From Escherichia phage vB_EcoM_phAPEC6: a stretch of DNA of 64,000 nt. Below the pieces are notes generated by a model. The model saw only the letters and a list, made by a program, of their open reading frames with translations. It was not told the origin of the DNA and did not search any database. The stretch lies in sequence record MK817115.1; one strand, given 5' to 3'. Positions 1-64,000 of this stretch are shown here, piece by piece (the stretch's first letter is position 1; each line of letters begins with the position of its first letter). The translations under genes were made by a program, and so were the position numbers.

Positions 1-327
1 TTAGTGCAGCTTGGTCAGCAACACTTAGTGTGTTAATAAACGGTTGATAACTAATATAACCAACTGTAATTGTTGCACCAGTTGGGATAGTTTTTGCAGT
101 CCCAGGTGTAGAAAATTCAACTTTACTATAAACTGGTACTGAATACGTTGAGAGCAAACGTGAAAGTTGTAGATAACGCAAAAGTGCGATTGACTTATCA
201 ATAGTTTGCTGGTCAGTAGGTGCGGTTGTTGGGGAAGATGAATCATAATCACCATACATATAATATGGGATATTATCTAGGTTCGTCCCTGAAACTTCAA
301 TTTTAAATACTTGTAGTAAATTGTTCA
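1..327 (-). CDS. Hypothetical protein, N-terminal part only (gene runs off the left edge)
   Basis: Open frame from ATG at 327 (MNNLLQVFKIEVSGT...) to position 1 with no stop; GGAGAAG Shine-Dalgarno 8 nt upstream; AATAAATA late-like box about 25 nt upstream. Confidence 0.4.
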
Positions 328-411
328 TTGTATATTCTTCTCCATAATACAAAACACTTTTGATTATTTATTATTAAAAATCAAAAATATTTACGTATAA
401 CATTTAGTTTT

Positions 412-1755
412 TTAGAATCGTGCATTTTGTCTCAACATAACACTATATCGTGGACGTGTCATGGCAGTGTATAAAATTCTACACTTAGTATCATTTGTAC
501 CAATACGTTCAATAAAATCAGTATCAAACCAAATGTTATCAAAAGTACTTCCTTGCGATTTATGAACAGTTGTTGCGTAAGGATAATTGATAATATGCAA
601 TTTATTCTTTATTACATAGTAATCCTGCCACATATATGGTTTCTTTGTCAATGGATTTATTTCTTTTTTCTCAATATCCTTAACAAGTTTATCTAGTTTT
701 TCGTCCATTGCAATTCTTGTTTCTGGTCCTACGCCTAAAATATAACTACCATTAGGTAAACGGAATTGCCAACAATCAATCCCCATAAAACTTTCACGTT
801 TCACTTCAGGACATTGTATAATTTGTTGTACTACATATGGACTATTCTCAGTTATGCTTTCAAAAACAATTGGTTCACCTTTAGTAAATTCATCTGGTAC
901 TTCAAATAGTTGACTTCTAATGTAAATATTAGCCAAATTAACTCGATAGTTAGTATATGCTAAGATTTTATTTTCATTTACGAAATCAAATATTTTTTTA
1001 GATGAACCCTTGTTTTCCATAATAAATTCACGATAAACATCTAAAAATAAATCTTCATCATCAATAGGTGTAATAGTGCTTAAACCATATGTCTGATGCA
1101 TAATATCAAATGGATTTTTACTAGTTCCAATACACTCTCGAATAGCAGTTGCAACTGCCAAAATCGGATTATCCAATGCTTGACGTAAAACCTCAGTTAA
1201 CTCATATTGAACAGGTACATCAAACGTAGGAGACAATTTAGTCTCTCCCATTGTACCTTCGGACTCAACTGGGGGCAATTGACAACGATCACCAATGAAT
1301 AAAACTGCTCGACGGACACGCCACAATTGATCCTGAATATGTTGGAATAATTCTTCTGAAATCATACTACACTCATCAACAATAAGAATGTCAACGTTAG
1401 TATTACTAACTTTACTTTGGGGATCATGTTTCAGTACTTGACGATTCTTTTCATATACTAATTTTAGTCCTAAAAAAGAGTGTATTGTACTAACTTGTGC
1501 ATCTTCCTTAGTAAGACCAGCATTATTGATTAGCATATTACGAATAACAGCATTGGCTTTATGTGTAGGTGAAGTTACTGCAATATTATAGTTTTTACAT
1601 AGTGCTTTTACAATCTCAGCAGTAGTGAATGTTTTTCCAGTTCCTGCTGGGGCAGACAAAACCGAAATGGTCTTACCTGCATAGTTGTAAACACGATCTA
1701 TAAAATCATCAAAGATTTCTTGTTGCTTATCCGTAAGCTTAATTTTACTCATCAT
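412..1755 (-). CDS. dda: Dda-like SF1 DNA helicase
   Basis: 447 aa; Walker A SAPAGTGKTF; helicase motifs IVDECSM and VHKSQGSTFD; length and layout match T4 Dda. Confidence 0.8.
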   Translation of the reverse strand: MMSKIKLTDKQQEIFDDFIDRVYNYAGKTISVLSAPAGTGKTFTTAEIVKALCKNYNIAVTSPTHKANAVIRNMLINNAGLTKEDAQVSTIHSFLGLKLVYEKNRQVLKHDPQSKVSNTNVDILIVDECSMISEELFQHIQDQLWRVRRAVLFIGDRCQLPPVESEGTMGETKLSPTFDVPVQYELTEVLRQALDNPILAVATAIRECIGTSKNPFDIMHQTYGLSTITPIDDEDLFLDVYREFIMENKGSSKKIFDFVNENKILAYTNYRVNLANIYIRSQLFEVPDEFTKGEPIVFESITENSPYVVQQIIQCPEVKRESFMGIDCWQFRLPNGSYILGVGPETRIAMDEKLDKLVKDIEKKEINPLTKKPYMWQDYYVIKNKLHIINYPYATTVHKSQGSTFDNIWFDTDFIERIGTNDTKCRILYTAMTRPRYSVMLRQNARF

Positions 1756-1782
1756 TCCCTCGACTGATTTTTACATTTCAAG

Positions 1783-3085
<1,303 letters not shown>

Positions 3086-3170
3086 ATTACTTCTTTCTCC
3101 ATATAAACTATGTAAAACGTAAAAATGGGTAAATACTTTATAAAAATAACAATAAGATTGGAGATTAACA

Positions 3171-4607
<1,437 letters not shown>

Positions 4608-4608
4608 A

Positions 4609-6084
<1,476 letters not shown>

Positions 6085-6220
6085 CTAGTACCATCACTTA
6101 AGATTATACCATTATCACAAACATCAATCACAGTACCCGTTACCTTCACACCACCAGTAAGATAAAAATCATATATGACATTAGCATCTATCGTAAAAAT
6201 ATCTTTCATACATTATACCC

Positions 6221-6246
6221 ATAAGAAAAGGGATTCATAGAATCCC
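6221..6246 (-). terminator. Intrinsic terminator downstream of nrdB
   Basis: GGGATT / AATCCC stem followed on the minus strand by TTTTCTTAT. Confidence 0.5.
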
Positions 6247-6259
6247 TGTTAGTTAGAAT

Positions 6260-7384
6260 TTATAGTTTGAATGGTGAGAATGTATCTACTTGGATATCAT
6301 TCACAATACCACCAATGATGTAAGAACTTATTTCAGTTTCTTGTGGTGCAACTTGTACTGAACCACCACTAACCCAATGCTCAGTCCAAGGTAGAGGGTT
6401 ACTCTTAGATACGGTATATGGACATTTAATTCCTAGTGCAGTCATACGCTTAGAACCAATCCAACGAACATATTGTTTTAGAATTTCTGCATTCAGTCCA
6501 ATGATTGAACCATCTTTAAAGAGGAAGTCTGCCCAAGCTTCTTCTTGACGGATAGCAGACATAAACATTTCCAGTACTTCATCATAACACTCTTCTGCTA
6601 TTTTTACCATATCTGGATCTTCTTTTTTGAGAAGACGTAGAATCATTTGGGTTGCTGCTAGGTGTAGGTTTTCATCACGACAGATTAGACGGATAATCTT
6701 AGCATTACCTTCCATTAGATTGTTTTCAGCAAACGCCCAAGAACACGCAAAGCTTGCATAAAAACGAACACCTTCAAGAATGTTAATACTATTCAGGCAC
6801 AACCAAAGTTTTTTCTTTAGTTCGTATAAACTAATTTCGACTGTTTCACCATTGATTGTATGTGTACCAACACCTAATGCACGGTATAGAGTACCTAGTA
6901 CATCAAGATCATCATAGTATTTGGAAACATCAGCAGCACAATCAGTGATTTCTGGAATGTCCAACATAGTATCAAATACTTCAGAAGGATTAGGATAAAT
7001 GTTACGAATAATATGAGTGTATGATTTACTATGAATCGCACCTTCAAAGAATGCCCATGTCTCTATAAAGTTCTCTAGTTCAGGTAGAGATGCATATGGA
7101 AGTAACATTAGGTTTGGACCACGACCTTGTACGGAATCAAGAAGAATTTGACGTTTCAAGTTAGAGGTAAAAATGTGCTTCTCGGAATCATTAAGGTTGG
7201 CAAAATCAATTTTATCTTTAGATACGTCAACTTCACCAGGAGTCCAGAAGAAACTTTTCTGTTGCTCTGTTAGTTTTTCAAGTGTAGAGTATTTGTTACT
7301 TTCAAAGCGTTGGATATCAACACTTTCATCAAAAAACATATTTTTTTCTAGGTGAGACTTCTCGTTAATTTTGAAAACTGACAT
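6260..7384 (-). CDS. nrdB: Ribonucleotide reductase small subunit (class Ia)
   Basis: 374 aa; di-iron ligand motifs FFEGAIHSKSY and RDENLHLA; uninterrupted ORF (no intron). Confidence 0.85.
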   Translation of the reverse strand: MSVFKINEKSHLEKNMFFDESVDIQRFESNKYSTLEKLTEQQKSFFWTPGEVDVSKDKIDFANLNDSEKHIFTSNLKRQILLDSVQGRGPNLMLLPYASLPELENFIETWAFFEGAIHSKSYTHIIRNIYPNPSEVFDTMLDIPEITDCAADVSKYYDDLDVLGTLYRALGVGTHTINGETVEISLYELKKKLWLCLNSINILEGVRFYASFACSWAFAENNLMEGNAKIIRLICRDENLHLAATQMILRLLKKEDPDMVKIAEECYDEVLEMFMSAIRQEEAWADFLFKDGSIIGLNAEILKQYVRWIGSKRMTALGIKCPYTVSKSNPLPWTEHWVSGGSVQVAPQETEISSYIIGGIVNDIQVDTFSPFKL

Positions 7385-7414
7385 ATATATTCCTTTATAT
7401 ATTTTGAAATAATA

Positions 7415-7432
7415 ATCCCGCCGAAGCGGGAT
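7415..7432 (-). other. Stable hairpin between nrdA and nrdB (UUCG loop on the minus-strand RNA)
   Basis: ATCCCGC-CGAA-GCGGGAT perfect 7 bp stem; weak U-tract, so more likely an RNA stability or processing element than a full terminator. Confidence 0.4.
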
Positions 7433-7438
7433 CTTAAA

Positions 7439-9757
7439 TTAGATTTTACAACTATCACAATCACCTTCATCCAAATCAGGAAGTGATGGTAATACAAATT
7501 GTCCAGATTCTGGTTTGGCAGCTTCTTTCAGTACTTTTTCAACGTCTACTTCATCTGAACCATCATTTGTATTATGATAATAAAGATTTTTCAAACCAAC
7601 TTTATATGCATACATAAGTTCAGTTAGAAGAGTTGACATTGGCAACTTACCATCAGGGAAGTGTATTGGGTTATAACTAGTATTAACACTGATACTTTGG
7701 TCAATGTATTTTTGTAGAACACCACAGATTTGTAGATAACCAATGTTATCTTTCTGATCCCATAGTAAATCATATTTGTTTTTCAACTTATTGATTTCTG
7801 GAACTACTTGTTTAAGAATACCATCCTTAGATAGTTTCTTCGTTACAAGAGAACGTGGCTTTTCAATACCGTTAGTACTGTTACTGATTTGTGCACTTGT
7901 TTCTGCTGGCATTAATGCCATTGTTGTTGCGTTACGAATACCATATTCTTTGATATCGGCACGTAAGGATTCCCAATCTTGTTTTAGTTCTTTAGTTACT
8001 AATTCATCAATGTCCGATTTATAAGTATCGATTGGAAGGATACCTTTGGCATATTTTAGATTATCAAATCCTTCACACTTACCTTTCTCTTTAGCAAGCT
8101 GTACAGAAGATTTAATTAGATAGTAAGACCATGCTTCAGCCCACTCGTTAACTGTTTCTAGTGCTGCTTCATTATAACGTAAACCACGTTTAGCAAGGAA
8201 GTATGCAAAGTTAATAATACCAACACCTAGTGGACGATACATTTTTGTTGCTCGGTCAGCATGAACTACTGGGTAGTCTTGATAGTCCAATAGTGAATCA
8301 AGAGCACGAACAGAAAGATCACATGCAGTTTCCATATCTTCTGGTTTATCAAAGTTACCCCAGTTAATTGCACTCAAAGTACATAGGCTAATCAAACCTT
8401 CACCAGTATTAATATCATCAAATGGCACAGATGGTAGTGCGATTTCTTGACACAAGTTGGATTGTTCGATTGGTGCAATTGATTCAACAAATGTTGAGTG
8501 AGTGTTTGCATGGTCAATATTTTGAATATAGATACGACCAGTTTCTGCACGTTCAGTCATTAGAGTACTGAATACTTCCACAGCAGGAACGGATTTTTTA
8601 CGGATGCTTTGGTCAGCTTCGTATTTTTTATATAGTTTTTCAAATTCTTTTTGGTCAGAACAGAATGCTTCATATAGCCCAGGGACTTCATTAGGACTAA
8701 AGAATGTAATATTCTTTCCATCAACCAAACGTTGATATAAAGTTTTGTTTACTTGGAAACAATAGTCTAGTTGACGTACACGGTTAAACTCTGTACCTTT
8801 GTTATTTTTAAGTACAACTAGGTTATCAAATTCCAAATGCCACAATGGAAAGTGAACAGTTGCTGCACCACCACGCACACCACCCTGTGAGCAGCTTTTA
8901 ACGGTCTTAGCAGTTGCTGCGATAAAAGGAATCAACCCAGTATGTACTGCATCACCTGAACGAATCTCAGAGTCTAGAGCACGAATGCGGCCCATATTAA
9001 TACCTAGTCCAGCTTTGCGTGAGATATAACGTAGAATAGCGTGATTTGATGAACCAATGCTATCTAAACTATCACCAACGTTCAGTACTACACAAGAACT
9101 AAACTGACGTGTATTAGTACGTAGACCTGCCATAATAGGTGTTGGAAGACTGATGTCAAAATTACTTACTGCGTCATAAAACTTTTTAACATATGACATA
9201 CGTACAGAACGATCATACTCCATAAAGATGATTGCTGCAATAGTCATATATGCCATTTGTGGGGTTTCATAAATTTTCTTAGTGACTCGGTTTTTATAAA
9301 GATACTTTCCTTCCCACTGACGCATAGCAACATAAGTAAATTTGTCGTCACGCTTATGTTTGATATAACGCCCAAGCTCTTCTATTTCTTGAAGAGTATA
9401 TTTCTCCAAAATTTCAGGATCATATATTTTAGTATCTACCATTTCTTGAAGATGAGCAGTATACTTAATTGGGTCATACTGTCCATATACTTGCTTACGA
9501 ATACTATAGTTTAATAATCTTCCAGCAACGTATTGATAGTTAGGCGTATCTTCAGAAATAAGTTCTGCTGCTGCTTTTATTAGAATATCATGAATAGTAC
9601 TAGTTTCAATACCTTCATAAAACTGAAGTTGTGCTCGGATTTCAATTTCAGAAACTGAAATACCACTTAAACCTTCAGCAGCGAAAAATAAAATTTGATG
9701 GATCTTATCCAATGATAACGGCTCTTTCATTCCATTACGCTTGGTTACGTTAATCAT
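7439..9757 (-). CDS. nrdA: Ribonucleotide reductase large subunit (class Ia)
   Basis: 772 aa; ATP-cone N-terminus, catalytic core and C-terminal CDSCKI cysteine tail. Confidence 0.9.
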   Translation of the reverse strand: MINVTKRNGMKEPLSLDKIHQILFFAAEGLSGISVSEIEIRAQLQFYEGIETSTIHDILIKAAAELISEDTPNYQYVAGRLLNYSIRKQVYGQYDPIKYTAHLQEMVDTKIYDPEILEKYTLQEIEELGRYIKHKRDDKFTYVAMRQWEGKYLYKNRVTKKIYETPQMAYMTIAAIIFMEYDRSVRMSYVKKFYDAVSNFDISLPTPIMAGLRTNTRQFSSCVVLNVGDSLDSIGSSNHAILRYISRKAGLGINMGRIRALDSEIRSGDAVHTGLIPFIAATAKTVKSCSQGGVRGGAATVHFPLWHLEFDNLVVLKNNKGTEFNRVRQLDYCFQVNKTLYQRLVDGKNITFFSPNEVPGLYEAFCSDQKEFEKLYKKYEADQSIRKKSVPAVEVFSTLMTERAETGRIYIQNIDHANTHSTFVESIAPIEQSNLCQEIALPSVPFDDINTGEGLISLCTLSAINWGNFDKPEDMETACDLSVRALDSLLDYQDYPVVHADRATKMYRPLGVGIINFAYFLAKRGLRYNEAALETVNEWAEAWSYYLIKSSVQLAKEKGKCEGFDNLKYAKGILPIDTYKSDIDELVTKELKQDWESLRADIKEYGIRNATTMALMPAETSAQISNSTNGIEKPRSLVTKKLSKDGILKQVVPEINKLKNKYDLLWDQKDNIGYLQICGVLQKYIDQSISVNTSYNPIHFPDGKLPMSTLLTELMYAYKVGLKNLYYHNTNDGSDEVDVEKVLKEAAKPESGQFVLPSLPDLDEGDCDSCKI

Positions 9758-9795
9758 GTGTCATCCTTGTTTTTTGATGTAAATTTCTTTTTTTA

Positions 9796-9822
9796 GTGGA
9801 AGAAAAAGGCGGGACGCCTTTT
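9796..9822 (-). terminator. Intrinsic terminator overlapping the stop of the 9821-10402 gene
   Basis: AAAAGGCG / CGCCTTTT stem followed by TCTTCC on the minus strand. Confidence 0.45.
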
Positions 9823-10402
9823 AAGGTTTGTCCCACCCACGATATACAAATTCTATATGATATCCTGAATTTAAATAATCCGAGTTAACTATGTTAAATT
9901 GCATATTTCCAGTTGTAGAATCATATGCAGGATCTTCAAATGAGATAGAAATAATTGCGTCAGTTCTATTTGTATTATTTGACTGTGCAATCATTGTGTT
10001 TGAACCAGCGGCTACTAGTTGAATAGTTCCTGATTCTAAAACCGTTTCTGTATCATCATATGCAATATAATCGATGAATACTCTACTTTCACTTTCAAGA
10101 ATAACTTCTATACTTTCTTGATTTTGTGGAAGATCAACTTTAAACGGTCTATTAATTATTTTTGATACCGTTCTCCACGGTGAAAATTCTGTAATTATTT
10201 CTACGTTTTCTTTACCTGAATTTGGATCAGTAGTCCAAGTTCTTCCAGCGACTAAGCTGGCTGGGTCAGATGATGATGGAAGGCCAATAAAAACACGACC
10301 CACATCAGTACTGAATCCTATCTGACCTTTTTCTAATGCATCAGGTAAGTCTCTCTGTTTACCAGTTCTTACTTGTTGTAAAGCAATTTGTTGTTGTGCC
10401 AT
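9821..10402 (-). CDS. Hypothetical protein with tail-fibre-like N-terminal motif
   Basis: 193 aa; LQQVRTGKQRDLPDALEKGQIGFSTDVGRVFIG resembles the conserved N-terminal domain of phage tail fibre proteins. Confidence 0.4.
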   Translation of the reverse strand: MAQQQIALQQVRTGKQRDLPDALEKGQIGFSTDVGRVFIGLPSSSDPASLVAGRTWTTDPNSGKENVEIITEFSPWRTVSKIINRPFKVDLPQNQESIEVILESESRVFIDYIAYDDTETVLESGTIQLVAAGSNTMIAQSNNTNRTDAIISISFEDPAYDSTTGNMQFNIVNSDYLNSGYHIEFVYRGWDKP

Positions 10403-10430
10403 AAAAACTATCTCCTATAGTATTATAGGA

Positions 10431-11003
10431 TTATTTAGCTTTTTCTTTAACTTCCGCAATACGCTCATTAATTAGTTGAGATACAACTGAGCTATCTACA
10501 GAAGATAGAATTTGTTCTGGTACTAAAGATTTTAAATGTTTAACATAATTGGAAACACTTTTTAATTCTTTAGTTTGCAATGCTTCTTTGATAATGTCCA
10601 AATCTTCTTTAGATGAAACAACACGCTCAATAACAACTTCATCTTCTTCCAATTCAGGAGCAAGTTCTTCTGCAATAATTTCTACTTCTTCAGAAACTTT
10701 AACTTGTTCTTCACTATCAACAACATACTCTTGAATAACTTCTGGTGGTACATTGCGTGATACTTCATCAACACTAATATCTTGTGCAATTTGTTCTTTA
10801 ATTTCTTCAACAGGTTTAGCACCACGTTGTTTATAATCTTTGATATTTAGAATTAGCTTATTTGATAAATCCAGTTTATCAATCTCTTCTTCACTAAGTT
10901 TAATTACTTCTTCTAAATCATAACCTTTACTTACTAGTGCACGAATTGTATATAGATCTTGTTTCATTTTTTTATGCTGCTCCATTTGATTCAATTTCTC
11001 CAC
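10431..11003 (-). CDS. Hypothetical acidic protein
   Basis: 190 aa, Glu/Asp-rich; overlaps the downstream nuclease gene. Confidence 0.4.
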   Translation of the reverse strand: MEKLNQMEQHKKMKQDLYTIRALVSKGYDLEEVIKLSEEEIDKLDLSNKLILNIKDYKQRGAKPVEEIKEQIAQDISVDEVSRNVPPEVIQEYVVDSEEQVKVSEEVEIIAEELAPELEEDEVVIERVVSSKEDLDIIKEALQTKELKSVSNYVKHLKSLVPEQILSSVDSSVVSQLINERIAEVKEKAK

Positions 11004-11691
11004 GTAAAATATAGTATTGTTCTACACGTTCAATCCACATATTGACTGCATCTTTGAAGTCTTGTCCTTCTATGACAAACTCTTGATATTGTAGATTGTT
11101 AGGATCTTTTCTTACACAGATGAAAATCACACCACGTTCTATATTAGTTCCAAACATTTGATTATGGGCTAATGCATATGCTGCAATTTGCATACGATAA
11201 TTTTCTATTTGTCCCCACTTCTTAACTTTACGGGAATTTTTATAATCCATAATGGTTGGGATTCCATCATGAACACCTACTAAATCAGTTGTTCCGGCCC
11301 ATAAACCTTCATAGTACAATGGGACTTCCTGTCCCCATACTTCATTAATTCTAGGCCATGCTTCTTGCTGAATTTTGTCAGCCATTCTACGTGCAAGAAC
11401 TCGAATTGGCATACCACCTTCATGGTCTGGCTTTCCTTCCAATCTAAATTCCAAGTTCTCATGCATAAAAGTACCAACTGTACATGCTTCTAATGTAATC
11501 TCATTAGCCTTTTCTTCACCAACAAATTCTCTCCATTTCTTTAAACCTTCGTCATTCGAGGTCGCACTTAGAATTGTTGTTACTGACGGCAGATTACCAG
11601 TTGGAGTTGAATAAAGGCGACCTTCTGGGCCGCCTTCAATTCTATTGTAACCAACATATGTATATCTGCTAACAATTGGTGGTGTGTACAT
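10972..11691 (-). CDS. PD-(D/E)xK family nuclease (RecB/Cas4-like fold)
   Basis: 239 aa; TTDLVGVH ... IMDYK and MQIAAYALAH match the D...(D/E)xK and QxxxY motifs. Confidence 0.5.
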   Translation of the reverse strand: MYTPPIVSRYTYVGYNRIEGGPEGRLYSTPTGNLPSVTTILSATSNDEGLKKWREFVGEEKANEITLEACTVGTFMHENLEFRLEGKPDHEGGMPIRVLARRMADKIQQEAWPRINEVWGQEVPLYYEGLWAGTTDLVGVHDGIPTIMDYKNSRKVKKWGQIENYRMQIAAYALAHNQMFGTNIERGVIFICVRKDPNNLQYQEFVIEGQDFKDAVNMWIERVEQYYILRGEIESNGAA

Positions 11692-11730
11692 CCGTGTACT
11701 CCTAATTATAGCATTATATTTTAATTTGTC

Positions 11731-12066
11731 TCAGTTTTTTTGTTTATTTGCTGTCACAGCAGCTTTTGTGGCCCAATCTTCAACTTGCTCTTCAGAATCT
11801 TGCTCGACTTCTTCTGAACCTTCTGCTGAATTTCCTGCAAAAGTTACAACATCAGAATTAGCATCCTGTACAAAAGGAAGGGAATTCAAAATGTCCATCA
11901 TTACATTGTATGGAACATCGATGTTGGTTCTCTTTTTAATTTCAGAAATCAAAGATTGAACATTTACTTCTTCTCGACCCGTGGACACTAAAGACAACGC
12001 AATAGTAGTAATCATATTGCGTATATCTTTACCAGGAGCCTCTTCAGTAAGATCACGAAATCTCAT
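11731..12066 (-). CDS. Hypothetical protein
   Basis: 111 aa ORF. Confidence 0.35.
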   Translation of the reverse strand: MRFRDLTEEAPGKDIRNMITTIALSLVSTGREEVNVQSLISEIKKRTNIDVPYNVMMDILNSLPFVQDANSDVVTFAGNSAEGSEEVEQDSEEQVEDWATKAAVTANKQKN

Positions 12067-12082
12067 GTAGAATTGTCCTTAA

Positions 12083-12739
12083 TTATTTTTTAACGTATCC
12101 TAGAACACGTTTAACTTTCTTTTCATTCTCAGAAAGCCATGTTTTCATTTCTTCTTTTGAACTAAAGTATTTAGTACCCACAGTTCCGCGAATACTTTCC
12201 ATTTTTACACCAACTTTACTTGGTTTAACAGATTCTTTCATTTCACGTTCAGTTGGTACTGGTTCAGAGATAATGTCTTCTTCAAAGTCTGCGTCTGCAT
12301 CCATATCAAAAGTTGGGGTATCTGCTGCAATATCAATATCAACATCTTCACTTCCAATATCAGAAACATCTGGACCGTCAGTGATATCACCAGTTAGTTT
12401 AAGTGTTTCAGTACTGATTTTGTCTTTTACATCCATTAAGGTAGTAACTGCATGTTGTAGTAGATGGCGAACATTATCACTAAAATTTTGTGCAGCATCT
12501 AGACCTTGCTCGGCTTTAATACGGTCAAGTAGTGGGCCTAGTACGTCAACACCCATGTTGTTAATAACCTCAGATTGACGTTGGAGTTTATCAACAATCT
12601 CACCTTTTACTGAAAGAACAATTTCTGCTTTTTCAATATTAGATTCATTTAATTGAATAAACTTCATAGCTTCTGCACGAGAAGCTGCTTCCATTAGTTT
12701 TTTATATTTTGACATTTGTATTTCCTTATAAAATATCAC
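12083..12739 (-). CDS. Hypothetical acidic protein
   Basis: 218 aa ORF; true start may be the internal Met at 12715. Confidence 0.4.
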   Translation of the reverse strand: MIFYKEIQMSKYKKLMEAASRAEAMKFIQLNESNIEKAEIVLSVKGEIVDKLQRQSEVINNMGVDVLGPLLDRIKAEQGLDAAQNFSDNVRHLLQHAVTTLMDVKDKISTETLKLTGDITDGPDVSDIGSEDVDIDIAADTPTFDMDADADFEEDIISEPVPTEREMKESVKPSKVGVKMESIRGTVGTKYFSSKEEMKTWLSENEKKVKRVLGYVKK

Positions 12740-12748
12740 TCATTTTAT

Positions 12749-13420
12749 TTACTTTATATAACCTTCGCCTTTTAGAAAGTTTAATACACGCTCTTTTAAT
12801 TTATACGCTTCAGCTTTCTTTTCTGCAATAATTATATCTAAATCTTTTGCTTCATCATACTTCGATTCATTAAGTACGCGTTGACGTTTCTGGGCTGCTT
12901 TCAATGCTTCACTAATCACATTCGTGTATTGAAGACCCGAACTGATTATACCAAGTACTTTTGCATCTGTCAACATTCTTCCTTCATTGAGAAGGTTAAC
13001 TAATGTAAGTGCTGCTTCATACATCATAATATTATTCATAATAATTTGTGAACTATGATTACACTTAATGCTATAAACTTTTGTAGATTTAGTACCTTGT
13101 ACTTTTTCTTCCACTAAACTCCAATTAGTTTTTGGTTTAATAGGTGCTTGTGATGGTCGTGGTGATTGTACTGGTGAATTCCCTGATAAATGTTCATTAT
13201 ATGGAGAATTGTATTGTACCATATGTGGATGTTGCGGTTCACCATAATCCATACCTGCTTCATTCAATGAAGTTAAAATAGAAGCCATAGCACCGATATC
13301 ACCACCAGTTTTATATGGAACCCCTGATGCGTTATGTGTTTCACCAGCTTCAATGTCATTCAATCCACTTAACAAATCAGCCATCTGATTAACTGATTGT
13401 TGATCATATTCGTAATTCAT
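12749..13420 (-). CDS. Hypothetical protein
   Basis: 223 aa ORF. Confidence 0.4.
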   Translation of the reverse strand: MNYEYDQQSVNQMADLLSGLNDIEAGETHNASGVPYKTGGDIGAMASILTSLNEAGMDYGEPQHPHMVQYNSPYNEHLSGNSPVQSPRPSQAPIKPKTNWSLVEEKVQGTKSTKVYSIKCNHSSQIIMNNIMMYEAALTLVNLLNEGRMLTDAKVLGIISSGLQYTNVISEALKAAQKRQRVLNESKYDEAKDLDIIIAEKKAEAYKLKERVLNFLKGEGYIK

Positions 13421-13635
13421 TTACTACTCCTAACTGTTTGGTAAGATTCAGTACCGTCATCATTTTCTATTTTATTTAGAACACCACGTGATACCATTTT
13501 ATCAGCTAATTCCTGATAATATTCATTTACCTTTTCAACTGGAACAGTACCGCGTGCTTTTATCTTTTGTAATAGTTTATATTCTTCATTAGAAACCATT
13601 GTATTGTGACCATGCACATTTAGTACTGTTCTCAT
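13417..13635 (-). CDS. Hypothetical small protein
   Basis: 72 aa ORF; overlaps its neighbours by 4 nt and 1 nt, consistent with translational coupling. Confidence 0.35.
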   Translation of the reverse strand: MRTVLNVHGHNTMVSNEEYKLLQKIKARGTVPVEKVNEYYQELADKMVSRGVLNKIENDDGTESYQTVRSSK

Positions 13636-14579
13636 TAACGACCTCGCATACGATGACAGAAATCGATAATTTGATCTACCATGTCATCATTATCAGATTG
13701 TGATGTGTTTGCCATAACACTTTCATCACCATAGATATCATCTTCTTTTTCAATATCAGAAATTGCATGTATCATTTCACCCATACCAGGTGCATGATGT
13801 GACAATGGTGATGGTGTATCAGGATTACTATCAGGCTCTAAACTGGAATTAGCCATAAGTTCACTGTTAATTTCTTGTGGAGATTTTTCTTCACGAATTG
13901 GATTATTTTCATTATCAATAGGATTAACATCACTCAAAGGAAAAACGTTCAACTCATTTGGCTTGGTCCCACTTTTAGTAATAACTAATGACTGCTCCGG
14001 TGTTTGTCCTGGGTCAACACCAACTACAGGCTCAACCGAATCAGTCCCGCTTTGTGTACCTGGAACACTAACTTTCATATTATTAGCATTTCTTTGCAAC
14101 TCAGCTTGTTTCATTTTAGCTTGAGTTTGTGGATTGACTTGTTGTTGACCCTGAGAAACATTCATTTTAGCAATTTGTTTTGCTTGCATTTGTGTGGCTT
14201 GATTTTGTAAATCTTCAAATACAATTGCTTTTAATTCTTGTGTGGTTAGTTTTGTTATATCTGAATATGTATAGTTTTTATGATACTCTTCTGATAATTG
14301 CGTTAGTGACATTGAATCAACAATACTATGAAGTTCAGTACTTTCATTAATATGTTTGTTAATATTTTTAGTACTAAAATAATTATAACATTCACTCATC
14401 TGTGCTTTGTATTTTTGTAAAATTTGGAATATTTCACGATTGTCAGAATTATCAATCGCAGAATTTAAAGTGATAAAATCACCTGCATCCATATTATCAA
14501 GAATAACAGAAACATCAACATTCAAATTATGTGCATCTGCGAACTTTTGAAGTTCAGTTGCTGTTTGGTTTATATCCAT
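13635..14579 (-). CDS. Hypothetical Gln/Asn/Ser-rich protein
   Basis: Start set at ATG 14579 (GGAGAA SD upstream); GATAAATA late-like box about 40 nt further upstream. Confidence 0.4.
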   Translation of the reverse strand: MDINQTATELQKFADAHNLNVDVSVILDNMDAGDFITLNSAIDNSDNREIFQILQKYKAQMSECYNYFSTKNINKHINESTELHSIVDSMSLTQLSEEYHKNYTYSDITKLTTQELKAIVFEDLQNQATQMQAKQIAKMNVSQGQQQVNPQTQAKMKQAELQRNANNMKVSVPGTQSGTDSVEPVVGVDPGQTPEQSLVITKSGTKPNELNVFPLSDVNPIDNENNPIREEKSPQEINSELMANSSLEPDSNPDTPSPLSHHAPGMGEMIHAISDIEKEDDIYGDESVMANTSQSDNDDMVDQIIDFCHRMRGR

Positions 14580-14635
14580 AATTTCTCCATATAAAATAAA
14601 AAGACCTCTGTCTTGCTTTATGATATTTATCACAA

Positions 14636-15028
14636 TTAAGAAAAGGTCTGTTTGCTGATGCTAATGTTAATATCATCACCAGATGTGATAAATTTTGTTA
14701 TTCGTTTTCCATTTAATTCGGTTGGTAGAACCAATGGTATACCATTCAAACGAAGTTCGACATCCATTGGTAATGCGAATTTGAATGTGCTTATGGTACA
14801 TTTTCCCCAAGAAATTGGCATGTTATAAAAAGATGAATTATTATCTTTATATAAATCGACTTCATTTTTAACAACGCTTACCATCATTGGATAGTCATAT
14901 ACCATAATAGCTTCCAACAACCTAGACAAGTTCATAGCACCAGTGAACTTAGAATCTATGATTGTTGGGGTTTTACCATCACCAATATCTACTACAGTGT
15001 GAATTGTGTAGAATGTATATGGTTTCAT
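14636..15028 (-). CDS. Hypothetical protein
   Basis: 130 aa ORF. Confidence 0.4.
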   Translation of the reverse strand: MKPYTFYTIHTVVDIGDGKTPTIIDSKFTGAMNLSRLLEAIMVYDYPMMVSVVKNEVDLYKDNNSSFYNMPISWGKCTISTFKFALPMDVELRLNGIPLVLPTELNGKRITKFITSGDDINISISKQTFS

Positions 15029-15219
15029 TCTTTGTCCTTATCTTTTTTCTCTACGACTTTGTATCCAAAGAAGTTAGTAGGAGGCAATCTACGATGTAAT
15101 GGATAATGTAAACCAGTACTGACTGATGCAATAGCACCTGCTGAAGTAGCTCCAGAAGATGCATTTTCTTTGATATTCTTTTTCTTCATATTAATTTCCT
15201 TTATTACGTTTTTCATCAA
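15025..15219 (-). CDS. Hypothetical small protein
   Basis: 64 aa ORF. Confidence 0.3.
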   Translation of the reverse strand: MMKNVIKEINMKKKNIKENASSGATSAGAIASVSTGLHYPLHRRLPPTNFFGYKVVEKKDKDKE

Positions 15220-15463
15220 GTGCTATATTCTCTAACCCTTTTTGAAACTTTTTATAATCTCGGTTTTTTATACTTAGAAATAAGCGTTTTTTTAAATCTT
15301 CAGCATCAGTTTGGTTAAACTCATCTTCAATGCTCTCCAATAAATGAATCACAGAGTTTATTGCGTGGTCGGCACGATTACTAAAACTCTGTAATGTATC
15401 TTTCTCTGGCGTATAGTCAACTATACTATCAAGTAGATTCTTTTTATTGGATTTACTAGACAT
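15191..15463 (-). CDS. Hypothetical small protein
   Basis: 90 aa ORF. Confidence 0.35.
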   Translation of the reverse strand: MSSKSNKKNLLDSIVDYTPEKDTLQSFSNRADHAINSVIHLLESIEDEFNQTDAEDLKKRLFLSIKNRDYKKFQKGLENIALDEKRNKGN

Positions 15464-15466
15464 TTA

Positions 15467-16987
15467 TCATTTCCTTTGATTTAACCATTGCTTCATTGCA
15501 TGAACACGATCAGTACCAGCATGTGTCTGTGGATTCTGTATTTCGTTTTGTGTCGTAGAGTTAGGAGCACTATCAGTATTTAGTGTTACTGTATTGTCAG
15601 GTTGCACAGATGGTGATTTAGCTGCACCAGAAAGCGAATGACGTAATGTTTGCATAGTGCTGGGTGGTAACGCCATGTTCCCTCCACCAATCTTAGAAAC
15701 ACCGCTGTGACGGAATCCATTACCTTCGGTTTCCATTTGTTGTACTGTAGTTGCGTGGTCAAGAACTCTCAATGAATCAATATCATAAGACATACGCAAA
15801 CGGGAACCTACTGCACTACTGTTACGTGTTTTTTGGAAATCAAACCATAGTTCGCCAGTTTCTTTTCGTGCCTCAATATAAATTACGTTATCAGCAGTAT
15901 AAATTTTTGAAATACCGCCAGCAATCTGACTTTGACTTTTCTTATCTTCGTCCATACCACTACGGTTAAACTGAGATGCAGTGAAAACAGTTAAATCCAT
16001 TTTGGTTGCAAGTGCACGTAATTCTTCTGATACAAACTTATCTTTAGTAAATGTATTGGATTTATCATTTGGTCCAAGACGATTAGAAGTTAATAGATCC
16101 AAATAGTCCACACATACATAATCAAGTTTGATTTCCATCTTAATTTGTAATTCACGTAGATAACTTTCAATATCGTCAGTGGTTGTTACAGATTCAGGTA
16201 AGCGTTTAATACGCAACATACCACTGTTTTTACCTTCAACTTTAACAGCAAATCCAATCTTTTCAGCTTCATTTTTTACGTTACTGAGTTTTGATTCAGT
16301 CATCATACCATAGATACGAACAGCAACCAACTCTTCAGCTAGTTCAAGTGAAATGTATGCACCATTCATACCAGCTTTCGCAAAGTTAACTGCTAAATTT
16401 TGCAGTACTACTGATTTACCACCACCTGATGCAGCAGCAAAGATCTCTAACTCTCTACGCCCAAATCCACCGAACAGTTTGTAATCAAGAGTTTCCCAAC
16501 CACTCTTAAATGACCCTTGCATTGTACTGAGTGAGCGGATTGTATCTTCAGGGTTTTCAAAAATGTCCAAACCTAACTCATTCTGTACCGTTACCAACAT
16601 TGCTTCTCGGATTAGTTCTTCGATTCCACCATATTTTTTCTGATGGACAAGTTCCATTCCTTTTTCAACGGCTAACGCTAATGCTTTATGACGACAAAAT
16701 TCACCACAGGTATCAAGTACTGATTGTTTATGTAATTCTTGAACTTCATATTGATCGTATTGATAACCACCTTTAACTTCAATATCTTTCAAAGTAGGTG
16801 ATGAACTATATTTTGCAGCATAATCATGCACGTATTGAATACTTTCATGAAATGTTTTATCAAAATATTCTGGTTTAAGGATATTTTTACAACGTACATA
16901 TAAATCAGGATTACTGAAAATCTGAGATAATAAGTATTGTTGTGCATTAATCCCATATTGTTTCACATCCACTGTGCTTTGAATCAT
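15467..16987 (-). CDS. 41: DnaB-like replicative DNA helicase (T4 gp41 equivalent)
   Basis: 506 aa; Walker A AASGGGKS; sits immediately downstream of the primase gene. Confidence 0.85.
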   Translation of the reverse strand: MIQSTVDVKQYGINAQQYLLSQIFSNPDLYVRCKNILKPEYFDKTFHESIQYVHDYAAKYSSSPTLKDIEVKGGYQYDQYEVQELHKQSVLDTCGEFCRHKALALAVEKGMELVHQKKYGGIEELIREAMLVTVQNELGLDIFENPEDTIRSLSTMQGSFKSGWETLDYKLFGGFGRRELEIFAAASGGGKSVVLQNLAVNFAKAGMNGAYISLELAEELVAVRIYGMMTESKLSNVKNEAEKIGFAVKVEGKNSGMLRIKRLPESVTTTDDIESYLRELQIKMEIKLDYVCVDYLDLLTSNRLGPNDKSNTFTKDKFVSEELRALATKMDLTVFTASQFNRSGMDEDKKSQSQIAGGISKIYTADNVIYIEARKETGELWFDFQKTRNSSAVGSRLRMSYDIDSLRVLDHATTVQQMETEGNGFRHSGVSKIGGGNMALPPSTMQTLRHSLSGAAKSPSVQPDNTVTLNTDSAPNSTTQNEIQNPQTHAGTDRVHAMKQWLNQRK

Positions 16988-17009
16988 CTATGTTCCCTCA
17001 TTATATGTA

Positions 17010-18065
17010 TTACATCCATTTATCCGTTTGAGCTTTAATATAAAATGGCTCATCTACTATACTATCATGTATTAATTGTAAACAAAATAACCTACCAAAT
17101 CGTGCACAAGCTTCTTCAAAGTCCTTGATATGACGTATTGTACTACCTTCTCTTACAGCACCAAAGTCTGGGAAGGAAACACTGAATCCATTTTCAAGTG
17201 CTTGGTCTATAGTTATTAATCCATCTTTATCTCTATCTGGAACAATAACTATTTTTTTACCTTTTTGCTGTGCATCTTTTAATACATCAATCTGTACGTT
17301 TGATAATTTAAAGTTATTAGCAGATACACCACCCATTAATGCTGCGTCTAACGGACCCTCACATACTAAAATTGTTTTTATTCGTTCATCTTTTAATAAA
17401 TCATAGTTATATAGTATATTAGTACTTACTTGATTTATGAACCTGTATGTACTTCCAGGATCTTTTAATTTATGTCGTGCAGTATAACCAATAATTTTAC
17501 CATTCATGAAATATGGAATAATAAATCTGTCATACATTTTATGTTCTTTATTAGGTGACCAATATAATTCTAAGTCTAACAGATATGGGTTTCTTTCATT
17601 GACATTATGCAAAACACTTATAAATTCTTGTGGAATTTTATCTTCAGGTAAAGAAGCCCATTCCCAAAATGTTTTTGCATTTGATGGCAAATCACGTACT
17701 GTTACTCGGTCATACAATTTTGATGCAACAGTTTCTTGTGCAGCAAAATCACCGCTGTCAACCATTTCTTTAATATAAAACTTAACTAATTCTATTTCTT
17801 TATCTTGTGCACCAAAAGAAATGAGCAAAGACTCCATATCTTTGCTCATATATTTTCCTGGTTGCCAACCAGTTTTTAAACTACAGTTAAAGCAGTTATA
17901 TGAAACGGAACCATCTGCATTGAACATATGATTACCACGGTGCTTTGTATCCGGCCTTGAATGTCCTCTGAACACACAAGCTGGACAGTTGTGTCGTGAC
18001 CATGTACCAATCGCAGGTACTGGATCATTCATAATTTGTGCCATTATGTTTTGTACAGCGTTCAT
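17010..18065 (-). CDS. 61: DNA primase (T4 gp61 equivalent)
   Basis: 351 aa; zinc ribbon CPACVFRGHS ... CFNC; TOPRIM-like IVIVPDRDKDG. Confidence 0.8.
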   Translation of the reverse strand: MNAVQNIMAQIMNDPVPAIGTWSRHNCPACVFRGHSRPDTKHRGNHMFNADGSVSYNCFNCSLKTGWQPGKYMSKDMESLLISFGAQDKEIELVKFYIKEMVDSGDFAAQETVASKLYDRVTVRDLPSNAKTFWEWASLPEDKIPQEFISVLHNVNERNPYLLDLELYWSPNKEHKMYDRFIIPYFMNGKIIGYTARHKLKDPGSTYRFINQVSTNILYNYDLLKDERIKTILVCEGPLDAALMGGVSANNFKLSNVQIDVLKDAQQKGKKIVIVPDRDKDGLITIDQALENGFSVSFPDFGAVREGSTIRHIKDFEEACARFGRLFCLQLIHDSIVDEPFYIKAQTDKWM

Positions 18066-18094
18066 AAGTTAATCCTTGTCTTTTCTTACAAATG

Positions 18095-18123
18095 ATTATA
18101 GCACACCTTCTAGTTTTGTCTCA
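18095..18123 (-). promoter_or_regulatory. Early-type promoter, TGAGAC-N17-TATAAT with GTGC before the -10
   Basis: Read on the minus strand; upstream of the primase gene. Confidence 0.5.
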
Positions 18124-19098
18124 TCTACGTATCAAAATTTTAGGTACTGTTAGGAAAGGGTCATACACTTTTCGGACAGCAGCATAGTCATATGGTACTG
18201 GAACAATTTTGGGATGAATAGCAACCACCAAACGTAACCACATATAATTTCCTTTAAAATTAAATGCTTGTATTCCGTCAAGTTCTTTTGGAAAACCTTC
18301 TGAATCAATTCCATTTTCAATATAATCCTTTCCATCTAATTTAATAATAAACCATTTATAGTTTTCATTATCATTAGGTACGTTGTTACACAAGCACCCT
18401 TGTAGCTGTATTCTACCAATAAATTTATCAAAATAGATTGCAATACTACTTAATCCTTCTACTAATCCAAACTGCATTTGTGCTGGTAGTGGAGTTGATG
18501 CGAGAATATCATATTCACCAATCATACCATTTCCAATTGGTTCATGATATAAACGCTTTATAGTTGTCCATGCTGGATTTTTATTAACTGATATTTCAGT
18601 ACTGGGGACAAATACAGGTGCTGCTTGGTCTGAAATTATTAGCTCTGCTGATGCCTCAAAGTTCATCCCTGTGTATAGATATTGTGTTGGTTCTATAAGT
18701 GAACCATCCATTGTTACTTTAGTAATGCTCCATCTATATTTTGAACCAGGACTGGTATCTTGAATAACTCCTGCTGGAACAATACATCCATAATATACTT
18801 TCTTTTTATTTCCTAATGTTTGTCTTGCTTGTCCACTTTCTGATAACCAACTGGGTTCTTGTTTTTCTAATACAACATCAAATAGTTTAGTATTATTTCG
18901 TGCATCAAAAATCATAAATGTAAGATATTCATTATCTTTCAATAAAGTATATTTTCCATCAGCGTTGTGAACAGTAAAAGATAAATTATTATTTGCCCCT
19001 CTATATATAGTTAGTTTTTCATTGCTATATGGCATATTAAAATTGCCCAATGATACTTCCTGATTATAAGGGTACATAAACACGCCGTGATGAGCCAT
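18121..19098 (-). CDS. Hypothetical protein, probably late-expressed
   Basis: Start set at ATG 19098 (MAHHGVF..., GAAGGA SD upstream); palindromic late-like TATAAAT element just upstream. Confidence 0.4.
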   Translation of the reverse strand: MAHHGVFMYPYNQEVSLGNFNMPYSNEKLTIYRGANNNLSFTVHNADGKYTLLKDNEYLTFMIFDARNNTKLFDVVLEKQEPSWLSESGQARQTLGNKKKVYYGCIVPAGVIQDTSPGSKYRWSITKVTMDGSLIEPTQYLYTGMNFEASAELIISDQAAPVFVPSTEISVNKNPAWTTIKRLYHEPIGNGMIGEYDILASTPLPAQMQFGLVEGLSSIAIYFDKFIGRIQLQGCLCNNVPNDNENYKWFIIKLDGKDYIENGIDSEGFPKELDGIQAFNFKGNYMWLRLVVAIHPKIVPVPYDYAAVRKVYDPFLTVPKILIRR

Positions 19099-19155
19099 AG
19101 TTTTTCCTTCCATAAATAATAGGTATAAATTTATACTAATATTTATGGAACTAAT

Positions 19156-19509
19156 ATGAATCAATATAACACTATTCCACCATTCATTACTGTAATCCAG
19201 TATGATGGTAAAACGTTTGTTGGTATCATCAAAATCAAAAGCAAACAGTATACAACTCTTTACTGTTTCGATGATATGGATGATTCAATGCAAGACGAAT
19301 TGTTAGGTATAGCACACGATTGGTGGTGGCAAAGTAATAGAACCATTCCAGTTTGTCTATTCTTTCAAGAAGAGATGGAGAAATTTGAACCGTACACACA
19401 GAGATTCGATACACCGTCGGTGAATTTCGTATGTGGTCCAGTAGTTTCTTTAAGCAATTTGCCACAGAAACGCATCAAGCGTCGTAATGTGGCTCTTAAG
19501 AAGAAGTAA
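19156..19509 (+). CDS. Hypothetical protein with basic C-terminus
   Basis: 117 aa ORF on the plus strand filling a 330 nt gap between minus genes; TATAAATT about 25 nt upstream. Confidence 0.3.
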   Translation: MNQYNTIPPFITVIQYDGKTFVGIIKIKSKQYTTLYCFDDMDDSMQDELLGIAHDWWWQSNRTIPVCLFFQEEMEKFEPYTQRFDTPSVNFVCGPVVSLSNLPQKRIKRRNVALKKK

Positions 19510-20134
19510 GATGTTCAACTAAAGCATTTAGTTGTACAACAATCATTAAGCTATATGCGTAAGCATGTGGCTTTTTGAAATATCGTAATTTATTTCCTGC
19601 TTGGTCAGTGCCGATAGTACTATAATCCCATATGGTAGCTTTAACTTCGTCCCATGTGTTCATACTTTGGCACTGCCTTTTTCCTGGGCGAATCATTGCA
19701 ATAAACATTGCTAGTTCGTCTATAGATTTAGGCTTCCATATATTTAATAAAGTTACATGTTTTTTAATTTGCGATAGATGTTCTACAATTTCGGGTTCTA
19801 ACAATAGATCCCAATTTGGTTCCTGATTCATTAGTTCTTTTAAATGCTCTCTATCACGAACATACATGTAAGCTGACTGTGAAAGAATATCAACTTTTTG
19901 ATACCCTAACCTTTCAGCTTCTTTATATTGTATACTTGCCAATCCAGTGATTGGGTCAATAGGTATATTATCAAAATGAACACCACTATTATGGGGGATT
20001 AAACCATCCTCCGTAATTTTTTCAGTACTTCGCACACATGGAAGTTTAGCGATTACGCTTTTACTATCCTTGAAGTCAATGTCAATATCAGTTCGGGCTT
20101 TTCTATAATGTTTAGAATCGGTCGAATCCTGCAT
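19496..20134 (-). CDS. Hypothetical protein
   Basis: 212 aa; weak resemblance of GYQKVDILSQSAYMYV and FKKPHAYAYSLMIVVQ to DnaE motifs (see findings). Confidence 0.4.
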   Translation of the reverse strand: MQDSTDSKHYRKARTDIDIDFKDSKSVIAKLPCVRSTEKITEDGLIPHNSGVHFDNIPIDPITGLASIQYKEAERLGYQKVDILSQSAYMYVRDREHLKELMNQEPNWDLLLEPEIVEHLSQIKKHVTLLNIWKPKSIDELAMFIAMIRPGKRQCQSMNTWDEVKATIWDYSTIGTDQAGNKLRYFKKPHAYAYSLMIVVQLNALVEHLTSS

Positions 20135-20441
20135 TTTTTATTTGCTCCTGTAACTGTTTAACTGTATTAGTCAAAGTTGATATTTGATTCTCTAATAATC
20201 TACAATTTTGTTTTGTCTTTGCCAATTCTTGACTTAAACTGAAAAAGCGTTCTTCGTGTCTTTCTACCAAAGAAATAATTTTTTCAATACGAGCAGGATC
20301 ATGAACTTGAAATGTTTTACCATCTAAAGTTATTTCAGTAATAGATCCTTGTCTAAGTAGAGATATTTGTTTTGATTTTTGTTCTTTAGGTACAGGTACA
20401 TACCCTTCTGGTATTTTATTATATATACTTTTTCCATTCAT
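20112..20441 (-). CDS. Hypothetical protein
   Basis: 109 aa ORF. Confidence 0.35.
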   Translation of the reverse strand: MNGKSIYNKIPEGYVPVPKEQKSKQISLLRQGSITEITLDGKTFQVHDPARIEKIISLVERHEERFFSLSQELAKTKQNCRLLENQISTLTNTVKQLQEQIKNAGFDRF

Positions 20442-21148
20442 AATCCTGCCTCACATAGCATAATCTTAATTTCATCACAATCCTTTTTGTATTTTATAGT
20501 TTTGATTTCAAAATAACTTGGATCGATGTATTTAAGTATATATTCAATTTCTGAGTTTGATAGTTTTTTAAAAAACTTATTAGTACTTTTTTTAGGAGCA
20601 AGCCAGATAATCCAAGGTGAAATTTTACCACTCTCAATCCATGCAATTGCACGGGCAGAACTTACATTTTCAAAGAAAGTATTCCATTGTACATTCAAAT
20701 TTTCAGCCCATTCAACCAGTGAGATAACACTTCTTGCAATTGCTTCTTTTGGGTGCTCGGCACGAATTGTTTTTAATATCCATTCATCTTTTGCTTTATA
20801 TGTACTCCATTCCGTGATTGGTTTGTTATTGATAATCAAGTACTTTACAAACTCGTCCACATTAATAATATCTCTATTATTCAAATAGTATTCGGCAAAA
20901 CTATAAAAATCATTAAAGTACTTTGACTTTATAAAAGCAATAAAAGGCTCTACGCCTTTTTTAAATGGGAACTTATTCAATTCCATAAATTGCATATATA
21001 TACGAAAAGCCTCCATCATCTGGCGGCTTTGGCGGTCTTCGTATCGGTCACGTTTTATACATTTATGTGTGTTTACAGTTTCTTCACGTTTAAATTCACG
21101 ATCACAAAATCTACAGGTATATACTTTATTACTTGATTTCTTTGCCAT
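20438..21148 (-). CDS. Hypothetical protein with N-terminal zinc-finger-like motif
   Basis: 236 aa; YTCRFCDREFKREETVNTHKC. Confidence 0.4.
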   Translation of the reverse strand: MAKKSSNKVYTCRFCDREFKREETVNTHKCIKRDRYEDRQSRQMMEAFRIYMQFMELNKFPFKKGVEPFIAFIKSKYFNDFYSFAEYYLNNRDIINVDEFVKYLIINNKPITEWSTYKAKDEWILKTIRAEHPKEAIARSVISLVEWAENLNVQWNTFFENVSSARAIAWIESGKISPWIIWLAPKKSTNKFFKKLSNSEIEYILKYIDPSYFEIKTIKYKKDCDEIKIMLCEAGL

Positions 21149-21974
21149 ATTTTTTACATTCTTCTTTAAACAATTTCATCATAGATTTCTTTTCATTATC
21201 TTGAAAACCATTATTGTCAAGAAATGTCTCAAATGTTTTTTTATCATACTGCAATAGAACAATTTTGTACTCATCTTCATTCATTTGAGTAGATATAGTA
21301 TCAGGTTGTGAGCTTTTAATTAACTCAAATAATTCGTTATTTGCCTTTTTGAAATTCTTAGAAAAGTTTAACCAGTTACGTGGCATTTCTTGTCCACCAA
21401 TCATATCATGGACTGAACACATAAGCTGATATACTAATTCTGGATGTTCTTTCATATCCCAAAATCCATCATTAACCATATCATTTAGCATAATAAGTTG
21501 GTATTTGACAACTTCAGTATCTACTAATGAAACAATTTCGGAACCTGATACGCCAAATTCGACCATTGAGGATATTAATTTTTGTGCGTCATCTTTTGAT
21601 TGGACTGCAAATTTAATACGCCAATCATAATCACTATGACAGTACTTAGTTACTGATGAAACATTTGTCCCTGAAGACTTTAATTCAGTAACTAGTTCAG
21701 TCAGTGCTTCTTTACCACCAGATTTCCATTTTCCAAATACACTTTCAACTTTACTACTAGGGTAGGTTACTTGTAACGAATCATCTAAAGAGCTTACCCA
21801 TCGCAAAACAGTATATGGAGTAAACTCTTTTCGTTCTTTTTCGGTCATGTCATTATAGTACTTATAATCAGCACGGTCAATGTGTTTTAGAAATTCAGCA
21901 ATAGAAAAAGAATGCTGTGTTGGTTTTTCATCATCATCGACCGACTTATTTTTAATATTACTGAAATCAAACAC
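21129..21974 (-). CDS. Hypothetical protein
   Basis: 281 aa ORF. Confidence 0.4.
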   Translation of the reverse strand: MFDFSNIKNKSVDDDEKPTQHSFSIAEFLKHIDRADYKYYNDMTEKERKEFTPYTVLRWVSSLDDSLQVTYPSSKVESVFGKWKSGGKEALTELVTELKSSGTNVSSVTKYCHSDYDWRIKFAVQSKDDAQKLISSMVEFGVSGSEIVSLVDTEVVKYQLIMLNDMVNDGFWDMKEHPELVYQLMCSVHDMIGGQEMPRNWLNFSKNFKKANNELFELIKSSQPDTISTQMNEDEYKIVLLQYDKKTFETFLDNNGFQDNEKKSMMKLFKEECKKYGKEIK

Positions 21975-21978
21975 TATT

Positions 21979-22476
21979 TTATACTCCTAGATACAAATCT
22001 TGAATTTTTTCGTTTTCATCTGCAAAGTACACACATGGTGGATTTTCACCACTATGTAGTGGGACGCATAGTAAATTCTTTTTAGGTAACATTGGTATCT
22101 GCCACTTTGTAGTTAATGCAAATACACGTAGTACTTTGACTGGTTCAAACTTAGGATACATTGAACGGATAGGATTGTAAACAAAAGCTTTTGGTTCTTT
22201 CATGTTAAGAATGTTTTCAATTGTACACATCTCAACCATACCAGTTTCTTCATCACCTAACATAATTTGCCATCCTAGAGGCACTTGAATAATCTTTTCA
22301 CCAATTTGAAGATCAGCACTAATACTATTAAATGATACGGTGTTTAGAATATGTCTAAAATAAAAATCAGATTCACCATTTGGGCTTAGATCCAAAACAC
22401 AATACATTTCTTCAGGGATATGTTCTGTTACTAAATCCATGTCAAAAGAATTATTTTCAGGTGTTAATACGTTCAT
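21979..22476 (-). CDS. Hypothetical protein
   Basis: 165 aa ORF. Confidence 0.4.
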   Translation of the reverse strand: MNVLTPENNSFDMDLVTEHIPEEMYCVLDLSPNGESDFYFRHILNTVSFNSISADLQIGEKIIQVPLGWQIMLGDEETGMVEMCTIENILNMKEPKAFVYNPIRSMYPKFEPVKVLRVFALTTKWQIPMLPKKNLLCVPLHSGENPPCVYFADENEKIQDLYLGV

Positions 22477-22485
22477 GTCATCTCC

Positions 22486-22914
22486 TTAGTACTGCGAATC
22501 TTCTTCGTCATCATAATATTCTTCATCATCTTGGTCTTCTACCCCATAAAATTCAAGTCCATAAGTTTCACACATCTCTTGAATTTTATCTACATCAGTA
22601 TCCAGATATGAATCAAAATTACCACTTAGACTTACTACATCAATAAAAGTTTTCGTGTCAGTACTTGCATAGATGATATCATATTTCAATGATTCTACTT
22701 TAGAATCAATTCGTGTCTGTAATTCATAGATATTAATCCAAGAATCACTATCAATATTACATCTCCATACGTTAGTATCATCCGTTTCTAGCTCAGGTAT
22801 ATAGTCAAGAGAAGATACCATGTCATCCATAATACCATCATCGTTCAACAATACATCCATAACTTCTAAAGTTTCTTGGTCACAAATAAAAGCAATACTA
22901 GATCTCAATTCCAT
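22486..22914 (-). CDS. Hypothetical acidic protein
   Basis: 142 aa, Asp/Glu-rich C-terminus. Confidence 0.4.
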   Translation of the reverse strand: MELRSSIAFICDQETLEVMDVLLNDDGIMDDMVSSLDYIPELETDDTNVWRCNIDSDSWINIYELQTRIDSKVESLKYDIIYASTDTKTFIDVVSLSGNFDSYLDTDVDKIQEMCETYGLEFYGVEDQDDEEYYDDEEDSQY

Positions 22915-22969
22915 TTTATTTTACATCCTTGTTGTTGTCATATGACACATTATATCACAAACAGCGGGT

Positions 22970-24454
22970 TTATCCCGCTGTGTTTTCCCAATCTTTAACA
23001 TCTATTATACTATGAGGATATTGTGCTTCCTTATAGTAAGCTAAACGTTCTCGTAAATGCTTGGCACTATACTTATTAGAACCACTAATATCATATATTT
23101 CTACGTGGTCTTTATCTTCTGCTCGGCGTAATCCACGTCCAATTGACTGTATAGTTCTTACAAAACTTTTTCCTGGCTCAATCAATACTACATTATATAA
23201 CCTTGAAATACTAATACCAGTACTGGCAACGCCGTATGTCGCAATAAGTATTTTATTATCAGCCCAACGAATTTCACCATAAGATGATTCTCGATCTTTC
23301 TTTTTAGTTTCTCCACGAACGAATTCTGATTTGGGAATGCCTAAAAATTCACATAGCAACTCACCTGCTTCAAGTCTATCTACTAAAACTAAAGTGTTTC
23401 CTGATTCAGATAACGCAGATATCAATGACGCTACATATGCCATCCTATCTCTGTCAGTTACTAAGTATTTCAACTCTTCAGCATATGATGCAAACTTCAT
23501 ACTACTTTTTAGTTTGATGCAATTCACATTACATGTACTTAGTATTTGTTTATCTTGTAATTCCTTTGCAGTTATTTTAAATATAACATCACCAACATTA
23601 CATTTGATTTTCGCGGCAACTACCGGATCTTTAGGAATTGTTCCAGTAAGACCCCAACGTAATGGTACGTTATTCATAACTTTAGAAAGTACTTGAACTA
23701 ATGCGTCACCGCCTGCACCTTGACACTCATCAACGATAACACAAACTACTCCATCGATAAAATCATTCACGTCTTGTTCAGTTAATTCAATTTCACCTTT
23801 CTTGGTTTTCTTCCATAGAGAGTTAAATGATTGCCAAGTCGTAATAGTATGTTGGTGACCAAAATCTTTTTGTGAACCATAGAACATGCCAGTATCCAAC
23901 CCACACATAATGTAGTCATCATATGTTTGTTGTACTAAGTCAGTACTTGGTACTATTATAACAGAACGTCCATACTCTTGCACTTTCTTTGACAATGCAG
24001 CAGTAATGAGAGTTTTACCTGCACCAGTAGCTGCCAATAGTAGTCCGTGTGGATTAGCCAAACATGCATTAACCGCATTAACTTGATGTTCACGTAGTTT
24101 TATGGATTTACCTTCCATGTGGTGTCCTGCACCGAATACAACATCACTAAAAATATCTTCATCAATGGGGTCAAATTTAAATCCATAATCTACCCTATGA
24201 TCTACTAATTCAATGTCAATCTTAGCTTCATCAAGAATAGGCAATAACTTATCTAACATATGATAATAAGTTGTCCCGCCTAAATTCATAAACTGAACTT
24301 TACCATCCCAACGTCCAATACGTCCTGCTGGTGTGAACTTTGCATATGGTAACACATATTCAGTTGCACGAATCATCTTTTGTCTAATTGAGGGATCAAG
24401 TCCCTCAAATTTACAATTCACCTCATCCAATAAGGTTAACTTACAAGTTTTCAT
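22970..24454 (-). CDS. uvsW: UvsW-like SF2 helicase
   Basis: 494 aa; Walker A AATGAGKT; DExQ box VDECQ; GRWDGKVQF N-terminal segment as in T4 UvsW. Confidence 0.8.
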   Translation of the reverse strand: MKTCKLTLLDEVNCKFEGLDPSIRQKMIRATEYVLPYAKFTPAGRIGRWDGKVQFMNLGGTTYYHMLDKLLPILDEAKIDIELVDHRVDYGFKFDPIDEDIFSDVVFGAGHHMEGKSIKLREHQVNAVNACLANPHGLLLAATGAGKTLITAALSKKVQEYGRSVIIVPSTDLVQQTYDDYIMCGLDTGMFYGSQKDFGHQHTITTWQSFNSLWKKTKKGEIELTEQDVNDFIDGVVCVIVDECQGAGGDALVQVLSKVMNNVPLRWGLTGTIPKDPVVAAKIKCNVGDVIFKITAKELQDKQILSTCNVNCIKLKSSMKFASYAEELKYLVTDRDRMAYVASLISALSESGNTLVLVDRLEAGELLCEFLGIPKSEFVRGETKKKDRESSYGEIRWADNKILIATYGVASTGISISRLYNVVLIEPGKSFVRTIQSIGRGLRRAEDKDHVEIYDISGSNKYSAKHLRERLAYYKEAQYPHSIIDVKDWENTAG

Positions 24455-24469
24455 CCATGATTACCTTTA

Positions 24470-25288
24470 TTAATTAGTTCGAGTATTATATTCGTACTCA
24501 AATGTATATACTAAATCTTTATCACAGTTAGGGTTACTTGCATCTAAAATGTCACTATTAGTAATCATCCATTCAATGTAATTCAATGGAACTGTACTCA
24601 TTGGCTCACCTTTGTGTTTACCAAATGGCATGAATTGATAACGCATTGGTGTGTTGCAGAAAGTTACAATTTGCTCACCAATATCACCATTAGGTTCGAT
24701 ATATCCACGTTCGATTGCAATTTCAACTAATTTGATTAGAACCTGATAACACATAAACACATCGTCTTTTGCTGCGTGTGCATTAACAGGTCGATGAACA
24801 TCACGATAACATCCAAACTTATACCACAAATAACTTAGAGTTAAGTTTTTAAATTCAATATCTTCTGCGAACATTTTCTTAGCAAGACGAAGGGTACAAA
24901 TCCATTTATTTTCATCAAGTAAGTACTGTGAAATTGAGTTACGATATTTATATTCGTTATCTACCATCATTCTACGGTCAAATTGTACATTATGACCAAC
25001 AAAATACTTACGGCAGCCCATAAGTGCATCAATGTTATCTAAATCATCTTTATACCCAACACAATTAGCTACATCCTCAGTACTGATAAAGTGCACAGCA
25101 GATGCCTCTGGTGGAATATCTTTCAAGGGTTTGTATCTCAATGTATAGTTATCAATAGTATCAATGTTTTCATGTGAAGTATGTGGATACGAGATACTAA
25201 ATTCAATAATATCATCTTCACTCTCAACCCCAGTAGTTTCAGTATCTAGAACTGCTACATTTGATAAAAACTCATTTAATTTTGTCAT
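24470..25288 (-). CDS. dexA: DnaQ-like 3'-5' exonuclease (DexA-like) with KHKG C-terminal domain
   Basis: 272 aa; DEDDh motifs LDTETTG, GHNVQFD and HAAKDD. Confidence 0.6.
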   Translation of the reverse strand: MTKLNEFLSNVAVLDTETTGVESEDDIIEFSISYPHTSHENIDTIDNYTLRYKPLKDIPPEASAVHFISTEDVANCVGYKDDLDNIDALMGCRKYFVGHNVQFDRRMMVDNEYKYRNSISQYLLDENKWICTLRLAKKMFAEDIEFKNLTLSYLWYKFGCYRDVHRPVNAHAAKDDVFMCYQVLIKLVEIAIERGYIEPNGDIGEQIVTFCNTPMRYQFMPFGKHKGEPMSTVPLNYIEWMITNSDILDASNPNCDKDLVYTFEYEYNTRTN

Positions 25289-25298
25289 TTTATTCTCG

Positions 25299-25327
25299 CA
25301 TAGAAAAAGGACGCGATATGCGTCCTT
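25299..25327 (-). terminator. Hairpin/terminator between uvsY and dexA
   Basis: AAGGACGC / GCGTCCTT 8 bp stem followed on the minus strand by TTTTCTATG. Confidence 0.45.
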
Positions 25328-25335
25328 AATGATAA

Positions 25336-25797
25336 TTATTCTAAACGTGCATCCTCAATACCAGCGGCACGTAGTCTCACAATATTGTTTAACTGAAAAG
25401 CTTTCATCTCTAAGGATTTAACAATACTTGAATATGTATTTCTTATATAAGATACCTCGTTTATAAGTTCTGCTAACTCACAAACATCTTTATCACCTTC
25501 AACATACTTTTTACAGTCAGATGAAGATAGTGCACGGCGGTATCCTTCGAGAAAGTATTTGAACTTCTCGGCTTGTACCTGACGCATTTCAATTTCTAAC
25601 ATTTCCAATACTGCTTCAAGTTCTTGAAGCTGGCTTAGACGCGTCTCATGCCAGCCAGGAATCTCTTGAGCAATTTTTTCAATGATGCCAATCTTCTTTA
25701 CTTCACGACGAGCTTCTTCAACTTCTTTGTTAAAGAACTCAATCATTTCAATAATTTTAGATTTATCATCTTTGATAATCCAATGCCAAGGTTTCAT
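25336..25797 (-). CDS. uvsY: UvsY-like recombination mediator
   Basis: 153 aa; immediately downstream of uvsX; DKDV-containing segment resembles T4 UvsY as recalled. Confidence 0.5.
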   Translation of the reverse strand: MKPWHWIIKDDKSKIIEMIEFFNKEVEEARREVKKIGIIEKIAQEIPGWHETRLSQLQELEAVLEMLEIEMRQVQAEKFKYFLEGYRRALSSSDCKKYVEGDKDVCELAELINEVSYIRNTYSSIVKSLEMKAFQLNNIVRLRAAGIEDARLE

Positions 25798-26915
25798 TAT
25801 TCCTCACTAATATCCACATCAGTACCAAAAGTTTCATCACCTTTTTCTTCTTCTTTAACTTCTTCAATCAAAGGATGATTTTTAAATTGATGCATTACCA
25901 AATCAAGACATGAATCTTCATTACGCATCCACTCTTTGCGATATTTTAGAATCTGTTCGCCAGTTACAATATCAACATACAATAGACGGTTACCTGATTT
26001 AGTGATTAGACCGTATTTTTCAAACATATCTAGTAGACCACTACGTGGGTCCATACCTTTATCCCAAGGAATTTTAATTTCTACATCTTCGAACGGCTTG
26101 TTGTAACGAGTCTTCATGACTTTACATTTAGCACGAATACCATTTACTTCGGAAGTTTTATTTCCGTCTTCATCTTCTTTAAGTTTTAATTTACCCATTG
26201 CGATAACCATAGATGAAGCATAAATCAAGCCACTACCACCTGAAACTTTAGGATCTGGGTTAAACATGTCCTGAGATTCATAACTGTGGTTAACGCAAAC
26301 CATACCAATGTTCAATGAACCAATAGAGTTTACACAGTTTGTGATATATGCTTTAAGCTGTTTGGGTTTATGACCCATGTCACCTTTAAGGTTACCCGCT
26401 TTCATTTGATCATTGGCTACTTCAGTGTTTAGCATACCAATTGAATCAATAATAAACAATACTTTTTGACGTTCATCTTTAGGTGTATTTTCGTATTCTT
26501 TACGATATCCTTCAATGAACTCATAGGTGAATTTTGCAACGTCACCAATCATACCCATATTGACTTTCAAAAGTTTTTCTTCAGAAGTGTCAACACCAAG
26601 TGCTTGAAGCCAATCTGAATCCAATGCGTTCTCTGAGTCAATCATAACAACAAAGATGCCTTGTTTTTGAGCTTCACGTGCAATATTACCAGATACGATA
26701 AAAGATTTACCACTACCTGATTCACCAGCAAACATCGTTACTTTGCCTAGTGGGATACCACGGTCAAAATAGCCACTGATGCGATAATTTAGTGCATAGT
26801 TACCAGTACTAACCCATGTATCTGGATCATGAAAACCAACACTAACACCAGTATTCTTTTTAACACTACCAGTACTGTTTTTAAGAATGTTCGCAAAACC
26901 ACTTGTCATTTTCAT
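25797..26915 (-). CDS. uvsX: UvsX recombinase (RecA family)
   Basis: 372 aa; Walker A GESGSGKS; RecA-like core. Confidence 0.85.
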   Translation of the reverse strand: MKMTSGFANILKNSTGSVKKNTGVSVGFHDPDTWVSTGNYALNYRISGYFDRGIPLGKVTMFAGESGSGKSFIVSGNIAREAQKQGIFVVMIDSENALDSDWLQALGVDTSEEKLLKVNMGMIGDVAKFTYEFIEGYRKEYENTPKDERQKVLFIIDSIGMLNTEVANDQMKAGNLKGDMGHKPKQLKAYITNCVNSIGSLNIGMVCVNHSYESQDMFNPDPKVSGGSGLIYASSMVIAMGKLKLKEDEDGNKTSEVNGIRAKCKVMKTRYNKPFEDVEIKIPWDKGMDPRSGLLDMFEKYGLITKSGNRLLYVDIVTGEQILKYRKEWMRNEDSCLDLVMHQFKNHPLIEEVKEEEKGDETFGTDVDISEE

Positions 26916-26937
26916 AATTCGCTCCTTGAATTTTATG

Positions 26938-26966
26938 AAATAAAACGGGGCAAACTCCGTTGCCCC
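26938..26966 (-). terminator. Intrinsic terminator downstream of gene 32
   Basis: GGGGCAA / TTGCCCC stem followed on the minus strand by GTTTTATTT. Confidence 0.5.
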
Positions 26967-26984
26967 TTAACTTTTCAAAAACTA

Positions 26985-28037
26985 TTACTTACCTTGTTGT
27001 TTCAAACGAGCAACTAGTGCAGATGCAGATAGTTGTTCTTTTGGTGCTTCAGGAGTGGTTGCTGCTGGGGTAGCGACTGGAGTTACTGGAGCAGCTTGTG
27101 GGGCTGGTGTAACTGGAGCAGTAGGTGCTACTGGTGCAGGTGCTGACTCTTGTTGTACTGGAGCAGGAGTTGGTTTTGATTCAGTAACAGTTCCAGAGTT
27201 AGGTTTTGGTACACCTGCTGGACGATATGCAAATGCCCAACGTGCTGGATCATATGCTTCACCATTTACTGATGCTTCGAACATTTCTTCAATTGCTTTC
27301 AACTCTTCTGGAGTTGGTTGTTTTGGCATAAAATCATTTAGATTGTATAGGCCATATTTTTCAATTGCTGCTAGTTCTTCTTCGTTTAGTGGACGCTCAG
27401 ACATGGAGAATTGAGACATGTCGTAGCTATTATAACCACCACCATTCTTAGTTTTAACAATACCAAAATCACGACCTTGAACGTAGTGAGTTGGAGACTC
27501 TTTGATGCCTGGATTTAGCAGGATGGATTTAACTTTATCAAAGATATCTTTGTTAGCCAGAATACGACGAATTGGATTTTCTGGTGCAATGTCGTCTTTT
27601 ACTGCAACGCTATCAGGAGCAATAAAACATTGCATTAGATAGGTTTTCTTCTTCCAGTAACGACCAGCCATTGCTTTTAGTTCTTCGTTCCCTGTTTCAT
27701 TCGCACTTTGGAACCATTGACGTACTTCTTTCAGAACCGGACAGGATTTAGGAACCCACATTTCGTTACAAGGTACTTGAACGGTAACTTTATCAGTGTG
27801 CATACCGACTACACCATTGAAAGTTAGGTTAATCATGTCACGTTCACGCCAGAAGAATGGGTTAGACTCATCTGCATCTGGTAGAAAACGTAGGTTTAGT
27901 GGTTCGTTATAAGGTACGTTCCAGAAAGCTAAGAACGAATCAGCTTTACGCTCGCCAGTAAATGTACCATTCTTTTGAGCTTCTGCTTTTTCTTGTTCTG
28001 CTTTTAGGTGTGCACGAATTTCAGCTAGAGATTTCAT
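26985..28037 (-). CDS. 32: Single-stranded DNA-binding protein (T4 gp32 equivalent)
   Basis: 350 aa; LRFLPDADESNPFFW resembles the gp32 core; C-terminal 60 aa are Pro/Ala/Thr/Val-rich. Confidence 0.8.
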   Translation of the reverse strand: MKSLAEIRAHLKAEQEKAEAQKNGTFTGERKADSFLAFWNVPYNEPLNLRFLPDADESNPFFWRERDMINLTFNGVVGMHTDKVTVQVPCNEMWVPKSCPVLKEVRQWFQSANETGNEELKAMAGRYWKKKTYLMQCFIAPDSVAVKDDIAPENPIRRILANKDIFDKVKSILLNPGIKESPTHYVQGRDFGIVKTKNGGGYNSYDMSQFSMSERPLNEEELAAIEKYGLYNLNDFMPKQPTPEELKAIEEMFEASVNGEAYDPARWAFAYRPAGVPKPNSGTVTESKPTPAPVQQESAPAPVAPTAPVTPAPQAAPVTPVATPAATTPEAPKEQLSASALVARLKQQGK

Positions 28038-28124
28038 ATATATCTTCCTTGATTTTGGGTTTCTTTGTTATTTGTTAATTGGCTTCAATGTTTCAGAAAC
28101 TTCATTGTTCCTTCAACGTTTTAC

Positions 28125-28153
28125 ATTATAGCACAGGTTTTTATACTGTCCCA
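28125..28153 (-). promoter_or_regulatory. Early-type promoter, TGGGAC-N17-TATAAT with GTGC before the -10
   Basis: Read on the minus strand; upstream of gene 32. Confidence 0.5.
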
Positions 28154-28164
28154 TATTTTTTTAA

Positions 28165-33422
<5,258 letters not shown>

Positions 33423-33431
33423 TCATTGATA

Positions 33432-33460
33432 ATTATAGCACATCTTGAATCACTTTCCCA
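33432..33460 (-). promoter_or_regulatory. Early-type promoter, TGGGAA-N17-TATAAT with GTGC before the -10
   Basis: Read on the minus strand; upstream of rnh. Confidence 0.5.
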
Positions 33461-33583
33461 GATTTGATAAATAATATCATAGAAATTCATTAAATATCTC
33501 AGTAAATTTAAATGCTAGTGATATTTTTTGATAAATAACTTTAAGCAGGATATACCTGCACAAAATTTGACAAGGAGATTTTC

Positions 33584-34183
33584 ATGAGTCTTAATTCTTT
33601 TAACCGTAACTATGGTATGTCTAGCGTTGCTCGCGAATGGTGGGGTGGTAATAACGGTTTCGTTACCATCGTAATCGATCTACCAACTGATGTTGAACTA
33701 GGTACTACCAAAGTTACTTCTGACGGTTCTGATGTTCAAGCTGAAGCGTATCAAACTGCTCTAAGTAATGCTCAATATAACCTATTCATGGTTACCCAAC
33801 TACTACAACAACGTGCAGTTCTAGTTACTACCTCTCTACTAGCTCTTGATTCAGAAGTTGTTATTCCTGCTGATTTCAAAAATGCTAATCCAAACGTAGT
33901 TGCGTTCGGCACTAGTGGTGCTGATGTAGCAGGTGGTGCTAATTCTGTTGCATTGACTTTCATCTGTGAACGTCAAGACGTATTTAACAAGCAAGAAGTT
34001 CGTCCTGGTTCAGCATGTCCTGCTCCAGTTGATCCAACTGTTGACCTAGCTAAGTCTATCGCTCAAGCTAAAGTTTTCCGTACCAAAACTTTCGTAAGTC
34101 AAGGTACTGATGGTGTTGGTGATGCAGGTGCATCTACTGCTGTAGCAATTAAAGTACGTGCTGCTCTTCCTGTTCAACTATAA
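33584..34183 (+). CDS. Hypothetical protein, plus-strand paralog A (Ala/Gly/Val/Thr-rich)
   Basis: 199 aa; GATAAATA late-like box upstream; shares QQRAV ... FNK segments with the next gene. Confidence 0.45.
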   Translation: MSLNSFNRNYGMSSVAREWWGGNNGFVTIVIDLPTDVELGTTKVTSDGSDVQAEAYQTALSNAQYNLFMVTQLLQQRAVLVTTSLLALDSEVVIPADFKNANPNVVAFGTSGADVAGGANSVALTFICERQDVFNKQEVRPGSACPAPVDPTVDLAKSIAQAKVFRTKTFVSQGTDGVGDAGASTAVAIKVRAALPVQL

Positions 34184-34197
34184 TAGGAGGATAGATT

Positions 34198-34887
34198 ATG
34201 TCATATACTAATACTTCTTTTGAACGTATCAATGGTTATTCCTTTGAACGTATTCTAGGTTACTTTTGTGGCACTAACGCCCTAGCATCCATTGCTATCA
34301 GTAAGCTAGGAGACGTAAACGTTCTAGTTACTGGTGCAGTTTCTTCTTATGCTGGTCTACAACGTTTTCTAAACACTGATATTCCAGAAGAAATTCTAGC
34401 ATATCTAAATGATAAAGGTATCAAACGTATTGATGGAACTGCATTTGTTCTTGGCACACTAGAAGCTGATTACAATGCATCTTATGCAGCACAAACTAAC
34501 GTTAAACGTATTGTCGATGTTGTTCAACAACGTGCGGTTATCATCGCTACCTCTAACATCGCAGGTAATGGTCTTGAAGTATTTCCAGTTACTGGTTTCA
34601 CCAACGCACCTGATGGTGTATTGAGTGCAGGTTCAGTTAGTATTGCTGATGCTTCTGTTGTTACCTTCCTAGTTGAACGTGCGGGTGTCTTTAACAAAGA
34701 TCTTAAATCACCACAAGGTGTACCAAGTACTGAATCCGAAGAAGGCCGTCTACTAATTGATGATCTAACTGGTGTTCCACTACTTGCTAAAGATGGTGTT
34801 ACCGAAGTTTACCTACGTTCCCAATCTGCTGATGCAGCAGGTGATTTCGGTGTTAAACTTTTCCAATACATCCCAGCATTGGTTTAA
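34198..34887 (+). CDS. Hypothetical protein, plus-strand paralog B
   Basis: 229 aa; AGGAGG SD; paralogous to 33584-34183; followed by a strong terminator. Confidence 0.45.
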   Translation: MSYTNTSFERINGYSFERILGYFCGTNALASIAISKLGDVNVLVTGAVSSYAGLQRFLNTDIPEEILAYLNDKGIKRIDGTAFVLGTLEADYNASYAAQTNVKRIVDVVQQRAVIIATSNIAGNGLEVFPVTGFTNAPDGVLSAGSVSIADASVVTFLVERAGVFNKDLKSPQGVPSTESEEGRLLIDDLTGVPLLAKDGVTEVYLRSQSADAAGDFGVKLFQYIPALV

Positions 34888-34904
34888 TATTTTTCAAAAG
34901 AAAA

Positions 34905-34929
34905 GGAGAGCATTTGCTCTCCTTTTTTT
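34905..34929 (+). terminator. Intrinsic terminator ending the plus-strand paralog pair
   Basis: GGAGAGCA / TGCTCTCC 8 bp stem followed by TTTTTTT. Confidence 0.65.
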
Positions 34930-34934
34930 ATATG

Positions 34935-35672
34935 TTATCTATATGAACGAAATCCTTCAGGCAAACCAGGTAGCTTGTCTAATCCTTCGTTCGCACTCAC
35001 CAGCTTTGTGTCGTAATCATCACTGAAATCATCCGTAGCAAGTTTACGCCCCAAGTCTCTCACAAAGTTATCGATAATTTCTTCTTCATCATTTCCTGGA
35101 TGACCTTCAGCTTTCAACTTTTTCCAGAAATATTCATTATAGTCAAATACAAACTCAACTTCATTAGTTTCAGGATCAAGAACAACATCCAAATCAATCC
35201 AAGGTTCTTTACGAAGTGTGTATATTTCCTTAGAATATTCACTTTGTGTGATTTCATCGTAACGATATGCAAATTCAATAGCCTTAAGCCTTTTTTCATC
35301 ACCTTCTGGCATTAACTCAATGATTTCCATATCATATTCTTTTTCTGTAATAACTCCAATACTTAGTTTTGCATCAAGAACTTTAACATCATACTGTTCA
35401 CGAGTAATTTTAGAATATTTTAGTTCAACATCAAGTGCAGCAATTAGATATTCCAAATCTCCAATTACGCTATATTTCTTTTTAATATCCAATTGGGCCA
35501 CTTCAACTTCATATGGAGTTAGATATGTCAATTCAGCAACTTTCATATCAGCTTCATAATCATCATTGTAGTAGTATGCTTTAGCTATCTCTTTTGCCTT
35601 TCCAGAAAGTCCCCAGTGAGCAGGGACCATCCAAAATGGAATAAATTTCTTTTTAGCCATTTTTCTTACCAA
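34935..35672 (-). CDS. Hypothetical protein
   Basis: 245 aa ORF. Confidence 0.45.
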   Translation of the reverse strand: MVRKMAKKKFIPFWMVPAHWGLSGKAKEIAKAYYYNDDYEADMKVAELTYLTPYEVEVAQLDIKKKYSVIGDLEYLIAALDVELKYSKITREQYDVKVLDAKLSIGVITEKEYDMEIIELMPEGDEKRLKAIEFAYRYDEITQSEYSKEIYTLRKEPWIDLDVVLDPETNEVEFVFDYNEYFWKKLKAEGHPGNDEEEIIDNFVRDLGRKLATDDFSDDYDTKLVSANEGLDKLPGLPEGFRSYR

Positions 35673-35952
35673 AAATCTCTTCGATTTTCATTACATAATA
35701 TGTATCTTCACCGCCACCAAGATCTTCAGTCAGTGGTGTGTTCAAAGATGAACGACCAAACACAACCATATCACCTTCTTTAATATTATGTTCTGCAAGT
35801 TGTCCGTTCGGAAGAATTTTACCTGGACCAACGGAAATTACCATCCCAATACATGGTGGTTCAACATTACCTAGAATAATACCACCAGTACTTTTATTCT
35901 GTGCTTCAATTTGTCGAACAAGAACGTAATCATTAATCATTTTAATTTTCAT
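35653..35952 (-). CDS. GroES-like co-chaperonin (Cpn10)
   Basis: MKIKMINDYVLVRQIEAQNKSTGGIIL ... GMVISVGPGKILPNGQL ... IKEGDMVVF aligns along the length of bacterial GroES; start at ATG 35952 with GGAGG SD. Confidence 0.7.
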   Translation of the reverse strand: MKIKMINDYVLVRQIEAQNKSTGGIILGNVEPPCIGMVISVGPGKILPNGQLAEHNIKEGDMVVFGRSSLNTPLTEDLGGGEDTYYVMKIEEIFGKKNG

Positions 35953-35953
35953 A

Positions 35954-36160
35954 TCAGTAACCTCCAGTATTTGCAAACCATTTTCCACGGAAATAAAGAT
36001 TAGCACCCTTATCACCTGGAGTGAACACTTCCAACTTCATAGTTTTTTCACCATTACATTTAGGACAATCATGAGGTTCATCACGATTTGCAATTTTAAC
36101 AATTTTTTCCATGCTATGTTTGCATTCTTCTTTTTCACAACGATATGTATATAATGGCAT
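35954..36160 (-). CDS. Zinc-ribbon protein (FmdB-like)
   Basis: 68 aa; MPLYTYRCEKEEC ... CPKCNG. Confidence 0.5.
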   Translation of the reverse strand: MPLYTYRCEKEECKHSMEKIVKIANRDEPHDCPKCNGEKTMKLEVFTPGDKGANLYFRGKWFANTGGY

Positions 36161-36224
36161 TTTGTATTCCTTTACTTTTTAAATCAAACTAATTTGGGGA
36201 ACATAGTGTTCCCCGTTATTTATA

Positions 36225-36956
36225 TTAGCAGCCTGTTACGTAAAATTTGTATACTGCAATTCCAGTATCTAGTGTTACATTTAGCATACCAGTTTTAGTA
36301 ATACCAAGTGATACTGATTCGGCATTAGATACGCGAGATAATGCTTGAAGTACGCGATCAATATTATAACCAAAACCAAGACCTAATTCACCTTCAGTTT
36401 TAGAAAAAGCTAGAGAACCAACGTGGTTACTTTTGTTTTTCTCACCAACGTGAAAGTATAGGGTGTCGCCTTCAGTATACGGAGTTACAAGAGAACTAAA
36501 AGATTTAAATACACCAGAAAAACTCTTTAGTTCCTGAACTTTTGCTGCACTAGGAATAACCTGTACGTCATATGGTTGTTCATGAAAACGTGGTTGAACT
36601 GGAATAAGTTTTTCAGCTTGTACCATAAATGTAGTGCTTGCATCTTCAGATTTAAATGCCAGACTTTTAACTGAACCATCTTTAACATTTGATGTGATTG
36701 TGGTTCCTTCGGTACTGTATGTTTTTAGAGACATTAGACCCTGAAGAAGACCTAGATTACCTAAGCCAAAACGACCCTGAACTTCAGGAACATCTTCTTT
36801 AGTATATGCTCGCATTACAAGAGTTCGGTCATCTGTGTACGCTTCTAGATATACACGTTGTCCTTCACCACGGTCTTCACTGCTTACTGCAATACAAGAG
36901 AAGTCAATACCACTGGTTGTGTTTACGAGGTCACGTAGTACGTTGCGTAGATCCAT
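36225..36956 (-). CDS. Sliding-clamp-like protein (possible gp45 equivalent)
   Basis: 243 aa; N-terminal LVNTTSGIDF and GNLGLLQGLMSL resemble T4 gp45 as recalled; has its own early-type promoter. Confidence 0.4.
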   Translation of the reverse strand: MDLRNVLRDLVNTTSGIDFSCIAVSSEDRGEGQRVYLEAYTDDRTLVMRAYTKEDVPEVQGRFGLGNLGLLQGLMSLKTYSTEGTTITSNVKDGSVKSLAFKSEDASTTFMVQAEKLIPVQPRFHEQPYDVQVIPSAAKVQELKSFSGVFKSFSSLVTPYTEGDTLYFHVGEKNKSNHVGSLAFSKTEGELGLGFGYNIDRVLQALSRVSNAESVSLGITKTGMLNVTLDTGIAVYKFYVTGC

Positions 36957-37020
36957 TATATAATTCTCCGTTTTATTTGTTAATCAAAAAATGTTTTTAT
37001 GTAAGATTACTACAAGCACC

Positions 37021-37049
37021 ATTATATCTCAAAAATGATGCTTGTCTCA
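37021..37049 (-). promoter_or_regulatory. Early-type promoter, TGAGAC-N17-TATAAT
   Basis: Read on the minus strand; upstream of the sliding-clamp-like gene. Confidence 0.45.
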
Positions 37050-37057
37050 ATTTTTTA

Positions 37058-37357
37058 TCAGTATTTTGTATTCCAACGTTGAAGATAAGGCTTATCAATT
37101 GTAGAACTCATGCCAATTTTATCTCGTAATTTTTTCAAGTCTTTTAATGTATGTACATCATCGACAAAAACAACTTTACGCTTTTTCACAAGAGTGTAAA
37201 CATCAGCAATCTCTCCGTCAACTTCCACTGAACCAGTGCGAGTAAAACCCGCACCAATTAGAACTACTTCTTCATCATTATCATATGCTAGTACAGAATT
37301 AATGATACCATTACCTTCTAATACTTCACCAATACGCTTATATATATTACTCATCAT
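37058..37357 (-). CDS. Hypothetical protein
   Basis: 99 aa ORF. Confidence 0.4.
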   Translation of the reverse strand: MMSNIYKRIGEVLEGNGIINSVLAYDNDEEVVLIGAGFTRTGSVEVDGEIADVYTLVKKRKVVFVDDVHTLKDLKKLRDKIGMSSTIDKPYLQRWNTKY

Positions 37358-37496
37358 TTTTACCTTGTAATGAAGTCCATTCTACATATTTTTCCCATGC
37401 CTCATTTACACTTTCTTCAGTAAGATTCAACATCTCATTAGTGAAAGTATCGTTTACTTCGTCATAGTTTAGTTCAATTTCATTTACAATAACCAT
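37346..37496 (-). CDS. Hypothetical small protein (49 aa, below the ORF-track cut-off)
   Basis: ATG at 37496 preceded by AAGGAG SD; stop overlaps the start of the next gene (ATGATGAGTAA). Confidence 0.3.
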
Positions 37497-37507
37497 ATTA
37501 TTACTCC

Positions 37508-40500
37508 TTACCAAGTGAAGAATCCATTGTTTACTGACGCAGTACTTTTTTCATGAATACCAATATCCATATCCAAAATACCAAAAATATTCTCTAATTT
37601 TTTAGTTAGAACAATCTCTTCCATTTTTTCAGTATCAAATGGTAGTTCCAAGAACCATTCTGGAAGATACTCAACACAGTCAATTGGATAACCAACAGCT
37701 TTAATTCCCATAGGATTATCTTTTAAGTTACAGACAATTACTTTTGTTCCATCCGTTACTTCTGGTACAGATTTATCATCATAAACTTCACGTAGACGGT
37801 TCCATTGGATACCAGCAAGAACGTGACCAACTTTACACTTACCAGTTAGCTGATATTCAGCCTCTAAATTAGTGTAGTTTTTTACAGTTTTTGGTGAACC
37901 TTTTTCATGTACAGGCATATCCTTAAATACGTCCTTAAACTCACGTACACGCTGTTTTAGCTGTTGTTCACTCTCACCTACCAGTAATGCGATTAGAGTC
38001 TCTTCTAGGAAGTTCTGGATGTATTTTGGCGTGTCTGAGCGTTTAATTTCAAGACCCATCGCTTTGATTTCACCTGGTTTACCATCAATATCTTTACGGA
38101 ACCCATCTTCCCAGTACTTCAGAATTGCATAACGTTTTTTCTTCAAGAATAGGCCACGCGAACCAACCATCTCAAGGTCTGCACCAACAATCTTACCTTT
38201 TTCAATACCAGTGTTGAACATCTCATGCATAAATGATGGGAAAGATTCACCAACTTCTTCACCAATTTTAATATACATATCAACAATCTCTTCTTTAGAT
38301 AGATTATATGGAATACCTTGTTCTTTCAGATAATGAGTTACACTAAAGTAAACTGAGTCAGTATCACCATAAATTACTGAACCACCTTGGTGGTTATATA
38401 CACCAGTAGTAATTTCATTGATACGACTTGCCATATGTTTGGTCATAGAACGTCCAGTTAATGTTACGGATTGACCTAAACGTTTGTCAAAAAAACGAGA
38501 ACCTTTGTTCAATAGTGCACCATATAGACTGTTTAGAAGAATCTTACGAATCTGTTGGTTCTGTTTCCAGAAAGCACTACGTTGTTTGAAGTAATCTTTT
38601 TCTTCTTTAGGACAGAAAATACGACCATCTTTTAGTACTAATCCGTTTTCTACAATCAACTTAGCAACTTCATCCCACTGTCCTTTACCAATTTCTTTAC
38701 GAAGTAAGTATACAGGATCATTATCATGAATATTAGTTCTAAACATTGTACCAGGGGTATAGTTTGATAGTAGTGGTTCAACTTTTTCATAGCCATTAAA
38801 CTCCCAACCATCAGTATACATATGTTTGTAGTCAATGACCATTTTTTGCTGTGCTTTACGTTCAGAATACCATTGAGTTAGAATGTCAGGAATTACACCA
38901 GACTTAGACTTATCAAAAAGTGTTCCGTTTGCACTAAGTACAATAGTACTATCTTCTGCAAAAATAATATCATATAGCTCTTTGCCCGTTGCTTTAAAAG
39001 AACTCCCATCTTCTAAATCAACAATCAATGTTTCTTCTGACTTTTCATGAACCATTGTAAATTCAACAGCAGCAAATAAACCATGCCATGCCGCAGTCCA
39101 ATCTGGTTCAAATGATTTAGATTTAGATTTGTTCTTCTGTTCTTGGATTTTAGCTGCAAGATACGCATCGGTGTAATCTTGACGTAATTGACCAAGAATA
39201 CATTCAGTACTCATACCCAAAGTACGTAGAACAGTAGGGTAAAGAGAGTTAAAGTCAGTACACCCAAGGTCACTTACAAGTCCTAGTACTGGATCTTGTA
39301 CCCATGCACCTGCTGCTTTTGCACTAATTTTCTCATCTTCATCTTCACCATCTTCACCATAATATTCCATTTCTGGATCAAACTCAAGATCATCTTTCGG
39401 TGCTTTGTTGAAAACAACTTCACCACGAGTATGTGCTAAGTTGATAATAGCAGTGTCGATTAGTGCTACTGAACCCATTGTTGTACTGATAAGTACACAT
39501 TCTTTGTGTGCAAGTCGATTGTGTAGGTTGATATAGTCACATTTAGCATCAATCTTTTTAAGAAGAATACTATCCTGTTTAGAATAACGCAAGAAAGTAA
39601 TGTAATCCTCTCTGTAAAGTTTATCCAATGAACCTTCATAGGATACTTTATTTTCTTTAGTTACTTTTTCAGCAATATAATCTAGTTTATAAGATTGTTC
39701 AACTTGACCAGCATGTTTCTTATACAAAGCCAAATAATCAAGATGGACGCGACCTACCAGATCATATGTTTGAACAGTTTTACCAAAGTTGTCTGCTTCA
39801 CGTGAATTTGGTTTTTTATTCCATAAACACCAACGAGCAGTTGTTGCTTCATTGAAGATTTTTTTAGTTCGATTGATCATATATGGAATATCAAAGAATT
39901 CACTATTCCATCCTGAAATAACATCAGAATCATCAATTAAACTAAAGAATTCCATAAACATTTCCTTTTCGTCTGTATATAAAATTACAGTACTGTTAGG
40001 ATCGTTTGTTTCTTCATTTAGTTGGCGAACAATATCTTGTGCTTCATAAATTTCCATATCAGCAGGTGGTAAAGTAAGTACATAATCCTTTCCAGTCCAT
40101 GATTGATATAGAGAAATAGCGGTTACTCGGTTAAACGGGTCTGATGGTGGAGCATAACCAAATTTCTTATGGAAATCAGTCTCGATATCGAAGAACACGA
40201 TGTTCAAATCGGGTGAACCTTTTCCCATATATTCTTTAGCTAATGTTTTAAATGTAATGTTACAGTCACTTTCAAAAATACGTAGACCTTCACTTTTGTG
40301 TTGCTCTACACTTTTATTCATTTGAGCTTGAGTTTGAAACTCAAAATGTTTAGCCATTGTACCATAAACAGTTTTATGTGTTCCTTGTGGGGATTCAACA
40401 TAATATTCATATACTGGATCTAATTCGCGTAGAATACGTTTACCATTCTTACGTTCAACTACATGAAGAATATCACCAGTACGTTTACGTTCCATATAAG

Positions 40501-40513
40501 CATCGATATACAT
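37508..40513 (-). CDS. 43: Family B DNA polymerase (T4 gp43 equivalent)
   Basis: 1001 aa; polymerase motif C YGDTDS; N-terminal exonuclease region. Confidence 0.9.
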   Translation of the reverse strand: MYIDAYMERKRTGDILHVVERKNGKRILRELDPVYEYYVESPQGTHKTVYGTMAKHFEFQTQAQMNKSVEQHKSEGLRIFESDCNITFKTLAKEYMGKGSPDLNIVFFDIETDFHKKFGYAPPSDPFNRVTAISLYQSWTGKDYVLTLPPADMEIYEAQDIVRQLNEETNDPNSTVILYTDEKEMFMEFFSLIDDSDVISGWNSEFFDIPYMINRTKKIFNEATTARWCLWNKKPNSREADNFGKTVQTYDLVGRVHLDYLALYKKHAGQVEQSYKLDYIAEKVTKENKVSYEGSLDKLYREDYITFLRYSKQDSILLKKIDAKCDYINLHNRLAHKECVLISTTMGSVALIDTAIINLAHTRGEVVFNKAPKDDLEFDPEMEYYGEDGEDEDEKISAKAAGAWVQDPVLGLVSDLGCTDFNSLYPTVLRTLGMSTECILGQLRQDYTDAYLAAKIQEQKNKSKSKSFEPDWTAAWHGLFAAVEFTMVHEKSEETLIVDLEDGSSFKATGKELYDIIFAEDSTIVLSANGTLFDKSKSGVIPDILTQWYSERKAQQKMVIDYKHMYTDGWEFNGYEKVEPLLSNYTPGTMFRTNIHDNDPVYLLRKEIGKGQWDEVAKLIVENGLVLKDGRIFCPKEEKDYFKQRSAFWKQNQQIRKILLNSLYGALLNKGSRFFDKRLGQSVTLTGRSMTKHMASRINEITTGVYNHQGGSVIYGDTDSVYFSVTHYLKEQGIPYNLSKEEIVDMYIKIGEEVGESFPSFMHEMFNTGIEKGKIVGADLEMVGSRGLFLKKKRYAILKYWEDGFRKDIDGKPGEIKAMGLEIKRSDTPKYIQNFLEETLIALLVGESEQQLKQRVREFKDVFKDMPVHEKGSPKTVKNYTNLEAEYQLTGKCKVGHVLAGIQWNRLREVYDDKSVPEVTDGTKVIVCNLKDNPMGIKAVGYPIDCVEYLPEWFLELPFDTEKMEEIVLTKKLENIFGILDMDIGIHEKSTASVNNGFFTW

Positions 40514-40540
40514 CGTTTGTATTCCCTTACGTTTATTAAG

Positions 40541-40570
40541 TTAAAAAGAAAGCCTCCGTCATTGGAGGCT
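40541..40570 (-). terminator. Intrinsic terminator upstream of the DNA polymerase gene
   Basis: AGCCTCC / GGAGGCT stem followed on the minus strand by TTCTTTTTAA. Confidence 0.5.
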
Positions 40571-40592
40571 ATTTAATATATTTTAGTACTAA

Positions 40593-40922
40593 TTAGTAAT
40601 CATCTGCTTGTGGAAGATTATTAGTAACACTAAGAATAGTTTCGATATTATCGAGTTTATTTTGTTTGTCAAAGTAATCACCTTTGTACATACGTTGTGC
40701 AGCTTGTTTGATATCAGATGCATCGATACCAAGTTCATCAGAAACACTAGAAACAAAATCAGATAAGGATGCTTTGGTATCATCAATGAAAGTTAGTTGT
40801 ACAACAATGTTGTTAAGTGCGTCACCGAGACGTTTACGTTGTTCATCGTTTAGATCACGAATTTCAACTTTAACTTCTTTTTTAGATTTAGCCATTTTGT
40901 ATTTCTCCATGTGTGTTTTCAA
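40593..40922 (-). CDS. Hypothetical protein
   Basis: 109 aa ORF; true start may be the internal Met at 40895. Confidence 0.35.
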   Translation of the reverse strand: MKTHMEKYKMAKSKKEVKVEIRDLNDEQRKRLGDALNNIVVQLTFIDDTKASLSDFVSSVSDELGIDASDIKQAAQRMYKGDYFDKQNKLDNIETILSVTNNLPQADDY

Positions 40923-40984
40923 AAAATGTCACCTCACCACAATCGGTGAGATGACTTAATTGTATCACGTCTTTACGTGTTGTC

Positions 40985-41500
40985 TCATTTTTTTTCCGGT
41001 TTAACTGGAAATGAAAATGTTTTCTTGATCATGTCTGCTGGTTTGATTGAATTCAATTGCGTTACATAATCTTTCAATTTTACAAACAATACAGCTTCTT
41101 CATCAGTTGCTAACTCAAGATCCATAGCAGTTTTTAAGTGTCCAAGTTCTTGAATTGCAATGTATTTCAAATTAGATAATTCATTTTTTAGGCGTTCAAT
41201 TTTTTCTTCTTTAGTTTCAATATAGTCATGAATAGTATTTCCATCGTAAACCATACCATAAAGTTTGTTAATATCACCATCATATTCAATTTCAGAAACA
41301 CTAAAACCTAAAGGTACTAGATCATAAATGTTATATGATGCTGAAACAATTAAACCGTTAATATCATACATAAATTTTGCTTTATTAATGTCAAACAATT
41401 CACGAGATTCATACCAATCCATACCTTCATCGGACATCATATACAAAGAATTAGGATTACCACCTTCTTTTTCATACATCTTAAAATTTGTTAGTTGCAT
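40985..41500 (-). CDS. Tail fibre assembly chaperone (Tfa-like)
   Basis: C-terminus ATDEEAVLFVKLKDYVTQLNSIKPADMIKKTFSFPVKPE typical of Tfa-family chaperones; directly downstream of the tail fibre gene. Confidence 0.5.
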   Translation of the reverse strand: MQLTNFKMYEKEGGNPNSLYMMSDEGMDWYESRELFDINKAKFMYDINGLIVSASYNIYDLVPLGFSVSEIEYDGDINKLYGMVYDGNTIHDYIETKEEKIERLKNELSNLKYIAIQELGHLKTAMDLELATDEEAVLFVKLKDYVTQLNSIKPADMIKKTFSFPVKPEKK

Positions 41501-41510
41501 TACACATTCC

Positions 41511-43121
41511 TTATTGTTGACGTACTGTTTCCCAGTTACCATTTATTTGCATTTGAACATAGCGATAACTAATTCGTTCTAAGTGAGTGCCTGAACTACC
41601 ATTAACAGAAATCCATACGCCATCCATAAATGCACCTTCTGGTGTATATGTCCATGAAGAATCAGGTATTTTACTTGTTTCAATACGTGCACTCAAACGA
41701 ATACTTTGTACGTTATTAGTACTAATTTGCAAAGTAACGTTGCCACTAGCATCAGCAGCAGTACCGTTAATTGAACGAACAATATTTTTACCACCAACAG
41801 TAGCTGAGTTGTTAGAAACAGTTAATGATGGAGCAGCTAAAGTACCAGAAGAGTTTACAGTAACTTCTGCTCCACCGGAACGTAATCTCAATGTATTATT
41901 TGAAGAGTTATGATACACTGCCGCACGCTCACCACCGCTTGCGTTACGGAAATATAGAACTAATGATGTATCATTTGACTTAATTGACGCACTGTTTGCA
42001 ATAGTCAATGAACCAGTCATTGTATCACCAGTTTTTAGTACATAACGAGTGTTTGCAACTTTTTCACTCAATGCGACGTTAGATTCAGCAATGTTATATA
42101 GATATGCAACGTTAAAGTGTTCCACATCAATGTTACTAATACCATGATAGTGTGGTTGGTTTCCACCAAGTGTGTTAGTGTTTCCACTAAATGAGTGAAT
42201 GTGGTCTGGTGCTTCGTTAATGTTATTGATTACAGTTGGTATACCGTTATCATTACTTGAAGTTAACGCATTTAGACCACTACGGTCCATACCTTTTAGT
42301 GCTTGACTATGACCATGACGACCAGCAGCCCCTGTGGTCCCACTAAAACTAAATGAGTGTGATGGTAATTGGGCAACACTTAATACTGTGCCGCTAATAT
42401 TACCGCTACTACCAATAACACTATCAGTTTTAGTTACACCTGATGTGGATATCCCTTTTAAGTACGCGTTTTGGTTAAGGTTTGGTACTTGTTTGGTAAT
42501 TGTACCATTTTCCCCCTCCCATTGCCACCACATACCATCAGCAAAACACCAACCGTCAGACGTTTTCCACGGAGCACCTTGTGAACCGTTTCTCCCACTT
42601 TGTCCATTCGATTGTCCTGACATTTGTTCACGTATACTAGCAACAGATTGACCAGAAGTCAATGAATATTGTGTAATAGCACCTGGTTTAAGTGAAGTGT
42701 AAAGACCAGTTGGACCAGAACCACCACTAGAAGCAGTAGGGAATACAATGTTTAAGTTTGTTCCACTAATACTTGCACTAGGAACAGTACTACTACTGTA
42801 TGTTACACTTTCTACTTTTAAATTTAATTTTCTGTTTACTTCATCTAATGAAATTCTAATTGGTTCCAAAATAGTATCAGTATCGTATACTGCAATCCAA
42901 CTTGTACCGTTATGATACTTCAAAACTAATTCGTTTCGATCAAAAACCATTGCACCTTGTTCACCAGTAGGTAACGTTTGTACTGGTATAATAACTGATG
43001 ACGAATTAAAACGAATAGGTCTTGGGTTAGTTGGTGTACCACCAAGCACTATTAGTTCTAAAGATCCATTAGCACCAGTACTGGTCATTGTATCCAATGG
43101 GTTATTAAAACTTATGCTCAT
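41511..43121 (-). CDS. Tail fibre protein
   Basis: 536 aa; Ser/Gly/Thr/Asn-rich; GDTMTG repeat; three His-x-His motifs (RHGHS, DHIHSF, PHYHGI); AATAAATA late-like box upstream. Confidence 0.6.
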   Translation of the reverse strand: MSISFNNPLDTMTSTGANGSLELIVLGGTPTNPRPIRFNSSSVIIPVQTLPTGEQGAMVFDRNELVLKYHNGTSWIAVYDTDTILEPIRISLDEVNRKLNLKVESVTYSSSTVPSASISGTNLNIVFPTASSGGSGPTGLYTSLKPGAITQYSLTSGQSVASIREQMSGQSNGQSGRNGSQGAPWKTSDGWCFADGMWWQWEGENGTITKQVPNLNQNAYLKGISTSGVTKTDSVIGSSGNISGTVLSVAQLPSHSFSFSGTTGAAGRHGHSQALKGMDRSGLNALTSSNDNGIPTVINNINEAPDHIHSFSGNTNTLGGNQPHYHGISNIDVEHFNVAYLYNIAESNVALSEKVANTRYVLKTGDTMTGSLTIANSASIKSNDTSLVLYFRNASGGERAAVYHNSSNNTLRLRSGGAEVTVNSSGTLAAPSLTVSNNSATVGGKNIVRSINGTAADASGNVTLQISTNNVQSIRLSARIETSKIPDSSWTYTPEGAFMDGVWISVNGSSGTHLERISYRYVQMQINGNWETVRQQ

Positions 43122-43161
43122 GTATAAATCCCTTTATGATTAATATATACTATATTTATTC

Positions 43162-43488
43162 CTATAGCAAGTCGTTATCCATATCATCCCACACAGAATC
43201 AATGATGTTTGCTGCTATCTTTTTAGACATTTTAAACCACTCCGTGTTTGGTTGTCTAGTTGCATTCATTTGTTTAAGCCTTTTATGTATCTCTTTTTCA
43301 GCTAAACGTGCGTCTTCAAAGTGAACTTCATGATAAACTTCAAAATCACGAAACGGGGTAGCTGTCTGATACGTTCTCAAACGCTCTGTCATTTCAGATT
43401 TAGAAGTGAAACCAATCTTAACATAGTCAGGCCATGCAGAGTTTATTATAACATAACATATCTGTGACATAGATTCAATCTCCATCAT
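43162..43488 (-). CDS. T5orf172-domain protein (GIY-YIG superfamily)
   Basis: 108 aa; ICYVIIN ... YVKIGFT ... R ... E ... EWF pattern. Confidence 0.5.
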   Translation of the reverse strand: MMEIESMSQICYVIINSAWPDYVKIGFTSKSEMTERLRTYQTATPFRDFEVYHEVHFEDARLAEKEIHKRLKQMNATRQPNTEWFKMSKKIAANIIDSVWDDMDNDLL

Positions 43489-43509
43489 TAATATGGAGAT
43501 ATTTATCTA

Positions 43510-43869
43510 TCAACTAATAGTGAATTTTAAACCAATATCAATTAAACGTTGAAAAGGATTATGTGGCTGAAATTCCGATGGTTCTTGTGCAATGTTTAGC
43601 ACAGGAGCATCAGAATGCAGCACCGACATACGTTCTCTATAATGATCGATGTATTCTTCATACAACATATCTTCAGTATGTGTATTAAGTATATCTTCTA
43701 TGAAAGAATCTAAACTATAATCCAATCTATCATCATTATAATACAATGTTTCAGTGGCTTCATCATATCCAACTAACGTACCATAAGGAACATTTATTTC
43801 TATATTTGAGTACTGACTCTTTAAGTACTCTTCTCTATTAAATTTGTATACAGTTAACATCCGTGTCAA
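43510..43869 (-). CDS. Hypothetical protein
   Basis: 119 aa ORF. Confidence 0.4.
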   Translation of the reverse strand: MTRMLTVYKFNREEYLKSQYSNIEINVPYGTLVGYDEATETLYYNDDRLDYSLDSFIEDILNTHTEDMLYEEYIDHYRERMSVLHSDAPVLNIAQEPSEFQPHNPFQRLIDIGLKFTIS

Positions 43870-43883
43870 CTCCTTTAGATTGT

Positions 43884-44981
43884 TTACTTAAAGTTATTTA
43901 CAATTTTCAGTACAGATTTTAGATACTTTTCATCAAACGTTTCAGTAAATCCTGACGGCAACTCTTCAGTACTTACTACTCCACTTTCAATGTATTTCTT
44001 TATGAACTTTTCCAACAATAATGGTTGATTGCCATCCTCAAAGTAACGTTCTACCAGTACTTCATGCTCGAACTCAGAATTGCGGCTTTGTTCATTGACA
44101 CGGCGTTTCATATCACCTGTAATTCCATATTTGTACACCGTCTTATCATTATTAGTTAATTTTTGAACATAGAAATATCCAGGTTTTGATGGTTGATATC
44201 CATATTCCCCACATGATGGACATCCTTTACCAGCCATATGTGCTTTTGGTTGTTGGGAGAAGACACCATGAGTCGGACATACAATATCAATATAATTCTC
44301 GCTTAAAGTATATTCAACCAAGCTATAATCATACTTATGGTTATGGATAGGCGACACAAGTTCAATGAAACGTTCAGTGCTTCTTCCACCTTTACCAGAA
44401 CATGTACCGCAGCCAGTTTTACCCTTCAATAAAGTTTGGGCTGAAACAGTCCATTCGTGTTTACCGCGTGTACAGTATACGGTAACTTCCGTCTTATTGT
44501 TAACATATTTGGTATTTGGAAATTCAAACGCATTGCCATAGTTTTCTTTTACTTTTGCGATGAATGATTCAGTACTGTATGCTTCATTTTTATTACATAC
44601 AGGACAGCCCTTACCAGAAAGAAATTTGTTTGGTGTAATTTCAAAGTAATCGTTATGTTCTTCATCAGTGCAGAATAGTGTTACTTTTGATATAGCGTTA
44701 GTGTAATTTAGTTTATCAAATTTGAATTTATCTTTACCAAATTTAGTTTCTACAGTACTGATGAATGTGTCGTTGTTTGAACGCTGTGACATGTTTGAAT
44801 AACATGATGCACATGTACATGCAATGTGACGAAGTGCAGGTTTGGTGTTTTCTTTCCCACACTTGTTACATTTTACTGTTGTTTTACTTGCCTTGAATAC
44901 TAAAGTACTGAAGTCAAATTCTCCATACTTAGCAGTCATTTGGTTGATAAACTCGTCTTTGTTGATACTTACGTTTGGCAT
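43884..44981 (-). CDS. Zinc-ribbon repeat protein with C-terminal GIY-YIG/T5orf172-like domain (putative homing-endonuclease-like)
   Basis: 365 aa; three K-x-G-x-GCPxC modules; C-terminal GYFYV ... YKYGIT ... RR ... E; own promoter. Confidence 0.5.
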   Translation of the reverse strand: MPNVSINKDEFINQMTAKYGEFDFSTLVFKASKTTVKCNKCGKENTKPALRHIACTCASCYSNMSQRSNNDTFISTVETKFGKDKFKFDKLNYTNAISKVTLFCTDEEHNDYFEITPNKFLSGKGCPVCNKNEAYSTESFIAKVKENYGNAFEFPNTKYVNNKTEVTVYCTRGKHEWTVSAQTLLKGKTGCGTCSGKGGRSTERFIELVSPIHNHKYDYSLVEYTLSENYIDIVCPTHGVFSQQPKAHMAGKGCPSCGEYGYQPSKPGYFYVQKLTNNDKTVYKYGITGDMKRRVNEQSRNSEFEHEVLVERYFEDGNQPLLLEKFIKKYIESGVVSTEELPSGFTETFDEKYLKSVLKIVNNFK

Positions 44982-45013
44982 AATTCTGTCTCTATGTTTG
45001 TGTGTATGTGCGT

Positions 45014-45042
45014 ATTATACATAACCAAAAACATCATGTCAA
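45014..45042 (-). promoter_or_regulatory. Consensus sigma70 promoter, TTGACA-N17-TATAAT
   Basis: Read on the minus strand; perfect -35 and -10 hexamers with 17 nt spacer, upstream of the Zn-ribbon/GIY-YIG-like gene. Confidence 0.55.
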
Positions 45043-45050
45043 TGTTTTTA

Positions 45051-45087
45051 ATAAAAAAAGGGACTCCGAAGAGTCCCTATTGTTTTT
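45051..45087. terminator. Bidirectional intrinsic terminator downstream of the capsid gene
   Basis: AGGGACTC-CGAA-GAGTCCCT 8 bp stem with T-runs on both strands. Confidence 0.65.
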
Positions 45088-45121
45088 AATTTCTTGATTA
45101 AATCTTTTAAATCGATTACAA

Positions 45122-46297
45122 TTACATGAAAGTAACGTTTTTGATAGCGATTTTGCTGTAGTAGTCAGCAGCGTTACCAAGAGATGAAGTACTGTCGGTC
45201 AACTGTACATAGCCATATCTGGTTAGAAAAGTTGTAACGAGTTCCCCAGTGTTAGGGTCCATTACAGTACCAGAAGCCATTAGTGGGATGTATGGGCAAT
45301 AGAATACACCAGCATCAGTTTCCGCATTACCTTTATAACCAATTAGAATATCTTCTGCATCACTAGCATAGGTATCAACGAAAATACGCATAGTGCTGTT
45401 TAGAGTACCTACAAACTTAACGTTAGTTGGTGCTTCGAAAGTACCTTCAGTGGTACGTGCAAAGCTAGAAGTAGTAGCAGATTGTAGAATGGTTAGTGCA
45501 GTTGGGGAAACAACAGCCCAGTTTGCAGCACCACGCTTAGTACGACGAGCAACTTCGTTTGCTTGACGGTTAATTAGAGTTGCTAGAGCAGCGTGCTCAT
45601 CACCAACGAAGGTTGCAACACCAGTAACTTTAGATTGGTCATAAGTTACAGCAGCAGCACCAGGTAGTGCACGTAGACGGCTTAGTAGCTCTTGGTCGAT
45701 TTCTACAGTAACTTCTTGAGCGATTGCAGCCATTAGTTCTGCTTCAACGTCAACACCATGTTGGGATTGAGCATCTTGTGCAGATTCAACAGTCCAACGT
45801 GCAGATAGACGACGAGATTTCGCTTCAACAGTTTCACGTAGAATACGGATGTTAACGCGACGACCCATAGTACCTTCTAGTTGGCTAGTAGGAGCAGCTT
45901 GTGGGTTGCTATTATCCGCATTTAGATCACCAGAGTAAGATTTAGCGATTTTGTATGGAGAAAGCATTTCTTCACCAGCGATTACACCAGGTGCGTTATC
46001 AGCATATTGTACACGTAGGGTGTGGATCTGACCAACTGGACCAGTCATAGGTTGAACACCGATGATTTCGTTAGCAATAACGGTTGGCATTACACGACGC
46101 ATAATTGGTAGAATCACTTTGTTTAGAGTAGCGATGTTACCAGCGGTAGTTGCACCAGAAGTTGCGGATTCAGTTAGCATAACTTTACGATGGTTATCAA
46201 GAACAGTTTCCATTACAGACTTACGAGTACCCTGTAGACCTTCAACTAGTTTCTCTTTTACTGCTACCCATTTGGATTCATTTAGTAGTTGTGACAT
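45122..46297 (-). CDS. 23: Major capsid protein (T4 gp23 family)
   Basis: 391 aa; MRRVMPTVIANEIIGVQPM, VEAKSRRLSARWTVESAQD and IGYKGNAETDAGVFYCPY align with T4 gp23 as recalled; exact TATAAATA late box upstream. Confidence 0.8.
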   Translation of the reverse strand: MSQLLNESKWVAVKEKLVEGLQGTRKSVMETVLDNHRKVMLTESATSGATTAGNIATLNKVILPIMRRVMPTVIANEIIGVQPMTGPVGQIHTLRVQYADNAPGVIAGEEMLSPYKIAKSYSGDLNADNSNPQAAPTSQLEGTMGRRVNIRILRETVEAKSRRLSARWTVESAQDAQSQHGVDVEAELMAAIAQEVTVEIDQELLSRLRALPGAAAVTYDQSKVTGVATFVGDEHAALATLINRQANEVARRTKRGAANWAVVSPTALTILQSATTSSFARTTEGTFEAPTNVKFVGTLNSTMRIFVDTYASDAEDILIGYKGNAETDAGVFYCPYIPLMASGTVMDPNTGELVTTFLTRYGYVQLTDSTSSLGNAADYYSKIAIKNVTFM

Positions 46298-46342
46298 TAT
46301 ATATCTCCTTAAAGATGTTATATTCGTTTTTCAGTATGATAT

Positions 46343-46350
46343 TATTTATA
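46343..46350 (-). promoter_or_regulatory. Late promoter box TATAAATA
   Basis: Exact T4 late consensus on the minus strand, about 45 nt upstream of the capsid gene ATG. Confidence 0.6.
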
Positions 46351-46388
46351 GAACTGAAAAATTTGATTATTAAAATGCTTTAAAATGT

Positions 46389-47504
46389 TTATTTTTTATT
46401 GATACCTGAAAGAACATCGAGTTCTTTTAGGAATGCCATATCGTCAGCGGTCATTTCTTCGCTTTCAACAATAGCCTGACGGTTGCCAGTGATTACTTTA
46501 CCTTCTGCAAGAGTTTTCTTAGCGGAAGACTGAACTGCTTGACGAGTGGTAGCAGATTCATTTACTTTAGTACCGTTAAGTACTGACTTATGGTACTTGC
46601 TGAAATCTTCTTTAAGCTTTTCAGTAGGTGAAGTAGCTAGAAGGGATTCCATAATTTGTTTTTGCTGTGCCGTTAGTGGTTTTACTAGTTCAGACATAAT
46701 CGCATTACGTGCTTGTGCATCTTCCATAATACGTAGTTTGGTTTTAGCAGCTTTAACGGCATTAGCAGTTTCATGTAGTTCTTGCTTAACTTGAGCAATT
46801 TCATCTTCTTTAGATTTAATTGATTCAGTTAGGGAACGTAGCAATGAGTTTTCATTAAATTGTTTGACATTAAACTCTTGAGCAAATGCTTCAAAGATTT
46901 TACGACCAAACATATTTTGTTTTGCTTCCACTAGATCTTGTTTCAACGCATATAGATTCTTCTGAGTGGTTTCTGCAATATATTTAGCAGCACTTTCAGA
47001 TGTACGTTTGATGAAGTTATTACGAGCTTCAGCAATTTGACGTGAACCTTCAGCAAGTAGTTTAACGCGAGTTTCTACTAGTTGGCGTTTTTCAGTGTGG
47101 AATTCTTTTAGCTCTTCTGCTAGGATACCGTTAGAAAAATTAACGAATTTACCCATGCATTCATGAAGATGCTTACGTTCTTTACGCATTTGTTTAACTT
47201 CTTCAGCCAAAACAGAGTTTGAAAACGCAGAGAAATTGCTTAGTGTTTTACGTAGAGTTACACGATCTTCAACGAGACGTTTTTTCTCTTCATATACAGC
47301 ACCCATTTCTTCAGCAATGACTTGAGTAACCATAGTGTTCAAACCTTCGGTTAGTTCAGCCAAATCTTGCTGATAACGGCCTTTCATTTCTTCACGCATC
47401 TCTGCGGCTAGTGTATTCTTTTCTTCATTCCATGCTTCCTGAATTAGCTGTTTTGCCTCATCAGAAAGAGATGATTCTTTTAGAAGCTTTTCTAATTTAG
47501 ACAT
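46389..47504 (-). CDS. 22: Prohead scaffold protein (T4 gp22 equivalent)
   Basis: 371 aa, coiled-coil-rich; between protease and capsid genes; exact TATAAATA late box upstream. Confidence 0.6.
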   Translation of the reverse strand: MSKLEKLLKESSLSDEAKQLIQEAWNEEKNTLAAEMREEMKGRYQQDLAELTEGLNTMVTQVIAEEMGAVYEEKKRLVEDRVTLRKTLSNFSAFSNSVLAEEVKQMRKERKHLHECMGKFVNFSNGILAEELKEFHTEKRQLVETRVKLLAEGSRQIAEARNNFIKRTSESAAKYIAETTQKNLYALKQDLVEAKQNMFGRKIFEAFAQEFNVKQFNENSLLRSLTESIKSKEDEIAQVKQELHETANAVKAAKTKLRIMEDAQARNAIMSELVKPLTAQQKQIMESLLATSPTEKLKEDFSKYHKSVLNGTKVNESATTRQAVQSSAKKTLAEGKVITGNRQAIVESEEMTADDMAFLKELDVLSGINKK

Positions 47505-47551
47505 TCGTTCTCTCCTTTAAGTACTGAAATATCTGTACTTCAACATACAGA

Positions 47552-47559
47552 TATTTATA
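47552..47559 (-). promoter_or_regulatory. Late promoter box TATAAATA
   Basis: Exact match on the minus strand upstream of the scaffold gene; overlaps one arm of an 11 bp inverted repeat. Confidence 0.55.
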
Positions 47560-47570
47560 TTTTTAAAATG

Positions 47571-48194
47571 TTAACCTTTTAATTTCTTGAAAAAATCGTA
47601 TATTTCAGAATCTAAATTATTTACTTTTTTAGATTCAGTGATTTTTTTAGAACTATTACAAGGTGATCCGTACTTACTCATCAGAGATTCAAATACCGCT
47701 GTTGGGTATGCTTCTGGAGCACTAGGTTGAGCAACAATATCAATAGTGATAATTTCAAAATCAGAAACTATTCCATTATAATCAACGTTACCGGAACCGC
47801 GAGAACTTACACCAAGTTTTACACCAGCCTCTAGCATTTTACGGATATTCTGACCATGTGCAGTATCAAGTAGTTTGATTTCTGCCATACCATTAGCACC
47901 TTCCATCCAAACCTTAGTAATCATTGCTGCTACACGGTCTAGGTTAATAGTTAGTGTTTCTGGATGGTCACATTCAACAAGAATGCTTTCACCTTTAGCT
48001 AAACGCTGGTTCATGTTATTTACTGCCCTTGTAATTTCAGATAAAGGGTAAATTCTCTCGTTCAAATTTCGTTGGTCGGCTTGAATAGCAATACCACGAA
48101 GATAGCAGTCACGCCCACCAAATCCATTATCACGATGTTCCAAAACAACTTTAGAATCATTGAATGAAGACCATTCACGAATCATACTACTCAT
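47571..48194 (-). CDS. 21: Prohead protease (T4 gp21 equivalent)
   Basis: 207 aa; position in the 20-21-22-23 head gene order. Confidence 0.6.
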   Translation of the reverse strand: MSSMIREWSSFNDSKVVLEHRDNGFGGRDCYLRGIAIQADQRNLNERIYPLSEITRAVNNMNQRLAKGESILVECDHPETLTINLDRVAAMITKVWMEGANGMAEIKLLDTAHGQNIRKMLEAGVKLGVSSRGSGNVDYNGIVSDFEIITIDIVAQPSAPEAYPTAVFESLMSKYGSPCNSSKKITESKKVNNLDSEIYDFFKKLKG

Positions 48195-48214
48195 AATGAT
48201 CTCCTTTCAGATAT

Positions 48215-49075
48215 TTATTTTAGTTTAGGTTGTGCTTTGCTTAGTGGTGATTTAGAATTAGATGCAGTAGTTTTTGGTGCTTTAACATCTTTCATTTCAC
48301 CGCGAGCATTTTTACCAAGATCTAGGCTATCTTTTGGTAGAACAGATTTATCATCTAGGTCTAGTAGTGGTGCTTGGTCAGTTTTCTTAGCGAATTTAAC
48401 TGGCTCTGCTCCTGCTACTGGAGATTTAGCTTCTGGTGCTACTGGAGATTTGGAATGAGTGCCAGCTTTTTCTTTCTTATCAACTGGAGCAACTTTTTCT
48501 AGTTTGAAGGATTCACCGAATTTTTCATCGCCGAATTCAACATCAGCAAATTCGTCGTCACCGTCAACACCAACTTCTTCTTCGCTATCTTCTACTTCTT
48601 CTTCAGAATCTAGATCAACTTCACCGTCACCGATTTCATCAAACATTTGTTGTAGGCCACGGAAAGCATCTTGGATTGATTCCCATTGGTCTTCGGAAGG
48701 AACATCAGCATCAGCTTTCACTTCAACGTCAACATCGTCTTCACCGTCACCATCTGCATCAGCAGAGAATTCAACTTCTTCTTCTGCACTTTCATCTTCT
48801 TCACCAAGGGTGTATTCGATTTCAGCATTTAGACCTTCGTCTGGTTGTACATCAAAATCTTCGTCAAGCTTTTCTTCATCTTTGACTTTAACTTCGACTT
48901 CACAATCTTCATCGTCGTCTTCATCTTCCATGCTTTCTTCTAGTTGTTTGTTAATTTCTTGAGCTTGCTCAACGAAATACTTACGCATTTTTTTATCAGC
49001 AATATCTTGTTCGCCATTTGCAAACGCCGCAATTGCTTCTTGTAGTAGTTTTAAATTCGCCATTATATCCTCCAT
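48215..49075 (-). CDS. Acidic prohead core protein (positional gp68-like)
   Basis: 286 aa, extremely Asp/Glu-rich; between portal and protease genes. Confidence 0.4.
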   Translation of the reverse strand: MEDIMANLKLLQEAIAAFANGEQDIADKKMRKYFVEQAQEINKQLEESMEDEDDDEDCEVEVKVKDEEKLDEDFDVQPDEGLNAEIEYTLGEEDESAEEEVEFSADADGDGEDDVDVEVKADADVPSEDQWESIQDAFRGLQQMFDEIGDGEVDLDSEEEVEDSEEEVGVDGDDEFADVEFGDEKFGESFKLEKVAPVDKKEKAGTHSKSPVAPEAKSPVAGAEPVKFAKKTDQAPLLDLDDKSVLPKDSLDLGKNARGEMKDVKAPKTTASNSKSPLSKAQPKLK

Positions 49076-49164
49076 AGATATATTACATTCGTATAAAGTA
49101 TGATATTATTTAGTACTGAATAAAATCGCCTTTTTTAAAAGCTTTAAAAAGTGCGATTTTCGAT

Positions 49165-49392
49165 TTACATTAACCCAGAACCGTCACCAGTTGGTGCAGC
49201 GGCATAAACAACTGCAACCACATTTTTGCGGCGTTGTTCTTCATGTGCTTTAAATTCACGGTACTTTCTTAAGTTGTTTAATACTTGTAATGTTAGTTTC
49301 GGTTTTCTGGAATCAGTAATTTTATATACGTTCTGATCATCTTCAGGGTCGTACATTGAATCACTGCTAGATTCAAAGATGTCCTTTAACAT
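49165..49392 (-). CDS. Small head protein (positional gp67-like)
   Basis: 75 aa; directly downstream of the portal gene. Confidence 0.3.
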   Translation of the reverse strand: MLKDIFESSSDSMYDPEDDQNVYKITDSRKPKLTLQVLNNLRKYREFKAHEEQRRKNVVAVVYAAAPTGDGSGLM

Positions 49393-49465
49393 TTGATCTC
49401 CTTGAAATATGCATTATAAATGAGGGTAAAAATAAACCCTCATTCTTATACACTGTTATTTATGT

Positions 49466-51205
49466 TTAAAAAGAATTGCCTAAATTATTAGGGTCGAAAC
49501 CACCACTTCCACTCTGTTGCTCTTGGTATTCGGCATCAGCACTTTCCAAATTACCTTCTCCATCAATACCAAGATCCATTCCAGGATCATTTGGAGCATC
49601 AATACCAACAGACTGCAATCCTGCGGAATCTTCTTCACCACCAGAAGGTTGGGAACCATCTTGTGGATTCTCTTGTAACCACATTTGTTCATTCTTAACA
49701 ATATCAGCTTTAGAAAAGCCCATTTTTTCAAGAATTGTTTGTTTCGCCATATAAGGCAAGTCATTAAGAGGAAGATATGTATTAATTAGTTTAGCATCTA
49801 GTTCAGCTTTACGATAAGAAGCTAAGTTAATAGGTGGATTCATAATAACTTCAAAAGATGAAGTACTAATGTTATATCCATTTTTAACCATAAATCTTTT
49901 GAATTCAGCATCAAAATGTTTTGCAACTAAACGTTGATAACGCATACATTGATTATTGAATCGCAATTCACTTGCCATAGCTTGTGTAGCACCATCACCA
50001 AATAATGAAACACCACCATCATCTGGACCTTGTGGTAGATATGAAGCTGGTATTTGAAGACCACGAATCAATTTATTATTGAAATAACGTAAGTCATCAA
50101 TTTGTCCTAAGTTATCACCGCCTGGTAATGTTTGAACATCTGAACCACGACCTTCAGAAGTTTGTGGGAAAAAGTAGTCTTCTAAAATGCTTAATGGATT
50201 ATACGCTGCATCCATTAGTGAAGTACTTCCACCTTTGTTTGAAGGTATTCTACGCTGGTGGATTTCATTTTTAAATCTTTCAACATAAGCCATCGCTTGG
50301 TGTGCTTGCATATCACCAACATCAATTTTAAATACACGACGCTCAGGTGCACGTTGTACACGATAAATTATGATACTATCTTCCAGAAGTTCTTTTTGCT
50401 TATAGACTTTAAATACGTCCTCAAGTATACTAGTACCAAAAGGCCATACCCCATCTTGTCCTGTATTTAGCGTTAGATGAATTACGTGTTCTGCACCAAC
50501 AGGAATAACGTCTAATTGACCGTTAGTACTGAATGGATCAGCAGTATTTCCTTGACTTGTAAAACCAGATGCACCACCCGCAGCTACTGAACCACCACCA
50601 CCCATTGTTGTCGGAATAGCTCCTGGATAAGCGGTTTTATCAAATCCTACTTGAAGGTTACTAAAAACTTTATCTTTCAAATTTAATGATACGTCACGTA
50701 TATAATAAATTACTGGTGTTTTACCAGTGGCTTCGTTAACAAATACTTGCTCAACATTTTTGGGACTTACCCAATACCAATCGAATGTTTCTGGATCTCG
50801 AATGAAAAATTGATCACCATATTTCAGAAGACCACGCACAATTTCATACATTCGTGTTTTAAAATCATTTTGTTCAGTCCATGCATCTAAACGATCTTCA
50901 ATAGTAGTTACTTCAGTATCACCAATATCATCTTTATATTTGATTTTATATGGTAAACCAAAATCTTCAGTACTTTGGGTACAAAAGTCAGCAATTATAT
51001 TCAATGCAGTTCTAATTTCAGGATCTTGGTCCATTTGCTCATACTGACTATAACGCTCAGTACGGTTTGCCAATCCATTATATACAACAGGAAGATAGGA
51101 AGCGAAATTTGTTTTCGTTCCTGTTGATTTATTGCTATTACTGGACTGATTCGGGATGGTCGATAGTTTAGACCTTCCCACTGTCATATGTCGTTTCCAA
51201 CTCAT
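49466..51205 (-). CDS. 20: Portal protein (T4 gp20 equivalent)
   Basis: 579 aa; heads the head-gene block; size and position. Confidence 0.7.
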   Translation of the reverse strand: MSWKRHMTVGRSKLSTIPNQSSNSNKSTGTKTNFASYLPVVYNGLANRTERYSQYEQMDQDPEIRTALNIIADFCTQSTEDFGLPYKIKYKDDIGDTEVTTIEDRLDAWTEQNDFKTRMYEIVRGLLKYGDQFFIRDPETFDWYWVSPKNVEQVFVNEATGKTPVIYYIRDVSLNLKDKVFSNLQVGFDKTAYPGAIPTTMGGGGSVAAGGASGFTSQGNTADPFSTNGQLDVIPVGAEHVIHLTLNTGQDGVWPFGTSILEDVFKVYKQKELLEDSIIIYRVQRAPERRVFKIDVGDMQAHQAMAYVERFKNEIHQRRIPSNKGGSTSLMDAAYNPLSILEDYFFPQTSEGRGSDVQTLPGGDNLGQIDDLRYFNNKLIRGLQIPASYLPQGPDDGGVSLFGDGATQAMASELRFNNQCMRYQRLVAKHFDAEFKRFMVKNGYNISTSSFEVIMNPPINLASYRKAELDAKLINTYLPLNDLPYMAKQTILEKMGFSKADIVKNEQMWLQENPQDGSQPSGGEEDSAGLQSVGIDAPNDPGMDLGIDGEGNLESADAEYQEQQSGSGGFDPNNLGNSF

Positions 51206-51216
51206 TATTTTCGTCC

Positions 51217-53421
51217 TTAACTGTTTCTCTCACCTTGAGTGTTTTCAGAGATAGTTCTTAGATAGTTATTTGTCTGTTGCACGGCAGATAGAGATTGCTC
51301 ATTAACATCAGCAAGTTTTTTAAGTAACTCTTTCATGTCTTCTGATATTGTGGCATTATTATTAGCATTTGCCATACTACTACCACTATTTATCATCGCT
51401 TTCATGGCCTCATAATCGTCCGGTTCAGCTTGAATTGGTGGTTCATTTGGACCCCATGCTGATTTATCAAAAGTTTTTGGAGTTATGGTAACATATGGTG
51501 CAACATGTTCAGATTTTTCGATTCTCGCAGTTGCTCTTGGCTTATTTTCAAGACCACTACTAATAAGTTTTTCAGCAACTGATTCATCAAGGGGTTTTGG
51601 TTGTTTAAAGTTTCTACTTGAATTCCATTTTAAAAAACCATCAAATGAACTAGAAATATAATCACCAAATGAATTCATTTTTTCTTCAAAATAATTATTA
51701 ACTTTTTCTGCACCATCGGTAACAGAATTGTTTTCTACTTTTACTTTGTCGTCTGATCCACCAAACCAACCTTTAACAGAATCCCAAAGTTTACCAGGAA
51801 GATCCATTAGGTTATTCATAAAGCTATCAAATGCTTCTGAAACTTTATTATATCCACTACCAAAAATTTCAGTACCTAACCCTTCTAACCACTGCTCAAA
51901 CTCACCACCAATCCTATCCAAATACGCAACTGCATCTTTCGCAATAGGAACCAAACCAAAACCATCAAGTGCTAACTCTCCGATAAATTCCCATGCACCA
52001 TCAGTACGGTCTGCAATATCAGTAAGGTAATCCGCAATAGAATTTTGTGTATCTGCATACATTTTATTAAATGGTTCAGTAAATTCTTTACTAATCCATC
52101 TATTGAATCTATCAGTGAATTGTGTTAGTTTATCTGCTGGTTGACTCTTAGGATCATTAATCGCAGCTTCCATATCAAGTAGTTGTTGGTTGAAGGTTGC
52201 TGCCGTAGTGTTTCCTAATTGTATCTGATTTAATAAATCTTGCTTTATTAGTTCTTTGTTCTTTTTAACAAATTCCAATTGTTGACGGCGAATTTCTTGT
52301 GAATCAGTAACACCACTACGTACCAAGTTCTCACCTAAATCAGCAAATTGGTTCAGTACTGGAGTCAATAAATCATCTGGTACTCCACCAATAGTTAAAC
52401 GATGTGAAATTAAACGTAGAAAATCTGCACCAGCATCACCCATACTGGCAGCAGCTTCGTTAAATGCTTTTGATGTTGCAACTGCTGCTTTACTAGATAA
52501 TCCAGAATAGTTTTGTAATGCGATTTGCATTGAACGTGTGTCTAATGATTTATCTAAGTTTTGTGTTTTATTTAATAGTGCATCAACTGACTCACCCATA
52601 CTTTTACTGAACTTAGTCATACTCATGATAAACTGTTCAGTACTTTTTGCTTGATCCATACTACGTAACATTTCTCTTCCACCAAATTGCTTTTGGAATT
52701 TAATATTACGTGCAGTTAAATCAGTTAATGTTTTTTGAGAAACACCATATAAACCTAATTGATTTTGTGCTTGTTGCACAGTACCCAATAATTTACCAAA
52801 TGTAGAAACACCATCACCATATGCACCATCTAATTGTGCAACAACGGCACTATGAGTTTGTAATGCTTCACCAAATGCATCAATACTCATCATTGATGCA
52901 CCAGCACCTTTTAATATGGAGCCGTAACCTTCAGATAGAGCGACACCAGCACTGTTTATTCTATTATAAACTTCAAGCTGTGCATTTAACACATTATAAA
53001 CTGCTAAACCAGCGTCAGCGACCAATTTGAATGCAGATGCTGCTGCACCAACTGGACCTGGGATCATTGCTAATGAACCAGCAAATGAAGATGCACTCAT
53101 TCCTAGTGAGTTTACAACATTGCTAACGTTTGCAGACGTACTCATCATAGTTTTGCCGACATTCGATACTTCAGATGATAATGATTTGAATATTTTTCCA
53201 AATTCTTTACCATCATCAGCTTTGTTATTTGTTCGAGAGCCACGGTTTCCAGTACTTGATGAATTACTTCCATTACGTTTTCCACTTTTAGAACCGGATT
53301 TCTTTCTATCATTTTTTATATTTTCAGCCAATAACTCACGAATAGCACTCAAACTATCGTTGTTATCTTTAGTTTGATTAACCAACTGCTGGAGTAGGTA
53401 ATCACTTGTATTTCCAGCCAT
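51217..53421 (-). CDS. Hypothetical virion protein (possible tape-measure or internal protein)
   Basis: 734 aa; Ser/Asn/Gly-rich N-terminus then an Ala/Gly-rich hydrophobic segment; late-like box upstream. Confidence 0.35.
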   Translation of the reverse strand: MAGNTSDYLLQQLVNQTKDNNDSLSAIRELLAENIKNDRKKSGSKSGKRNGSNSSSTGNRGSRTNNKADDGKEFGKIFKSLSSEVSNVGKTMMSTSANVSNVVNSLGMSASSFAGSLAMIPGPVGAAASAFKLVADAGLAVYNVLNAQLEVYNRINSAGVALSEGYGSILKGAGASMMSIDAFGEALQTHSAVVAQLDGAYGDGVSTFGKLLGTVQQAQNQLGLYGVSQKTLTDLTARNIKFQKQFGGREMLRSMDQAKSTEQFIMSMTKFSKSMGESVDALLNKTQNLDKSLDTRSMQIALQNYSGLSSKAAVATSKAFNEAAASMGDAGADFLRLISHRLTIGGVPDDLLTPVLNQFADLGENLVRSGVTDSQEIRRQQLEFVKKNKELIKQDLLNQIQLGNTTAATFNQQLLDMEAAINDPKSQPADKLTQFTDRFNRWISKEFTEPFNKMYADTQNSIADYLTDIADRTDGAWEFIGELALDGFGLVPIAKDAVAYLDRIGGEFEQWLEGLGTEIFGSGYNKVSEAFDSFMNNLMDLPGKLWDSVKGWFGGSDDKVKVENNSVTDGAEKVNNYFEEKMNSFGDYISSSFDGFLKWNSSRNFKQPKPLDESVAEKLISSGLENKPRATARIEKSEHVAPYVTITPKTFDKSAWGPNEPPIQAEPDDYEAMKAMINSGSSMANANNNATISEDMKELLKKLADVNEQSLSAVQQTNNYLRTISENTQGERNS

Positions 53422-53509
53422 AACATTCCCTTTTAATAGATGTATTATAGAAATATTTATGAAACTATAGAGAATATAAAAATTAGTTTAATTTAATCTT
53501 TTTTAGTCT

Positions 53510-53517
53510 TATAAATA
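53510..53517 (+). promoter_or_regulatory. Late promoter box TATAAATA
   Basis: Exact match about 35 nt upstream of the ATG at 53552. Confidence 0.55.
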
Positions 53518-53551
53518 CTAAAACACATTTATTACATGGAGATTTAATAAA

Positions 53552-54388
53552 ATGGCTATGAATCCACTTGCTAAGTACACTAAAATTGAAGAGATCAGTA
53601 CTAAGTTAGTTACAAACGGCGTTATTCCTTATAAAGAAGGAGTTCTAGGTCCAAAAGGTGTCAAATGTGGAGTTTGTGCACGTAGTGCACGTGATGAAAT
53701 GACACTTAATACCCCCGATATGTTACTAAACGGAGATGCAGTATCCCGTGTTATTGAAAACTGTGTTCCTAATGTAATTGACGCTGATGAGTTGTATGTA
53801 AATGACGTTGAAATGCTTCTTATTGCTATTAAAGTTGCTTCTAAAGAAGAAACATATGATATTAACGTTGTATGTCCTGAATGTGAAAAAGAAGGTCGAT
53901 TTGAACGTAATCTATCATATCTTCTTGAAACTGCACAAGCATTTGAAGAAATCCCATCAATTGATTTAGATAATGGACTACGTTTAGAATTTAGACCACT
54001 GACATGGAAAGAATATTCATCGTTTGCTGAACGCATGTTCAGTGAGCAGCAGAAGACTAAGTTTCTTGAAACTGCTGATATTGATAAAGATGAAAAAGTA
54101 AAAATATTTTCTGAAGTATTTGAAAACATGGCTCAACTTAACTTCGATATGATTGGTGGAGTTATTGCAAAAATTATAACACCAGATGGTGATGAAGTAG
54201 TTGAAAAAGAATTTATTAATGAATGGCTTGGACAACAATCGAAGGGAGTACTTAAACTAATTCGTGAAAAAATGGATGAAGTACTTGAAATTGGTGTATC
54301 TCATAGTATGGAAGTAGAATGTGATGGATGTAATCATCAATGGGAAATTGATGGACTAAAATATGATCCTAGTCATTTTTTCGAGTAA
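53552..54388 (+). CDS. Hypothetical late protein with three Cys pairs
   Basis: 278 aa; CGVCARSA, CPECEKEG and CDGCNHQ; exact TATAAATA at 53510-53517. Confidence 0.45.
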   Translation: MAMNPLAKYTKIEEISTKLVTNGVIPYKEGVLGPKGVKCGVCARSARDEMTLNTPDMLLNGDAVSRVIENCVPNVIDADELYVNDVEMLLIAIKVASKEETYDINVVCPECEKEGRFERNLSYLLETAQAFEEIPSIDLDNGLRLEFRPLTWKEYSSFAERMFSEQQKTKFLETADIDKDEKVKIFSEVFENMAQLNFDMIGGVIAKIITPDGDEVVEKEFINEWLGQQSKGVLKLIREKMDEVLEIGVSHSMEVECDGCNHQWEIDGLKYDPSHFFE

Positions 54389-54597
54389 TGCTTCTCCAGT
54401 CATCTCCTGAAGAAATACAAGAAGTACTGAAGGAGATAGAACTGAATAAGTCAGAAATCAAAAATGCACTAATGGAATGTTCTGTATATATGGATAACAT
54501 TGACTATGGAACACTCCTTAATATGCCATTAATAGATAGAGACTTATTAGTTAAGTCTTTTAATAAAAAAATTAAAAAACAAAACGAGAAGCACTAA
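54388..54597 (+). CDS. Hypothetical small protein
   Basis: 69 aa; start overlaps the upstream stop; followed by a strong terminator. Confidence 0.3.
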   Translation: MLLQSSPEEIQEVLKEIELNKSEIKNALMECSVYMDNIDYGTLLNMPLIDRDLLVKSFNKKIKKQNEKH

Positions 54598-54608
54598 TTT
54601 TCATATAG

Positions 54609-54634
54609 CCAGCACATTGTTGCTGGTTTTTTTT
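54609..54634 (+). terminator. Intrinsic terminator
   Basis: CCAGCA / TGCTGG stem followed by eight T. Confidence 0.65.
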
Positions 54635-54850
54635 GGTTTTAAACTACAGAATTATTTGAATTGAATTATGAAAGGATTAATTTTAATATTATTGGATTCA
54701 TCTAACTCATTTCATTCGTTAGCTGAAGAATATTCGTTACTACGTAACTCATATTCATTTAATTAAATTAATTATAAAGAACTTTAAAAGATTTAATACT
54801 TGACGGGATTTGTTGAGGACATTTTCATCCCCCCGCAGGGGAATGAAGAC

Positions 54851-54876
54851 AATAAAAAAGAGACAATGAAGTCTCT
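54851..54876 (-). terminator. Intrinsic terminator closing the candidate ncRNA
   Basis: AGAGAC / GTCTCT stem followed on the minus strand by TTTTTTATT. Confidence 0.55.
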
Positions 54877-55307
54877 ATTTCTTGACGCTGATGGTTTCAG
54901 CATTTATTGTATTGCGAATTTCTTAAAAATATATTAAGAACGAAAGCGGGTTGCTCTGTTTCTCTCTATCGCAGTCATGTGCAACGGTCGTCAGTCTTAA
55001 TCATCCTGACACTCACCTGAAAGTCTATACAATCAAACTTCAGGCTGTTTATTAAAATCACTTAATAAACTCCCTTAGCAAATCTGGTAAGGTGCGATCC
55101 TTATATGTCTATCTAGGAACTCTCTGTATGCTTATCGGAGTTCTTTATTGAGCCGCATTGCCGTGAGGGGTTCAAACTATGCCCACATCTAACGGGTTTC
55201 TTTTGCTCATCGCACTGTTGAACTGCTCATCTGCCATCTACATTTTCGATAGGATCAGGTTCTAATTTATATGCATTTCTGCATTCAACAGGATTGTCAT
55301 TACTACA
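54851..55307 (-). ncRNA. Candidate structured non-coding RNA (about 450 nt, unknown class)
   Basis: No ORF of 60 aa or more on either strand across 54598-55433; early-type promoter at 55314-55342 points into it and a minus-strand intrinsic terminator sits at 54851-54876; several hairpins between them. Confidence 0.35.
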
Positions 55308-55313
55308 ACAAAC

Positions 55314-55342
55314 ATTATAGCACAAACTTTAAAGTTGTCTCA
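55314..55342 (-). promoter_or_regulatory. Early-type promoter, TGAGAC-N17-TATAAT with GTGC before the -10, driving the ORF-free region
   Basis: Same motif and spacing as the promoters upstream of primase, gene 32 and rnh, but no ORF lies downstream. Confidence 0.45.
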
Positions 55343-55395
55343 CTATTTTTATAAAAATATTCATTAAGTACTTAAAATATTGCAAATAACTAATC

Positions 55396-55403
55396 TATAA
55401 ATA
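55396..55403 (+). promoter_or_regulatory. Late promoter box TATAAATA
   Basis: Exact match about 30 nt upstream of the EndoVII-like ATG; GGTGAGGA SD follows. Confidence 0.55.
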
Positions 55404-55433
55404 TTTTGATAACAAATAGTTTGGTGAGGAATT

Positions 55434-55925
55434 ATGAAAAAAAGATTAAAAGATAGTAAGGATGCTGCAAACTATCGAAACGAATTGCTAAAGAAACAAA
55501 ATGGAATAGATCCTATAATTAAAGAACCAATAACTAAACCAGTACTGGATCACTACCACTATGGTAACCAACATTGTAGACAAGTTCTTCAAAATGAAGT
55601 CAATGCTTGGGAAGGAAAGGTACAAAACAGCTTCAATCGATATATGAAGCACTTAACTGATAAACCATTATATGAGGTACTCAGAAATCTTGCTGATTAC
55701 TTAGAGCGTAATAACAGCATTCCTGACGATGAACAAGTTATACATCACACTGCACTAACTGTGGATGTTAATAAGTTTAAAAGGCTTCCAGCAACACAGC
55801 AAAACGCGATTCTGGAAGGGTTAGGAGTTGTCCCTGGTAGTAACACTACTGCTCGTGTAAAGCAAGCTAGAAAGCTGATTAAGGACGGTAAATTAAATAT
55901 GGTTGATATAAAAAAAGGGAGCTAA
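55434..55925 (+). CDS. Endonuclease VII-like protein (possible gp49 equivalent)
   Basis: 163 aa; LDHYHYGN ... QNEVNAWEG resembles the EndoVII His-Me finger, but the Zn-binding cysteines of T4 EndoVII are absent; exact TATAAATA upstream. Confidence 0.45.
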   Translation: MKKRLKDSKDAANYRNELLKKQNGIDPIIKEPITKPVLDHYHYGNQHCRQVLQNEVNAWEGKVQNSFNRYMKHLTDKPLYEVLRNLADYLERNNSIPDDEQVIHHTALTVDVNKFKRLPATQQNAILEGLGVVPGSNTTARVKQARKLIKDGKLNMVDIKKGS

Positions 55926-55941
55926 GGCTCCCTTTATCTTT
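55917..55941. terminator. Bidirectional terminator between the EndoVII-like gene and gp46
   Basis: GGGAGC-TAAG-GCTCCC stem with T-runs on both strands; the EndoVII-like stop codon lies in the loop. Confidence 0.55.
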
Positions 55942-55943
55942 AA

Positions 55944-58091
55944 TTAGAAAACATCGTCAAGGGTTGCATATTCAACAGTACTGAAACCGTCCTCTTTAAC
56001 AACTTTGAGGATTTTTTCAGTCTTAGATAGTAACTCTTCTCTGTGGGAAATAGCATAAACGTTCTTACCACGTACAGCAGCCATATCTTGGAAGATAGAC
56101 CACACACGTAGAACACCACTTGAGTCAAGACCTTGGTCAATCATCTCATCAATGATAAGAATATTAATACTTTGGTATAATGACTCATATGTATCACGGA
56201 AAGCACAAGATAATGCGATGTTTACCCTTGTACGCTCACCTCTACTAAGCTGTTTATAGTCAAAGTACTGTCCACTCTTCTCAATTTCAACACTCAAATC
56301 ATTCAAAAACACAACATTATGCTCAGAACCGCACATATCGATATAGTACTGAAGTCGTGTATTCAAATATGAGATATTTTGCTCAATAATACGTTTACGG
56401 ACATAAGAATCCTTGTTTAAAAGTAATTTAACCAAGAAATCTTGGTGATTTGACATTTTATCAAGATTATTATAGTCGCTATAATCGATTGGTACTAAAG
56501 AATCAGTCTTCAGGGTATTAATTTGGCTAATAAATGTGTTAGTAGTCTTCAATTCACGATCTAATTGCTGTGATAATGAATTTACAGTCATTTCTAACTC
56601 TTTAACTTCATATTTGTTTAATGTATCTGGAACTTCCATTAGTTCATATGAGTTAAGTTCATCATATGATGACATAAGTTCATTTGCATAGATGTTTATT
56701 TGTTCTTCTTCACTCTTTCTGACCAATTCTTGAAGCTTATGTTCATGCATTTGTGCTTCTGAAAGTGTATTATAATATGTCACGGGCTTAGGTGGCATAT
56801 CAAAAATCTCAATACTATCAATTTCTTGAAGTAATGTTTCAATTTCAGAAGAAGAACTATCAATTTTAGCTTGAAGATCATTAATAGTACTTTGGATTTT
56901 GTCTTTAATTGAAGAAGTATGTTCGTTATGTTCTAATTCAGACATACAAAGTGGACATTTGCTGTTTTCAACTGTTGATAATTTGTCAATTTCAGCATTA
57001 ATTGAACATTCATATCCTTTTAAAGCTATTTTTAGTGAGTTTAGTTTTTGTTCTTTGAAACGTTTTTGGTTATTATTCTCTTTTAGAATACCCTCTAACT
57101 GTTTCCATATCTCCAACTCATTATGATTTTCCAATTCTGCACTAATATCAATAGTTTTTAGCTTATCAATGCTTAGATTTAATGCTCTTTTAGATCTTTC
57201 AAGTTCACGGTCATATGCATCAAATTTTAAAGCCAACTCTTGTACACGGCGTTCGATTTCCCCACGCTTTGCGTTATGAATAAGAGCTTTCTCTTTTATA
57301 TCAGCAGCTTCATAGAGGTCATTAAAGTCTAAAGTTTTATATATATTCAACTCTTCATTTAACTTAGATACTCTATTATTTTTATCAATTTCAAACTGGT
57401 TTGCCTGTTCTTGTAGTGTCTCAATACTTTTTTGAATACGTTCATTACTTGCAGCTACAGTTTCATTTTTGAACTTTTCTTGTTCGGCTAAACGTTTAGT
57501 ATCCTTATACATCTCCTTTAGCATTTCAGCTTTTTCCGTCAACTGTGTTATTCCAAGAAGTTCTTCTATCATATCACGTTGTTTTTGTGTGGATAAAGCT
57601 AAGAAAGGTTCAACGTTAGCATTCAGTACTACAATATGTTCAAATAATAATTGAGATATACCAAGAATTTCATTCAAATCTTCTTGTGTGTCTTTCTTTT
57701 CTCCCCTTGATTCATCTTCAATTTTATTATCTTTCCCTAAAGTAACAAAATTGAAATACGTGGGACTTCTCCCACGTTCAACCAGATATTGTACACCATC
57801 TTTTTCAAACTCTACAACTACTTCACAATTTTTGCCATTAGTTTTATTGACTAGGTTCGGAATTTTAATATCATTACCAATACTTTTACCAAATAATCCA
57901 AAAACTAATCCTTGAATAATAGCACTTTTCCCTACACCATTTCGACGTCCGGTACTGTCACCACCTTCAATAACTGCATCATTATTTTGACCCAGTACTA
58001 ATGAAATGTCAGAACCATTCAATTCAATTGATTGTGGTGCATTACCAAATGAAAAGAAGTTCCTCATAGATATACGTGTAATGTTTAGCAT
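55944..58091 (-). CDS. 46: Rad50/SbcC-like recombination nuclease ATPase subunit (T4 gp46 equivalent)
   Basis: 715 aa; Walker A GVGKSAI; long coiled coil with CPLC zinc hook; C-terminal ABC signature. Confidence 0.8.
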   Translation of the reverse strand: MLNITRISMRNFFSFGNAPQSIELNGSDISLVLGQNNDAVIEGGDSTGRRNGVGKSAIIQGLVFGLFGKSIGNDIKIPNLVNKTNGKNCEVVVEFEKDGVQYLVERGRSPTYFNFVTLGKDNKIEDESRGEKKDTQEDLNEILGISQLLFEHIVVLNANVEPFLALSTQKQRDMIEELLGITQLTEKAEMLKEMYKDTKRLAEQEKFKNETVAASNERIQKSIETLQEQANQFEIDKNNRVSKLNEELNIYKTLDFNDLYEAADIKEKALIHNAKRGEIERRVQELALKFDAYDRELERSKRALNLSIDKLKTIDISAELENHNELEIWKQLEGILKENNNQKRFKEQKLNSLKIALKGYECSINAEIDKLSTVENSKCPLCMSELEHNEHTSSIKDKIQSTINDLQAKIDSSSSEIETLLQEIDSIEIFDMPPKPVTYYNTLSEAQMHEHKLQELVRKSEEEQINIYANELMSSYDELNSYELMEVPDTLNKYEVKELEMTVNSLSQQLDRELKTTNTFISQINTLKTDSLVPIDYSDYNNLDKMSNHQDFLVKLLLNKDSYVRKRIIEQNISYLNTRLQYYIDMCGSEHNVVFLNDLSVEIEKSGQYFDYKQLSRGERTRVNIALSCAFRDTYESLYQSINILIIDEMIDQGLDSSGVLRVWSIFQDMAAVRGKNVYAISHREELLSKTEKILKVVKEDGFSTVEYATLDDVF

Positions 58092-58099
58092 ATAGTCCC

Positions 58100-59149
58100 T
58101 TATAACGATCTGTAAATTTGGATTAGAAGATTTTTATCAAACATGGGTGAGTCAATTTCCATAATTTGCTGCAACACAATCTCATCAACTGATTCAGTAC
58201 TTTCAAAACTAACACCATCTTCAATTAATTCTGCGATACTTTGCTTGCTCGTTACAACATTAAACTCTCTAATGTTGTAAAGTTTAGTAAATGTATCACG
58301 AATAAAACTAATCTCATCTGTTGTTATTGATATATCAACTTGAACTTTTGATATTGTATTATCTTGAAGATAATAACCAGGATCAGTTAACAATTCTGAA
58401 AGTGTAAATGTTCTATATTTTGGTGCATGTTCCCATGATTTGAAAATAGGTTCTTTACCATGTTCAAGGATCATTACACCTCTTGCATCATCCCATGTAT
58501 CGGAAAAATTATGTGGAAAACAATTACCAGTATAAACTACACGAGTTCCTTTTGAAGTTGTTTTTGACTGCCTTTTATGAAAATGTCCACTAAAAACATA
58601 CTCACAACCACCAAAAGAACCTTCTGTTTCTTTTCCATGATCAGGCATTTCTACCATCTTGTTAAGCAAGTAACCTGGTAACTCTAAGTGACCAAAAACA
58701 TACTTACTTTTTAGTTGAGGTAACAACTTATATTCATCTTCAATCATAAATGGAATGAAAGTACAATCATCAAATGTTGTAATTTCATTAATGAATTCTA
58801 TATTTTCATAAACTTGAGCCATATTGATACTTGTTATATCACGTTTGTTTTTATGATACATATCATGGTTGCCTACTAAAAAATATACTTTTTCAAAATT
58901 ATCATTTAATAATTGAAGAATTTGTAAACCATAGTTTAGTGTTTGGATATTGATATTACTTCTATTATGAAAATAATCTCCCATAAAAACACAAACTTTG
59001 ATATTATTTTTTTTAGCTACCTCAATCATGAATTTAATGAAGTTTAAACAATCTTCATTGTGTTGCTTGCTGTTATTCTTTAAACCTAAATGAATATCAG
59101 TGAATGTAATTGCTTTATCAAACAGAGCCATCTTCATTTTTCCTTTCAA
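58100..59149 (-). CDS. 47: Mre11/SbcD-like recombination nuclease subunit (T4 gp47 equivalent)
   Basis: 349 aa; phosphoesterase motifs TDIHLG, GDYFH and GNHD; true start may be the Met at 59131. Confidence 0.8.
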   Translation of the reverse strand: MKGKMKMALFDKAITFTDIHLGLKNNSKQHNEDCLNFIKFMIEVAKKNNIKVCVFMGDYFHNRSNINIQTLNYGLQILQLLNDNFEKVYFLVGNHDMYHKNKRDITSINMAQVYENIEFINEITTFDDCTFIPFMIEDEYKLLPQLKSKYVFGHLELPGYLLNKMVEMPDHGKETEGSFGGCEYVFSGHFHKRQSKTTSKGTRVVYTGNCFPHNFSDTWDDARGVMILEHGKEPIFKSWEHAPKYRTFTLSELLTDPGYYLQDNTISKVQVDISITTDEISFIRDTFTKLYNIREFNVVTSKQSIAELIEDGVSFESTESVDEIVLQQIMEIDSPMFDKNLLIQIYRSL

Positions 59150-59957
59150 TCATGTTCAATTCAATTTCAATTTGACGTGTATGTGATGGCGTAAAGCCAT
59201 GCATTTCAAGTAAATCATCACGTATATTTCGAACATTTTTCTCACTATTCAATATAGAACGAAAACTATTGTTTACGAATGATGTATAGTAAGAGAAAGG
59301 ATTTAGCTGAACTGCTGGTTTATCTTTTTTATAAAGAATGCTCTCTTTAAAGAGAAGTGCGTTTTTAACTAATTGTATTCTTGCATCACCCATCATTTCA
59401 TCTAAGTATGTATAGTTTCTGTAATTAGATTTGTGTGAGATTTCCTCTGCAAGTTTAATGAACATCTTCCCAAGTTCATTTGTAATTTTACCATGAACAG
59501 TACTGAATTCACCAGTTTCAAGGTCGCCTTTCCAGTGAGAACGACAAACTTCATAGAGAATACCTTCATTATCTACAATATAATGCTTGAATGGTTCAAA
59601 GTTAACTCTAGTATCTGGTGGAATATGTTCATCTGTAATAACACGAATAACAACTTCATCAATTGGAACGTCAGTGATAACTAAATTGTGTTCATCTGCA
59701 TATTCTTTAGCTTTTTTAGCACTCATATTTTCCTTTTCACGAATACTATCAAGCATTTCATTGTTCAGTCGTTTAATTCGTGCTGCCTTAGCTTTTTCTA
59801 GTAACTCAGCAGTAATTTCTGACTCATGAAAAACAATATAATCATACATACTATATGATTTGTCTAATAACCAGCAATATGAAATTTTACTTTTTTGTAT
59901 TTCACGAAGTAAATCAGCATTATTGAGATACTTTTTACGCTTTGGTCTATTTGTCAT
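59118..59957 (-). CDS. 55: Late-transcription sigma factor (T4 gp55 equivalent), extended
   Basis: 279 aa; KRKKYLNNADLLREI resembles the gp55 N-terminus as recalled; sits next to the gp47/gp46 genes; own early-type promoter. Confidence 0.5.
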   Translation of the reverse strand: MTNRPKRKKYLNNADLLREIQKSKISYCWLLDKSYSMYDYIVFHESEITAELLEKAKAARIKRLNNEMLDSIREKENMSAKKAKEYADEHNLVITDVPIDEVVIRVITDEHIPPDTRVNFEPFKHYIVDNEGILYEVCRSHWKGDLETGEFSTVHGKITNELGKMFIKLAEEISHKSNYRNYTYLDEMMGDARIQLVKNALLFKESILYKKDKPAVQLNPFSYYTSFVNNSFRSILNSEKNVRNIRDDLLEMHGFTPSHTRQIEIELNMIERKNEDGSV

Positions 59958-60014
59958 TGTATTTTACTCTCCATGTTTAAATCCAATAGGTACAATCCTT
60001 GTACCATCAATGTT

Positions 60015-60043
60015 ATTATAGCACCAAAAAGCAGTTTGTCCCA
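60015..60043 (-). promoter_or_regulatory. Early-type promoter, TGGGAC-N17-TATAAT with GTGC before the -10
   Basis: Read on the minus strand; upstream of the gp55 gene and divergent from the late TATAAATA at 60046. Confidence 0.5.
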
Positions 60044-60045
60044 CG

Positions 60046-60053
60046 TATAAATA
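60046..60053 (+). promoter_or_regulatory. Late promoter box TATAAATA
   Basis: Exact match about 35 nt upstream of the ATG at 60089. Confidence 0.6.
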
Positions 60054-60088
60054 CATCAAATGTTCCCTTATTATGGAGAATCAAAAAG

Positions 60089-60820
60089 ATGATTGATCGT
60101 AGAATTCGATTACGACCTAAAGCCGCAGGTGCTAACTATGTATATGGTGATTTTGGAGATAGCTCCGAACCAACTCTACTTTCGTTTCTGCGTCCAACTA
60201 ATGGGTTGGTTTGGACTGTAACACCAACAATTACTGAACAAAGGTCAATTCAGTATGAAACACAGTCCCCTATACATACTAACAGTAACTATAACAACTA
60301 TAAGAACACTACTAATACAGTTTTCACGATTCAGGGTGAATTTTATGCGAATACAGCAGCAGAAGCTATGTATGCGTTGGCATGTGTTCATTTTATACGT
60401 TCTGTTTCGTTGATGGATTTTGGTAGACAAGCTGCTTCGGCTAATAACCCCGAACTCGCAATTGCAGGTGCACCACCACCAATCTTACTTCTAAGTGGAT
60501 ATGGTCGTTATACATATAATGATATTCCTGTTATTTTAAAATCTTATAATTTTACTTACCCAAATGATGTTTCTTATATTCAAGTTCCGTTGAATAGTAG
60601 CGATAGTACTTTTAATTTATCCGACATGGATAGTAGAAAATTCTTCGAACAACTTAGAAGTACTGGATATATGAACCCACAAGATGAAGTTTGGGTTCCA
60701 CAAAAAATCTCAGTTATGTTACAACTTGAAGAACAACCAACATCGGATTATATGACTAAAACGTTCAACCTCAATGCATTCAAACGTGGTGAACTATTAC
60801 GTAAAGGAGGATTCATTTAA
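60089..60820 (+). CDS. Hypothetical late structural protein (baseplate module)
   Basis: Start at ATG 60089 (GGAGAA SD) downstream of exact TATAAATA at 60046-60053; the ORF track extends 90 nt further upstream. Confidence 0.45.
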   Translation: MIDRRIRLRPKAAGANYVYGDFGDSSEPTLLSFLRPTNGLVWTVTPTITEQRSIQYETQSPIHTNSNYNNYKNTTNTVFTIQGEFYANTAAEAMYALACVHFIRSVSLMDFGRQAASANNPELAIAGAPPPILLLSGYGRYTYNDIPVILKSYNFTYPNDVSYIQVPLNSSDSTFNLSDMDSRKFFEQLRSTGYMNPQDEVWVPQKISVMLQLEEQPTSDYMTKTFNLNAFKRGELLRKGGFI

Positions 60821-61134
60821 TGTCCAACTATAGTCAATACTCACCTTACGCTAAGGTGAAACAAACATGGTATCTTGGGTATACTTTACCACGTGATATT
60901 GTTCCGGCTGATACTGATGATTTTTATGAGATCCCATTGAAATATGAATATCAACCTTGGCGTTTAGCATACGAAATGTATGGTAATGAACGCTTATATT
61001 ATATTTTCGCATTGTTAAATCCAGACATACTAGGAGAAGATCCTATATATAATTTTAAAAGTGGAGTAACAATTAGAATACCAGCAAATCAAAGAGTACA
61101 GAATTATCTTAATGGTACTCGAAACATAGGCTAA
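60820..61134 (+). CDS. LysM-like small baseplate protein (gp53/tail-protein-X-like)
   Basis: 104 aa; YYIFALLNPDILGEDPIYNFKSGVTIRIP fits the LysM-like pattern. Confidence 0.4.
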   Translation: MSNYSQYSPYAKVKQTWYLGYTLPRDIVPADTDDFYEIPLKYEYQPWRLAYEMYGNERLYYIFALLNPDILGEDPIYNFKSGVTIRIPANQRVQNYLNGTRNIG

Positions 61135-61145
61135 TGGAGTAACGT

Positions 61146-63395
61146 ATGGCAGATTTACGAAGTACAGTTGATAATTTTCAAAATGATATTACAAGTATTA
61201 CTGGTAAGGCTAAAACCACCACATCTAATGCACTTGATAGTTTGAAAGCTACAGCAAATACATTACAAAATGATGTAAAAACTATTACAAAAAATAATTA
61301 CAAAGCAAATGTAAGTAATGTAGTATCATTACCAAAACAAAGTGCTAGTGTTGATCAAGTTTATGAAGATCTCGATTTAAGTCAGTTTGTAATACCGTAT
61401 GACAATAAATTATTGAAATATGATAACCCAACTTGGCACTTTTGTTTATTTGCCTTAGATAAAGATGATTTTAAAAACTTTTGGCTTTACCCAGATGCAG
61501 AAGTGCAACGACATGTGATATCAGAAAGTGGTGTTACTGGCAAATATAATATCACTAGTGTACAAATGACACAAGCTGGACCTTCAACACCAGGAATGAC
61601 AACAAACTATTGTTTTAATACAGCAGTACTTAATATGTCTGAAAATAATAGTATGAGTCTATATGATGAATTAATTTCGTTAAGTAACAAACTTAGATAT
61701 CATAAATTTATGGACTTGCCATTGATCTTGGAATTAAAGTTTATTGGCTTTAATAAAAATGGAATACCTGAAATTATCCCAGAAACAACAAGACGCTGGT
61801 CAGTTAAAATTAATAGTGTTACTGCAAGTGCTTCACAAAGTGGTAGTACTATGATGTATACTATGAACTTAGTTCATAATAGAGCAGCTTTAGTTGATAA
61901 CATTGAATGGACCTTAAAAGAACCATTCAATTGTACTGCTGAAAACTTTGGTGACTTCTGTTTTGATTTAGAAGATAAATTAAATCAGATGGCTGACCAA
62001 CAATATGGTTATCTTAGATATAAATTTGGTGAATTATCCGAAGGTAAATTTTTCGAATTTAAAGTAGCACCAGATTTGCAAGATTTGTTTATAAACTATG
62101 ATTCTAAACAAATGGCAGAGGCCGGAACAACTAAAAGTGGTGCACAAGGTTCTAAAAACTTTTCATGGAACCCAAGTACTCCTATATCTCGAATTATTGA
62201 TGACGTTATTGATACATGTACTGTACAAGCCGATGATAGTACTAGTGTGCGTCAATTTGTAAACATTATACCAGTTAAACAATACGTTGGTTTTGATAAT
62301 TATCGTAATACTTCTGTTTATAAAGTAATTTTTTATATTGTTAGATTTAAAATAGGTGATATTGTTCATGAATCGGATTTACAACCTGAAAATTTCACAT
62401 TTGAGTACTTTTTTGAGAACGCAGAAAAATACGTAGATCCTAATGATCAAAAACCAAAAATAAACATGAAAACTTATAATTATCAATTTAGTGGACTTAA
62501 TAGTGAGATACTTGATTTGGATTTGAAATTTGATCAGCAATTTTTCGTAGCCACTACACGTAACCCTGGTCCGATACAAGATGTAGCGAACCATGCAGGT
62601 ACACATACATCCCAAGAACTCAATATTCAAGGTGTACAATACAATAGTATACCAGACGCATGGGCAAAAACAAGTGATTTACGTGTAACTCGTGATTTAG
62701 GAGGGATGTTAACACAAGCCCAACAACAATTGTTAACTGAAGTTGAAACTTTAGCAAAAAATCAAATGCAGGTTGGTAACGCAGAAGAACAAGACCGTTA
62801 TAATAACTATCAAGTCAATGTTTTACCTCAATATATTGAAGATTATGTAACCACTTATGAAGAAAACGATGGTGGCACTGATGGTGTTGGTCACCGTTAT
62901 GGTGAAGTGTTCACAATGCCAACCGAAGCAACTAACAATGAAACAACTTTATCCGCTTCGTTAAACGATAACAGCAGCACATATGAAATGGATAGACGTA
63001 AAATACGTGACAACTATTACAATAGACCTTTTTTGTGTAAACTCGATATGCGTGTAGTAGGCGACCCGTACTGGTTAGGGTGGAGTGATTACTCTTACTT
63101 ACAATATCTAGAACAAGTAATTAATGGTGAAGATATGGAAATTAACCCAGATGATTATCATGTAGCAAATTATATAACATCTGAAGCGTATCTATTACTA
63201 AAATTACAACCAGTAATATCAATAAATGATAACACTGGTGTTTTGGATATTAATACACCAACCACATTTAACCAAACAATTTATCGTGTTAATAAAATTG
63301 TTCATGATTTTGGTGCAGGTGGTTCTTTTACACAACAAATTCAAGCTGCAATTGTAATTCGTGCACTCAAACGTCACGATAGTATAGTTGATTAA
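61146..63395 (+). CDS. Hypothetical large structural protein (baseplate module)
   Basis: 749 aa; in a late operon between the LysM-like gene and the gp5-like gene. Confidence 0.4.
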   Translation: MADLRSTVDNFQNDITSITGKAKTTTSNALDSLKATANTLQNDVKTITKNNYKANVSNVVSLPKQSASVDQVYEDLDLSQFVIPYDNKLLKYDNPTWHFCLFALDKDDFKNFWLYPDAEVQRHVISESGVTGKYNITSVQMTQAGPSTPGMTTNYCFNTAVLNMSENNSMSLYDELISLSNKLRYHKFMDLPLILELKFIGFNKNGIPEIIPETTRRWSVKINSVTASASQSGSTMMYTMNLVHNRAALVDNIEWTLKEPFNCTAENFGDFCFDLEDKLNQMADQQYGYLRYKFGELSEGKFFEFKVAPDLQDLFINYDSKQMAEAGTTKSGAQGSKNFSWNPSTPISRIIDDVIDTCTVQADDSTSVRQFVNIIPVKQYVGFDNYRNTSVYKVIFYIVRFKIGDIVHESDLQPENFTFEYFFENAEKYVDPNDQKPKINMKTYNYQFSGLNSEILDLDLKFDQQFFVATTRNPGPIQDVANHAGTHTSQELNIQGVQYNSIPDAWAKTSDLRVTRDLGGMLTQAQQQLLTEVETLAKNQMQVGNAEEQDRYNNYQVNVLPQYIEDYVTTYEENDGGTDGVGHRYGEVFTMPTEATNNETTLSASLNDNSSTYEMDRRKIRDNYYNRPFLCKLDMRVVGDPYWLGWSDYSYLQYLEQVINGEDMEINPDDYHVANYITSEAYLLLKLQPVISINDNTGVLDINTPTTFNQTIYRVNKIVHDFGAGGSFTQQIQAAIVIRALKRHDSIVD

Positions 63396-63408
63396 GGAAT
63401 AAAATATT

Positions 63409-63999
63409 ATGGCAGATACAAGTAAAAAGTATGCACAACAGCAGTTGGGTCGTTTTGACCCATCTTATCCGCAGTTAGCAACTGTTATGGATAACAGAGA
63501 TCCAACTAAATCAGGAAAACTGAAAGTTTGGATACAAGGTTCTCAAAGTGATAAAAACTCAAAAGAATCATGGATAGAAGCATCTTACATGTCTCCTTTT
63601 GCTGGTAAAACACCAGGTATTCCAAGTGCTGATGCATATGGTCAATATCCAAAAGGATACGGTTTTTGGGCAGTACCACCAGACGTAGGGTGTACAGTTG
63701 TTGTAATTTTTGCACAAGCCCGTACATTCCAAGCATATTGGATTGGTTGTGTATATGACCAGCGTATGAATACTATGGTTCCAGGTATGGCAACTGAAGT
63801 AAGTAATTATGGTGGAACTGATATGCCACTTCCTGTTACTGACTATGATCGTAACACTATCACTACCGATATGCAAGACAAATATGCTAACGTTCCAATT
63901 ATCGCAGGTCTTAAAAAGCAAAACCTTTTATATGACGAAGAAGCTGGGTTGGCGAATCGTAGTAGTACTCGACAAACCACCAGTACTGTATATGGTATG
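63409..63999 (+). CDS. 5: Baseplate central spike protein, gp5-like N-terminal part (runs off the right edge)
   Basis: Open frame from ATG 63409 (AAGGA SD) to the window end; DPTKSGKLKVWIQG matches the OB-fold motif of gp5/VgrG-type spikes. Confidence 0.5.
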   Translation, partial: MADTSKKYAQQQLGRFDPSYPQLATVMDNRDPTKSGKLKVWIQGSQSDKNSKESWIEASYMSPFAGKTPGIPSADAYGQYPKGYGFWAVPPDVGCTVVVIFAQARTFQAYWIGCVYDQRMNTMVPGMATEVSNYGGTDMPLPVTDYDRNTITTDMQDKYANVPIIAGLKKQNLLYDEEAGLANRSSTRQTTSTVYGM

Positions 64000-64000
64000 T

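Follow-up and report, generated by a model that had tools for sequence, protein, structure and literature searches.

The two genes described here lie on the minus strand of a 64,000-nt stretch of Escherichia phage vB_EcoM_phAPEC6 DNA (MK817115.1; hereafter, the window), and they very likely make up one unit, expressed late, for a trimeric tail fibre, orthologous to RaK2 gp098, and a trans-acting Tfa chaperone, with the unit standing at an ancestral site and only the fibre tip and the matching chaperone being exchangeable. They are an ordinary, already annotated pair of a 121Q/PBECO4-type jumbo coliphage. The window was 100% identical to phage SP27 (Asteriusvirus), with about 99% identity to 121Q and PBECO4, in which RefSeq names the two genes "tail fiber protein" and "tail fiber assembly protein". 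SP27 and phAPEC6 have been reported as one species (PMC7247149). Since RefSeq had already annotated the pair in 121Q and PBECO4, and experiments had been published on the RaK2 orthologue, the discovery value is small, and the main gains are corrections and context, i.e., the start of the chaperone gene, the ancestral location, and the limits of the exchangeable part. No specific data on this fibre gene were found in published work on Sharanji, JP4, and fEgEco12.

A sequence-only reading of the window had proposed a fibre protein of 536 aa with a GDTMTG string and three HxH motifs, and this ORF was confirmed at 41511..43121 on the minus strand. The gene is the orthologue of RaK2 gp098, K64-1 S2-8, and CBB gp260. 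In PHROG profile searches, the protein matched phrog_13229 'tail fiber protein' along residues 1-536, with an E value of 1.1e-273. When it was used as the tblastn query, homologues covering about 82-99% of its length, with about 48-58% identity, were found in all the RaK2-like genera, and a query 99.8% identical to RaK2 gp098 matched the Asteriusvirus fibres with 48.9% identity over 85% of its length. We retrieved 120 fibre homologues, and 77 orthologues were used for the conservation, profile, and Pfam comparisons. Both orthology and synteny held with RaK2 ORF098, CBB gp260, GAP32_254, Yersinia phage g253, and an Erwinia phage fibre. The Pfam search with the window fibre matched no family, and sequence searches of the PDB, with either the single sequence or the 77-sequence profile, returned nothing relevant. 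The fold search with the predicted model gave as top matches two structures of the Mu tail fibre gpS, 5yvq_A (probability 0.96) and 8ju3 (probability 0.99), yet sequence similarity to gpS was not detectable.

The conserved N-terminal region comprises residues 1-245 (42387..43121, minus strand) and is presumed to be the baseplate-attachment part; these approximately 245 residues most likely anchor the fibre to the baseplate, and the structure search found no recognisable relative of this domain. Strings resembling GWCxxDG, PNLNxxxYLKG, and LPxH had raised the suspicion of a diverged phage tail-collar domain at residues 145-260, an idea that was dropped when none of the 77 orthologues gave Pfam support at E values up to 1 and the fold searches gave none either. 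The anchor would be followed by a central histidine-motif segment, a beta-structured shaft, and a receptor-binding tip made of the last 73 or so residues. The histidine-motif region, with its three HxH motifs, corresponds to residues 246-330 (42132..42386, minus strand), where the AF2 model was of low confidence (residues 272-304 had pLDDT values under 50). The distal shaft, residues 331-463 (41733..42131, minus strand), contains GDTMTG (residues 365-370, window positions 42012-42029) and the junction motif NIVRSINGTAADASGNVT; it was kept in all the fibre orthologues, and pLDDT values of 79-89 were obtained for residues 371-450. Sequence conservation among the orthologues stopped at the junction motif, and beyond it lies the variable, predicted receptor-binding tip of 73 aa, residues 464-536 (41514..41732, minus strand), which is diverged or replaced in relatives.

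The three HxH motifs are H269/H271 (RHGHS), H307/H309 (DHIHS), and H324/H326 (PHYHG), and at least three such motifs appeared in 12 of 20,000 shuffles of the protein. The last pair, H324/H326, was invariant among the 77 orthologues. The sequence-only reading had likened these motifs, which may coordinate metal, to the fibre tips of the T4 gp37 type. The repeated HxH was indeed there; the distal position and a match to gp37 in sequence or fold were not, and the likeness to the gp37 metal-binding tip appears to be confined to the motifs. On these grounds, it is improbable that this protein serves as distal subunit in a T4 gp37-like long tail fibre with the HxH motifs forming a metal-binding receptor needle, even if the motifs are non-random, the Pfam family YmaF, an HxH-repeat family, gave weak matches in 19 of the 77 orthologues (best E 0.0036), a T4 gp34 fragment appeared among the weak fold matches, and the orthologue of Yersinia phage fHe-Yen9-04 is labelled 'Long tail fiber protein p37' in LT960551. 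The HxH segment is located mid-protein, at residues 269-326 of 536, and is followed by another 210 residues that include the conserved shaft and the variable tip. Neither the gp37 needle nor any other fibre in the PDB was matched by sequence, with the single protein or with the 77-sequence profile, and the fold search gave no gp37 match. Moreover, gp34-36-like partner genes are absent beside the fibre gene, and the length of 536 aa is near that of T4 gp12 (527 aa). The RaK2 orthologue, in addition, does not belong to the long fibres (PMC10253068).

The second gene had been expected to encode a Tfa-like chaperone downstream of the fibre, and profile searches above threshold bore this out. Its score for Pfam Caudo_TAP (PF02413) was 36.3 bits (E 7.4e-9), where the cut-off is 22.1. 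The protein also matched phrog_136 'tail fiber assembly protein' over profile positions 3-178 of 178 (E 4.9e-37) and, with residues 29-161 of the 185-aa ORF, TfaMu/gpU (5yvq_B), the Mu protein of known structure and demonstrated chaperone activity (E 3.9e-8). By these matches, it is a member of the Mu U / P2 G / lambda Tfa family. The family assignment therefore stood, but the length of 185 aa first given for the protein did not. The 185-aa ORF (40985..41542, minus strand) overlapped the fibre gene by 32 nt, its ATG had no preceding Shine-Dalgarno sequence, and the phrog_136 match began at residue 15. In contrast, a Shine-Dalgarno AAGGA was located at 41508..41512 on the minus strand, overlapping the fibre stop codon and separated by 7 nt from an ATG at 41500. 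For these reasons, the gene was assigned to 40985..41500 on the minus strand, encoding a tail fibre assembly protein of 171 aa, and the reading frame from 41542 is, on this evidence, an over-extension. The 171-aa (516-nt) form is the one annotated in 121Q and G17. A 10-nt spacer separates the fibre stop codon from the chaperone ATG on the same strand, and the chaperone gene was also found directly 3' of the fibre gene in 121Q, vB_Ec-M-J, EC.P1, SE_PL, GAP32, CBB, and 4MG.

The comparison of the fibre C-terminus across relatives, which the earlier reading had put forward as a check, revealed a conserved body and a tip that was either variable or replaced. With respect to vB_Ec-M-J and EC.P1, the fibre body was 88% identical and the small protein encoded downstream 93%, whereas identity fell to 53% in the tip and 50% in Tfa. 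The fibres of Turkey5 and RaK2/RCIP0023 carry a Gp53-like_C tip and the chaperone gene is absent, and the Eneladusvirus fibres have a Peptidase_S74 C-terminus followed by an unrelated ORF of 188 aa. Tip families were clustered after trimming the conserved junction motif, as all the tips merged when it was left in place, and the window's tip family was present in at least 74 of 121 orthologues. These alignments show that only the last 73 or so residues and the matching chaperone are exchanged or fast-diverging. The most likely role of Tfa is to bind the tip at the C-terminus of the fibre and to drive its trimerisation and folding, for which the joint divergence of the two gives indirect support; Tfa may also be retained on the virion.

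The Mu gpS/gpU system (5YVQ, 8JU3) is a close known parallel for this arrangement, since the chaperone is homologous to gpU and directly follows the fibre gene, as U follows S. Unlike gpS, the window fibre has a 460-aa body specific to the RaK2-like jumbo phages. In Mu, the locus includes an invertible segment with alternative S'/U' genes; no sign of such a segment was observed, and the pair was found once per related record. A homologous tip-plus-Tfa pair is present in Seunavirus 4MG (Vequintavirinae). The end of its fibre, 4MG_044, is homologous to the last 118 or so residues of the window fibre (421-535; 37% identity, E 3e-18), a stretch that takes in both the NIVRxxNG..AD..GNVT junction and the tip, and its Tfa, 4MG_043, is a 171-aa protein encoded directly after the fibre that falls in the same PHROG (23% identity, E 7e-7). 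However, 4MG_044 has 370 aa and an unrelated N-terminal body, and its gene lies inside a baseplate/fibre gene cluster.

The pair had been described as sitting directly after the DNA polymerase gene, and this is correct in plus-strand coordinates; in the direction of transcription, the major capsid protein (MCP) gene (45122..46297) comes first, then the pair, and then the polymerase gene (37508..40513). The gene order is portal, protease, scaffold, MCP, small genes, fibre, optional chaperone, 100-aa protein, and DNA polymerase. The fibre pair ends a same-strand block of structural genes and is no island amid replication genes. This order was shared by 121Q and G17 (Asteriusvirus), GAP32 and CBB (Mimasvirus), fHe-Yen9-04 and pEa_SNUABM_47 (Eneladusvirus), and RaK2 and RCIP0023 (Alcyoneusvirus), with the succession of MCP, T5orf172 gene, fibre, 100-aa protein, and DNA polymerase kept in all four genera. 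The same order in four genera indicates that the fibre location is ancestral to the whole RaK2-like clade. We therefore found no support for the proposal that this is a transposed host-range cassette, and it is most improbable that the fibre-chaperone pair moved from a tail module to the polymerase-adjacent site. Genes of the nuclease type do lie upstream (T5orf172 at 43162..43470 and a 365-aa endonuclease at 43884..44981), the latter being sporadic among relatives, and the tip and Tfa vary as a module, all of which would fit a mobile cassette. Synteny contradicts it, as the same site between MCP and DNA polymerase is occupied in four genera, with fibre bodies that share only about 50-57% identity. 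Furthermore, the N-terminal 460 residues of the fibre were conserved to the same degree as the neighbouring genes, the adjoining T5orf172 gene is a conserved core gene with 68-69% identity across genera, the GC content was unremarkable (0.34-0.36 vs 0.30-0.39 elsewhere in the window), and the window's tip family is the commonest among the orthologues. What survives of the cassette idea is an exchangeable module, and this comprises the distal tip of about 73 aa and the chaperone, not the gene pair as a transposed whole.

The fibre-Tfa pair looks like a late transcription unit, with an ATAAATA motif at its head and a strong terminator at its end. This late-promoter-like motif (43153..43159, minus strand) was found between the T5orf172 gene, whose stop codon lies 3 nt before it, and the fibre gene, whose ATG follows 32 nt downstream. 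Within the window, 18 of the 22 occurrences of ATAAATA were intergenic, with non-coding sequence amounting to only about 7.6%, and the motif was placed at similar distances before the genes for MCP, scaffold, protease, a 734-aa structural protein, and the baseplate hub. ATAAATA is also the late promoter proposed for the related phages CBB and GAP32 (PMC5259590), and it is a candidate promoter here. The exact T4 late promoter, TATAAATA, showed no enrichment in the window (8 found vs 10.4 expected). Past the chaperone gene, an intrinsic terminator was predicted at 40928..40955 on the minus strand, with a 12-bp stem that includes 6 G-C pairs, followed by ATTTTTTG, and the G17 record has a terminator annotated at the same site.

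As for function, the fibre is probably short and baseplate-associated, and by analogy with RaK2 gp098 it would act as a secondary receptor binder needed for irreversible adsorption. RaK2 gp098 has been characterised as a secondary receptor-binding protein of the baseplate (Int J Mol Sci 2023, PMC10253068): it is a virion protein, anti-gp098 serum lowered the plating efficiency, and immunogold labelling placed it at the baseplate, mainly of contracted particles, and not as a part of the long fibres. Like the window fibre, RaK2 gp098 (phiK64-1 S2-8) is encoded between the MCP and DNA polymerase genes, and the two proteins share the last HxH, the GDxMTG motif, and the shaft. On the other hand, the RaK2 protein has 595 aa, with a Gp53-like_C end (PF21882) and extra shaft repeats, and there are two HxH motifs in the aligned region, as against three in the window fibre. 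It has no downstream chaperone gene, whereas the window fibre, whose 73-aa tip belongs to another family, has a separate Tfa gene and a predicted dependence on it. Since RaK2 gp098 has a different tip and lacks a Tfa, we infer the function of the Asteriusvirus fibre from it rather than equate the two. The analogy also suggests that the fibre is probably not the primary determinant of host range.

The T4 short tail fibre gp12 is a functional analogue only, and membership in its family is not claimed. The presumed role is alike, with the fibre sitting on the baseplate and acting in the second, irreversible step of binding, a role that the RaK2 authors proposed for gp098; the sizes are similar (536 vs 527 aa), and HxH is present in both proteins. 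T4 gp12 binds zinc through its HxH motif, and it requires gp57A rather than a Tfa-family protein. The PDB search gave no sequence match between gp12 and the fibre, and gp12 structures were absent from the fold matches.

Direct virion data are available for relatives and for phAPEC6 itself. Eleven peptides of CBB_260 were detected in virions by mass spectrometry (PMC5259590). Electron microscopy showed six short baseplate fibres in both CBB and phAPEC6, with a length, given for CBB only, of about 29 nm. The virion mass spectrometry of phAPEC6 listed 62 proteins, and the list is empty between gp215 and gp225 (PMC7247149); the fibre and the chaperone gp220 consequently went undetected in the virion. 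This result, obtained when 62 proteins, including three other fibre proteins, were found, could mean that the Asteriusvirus fibre is not a significant virion component, being instead a poorly expressed accessory or one used on certain hosts only. Stable fibre trimers, however, may be under-represented in tryptic mass spectrometry. A further observation in favour of a minor role is that a phage with Salmonella as its deposited host has a fibre and a Tfa 100% identical to these. With identical proteins in both, the window fibre alone does not separate the recorded E. coli and Salmonella hosts, which argues that it is not the primary specificity determinant between them. Nevertheless, we consider a minor or accessory role unlikely, given that four genera have kept the gene, that it comes with both a late-promoter-like motif and a terminator of its own, and that the orthologues in CBB and RaK2 are virion proteins. 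Moreover, it differed from G17 at 18 nucleotides and from SD-2_S15 at 14, and the differences, 18/18 and 14/14, were synonymous, with 0 amino-acid changes; by this substitution pattern, the fibre gene is shown to be under purifying selection. The preferred reading remains that of a late-expressed fibre, presumably trimeric and borne on the baseplate in Asteriusvirus phages, where it would bind a secondary receptor.

Extended to the family, the chances are slightly in favour of the gp098-type fibre being the position-fixed secondary-receptor fibre of all the RaK2-like jumbo phages, in which evolution would have swapped between three routes of tip maturation on one conserved scaffold of about 460 aa. 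The first would be a separate Tfa of the Mu U type, as in the window; the second, a Gp53-like_C tip with no dedicated chaperone gene; and the third, a Peptidase_S74 domain built into the fibre as an intramolecular chaperone. The junction motif NIVRSINGxxADxxGNVT, also found in Vequintavirinae fibres, may have served as the recombination point. If this reading holds, the locus would be a ready-made place to test the retargeting of jumbo phages through swaps of the tip and its chaperone. The clearly marked junction and the small exchangeable part are useful for host-range engineering of Asteriusvirus phages.

We found both open reading frames of the sequence-only reading on the minus strand as claimed, one of 536 aa (41511..43121) and one of 185 aa (40985..41542). 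The latter overlapped the fibre gene by 32 nt, its ATG lacked an upstream ribosome-binding site, and its family matches started only at residue 15; the ATG at 41500 follows an AAGGA by 7 nt, and related records annotate a 171-aa form. The chaperone gene was therefore placed at 40985..41500 (-; 171 aa). Its product matched Pfam Caudo_TAP (36.3 bits, above the curated cut-off of 22.1), nearly the whole phrog_136 profile (E 4.9e-37) and 5yvq_B, the solved Mu chaperone gpU/TfaMu (E 3.9e-8), and the Tfa-family similarity on which the chaperone claim had been staked was thus found; judged by sequence, it is a member of this family. Along its entire length the 536-aa protein matched phrog_13229, "tail fiber protein" (E 1.1e-273), and two further fibre PHROGs matched its last ~120 residues. 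The Pfam search returned no family, and nothing in the PDB matched by sequence, whether the query was the fibre itself or a 77-sequence profile. The distal fibre half may be Mu S-like, which fits the Mu U-like chaperone. Over the 3.1 kb around the pair, identity was 100% with Escherichia phage SP27 and ~99% with 121Q, PBECO4 and about twenty more Asteriusvirus jumbo phages; in RefSeq, 121Q and PBECO4 already carry the names "tail fiber protein" and "tail fiber assembly protein". The sequence-only reading rightly recognised a genuine fibre with its Tfa chaperone; annotations of the pair already exist in close relatives, and an orthologue has been experimentally characterised in RaK2.

A domain map of the fibre was built from 18 and 77 orthologues. 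Residues 1-245 are the most conserved part, with Gly, Pro and Trp invariant at many positions; residues 246-330 form a histidine-motif segment with two sequence variants; residues 331-463 are a conserved shaft with GDxMTG (GDTMTG at residues 365-370, as had been noted), ending in the junction motif NIVRSINGxxADxxGNVT; and residues 464-536 are the variable tip. Exactly three HxH motifs were detected (H269/H271, H307/H309 and H324/H326), the last being the sole invariant one. When the protein was shuffled 20000 times, three or more occurred in only 12 cases, indicating that they are not due to chance. They had been likened to the metal-coordinating motifs of the T4 gp37 tip, but they sit mid-protein, and sequence and fold searches gave no link between this tip and the fibre. 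The likeness to gp37 is thus one of motifs only, which may bind metal; the structure model had low confidence across this segment.

The location beside the DNA polymerase gene had been read as a transposed host-range cassette, and this is contradicted by conserved synteny in four genera. The same succession of portal, protease, scaffold, major capsid protein, small genes (a T5orf172 gene among them), fibre, a chaperone in some, a ~100-aa protein and DNA polymerase is found in Asteriusvirus (121Q, G17), Mimasvirus (GAP32, CBB), Eneladusvirus (fHe-Yen9-04, pEa_SNUABM_47) and Alcyoneusvirus (RCIP0023, RaK2). Fibre bodies there share only ~54-57% identity with that of the window, which makes this an old position. 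The pair closes a structural block encoded on the same strand, and the window intermixes structural, replication and transcription genes, among them those for the baseplate hub (53552..54388), SbcCD and a gp55-like sigma factor (59118..59957, -); a separate tail module is therefore the wrong expectation for this phage group.

Several neighbours were also characterised. The gene that immediately precedes the fibre gene in the direction of transcription, T5orf172 (GIY-YIG-like; 43162-43470, -), is 68-69% identical among Asteriusvirus, Mimasvirus and Eneladusvirus, whereas the fibre body is less conserved (54-57%); T5orf172 thus appears to be a core gene passed on vertically rather than a sporadic homing endonuclease. 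Between the capsid gene and the fibre lies a 365-aa endonuclease gene (43884-44981, -; phrog_681) whose product has zinc-finger-like repeats and ends in a T5orf172 part. It ranges over ~300-408 aa in relatives and is missing from GAP32, CBB and the Eneladusviruses, a pattern to be expected of a mobile homing-endonuclease gene. Ahead of it, right after the capsid gene terminator (45078-45059, -), a promoter-like perfect sigma-70 consensus (TTGACA, 17 nt, TATAAT) was found at 45042-45014 (-). The ~100-aa protein (40593-40895, -; phrog_12534, weak match to phrog_639 'transcriptional regulator') has its own terminator (40570-40551); all genera keep it between fibre unit and polymerase gene, with 51-93% identity to that of the window. 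Downstream of the polymerase gene, a 243-aa protein (36225-36956, -) conserved in all genera examined matched only phrog_12062, of unknown function; a sliding-clamp-like factor would be compatible with its size and location. The CBB authors report finding no gp45 homologue (PMC5259590).

Variation is concentrated at the fibre end. In vB_Ec-M-J / EC.P1, fibre residues 1-440 and the downstream small protein are 88% and 93% identical to those of the window, whereas the tip and Tfa are only 53% and 50% identical. Turkey5 (body 83.5% identical), RaK2 and RCIP0023 have a Gp53-like_C tip (PF21882) and no chaperone gene, and Eneladusvirus fibres end in a Peptidase_S74 intramolecular-chaperone domain followed by an unrelated 188-aa ORF; a phrog_136 Tfa is retained in GAP32, CBB and SE_PL. 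At least 74 of 121 orthologues carry a tip of the window's broad family (16 have Gp53-like_C), so the arrangement here is the common one. The fibre of Seunavirus 4MG has an unrelated body, yet its C-terminal end is homologous (37% identity over ~118 residues including junction motif and tip) and a homologous Tfa (23%) follows it; thus, the exchangeable module is the tip with its chaperone, not the gene pair. The 188-aa ORF occupies the Tfa slot in the Yersinia (7635-8201 of stretch L004) and Erwinia (7677-8243 of L006) phages; it matches the C-terminal end of the 673-position phrog_26008, of unknown function, and might serve as another adhesin or as part of the tip.

Both position and sequence mark RaK2 ORF098 as the orthologue; a near-copy of its product (99.8% identity), used as query, shared 48.9% identity with Asteriusvirus fibres over 85% of the query length. 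RaK2 gp098 is a virion protein that is not part of the long fibres; immunogold placed it at the baseplate, mainly on contracted-tail particles, and antiserum against its C-terminal part reduced plating efficiency (PMC10253068). Its authors, for whom AlphaFold failed on the N-terminal part, proposed a secondary receptor-binding role, comparing it with T4 gp12 (PMC10253068). The CBB orthologue gp260 gave 11 peptides in virion mass spectrometry, and micrographs showed six short baseplate fibres of ~29 nm (PMC5259590), as also seen, six in number, in phAPEC6, which reportedly belongs to one species with SP27 (PMC7247149). The phAPEC6 virion proteome has no entries between gp215 and gp225, which counts against a virion role, and the assembly protein gp220 was stated to be undetected (PMC7247149). 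The fibre is thus undetected in phAPEC6 virions, whereas its CBB and RaK2 orthologues are virion proteins; a low copy number, a trimer that resists protease or a genuine lack of the protein could account for this.

The fibre ATG is preceded, at 32 nt, by an ATAAATA, and with similar spacing the motif precedes the genes for capsid, scaffold, protease and baseplate hub. Eighteen of its 22 occurrences in the window are intergenic, and the motif is concentrated in intergenic regions 12-65 nt upstream of structural genes (e.g., 46343-46349, 47552-47558, 53454-53460 (-) and 53511-53517 (+)). The pattern is consistent with a T4-like late promoter that the gp55-like sigma factor would recognise, and ATAAATA has been proposed as the late promoter of CBB and GAP32 (PMC5259590). 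A terminator with a 12-bp stem follows the Tfa gene. In the proposed mechanism, the fibre-Tfa unit would be transcribed late; Tfa would bind the C-terminal tips of three fibre chains and drive trimer folding, and the trimer would be anchored at the baseplate by its conserved N-terminal part. Once other fibres have made the primary contact, this one may engage a second receptor, leading to irreversible adsorption. The fibre gene differs from those of G17 and Salmonella phage SD-2_S15 by 18 and 14 nucleotides, respectively, with no amino-acid change, indicating purifying selection. As fibre and Tfa of SD-2_S15 (recorded host Salmonella Typhimurium) are 100% identical to those of the window, the fibre alone does not separate those recorded hosts, and this identity fits a putative conserved secondary receptor.

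Follow-up and report, generated by a model that had tools for sequence, protein, structure and literature searches.

Why does a jumbo phage carry two T5orf172-type genes side by side next to its major capsid gene, and does the cluster represent a selfish insertion? The question is raised by a window of 64,000 nt (the whole stretch of DNA analysed) from an Escherichia phage of the genus Asteriusvirus (Rak2-like jumbo phage), the sequence of which was compared under the name SP27. A first-pass annotation had placed the cluster between the tail-fibre gene and the capsid terminator, and this position is borne out (41511-43121 and 45078..45059, respectively). Two minus-strand ORFs, 43884-44981 (365 aa) and 43162-43488 (108 aa), enclose a third gene, orf116 (43510-43860), whose true start is an ATG. 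The features of the locus are listed below.

41511..43121, minus strand: tail-fibre gene (phrog_13229, 1.1e-273), the context on the downstream side
43162..43488, minus strand: small stand-alone T5orf172 gene (Pfam T5orf172, 3.7e-13; MUG113, 9.3e-13)
43510..43860, minus strand: orf116 (phrog_15724, 9.4e-58)
43884..44981, minus strand: predicted free-standing T5orf172-type homing endonuclease gene, 365 aa (phrog_681 'endonuclease', 1.9e-76)
45014..45042, minus strand: sigma-70 consensus promoter TTGACA-17-TATAAT (12/12 match)
45059..45078, minus strand: intrinsic terminator of the capsid gene (8-bp stem with 5 GC pairs, then a T run)
45122..46297, minus strand: gp23-like major capsid protein gene, 391 aa (Pfam Gp23, 1.3e-89)

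The smaller ORF does span 108 codons, as first annotated, but its start is probably an internal Met preceded by GGAG; this start, which most relatives also have in their annotation, gives a protein of 102 aa (43162-43470). No paralogue of any of the three proteins was found elsewhere in the window, a search of all three against NCBIfam gave 0 matches, and we found no literature specific to this locus in Asteriusvirus.

In the 365-aa protein, four zinc-finger modules precede a C-terminal T5orf172 domain that has the GIY-YIG nuclease fold. In the gene, which runs on the minus strand, these parts map as follows.

44796..44960, minus strand: zinc module 1, aa 8-62, a variant (C38, C41, C55, C57, C60)
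44589..44774, minus strand: zinc module 2, aa 70-131 (C104, H109, C126, C129; DUF4379/DUF723/CapR matches across homologues)
44391..44573, minus strand: zinc module 3, aa 137-197 (C170, H175, C191, C194)
44202..44378, minus strand: zinc module 4, aa 202-260 (C235, H238, C254, C257; Pfam DUF723 at aa 218-258)
43887..44186, minus strand: T5orf172 / GIY-YIG-fold nuclease domain, aa 266-365

In the AF2 model the zinc modules appear as four repeated alpha-beta-beta-alpha units carrying Cys/His ligand sets, with the C-terminal domain behind them. The first-pass annotation had counted three K-x-G-x-GCPxC zinc-ribbon modules; there are four, the first being a CxxC...CxCxxC variant, and the GCPxC motif itself is present in two of modules 2-4, while the remaining one reads GCGTC. 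Against Pfam T5orf172 the protein scores 18.7 bits, just under the curated cut-off of 20 bits. It is nevertheless assigned to this family because it matches phrog_681 (1.9e-76), because 19 of 36 homologues match T5orf172, and because its C-terminal domain, when modelled alone, matches the GIY-YIG fold. Thus, of the two T5orf172/GIY-YIG-like domains originally proposed, the one in the small protein is clear, and the one in the 365-aa protein is sub-threshold in Pfam and recognised through the phrog, the homologues and the fold. Homologues of the 365-aa protein number 962, and the Pfam matches in the set of 36 are to DUF4379 (32/36), DUF723 (19/36), T5orf172 (19/36), MUG113 (18/36) and CapR (8/36).

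Within the nuclease domain, Y271, K284, G286 and E347 are invariant in the 36 homologues and R294 is nearly so. The G286-R294 spacing equals that of G19-R27 in I-TevI. The catalytic set expected of this class is a Tyr in strand 1, an Arg in helix 1 and a Glu (E75 in I-TevI, E180 in the ICP1 nuclease Odn), and by motif position E347 would be the equivalent of Odn E180. The second motif of the domain reads K-Y-G, with an invariant Lys in the Tyr position, and thus departs from the canonical GIY/YIG tyrosine motifs; with a threshold of E<=0.1, Pfam's canonical GIY-YIG family was not matched by the protein. A sequence search of PDB chains with both T5orf172 proteins gave no meaningful match. Foldseek comparison of the full-length 365-aa model with the PDB returned spurious low-TM matches only, because the model is a string of beads (pTM 0.38). 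PADLOC reported a chance-level match for the 365-aa protein (Cas12u4, E=0.0076) and, for the small protein, matches to PDC-S57 and PD-Lambda-1 in their T5orf172-like portion only (in PDC-S57, positions 3-93 of 212); neither protein had a full-length match to a defence-system protein.

The first-pass annotation considered this architecture unusual. In fact it is the standard design of T5orf172 homing endonuclease genes (HEGs): in a survey of such genes, repeated CapR/DUF723/DUF4379 fingers followed by T5orf172 are the majority architecture, with such fingers in 200 of 229 cases (Barth, Dunham & Seed 2023, PMC10448857). The same N-terminal array and C-terminal domain characterise T5orf172 HEGs of ICP1, T5-like and other phages (PMC8096241, PMC10448857), and in tblastn the 365-aa protein is 32.9% identical over aa 212-364 to the ICP1 'tcgB putative homing endonuclease'. 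These HEGs resemble the SP27 gene further in that they stand free beside an essential structural gene, shuffle modules between alleles and replace one another, class by class, at one site; they often lie beside capsid genes, and a capsid gene is present in 31% of the neighbourhoods surveyed. Particular to the present case are the number of modules, four, and the consensus sigma-70 promoter carried along, and the Rak2-like Asteriusvirus coliphages are not among the lineages named as enriched in T5orf172 HEGs in the sections of the survey considered here. The function of T5orf172 domains, described at first as unresolved, is also better established than that: ICP1 Odn (Gp88) cleaves DNA in vitro, an activity that the E180A substitution abolishes (Barth et al. 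2021, PMC8263062), and the zinc-finger cysteines of CapR are needed for DNA binding (Netter et al. 2021, PMC8096241).

We compared the locus among 25 relatives. Only the 365-aa gene and its promoter are variable, and junction alignment places the limits of the variable slot at the capsid-gene terminator upstream and at the ATG of orf116 downstream. The slot is empty in PBECO4, SD-1_S14, fEgEco12, CMSTMSU, Serratia BF, CBB and fHe-Yen9-04, with empty-site lengths of 71-118 nt; the first four of these share the same two junctions. The terminator is conserved in occupied and empty alleles alike, in every relative for which slot sequence was displayed. The cassette, that is, the 365-aa gene with its own promoter, spans about 43861-45050 and also supplies the ribosome-binding site of orf116. 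Hence the synteny comparison proposed at the outset did uncover empty-site alleles, and these define the slot. Elsewhere the slot is occupied by mosaic alleles of 365/368 aa or of 306/307 aa, the latter lacking zinc module 1, by a 332-aa T5orf172 gene only 27% identical, or by a 532-552-aa DUF7487 + REase-like gene, a PD-(D/E)XK-type nuclease unrelated to the 365-aa gene; phage 7t3 has a CapR-domain gene there.

The history of the 365-aa gene disagrees with that of its flanks, which indicates horizontal movement. Between SP27 and vB_Ec-M-J the zinc-finger modules are 96.7-99.5% identical and the nuclease domain 91%, whereas the flanking orf116 and small gene are only 80.6% and 82.5% identical; by contrast, the same two flanking genes are 98.0% and 99.7% identical between SP27 and PBECO4, the slot of which is empty. 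The synonymous distances from vB_Ec-M-J tell the same story (dS is 0.15 in the 365-aa gene and 0.30 in the capsid gene; in orf116 and the small gene it is 1.0-1.5). Zinc module 3 occurs in two very divergent allele classes: EcMJ and ELP-22 are 97-98% identical to SP27 in this module, whereas the remaining 365/368-aa alleles reach about 69-75%. All alleles are intact ORFs, and the dN/dS of the 365-aa gene is 0.10-0.12.

The promoter travels with the cassette, and empty sites lack it. The perfect sigma-70 promoter originally reported for the larger gene is indeed a 12/12 TTGACA-N17-TATAAT match at 45042..45014, and its -10 hexamer ends 32 nt from the ATG of the 365-aa gene (28-35 nt across the cassette-bearing relatives). 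By chance, 0.02 perfect matches of this kind would be expected in a window; 2 were found. It is retained as 12/12 in eight of the nine relatives with the 365/368-aa allele and as 11/12 in the ninth, 121Q; the 306/307-aa alleles also have 11/12.

Sequence variation is clustered around the slot. Mismatches to close relatives concentrate within about 300-400 nt of it, and those in the capsid gene are all synonymous. The last ~90 capsid codons (about 45122-45391), which adjoin the slot, form a hotspot of purely synonymous variation that includes Ser-codon family switches. Between SP27 and PBECO4 all 19 capsid codon differences are synonymous, 14 of them falling in codons 306-368 (binomial P=2.3e-6), and the mismatch density is 18 per 270 nt against 5 per 906 nt (Fisher P=2e-8). 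This makes the capsid 3' end a candidate region for the cleavage site or the co-conversion tract of the nuclease. Across 23 genomes, no capsid nucleotide was found by which genomes with the cassette can be told without exception from those lacking it. Codon 365 was a perfect discriminator with 11 genomes and failed with 23, codon 367 fails through ph0011 alone, and a recoded patch at codons 368-373 is present in 9/9 relatives with the 365/368-aa allele and absent from SP27 itself.

The other two genes behave differently from the cassette. The small T5orf172 protein is well above the family cut-off (Pfam T5orf172 50.3 bits, cut-off 20; MUG113 49 bits), as is its Serratia BF orthologue for Pfam, and its gene occupies the same position in all relatives, Eneladusvirus and Mimasvirus included. 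The gene order, capsid, hypothetical gene, T5orf172, tail fibre, assembly protein, hypothetical gene and DNA polymerase, is shared across Asteriusvirus, Eneladusvirus (BF, fHe-Yen9-04) and Mimasvirus (CBB), and amino acid identity of the small protein is 68-78% in 7t3, CBB and fHe-Yen9-04. orf116 is present in all Asteriusvirus relatives; Serratia BF, CBB and fHe-Yen9-04 have a 138-143-aa gene in its place, matched by position alone. With dN/dS of 0.03-0.04 for the small gene and 0.02-0.12 for orf116, both are old conserved residents under strong purifying selection. They lie outside the mobile cassette, since the small gene and orf116 or its positional counterpart are found in every relative, other genera included. 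The initial reading of the whole cluster as a homing-endonuclease-like selfish insertion therefore stands for the 365-aa gene, with its empty sites, nuclease fold and discordant flanks, and falls for the small gene and orf116. That all three genes entered as a single selfish block, an idea prompted by two T5orf172-type domains lying within 1.9 kb, is barely credible: the small gene follows orf116 or its counterpart even beside the empty slots of other genera, both genes are strongly constrained (dN/dS 0.02-0.12), and the relationship between the two nuclease domains is remote.

The family of the small protein was noted by Iyer, Anantharaman, Krishnan, Burroughs & Aravind (2021, PMC7824862), who proposed a role in recombination or Holliday-junction resolution and gave the Ecwhy_1 orthologue QAY00453.1 as their own example. 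The Uri/T5orf172 endonuclease of their 'group 2.2' jumbo phages is, like the small gene, a stand-alone nuclease domain conserved across the group. The protein is most likely a working nuclease of the phage's own DNA metabolism. The Rak2-like phages of this group also have a T4 endonuclease VII homologue (121Q gene 594) beside this proposed Holliday-junction-resolvase-like protein. Two further ideas on the residents were discarded. The cassette did not arise recently by the joining of zinc fingers to the resident nuclease, since hhalign finds only a weak match between its nuclease domain and the small-protein family (probability 51%, E=1.5e-4). That orf116, which has no Pfam match, is the decayed DNA-binding half of an old HEG is rejected because it lacks any Cys/His motif or domain match.

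Taken together, the 365-aa gene and its promoter are probably a free-standing homing endonuclease cassette of the T5orf172 type (GIY-YIG superfamily), set in the slot between the capsid terminator and orf116. In the mechanism that we infer, host RNA polymerase would read the cassette early from the consensus sigma-70 promoter. By analogy with homologues, the four tandem zinc-finger modules would recognise a long DNA site, with the cut made nearby by the T5orf172 domain at the C-terminus. On mixed infection with a cassette-free relative, the cut would fall in or near the slot, most likely in the capsid-gene 3' end or in the short empty-site spacer, and recombination repair from the cassette-bearing genome would copy the cassette together with stretches of flanking sequence. 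Repeated rounds with varied donors and nuclease genes could leave the synonymous patchwork that extends over the 3' end of the capsid gene as well as orf116 and the small gene, and also the mosaic zinc-finger modules inside the 365-aa gene. Against this reading stand the sub-threshold Pfam score of the 365-aa protein, its weak profile similarity to the small T5orf172 protein and the lack of a capsid nucleotide that tracks the cassette. The mosaic pattern might also result from homologous recombination of the ordinary kind at a hotspot in which no nuclease takes part. A broader version, which we regard as unlikely though not negligibly so, takes the slot as a shared landing pad in which at least three unrelated nuclease-gene lineages compete by cutting the capsid 3' end and thereby drive its synonymous recoding; the resident small nuclease, and perhaps orf116 too, would descend from such an element, domesticated to serve phage recombination and thereby also assisting homing at this locus.

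A further parallel is with the Seg proteins of T4, also free-standing GIY-YIG-superfamily nucleases in intergenic slots. The cuts made by free-standing HEGs of T4 lie at least hundreds of bp away from the HEG itself and lead to co-conversion (PMC2988022); distant cleavage, flank co-conversion and marker exclusion would likewise be expected of the SP27 cassette. The comparison with segD made at the start is apt in position, as segD adjoins capsid gene 23, with gene 24 on its other side (Edgell, Gibb & Belfort 2010, PMC2988022), but not in orientation or expression: segD runs antisense to the genes around it and lacks a promoter of its own (PMC2988022), and no T4 HEG has an early promoter, whereas the SP27 cassette runs in the direction of the adjacent genes and brings a consensus sigma-70 promoter. 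The Seg proteins also have a canonical GIY-YIG domain, while the 365-aa protein has no canonical Pfam match and Lys for the second Tyr.

Could the 365-aa protein instead be a domesticated sequence-specific nuclease directed against a competitor phage or satellite, and not self-spreading? There is a precedent in ICP1 Odn, a T5orf172 nuclease recruited against a satellite (PMC8263062), and Barth et al. (PMC10448857) describe HEG domains co-opted in phage-satellite conflicts; a strong early-type promoter would fit a weapon, and the 365-aa gene is under purifying selection. Odn belongs to the same nuclease domain family, with the Arg and Glu positions conserved, but it binds through a RepA_N domain and serves against the satellite, whereas the 365-aa protein has a zinc-finger array and a homing-like population pattern. 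The gene is dispensable, because close relatives have empty slots; unrelated nuclease genes interchange with it in the same slot; and it moves independently of its flanks. These three properties are hallmarks of selfish homing, which leaves a purely domesticated weapon rather unlikely, and the two roles are compatible, since homing also causes marker exclusion. A regulatory precedent comes from CapR, the repressor of the ICP1 capsid operon, which derives from the same zinc-finger modules (PMC8096241). A mainly CapR-like DNA-binding regulator of the capsid and tail-fibre genes, with an inactive nuclease domain, would accord with the CapR Pfam matches in 8/36 homologues and with the position next to the capsid gene. 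CapR, however, has no nuclease domain, while the full conserved T5orf172 domain is retained here, with its Tyr, Lys, Arg and Glu positions conserved across homologues, and the gene is missing in close relatives that have the same capsid and tail-fibre genes; we consider this role extremely unlikely.

The remaining alternative dispenses with present-day mobility altogether and takes the slot as an ancestral gene deleted in some lineages, with ordinary recombination added. The unequal empty-site lengths (71-118 nt) could be deletion scars, and in the more distant genera (Serratia BF, CBB, fHe-Yen9-04) the 365-aa gene may have been absent from the start. However, loss alone does not explain zinc-finger modules 97-99.5% identical within flanks of about 80%, nor the finding of at least three unrelated nuclease genes in a single slot, and all alleles are intact with dN/dS of about 0.1. 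Deletion without endonuclease-driven movement is therefore very unlikely.

A homing cassette in SP27 would belong to a HEG type already described in other phages and is no new kind of system. Its slot is a clean natural case of homing-endonuclease turnover beside an essential gene, in a group of jumbo phages used in phage therapy work, with five states at one site: it is empty or is taken by one of two T5orf172 lineages, by a PD-(D/E)XK type or by a CapR-domain gene. The mosaic zinc-finger modules go with it, as does the patch of synonymous capsid variation, which is sharply bounded. Such turnover would account for the high variability of the capsid 3' end and the orf116/small-gene region, which vary more than any other part of genomes that are otherwise about 99% identical, and this is relevant to typing and recombination analysis of Asteriusvirus phages. 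The natural allele pairs, SP27 or 121Q versus PBECO4, suit direct tests of T5orf172 homing.

The T4-type late promoter motif TATAAATA is not enriched in the window (8 found versus 10.4 expected); copies of it do occur upstream of the capsid and scaffold genes.

Positions 41000-47000 of the window match Escherichia phage SP27 (LC494302.1), by whose name the sequence is called here, at 100% identity, and 121Q, PBECO4-type and other Asteriusvirus jumbo phages at 95-98%. The minus strand carries every gene of the region:

45122-46297, minus: gp23-like major capsid gene (Pfam Gp23, 1.3e-89), first in transcription order
45078..45059, minus: intrinsic terminator 3' of the capsid gene
45042..45014, minus: promoter TTGACA-N17-TATAAT (12/12), between the terminator and the 365-aa ORF
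43884-44981, minus: 365-aa ORF
43510-43860, minus: orf116, true start ATG (119 aa with a TTG start in the mechanical ORF list)
43162-43488, minus: small T5orf172 ORF
41511-43121, minus: tail-fibre gene (phrog_13229)

ORF, terminator, promoter and domain checks bore out the coordinates and features of the first-pass annotation. The two T5orf172/GIY-YIG-like genes that it grouped as a cluster are both present, with a third gene, orf116, overlooked between them; the smaller, listed at 108 aa, is probably 102 aa long. The perfect promoter is one of two in the window, against 0.02 expected by chance. The other (12945-12973, minus strand) lies within a 223-aa ORF (12749-13420), ~200 nt upstream of a 218-aa ORF (12083-12739).

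We fetched the locus from 25 relatives and typed the region from the capsid stop codon to the orf116 ATG. Comparison of the relatives for empty sites yielded four empty slots.

Occupancy of the slot between the capsid-gene terminator and the orf116 ATG
Empty, 71-118 nt: PBECO4, SD-1_S14, fEgEco12, CMSTMSU
No annotated gene (annotation only): Serratia BF, Pectobacterium CBB, Yersinia fHe-Yen9-04
365-aa gene: SP27, 121Q, vB_Ec-M-J, Turkey3, ELP-22, UB, JP4, CRJP21, WPEC3
368-aa version: A4
306/307-aa alleles, module 1 missing: slurp01, E9.1, WPEC5, Ecwhy_1
332-aa T5orf172 protein, 27% identical (Pfam T5orf172 1.3e-5): SHEFM2K, JNE01
532-552-aa DUF7487 + REase_MTES_1575-like (PD-(D/E)XK-type motif) protein: UE-S1, ph0011
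363-aa CapR-domain gene + 207-aa gene: Salmonella phage 7t3

The slot junctions are identical throughout: one falls just past the terminator T run, the second precisely at the orf116 ATG, and the ribosome-binding site of orf116 is supplied by the cassette, that is, the 365-aa gene with its promoter. The slot of Salmonella phage SD-1_S14 measures 71 nt versus 106-118 nt in the other empty sites; its capsid terminator abuts the orf116 ATG, spacer and ribosome-binding site both being missing, and it looks like a deletion scar. The slot genes of UE-S1 (L007:3179-4837; coordinates local to each fetched locus) and ph0011 (L008:3195-4793) are unrelated to that of SP27; they carry DUF7487 repeats (1e-12 to 1e-13), a sub-threshold REase_MTES_1575 / PD-(D/E)XK-like 'GIEFNGEYWH' motif and, faintly, a Mom-like match at the C terminus, and probably encode a homing endonuclease of a different class. 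The 332-aa gene of SHEFM2K (L016:2985-3983) and JNE01 (L022:2096-3094) lacks nucleotide similarity to the SP27 gene and is an independent T5orf172 lineage at one and the same site. In 7t3 (L025:1319-3068), a CapR homology domain was found in the 363-aa protein (5.4e-11) and no Pfam match in the 207-aa protein.

Gene and flanks are discordant in their relationships. Compared with cassette-bearing vB_Ec-M-J, SP27 is 96.7-99.5% identical in the four zinc-finger modules, 95.5% in the promoter and 91% in the nuclease domain, all of which are absent from PBECO4, where the slot is empty. Identities in orf116, the small T5orf172 gene and the tail-fibre gene are 80.6%, 82.5% and ~78% to vB_Ec-M-J and 98.0%, 99.7% and 99.1% to PBECO4. 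Between SP27 and vB_Ec-M-J (L005), the cassette gene has a dS of 0.15 and the capsid gene one of 0.30; for orf116 and the small gene (43162-43860) the values are 1.0-1.5, or 1.0-1.8 at the widest, three to six times that of the capsid gene. Since dS is lower for the cassette gene than for its flanks, the cassette is younger in SP27 than its surroundings; the slot-adjacent orf116 and small gene have a history different from, and much deeper than, that of the capsid gene. The cassette gene is also internally mosaic: module 3 falls into two classes, ~97% and 69-75% identical to SP27, which combine differently among alleles with those of module 4 (88-99.5% in most 365/368-aa alleles, ~80% in others). 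The comparative evidence for mobility of the cassette can thus be called good, and the mobile part would comprise the 365-aa gene and its promoter only. The proposal of a selfish homing-endonuclease-like insertion therefore holds for the 365-aa gene, given its empty-site alleles and gene/flank discordance, and fails for the whole cluster, the small gene and orf116 being resident.

Mismatches between SP27 and its nearest relatives (PBECO4, slurp01 and 121Q) pile up in 45100-45400, are also dense in 43300-43800 against slurp01 and 121Q, and are almost zero past 45500. All 19 codon differences from PBECO4 in the capsid gene are synonymous; 14 of the 19 fall in codons 306-368 (binomial P=2.3e-6), and the last 270 nt hold 18 mismatches versus 5 across the remaining 906 nt (Fisher P=2e-8). 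No relative exceeds 94.1% identity to SP27 over those 270 nt; over the rest of the gene, identity to the PBECO4-like group stands at 99.2-99.8%. Capsid variants form short patches in combinations differing from phage to phage. One recoded patch, codons 368-373 (including a Ser TCA-to-AGT switch), occurs in 9/9 relatives with the 365/368-aa allele and is missing in SP27 and every empty-site phage. No single capsid-gene position distinguishes cassette-bearing from cassette-free genomes, and therefore the cleavage site is not nameable from sequence alone. Repeated double-strand-break repair with co-conversion would generate such patchy variation in the slot flanks, and free-standing T4 endonucleases cleave hundreds of bp or more away from their own genes (PMC2988022). 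The main caveat is that the flank pattern could reflect ordinary recombination at a hotspot, from which a similar picture is expected.

The small gene and orf116 are residents outside the mobile cassette. They occupy one position in every Asteriusvirus examined, and in Serratia BF, Yersinia fHe-Yen9-04 (Eneladusvirus) and Pectobacterium CBB (Mimasvirus) the small gene is preceded by a 138-143-aa gene, a positional match to orf116. The common order is capsid, hypothetical gene, T5orf172, tail fibre, assembly protein, hypothetical gene and DNA polymerase. The small protein is 68-78% identical in 7t3, CBB and fHe-Yen9-04, and dN/dS is 0.03-0.04 for its gene and 0.02-0.12 for orf116. It has a clear T5orf172/MUG113 domain (Pfam, 3.7e-13) without a DNA-binding extension, and its Tyr, Lys-x-Gly, Arg and Glu positions are kept in all orthologues. 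An hhalign probability of 51% against the cassette nuclease domain suggests that the two are only remotely related. According to Iyer et al. 2021 (PMC7824862), two Uri-domain endonucleases are conserved in 'group 2.2' jumbo phages; the Ecwhy_1 orthologue (QAY00453.1) is given there as one of them, with a proposed part in recombination or in resolving Holliday junctions. 121Q gene 594 is a T4 endonuclease VII homologue, so the small protein is not the sole junction-resolvase candidate. Its kinship to two PADLOC models is at domain level only: the candidate defence protein PDC-S57 is matched over its N-terminal half (2.7e-17; model positions 3-93 of 212), and PD-Lambda-1 over the portion resembling T5orf172.

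The promoter belongs to the cassette. Of the 9 relatives with a 365/368-aa allele, 8 show a 12/12 match and 121Q an 11/12 match; the 306/307-aa alleles also have 11/12. Between the -10 hexamer and the ATG there are 28-35 nt. The PD-(D/E)XK cassettes (UE-S1, ph0011) bring their own TTGACA-type promoter, and none was found in the empty sites. The capsid and scaffold genes each have a T4-type late promoter motif (TATAAATA) ~45 nt before the start codon, at 46343-46350 and 47552-47559 on the minus strand, and 121Q encodes a gp55-like late sigma factor. A 7/8 match, TGTAAATA (43895-43902), lies within the final codons of the cassette gene, ~35 nt before orf116; another 7/8 match, TCTAAATA, is similarly placed in empty sites. 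The cassette may thus swap a late promoter serving the three downstream genes (orf116, small gene, tail fibre) for one inside its 3' end. Copies of the motif in the window number 8 versus 10.4 expected, so it is not enriched.

Pfam gave only sub-threshold matches for the 365-aa protein (T5orf172 at 18.7 bits, cut-off 20, plus DUF4379 and DUF723), and phrog_681, a PHROG family of phage 'endonucleases', covers nearly all of it (1.9e-76). A search of 5.8 billion proteins retrieved 962 homologues; among 36 scanned with Pfam, DUF4379 occurred in 32, DUF723 and T5orf172 in 19 each, MUG113 in 18 and the CapR homology domain in 8. Modelling with AlphaFold on the homologue alignment (pLDDT 85) gave four helix / beta-hairpin / helix units followed by a beta-beta-alpha-beta-alpha domain, which was also modelled separately (pLDDT 92.3, pTM 0.84). 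The zinc-ribbon repeats of the first-pass annotation are thus present, numbering four instead of three, with the following ligand sets.

Predicted zinc ligands of the 365-aa protein
Module 1: C38/C41/C55/C57/C60
Module 2: C104/H109/C126/C129
Module 3: C170/H175/C191/C194
Module 4: C235/H238/C254/C257

Residues Y271, K284, G286 and E347 are invariant among homologues and R294 nearly so. The distance from G286 to R294 equals what we take to be that from G19 to R27 in I-TevI, and E347 ('TETF' motif) is the putative counterpart of I-TevI E75 and Odn E180. The protein is under selection, with no decay, because no allele is disrupted and dN/dS lies at 0.10-0.12.

In architecture and behaviour the cassette matches the T5orf172 homing endonuclease genes (HEGs) of Barth, Dunham & Seed 2023 (PMC10448857), and appears to add to this already described kind of element. 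According to that survey, CapR/DUF723/DUF4379 zinc fingers occur in 200/229 of these genes, often repeated and shuffled, a capsid gene lies in 31% of the T5orf172 HEG neighbourhoods surveyed, and the HEG of a site can give way to another of its class that shares no nucleotide similarity, or to one of a different class, PD-(D/E)XK included. The description of the architecture as unusual is thus out of date, zinc fingers plus T5orf172 being the design reported there, as is that of T5orf172 function as unresolved, nuclease activity having been demonstrated for Odn (PMC8263062). DNA binding by the zinc-finger module has been demonstrated for CapR (PMC8096241). By tblastn, the 365-aa protein links to the ICP1 'tcgB putative homing endonuclease', and the 121Q orthologue is already annotated as 'endonuclease' in RefSeq, where the small gene goes by 'GIY-YIG nuclease family protein'. 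Our literature search found no description of this Asteriusvirus locus. The earlier comparison with T4 segD is apt for position only: segD, a canonical GIY-YIG gene, is promoterless and runs antisense to its neighbours, T4 HEGs being without early promoters (PMC2988022), whereas the SP27 cassette is co-oriented with its neighbours and has a consensus sigma-70 promoter aboard. Between the gp6-like and gp25-like baseplate genes of 121Q lies gene 584 (L026:14101-14865), which encodes an HNH endonuclease ('associated with group I intron'), and this phage group therefore has further HEG classes.

Follow-up and report, generated by a model that had tools for sequence, protein, structure and literature searches.

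It is rare to find a large RNA whose complex fold is conserved, and each earlier class (RNase P, the self-splicing introns, OLE, GOLLD, ROOL and raiA) has opened new biochemistry. GOLLD and ROOL, whose genes usually lie near tRNA genes, are phage-borne non-coding RNAs of 0.5–0.8 kb that have numerous pseudoknots and covarying helices and came to light only through comparative analysis. The Rak2-like phage RNA described here resembles them in these respects and probably also in being abundant during infection. Both GOLLD and ROOL occur in association with phages and assemble into cages made of RNA alone (preprint 10.1101/2024.12.08.627333). Our RNA differs from them in that cmscan finds no match in sequence or structure, that it occurs in jumbo phages of Enterobacteria rather than in Lactobacillales or rumen organisms, and that it is multi-copy per genome and is also found beside integrases in chromosomal islands. 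It constitutes a previously undescribed family of large structured jumbo-phage RNA: literature searches returned no description of it, and fragments of it could be among the 10,006 unnamed viral RNA candidates that have been catalogued in bulk (PMC10690425).

The related Pseudomonas jumbo phage PA5oct produces abundant ORF-less RNAs that make up 2–5% of phage reads (PMC7318152). Its lncRNA001–004, found by RNA-seq, are four transcribed regions that are ORF-less like the locus studied here, 236–619 nt long and located on the main coding strand, with two of them accounting for the 2–5% of reads. However, nhmmer finds no similarity of lncRNA001 or lncRNA002 to the Rak2-like RNA, and no structure or family is described for the PA5oct RNAs.

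Replication origins offer another comparison. At ColE1 RNA II and the T4 origins oriF, oriG and oriE, as predicted here, an untranslated transcript starts at a host-usable promoter, and a G-rich segment is combined with an A+T-rich region downstream. RNA II is also of similar length (about 0.5 kb), and the T4 origins likewise occupy several dispersed sites per phage genome. The T4 origins, however, show little mutual sequence similarity and need only a promoter and an unwinding element. Pseudoknots or invariant linkers are not known as a requirement of either the T4 origin transcripts or RNA II and, unlike RNA II, the present element is on no PLSDB plasmid.

The ORF-free gap and its transcription signals

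The window, the whole 64,000-nucleotide stretch of DNA that was analysed, comes from a phage of the PBECO4/121Q type, Escherichia phage vB_EcoM_phAPEC6. Positions 54598–55433 form its widest ORF-free gap, 836 nt compared to 250 nt for the runner-up and a median of 41 nt. The initial annotation of this DNA had called attention to about 830 bp lacking any ORF of at least 60 aa; this is borne out, the longest ORF in the gap being 45 aa. It had proposed a large structured RNA transcribed from the minus strand, and every feature that it listed was recovered where it had placed it. The signals in and around the gap are as follows.

55396–55403, plus strand: TATAAATA, a late-promoter-like box that precedes the endonuclease VII gene (55434–55925); outside the RNA gene
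55314–55342, minus strand: promoter of the extended −10 sigma-70 type, with a −35-like TGAGAC (55337–55342), TG (55321–55322) and the −10 element TATAAT (55314–55319)
54850–55307, minus strand: predicted primary transcript of ~458 nt, from a start at 55307 ± 2 to the terminator U-tract, the ends being placed from the promoter and terminator
54851–54876, minus strand: intrinsic terminator, a stem-loop at 54859–54876 (AGAGAC-UUCAUU-GUCUCU) followed by a U-tract to about 54851
54607–54638, plus strand: terminator of the convergent baseplate-hub operon, a stem at 54607–54628 followed by a T-run; outside the RNA gene

The minus-strand promoter, TGAGAC-N17-TATAAT, was confirmed, with TG ahead of the −10 element, and both the minus-strand terminator and the two flanking plus-strand signals are present. 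In this copy the RNA gene converges on its neighbouring genes; minus-strand genes resume beyond a two-gene inverted cassette downstream. The consensus TGRRAC-N15-18-TATAAT occurs seven times in the window, each time on the minus strand. Because the promoter class is shared with other minus-strand genes of the window, we infer that host RNA polymerase would transcribe the RNA gene from about 55307 immediately after infection. Most transcripts of this copy would then end at the terminator near 54852, yielding an RNA of ~455 nt. The minimum free energy of the predicted 458-nt transcript has a z-score of −3.0 relative to shuffled sequences.

Promoter and terminator differ in how widely they are shared within the family. 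An aligned TATAAT is invariant upstream of the 35 members first collected (35/35), mostly as TGnTATAAT; of 54 further members, 49 have the hexamer upstream, in 42 cases as TGnTATAAT. Of the 62 non-redundant members, 28 have a terminator, which covaries, and the others lack it; the copies without it, about half, would be co-transcribed with downstream genes.

The initial annotation had matched the region to no known RNA class. A cmscan search of the 64-kb window against Rfam 15 gave no match at the gathering score, while at E ≤ 10 the interval 54400–55600 returned short sRNA families that scored far under the gathering cutoff, the aligned ones matching terminator or promoter sequence. Ten homologous loci gave no match at the gathering threshold and no credible one at E ≤ 10. 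The unmatched models include GOLLD, ROOL, group I and II introns, RNase P, tmRNA, 6S, HEARO/omega RNA and hammerhead, and ARAGORN found no tRNA or tmRNA gene in the window. Some individual resemblances were considered and rejected. Short words resembling RNase P RNA (AGAAACCCGUUAG; ACAGAGCAACCCGC) lie in a different pairing topology and have no cmscan match; GAUGAG...GAAA...GUC words recall the hammerhead but come without its CUGA core and without an Rfam match; and a tmRNA-like T-arm in GGGGGG...CAAAUCCC is an alternative pairing that is lost in a diverged subfamily. An antisense or guide role was likewise set aside, as BLAST of the four paralogues against a whole phage genome yielded only matches of 15–19 nt, which is the chance level.

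In terms of coding potential, no ORF is conserved in frame and position among 35 members. Their longest ORFs (34–90 aa) are inconsistent in strand, frame and position, and indels among members are not multiples of three.

Fold, covariation and the conserved tail

Base pairing was counted in two independent sequence-only MAFFT alignments that had not been fitted to a structure. The 5′ and 3′ domains were analysed separately; when RNAalifold was applied to the gapped alignment over its full length, the structure was noisy. Across 35 sequences the 79 proposed pairs are 96–97% paired, compared to about 77% in shuffled controls and about 40% when the partners are slid, and none of 500 shuffles reached the observed pairing. 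Compensatory changes were found in 59 of the 79 pairs, three pseudoknots among them. The proposed pairs contain 135 G·U cells versus 6 A·C cells, which identifies the minus strand as the one that folds. A profile-HMM alignment of 62 members retains these helices. The main elements are listed below.

55072–55300, minus strand: 5′ domain, with nine helices that covary, one of them a pseudoknot
55284–55291, minus strand: 5′ arm of pseudoknot H1, CUGUUGAA, partner of 55215–55222, with double-sided changes in 7 of 8 pairs
55215–55222, minus strand: 3′ arm of pseudoknot H1, UUCAACAG, in the loop of hairpin 55224–55226/55212–55214
55117–55143, minus strand: hairpin GAACUC...GAGUUC, with double-sided changes in 5 of 5 pairs
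54878–55050, minus strand: 3′ core domain, with a 13-bp hairpin, four other helices and two pseudoknots
55027–55033, minus strand: 5′ arm of PK1, AUUGUAU, in the loop of the 13-bp hairpin 55015–55046
54906–54912, minus strand: 3′ arm of PK1, AUACAAU, supported by covariation, with fresh complementary variants in a diverged subfamily
54981–54985, minus strand: 5′ arm of PK2, GUUGC, 100% paired, with GC/AU/GU and CG/UA/AU variants
54950–54954, minus strand: 3′ arm of PK2, GCAAC, in the loop of hairpin 54962–54966/54942–54946

Considered by domain, 95.8% of cells are paired in the 5′ domain (76.4% shuffled, 29–42% slid), with double-sided changes in 26 of 38 pairs, and 97.4% in the 3′ core domain (78.2% shuffled, 37–46% slid), with double-sided changes in 33 of 41 pairs. 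All seven pairs of PK1 covary and 99.6% of its cells are paired (99.5% among the 62 members); its sequence differs among paralogues yet matches within every copy. The hairpins that had been named from the single sequence all exist. GAACUC/GAGUUC and GUCAG/CUGAC are conserved and covarying; UGCA-GAAA-UGCA keeps its position while its sequence varies across copies; GCUGA-AACCA-UCAGC, however, falls out of register elsewhere in the family. The variable 5′ hairpin repeatedly carries GNRA tetraloops. The linkers that join the helices are almost invariant (for example, GAUAGAGAGAAACAGAGCAACCCGCUUUCG is more than 90% invariant) while the helices themselves drift, a pattern that would be typical of RNAs acting through tertiary structure.

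The relatives therefore show compensatory covariation and no intact protein, the reverse of what the initial annotation had named as speaking against an RNA. Taken together, covariation, the G·U bias and the conserved promoter support the proposal of a large structured minus-strand non-coding RNA with its own promoter and terminator. We consider it almost certain that the region is a minus-strand gene for a non-coding, highly structured RNA of an undescribed family, which has its own promoters, at least 16 helices and three pseudoknots.

Conservation extends past the terminator to about 54640, through a G/C hairpin, a second copy of a CGUCAAG motif and an A+T-rich module.

54881–54887, minus strand: motif CGUCAAG, copy 1, recognised in the alignment
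54824–54847, minus strand: G/C hairpin UUCAUUCCCC-UGCG-GGGGGAUGAA, downstream of the terminator, with a G-run in all members aligned
54799–54805, minus strand: motif CGUCAAG, copy 2, changing in step with copy 1 across clades
54640–54798, minus strand: conserved A+T-rich module downstream of the RNA, 20% G+C versus 34% in the window

The G/C hairpin is 94.8% paired, and all changes in its 5′ arm are C to U. In 57 of 61 members the two sites carry an identical variant of the CGUCAAG motif. Some copies have a second promoter of the same class downstream, and a mini-module of ~35 nt is found at two alternative insertion places in different copies.

Copies in Rak2-like phages and in bacterial islands

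The phAPEC6 region is one of four paralogues in its genome, which are about 70% identical to each other and all co-oriented. Rak2-like jumbo phages carry 4–5 copies of the RNA gene per genome; in PBECO4 neighbouring copies are roughly 56, 81, 101 and 110 kb apart. Homologues were identified in 71 phage records, in which all Rak2-like genera are represented, and RaK2 has diverged full-length copies. A further 58 hits in IMG/VR loci and 79 in metagenome or genome loci gave 62 non-redundant members at a 97% identity cutoff; the IMG/VR loci were collected with a better-conserved block, earlier pattern and protein-anchored scans having recovered few. Members measure 440–610 nt from the predicted start to the second motif, and the nhmmer core match in the window spans 55261–54799. 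In a 7-kb stretch from an uncultured relative, the RNA gene is the sole part that matches cultured phages at the DNA level; the RNA gene is under stronger selection than its neighbours.

Copies are syntenic in distant genera, next to endonuclease VII/baseplate, methyltransferase and sigma factor genes. The window copy and its orthologue in Serratia phage BF converge on neighbouring genes, while copies B, C and D directly precede co-directional genes. A simple 5′-leader role does not fit the window and island copies, since these have no adjacent co-directional gene.

A complete unit, from promoter to tail, also adjoins the integrase in bacterial chromosomal islands that carry defence systems. 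In eight of nine island loci examined it lies directly downstream of the integrase, which is of the tyrosine or large serine type; in the E. coli island one ORF intervenes. The islands carry a CI-like HTH-S24 repressor, and the RNA gene converges on the repressor gene. Their cargo includes DarT/ADP-ribosylglycohydrolase, UvrD-like helicase and PDC-M45 defence genes. In the islands examined no capsid or packaging genes were seen, and in the 10.7-kb island of E. coli LR-29-1, at 3,473–3,484 kb of NZ_AP027515.1, no replication-initiator gene was found. Searching with tblastn for two island proteins that flank the RNA revealed no homologue in Rak2-like phages, and none of 72,556 plasmids in PLSDB carries the element. 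The sharing between phages and islands suggests either piracy of a phage cis element at the RNA level or an arms race at the RNA level.

Models for the function of the RNA

The presence of 4–5 copies with strong early promoters, together with conservation above that of neighbouring proteins, points to a role central to jumbo-phage infection. That role is invisible in annotated genomes, where the regions are blank or filled with spurious ORFs of 30–45 aa. The RNA is a tractable one: it occurs in cultivable E. coli phages (121Q, PBECO4, G17 and phAPEC6-like), is about 450–550 nt long and is represented by more than 60 diverse sequences, so that genetics, structure probing and cryo-EM of the RNA are immediately feasible.

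Our working model, which we put forward tentatively, is that the RNA is abundant early, acts in trans and binds a partner. The abundant ORF-less RNAs of PA5oct set a precedent. The RNA, being neither mRNA nor antisense, would act in trans through its three-dimensional fold and would be required in stoichiometric amounts. A stoichiometric need could explain why the genome keeps 4–5 genes with strong promoters, as cells do for rRNA. It would sequester or scaffold a partner that is found in every host of the clade. Candidate partners would be host proteins and small-molecule signals, such as a nuclease or an immune sensor. The RNA would thereby be grouped with the abundant decoy and scaffold RNAs of other viruses. 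Under this model 6S RNA, CsrB and adenovirus VA RNA would be its functional analogues, as stand-alone structured RNAs that sequester proteins stoichiometrically. They differ in that there is no homology, and neither a CsrB-like repeat motif nor a 6S-like bubble was noticed in alignments read by eye. The island copies would serve the same purpose for the mobile elements or compete with the phage for the partner. Several observations count against a trans-acting RNA. The tail is as conserved as the core even past a strong terminator, which an RNA ending at the terminator does not explain, and the terminator is missing from about half of the copies. Hitch-hiking elements usually copy the cis-acting sites of their helper, not trans factors that the helper supplies anyway, and the model is weakened by islands that share no phage proteins and yet carry the complete unit.

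These islands raise the prospect, which we regard as doubtful, that the unit is a portable RNA-based cis element that starts replication or marks DNA, and that islands have copied it, apparently repeatedly, for amplification or mobilisation by the jumbo phage. If so, the islands would be the first jumbo-phage satellites, a previously unrecognised enterobacterial family with the layout integrase–RNA–CI-like repressor–defence cargo, and the piracy would operate via an RNA gene instead of a protein or a cos/pac site. A related explanation, possible although on the unlikely side, is that the RNA is a cis-acting replication origin or primer RNA pirated by islands. The folded early transcript would stay as an R-loop near the G-run and the A+T-rich module and be processed to a leading-strand primer; the 4–5 copies would serve a 350-kb genome as origins, and the islands would be amplified, and perhaps packaged, by an infecting phage. 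If true, this would show how very large T4-like genomes start replication. The 4–5 dispersed copies, spaced in PBECO4 as given above, would fit such origins, as would their common orientation with the main direction of transcription and a promoter that needs no phage factor. A G-run past the terminator in every aligned member is followed by the 20% G+C stretch, a possible unwinding element; as a property of the sequence, promoter followed by A+T-rich module suits an untranslated transcript that ends near an easily unwound region. The position directly downstream of the integrase in eight of nine islands, the lack of an initiator gene in the 10.7-kb island and the replication of T4-origin plasmids in T4-infected cells point the same way. 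However, three covarying pseudoknots and long invariant linkers exceed the needs of known primer or R-loop RNAs, and the restriction of changes opposite the G-run to C to U points to a folded single strand rather than a duplex DNA site. GC skew tracks gene orientation without changing over at any of the four paralogues, although in a phage this test is a weak one. The aligned flanks show no apparent iterons, the genes annotated beside the copies include no initiator, and the plasmid search was negative.

Other explanations depart further from the trans-acting working model. An RNA-only machine, either a ribozyme or a self-assembling 'ornate' RNA of the GOLLD/ROOL type, is improbable, even though the size, pseudoknot density, invariant junction nucleotides and recurrent GNRA tetraloops would fit one and the phage-associated GOLLD and ROOL set the precedent of RNA-only cages (10.1101/2024.12.08.627333). 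PK1, matched within each copy, could be intermolecular, as covariation is blind to the distinction between intramolecular and homo-oligomeric pairing. In phi29 pRNA covarying loop–loop pairs are indeed intermolecular, and PK1 could in principle behave likewise, but pRNA is 174 nt long, single-copy and of another fold. Against a machine of this kind, there is no similarity to ribozyme or ornate-RNA models in Rfam, no cleavage or ligation product can be deduced from the sequence, and the window has no tRNA genes, unlike the usual setting of GOLLD and ROOL. Also improbable, and a little more so, is a cis-acting leader, such as a put/nut-like processive antiterminator that reads through the terminator and long co-directional blocks. 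The order of promoter, RNA, terminator and genes suits a leader, as do copies B, C and D with their co-directional genes, the half of the copies that have no terminator, and the minus-strand genes beyond the two-gene inverted cassette at the window copy. However, the next gene is convergent in the islands as well as at the window locus, some copies are followed by a second promoter of this class that makes downstream genes independent of read-through, and the RNA is five to seven times the length of known antiterminator RNAs. Spread within the genome as a non-autonomous mobile element, whether MITE-like, an intron or an IS200/605-type end accompanied by an omega-like RNA, would account for multiple copies in a single orientation, for a repeated 7-nt motif readable as a target duplication, for the two alternative places of the ~35-nt mini-module and for movement of the unit between phages and islands. 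It is nevertheless very unlikely: copies that are syntenic in distant genera at about 30% divergence are old rather than actively moving, their annotated neighbours include no transposase, TnpB/IscB or intron-interrupted gene, no group I, group II or HEARO model matches, and the twin motif changes together at both sites, unlike a passive duplication. The chance that the region is ordinary spacer, a decayed protein gene or a set of small ORFs is negligible. The three or four 'hypothetical proteins' deposited over the element in some genomes would favour this reading, but they are gap fillers of 32–45 aa that are not conserved in strand, frame or position, indels ignore the reading frame as described above, and the covariation counts, with compensatory changes at 59 pairs, already refute it.

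The ORF-free region and its transcription signals

The ORF-free region at 54598-55433 is a conserved non-coding unit with its own promoter, and its minus-sense strand adopts a complex fold with pseudoknots. By BLAST it is identical (100%) to positions 304727-305562 of Escherichia phage PBECO4 and 99.9% identical to phage 121Q, both Asteriusvirus members of the Rak2-like group of jumbo phages (~350 kb). The initial annotation had described a stretch lacking any ORF of 60 aa or more, and indeed the longest ORF here is 45 aa; the gap spans 836 nt, more than any other in the window, where the runner-up has 250 nt and the median is 41 nt. All of the sequence features listed in that annotation were found, including an early-type promoter, an intrinsic terminator, a separate plus-strand terminator and a late-promoter box.

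The RNA element, its signals and its neighbours
53552-54388, plus strand: T4-type baseplate protein (PF12322), neighbour of the element
flanking, plus strand: 69-aa ORF
54607-54628, plus strand: separate terminator
54859-54876, minus strand: intrinsic terminator stem-loop, followed by a U-tract
55314-55342, minus strand: early-type promoter, TGAGAC-N17-(TG)n-TATAAT
55396-55403: late-promoter box, TATAAATA
55434-55925, plus strand: endonuclease VII, neighbour of the element
flanking gene, minus strand: gp46-like recombination nuclease
6008, 11705, 18095, 28125, 37021, 55314 and 60015, minus strand: TGRRAC-N15-18-TATAAT matches from a motif scan

The minus strand holds 63 of the 76 tiled ORFs of the window and all seven TGRRAC-N15-18-TATAAT matches, most of which have a TG before the -10 element; they represent a class of phage promoter that the host's sigma-70 polymerase can read. 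In the 35 aligned members of the RNA family TATAAT never varies and mostly follows TGn, with a TGGRAC/TGAGAC box 16-18 nt upstream, and among 54 further members TATAAT lies upstream in 49 and TGnTATAAT in 42, the flank being too short to judge in three. The host polymerase would be expected to transcribe the element early, with a start near 55307 as placed by promoter spacing alone and, for the window copy, an end near 54852. The predicted 458-nt transcript has a fold z of -3.0 relative to shuffled sequences.

In phages ECO103 4-12-1 and EC22.5-2 the match to the window ends at ~55374. In the former, a 1.08-kb insertion (L005, ~28899-29977) separates the RNA promoter from the endonuclease VII gene. 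Its one ORF, on the minus strand, encodes 323 aa with repeats of treble-clef zinc-finger domains (DUF723, DUF4379) and is probably a free-standing gene of the homing-endonuclease type.

Copies in phage genomes and bacterial islands

BLASTN against related phage genomes, as the initial annotation had proposed, revealed that the element recurs at four places per genome. ECO103 4-12-1, a relative with a complete genome, has its copies at ~18, 128, 208 and 262 kb, all in one orientation and with 70-79% identity over 400-500 nt; those of PBECO4 are at 38, 94, 195 and 305 kb. BLAST detected the element in 71 phage records, mostly at 4-5 places each (1-2 in Klebsiella Alcyoneusvirus phages), with Escherichia, Salmonella, Klebsiella, Erwinia, Serratia, Yersinia, Cronobacter, Pectobacterium and Xanthomonas as hosts. 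At two syntenic loci RaK2, for which BLAST gave fragments only, carries diverged copies of full length. Members from IMG/VR and metagenomes were recovered by pattern scans and then nhmmer, and the full-length copies number 89, or 62 non-redundant at 97% identity. In a more diverged subfamily the 3′ domain alone is still recognisable, and on one contig carrying it, no segment but the RNA resembles any cultured phage at the DNA level.

Copies B, C and D, the paralogues of the window copy, occupy 650-740-bp gaps between co-directional genes, with a phage sigma-factor gene before and a hypothetical gene and an N6-adenine methyltransferase gene after; Serratia phage BF and RaK2 have RNA copies with the same neighbours. 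The window copy and its BF orthologue are convergent with baseplate genes. GC skew does not switch at the RNA copies and tracks gene orientation.

Two loci of the diverged subfamily are noted for their surroundings. The uncultured phage contig L150 encodes a Thg1-like tRNA-His guanylyltransferase (PF04446) and a DUF6267 protein (3246-3995 and 6019-7128), the latter just upstream of the RNA. On L200 (34-825 and 1008-1650) the copy adjoins a truncated ORF whose translation reads like a piece of a bacterial MFS transporter. Very large ORFs of 1366, 624 and 418 aa come next and by eye resemble tail fibres, so that L200 represents an integrated element or else a chimeric assembly.

Among 5,426 complete E. 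coli genomes, two carry one full-length copy (70% identity over 90% of the query), and no PLSDB plasmid carries the element. The copy in strain LR-29-1 (L214, NZ_AP027515.1, ~3,473-3,484 kb; 417 bits) spans promoter to tail in full and belongs to a 10.7-kb island of low G+C content that is inserted next to ffs, with an IS3-interrupted tyrosine integrase, a resolvase and a candidate defence system, PDC-M45 (DuOB, DUF488, mSLOG-DUF4326). Silvania hatchlandensis (L208) and seven metagenome contigs (L156, L165, L180, L182, L193, L202 and L203) share one island plan: chromosome junction, tyrosine or large serine integrase, co-oriented RNA, a convergent CI-like HTH-S24 repressor gene and, past it, a 286-aa protein and an LprI-like protein. 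Distant similarity links the 286-aa protein to the product of the gene that first follows the RNA in the E. coli island. The islands are an Enterobacteriaceae low-G+C integrative family with a fixed core and an exchangeable integrase type. Their cargo is anti-phage: DarT with ADP-ribosylglycohydrolase and a UvrD/GajB-like helicase in Silvania, and PDC-M45. Rak2-like phages have no homologue of the island proteins adjoining the RNA. The islands may be satellites of jumbo phages.

An ADP-ribosylglycohydrolase gene also immediately follows one of the RNA copies of Serratia phage BF (L021, 259440-260369), and the Silvania island has its DarT/ADP-ribosylglycohydrolase pair at 2043-3725; this may be coincidence or a defence/counter-defence link.

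Pairing, pseudoknots and the sequence beyond the terminator

Read on the minus strand, the element consists of conserved blocks interleaved with helices that change in a compensatory way. Two domain alignments, made with MAFFT from sequence only, were scored against structures that we specified, three of the scored helices being pseudoknots.

Pairing in the two domains, and the pseudoknots
54878-55050, 3′ core: 41 pairs tested; 97.4% of cells paired (78.2% shuffled, 37-46% slid); both-side changes in 33/41 pairs; covariation score 0.589 (shuffled 0.218)
55072-55300, 5′ domain: 38 pairs tested; 95.8% of cells paired (76.4% shuffled, 29-42% slid); both-side changes in 26/38 pairs; covariation score 0.496 (shuffled 0.142)
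55027-55033 with 54906-54912, minus strand: PK1, from the loop of a 13-bp hairpin; 7/7 pairs covary, 99.6% paired
54981-54985 with 54950-54954, minus strand: PK2
55284-55291 with 55215-55222, minus strand: H1 pseudoknot

None of 500 shuffles reached the observed value in either domain, and covariation far exceeded both shuffled and slid controls, which upholds the proposal of a structured non-coding RNA on the minus strand. The shuffles do not preserve phylogeny; a phylogenetic artefact is nonetheless very unlikely, given the slid controls, zero-mismatch helices with 3-5 pair types and independent paralogue lineages. The 62 members, aligned by profile HMM, keep the same helices, and the diverged subfamily has new PK1 variants that are still complementary. 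The folded strand is the window's minus strand, since G·U cells number 135 and A·C cells 6, an asymmetry that strictly would equally fit single-stranded DNA of the minus-sense strand.

That homologues might encode an intact protein and lack compensatory covariation had been named as grounds for rejecting the RNA; in the 35 members the longest ORFs are 34-90 aa and vary in position, frame and strand. Coding or junk sequence is hardly credible as an explanation. Deposited 'hypothetical proteins' over the element are 32-45 aa. Such annotations overlap the RNA gene in RaK2 (ORF245; L213, 935-1141), E9.1, JP4 and other records; they are probably spurious and hide the element in databases.

In the metagenome copy L141 the PK1 loop (UUUGCGU) mismatches its downstream arm (AUAUGAG). 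When compared with L149 and L200, its 3′ part proved identical to that of L200, and so L141 looks like a recombinant of two copies. A ~35-nt mini-module (..UGCGAUUGAUCUUUUUACAAUAUAGAUCCGUCC..) occurs among members at two alternative sites, between the domains or within hairpin P12. The latter holds for UE-S1 copy A (L001, 3549-3706), the orthologue of the window copy, where the GenBank record marks an unexplained 'repeat_region'; the window copy lacks the module (empty site ~54925-54935).

The terminator is present in 28 of the 62 members only, and covaries where present. A G/C hairpin further on is found in all members, with a G-run in every member aligned, as is a second copy of the pre-terminator motif CGUCAAG.

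Elements around the terminator
54881-54887 and 54799-54805, minus strand: CGUCAAG motif copies, flanking the terminator and G/C hairpin on either side
54824-54847: G/C hairpin

In 57 of 61 members the variant is identical at both motif sites (CAA/CAA in 21, CAG/CAG in 36, the 4 others being mixed); both sites read ACGAAG in the diverged subfamily, and in RaK2 both have changed again, to another variant. Conservation runs ~110-150 nt further (20% G+C in the window), and in some copies this A+T-rich stretch contains a second promoter of the same class.

Possible function and relation to known RNAs

We tentatively favour, at somewhat less than even probability, an abundant trans-acting RNA that would bind a partner stoichiometrically, because the invariant linkers and pseudoknots point to tertiary structure as the functional object, several strong-promoter genes are the usual route to much RNA quickly, the paralogues are kept in synteny, as with the rRNA operons of collinear genomes, and beside the window and island copies there is no co-directional gene for them to regulate. 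The main rival, somewhat less probable, is a cis-acting origin or primer RNA, by analogy with ColE1 RNA II or the T4 R-loop. Such an RNA would explain better than a trans-acting one why conservation persists beyond a strong terminator, why there is a G-run and an A+T-rich module, and why the whole unit was captured by islands that otherwise share nothing with the phages and, in E. coli, show no replication gene; but it accounts poorly for the elaborate fold. Among other readings, a ribozyme or self-assembling RNA is improbable, an antiterminating leader a little more so, and a mobile element very improbable.

The element resembles GOLLD and ROOL in kind, being a large, ornate, phage-borne RNA of unknown function, and RNA II and the T4 origins in layout; it is placed with neither group, as model-match tests failed. 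The Rfam comparison suggested in the initial annotation, run with Rfam 15, gave no match at gathering score across the whole window. At E≤10 over 54400-55600 there were only short matches to sRNA families, far below gathering scores, and those aligned sit on terminator or promoter sequence. Rfam gave nothing over the element in 10 homologous loci, and ARAGORN found nothing. A full-text literature search returned no description of the element, nor does the CBB genome paper mention it, although fragments of it could be among the 10,006 unnamed viral RNA candidates of a bulk catalogue (PMC10690425). We rate the element a new RNA class.
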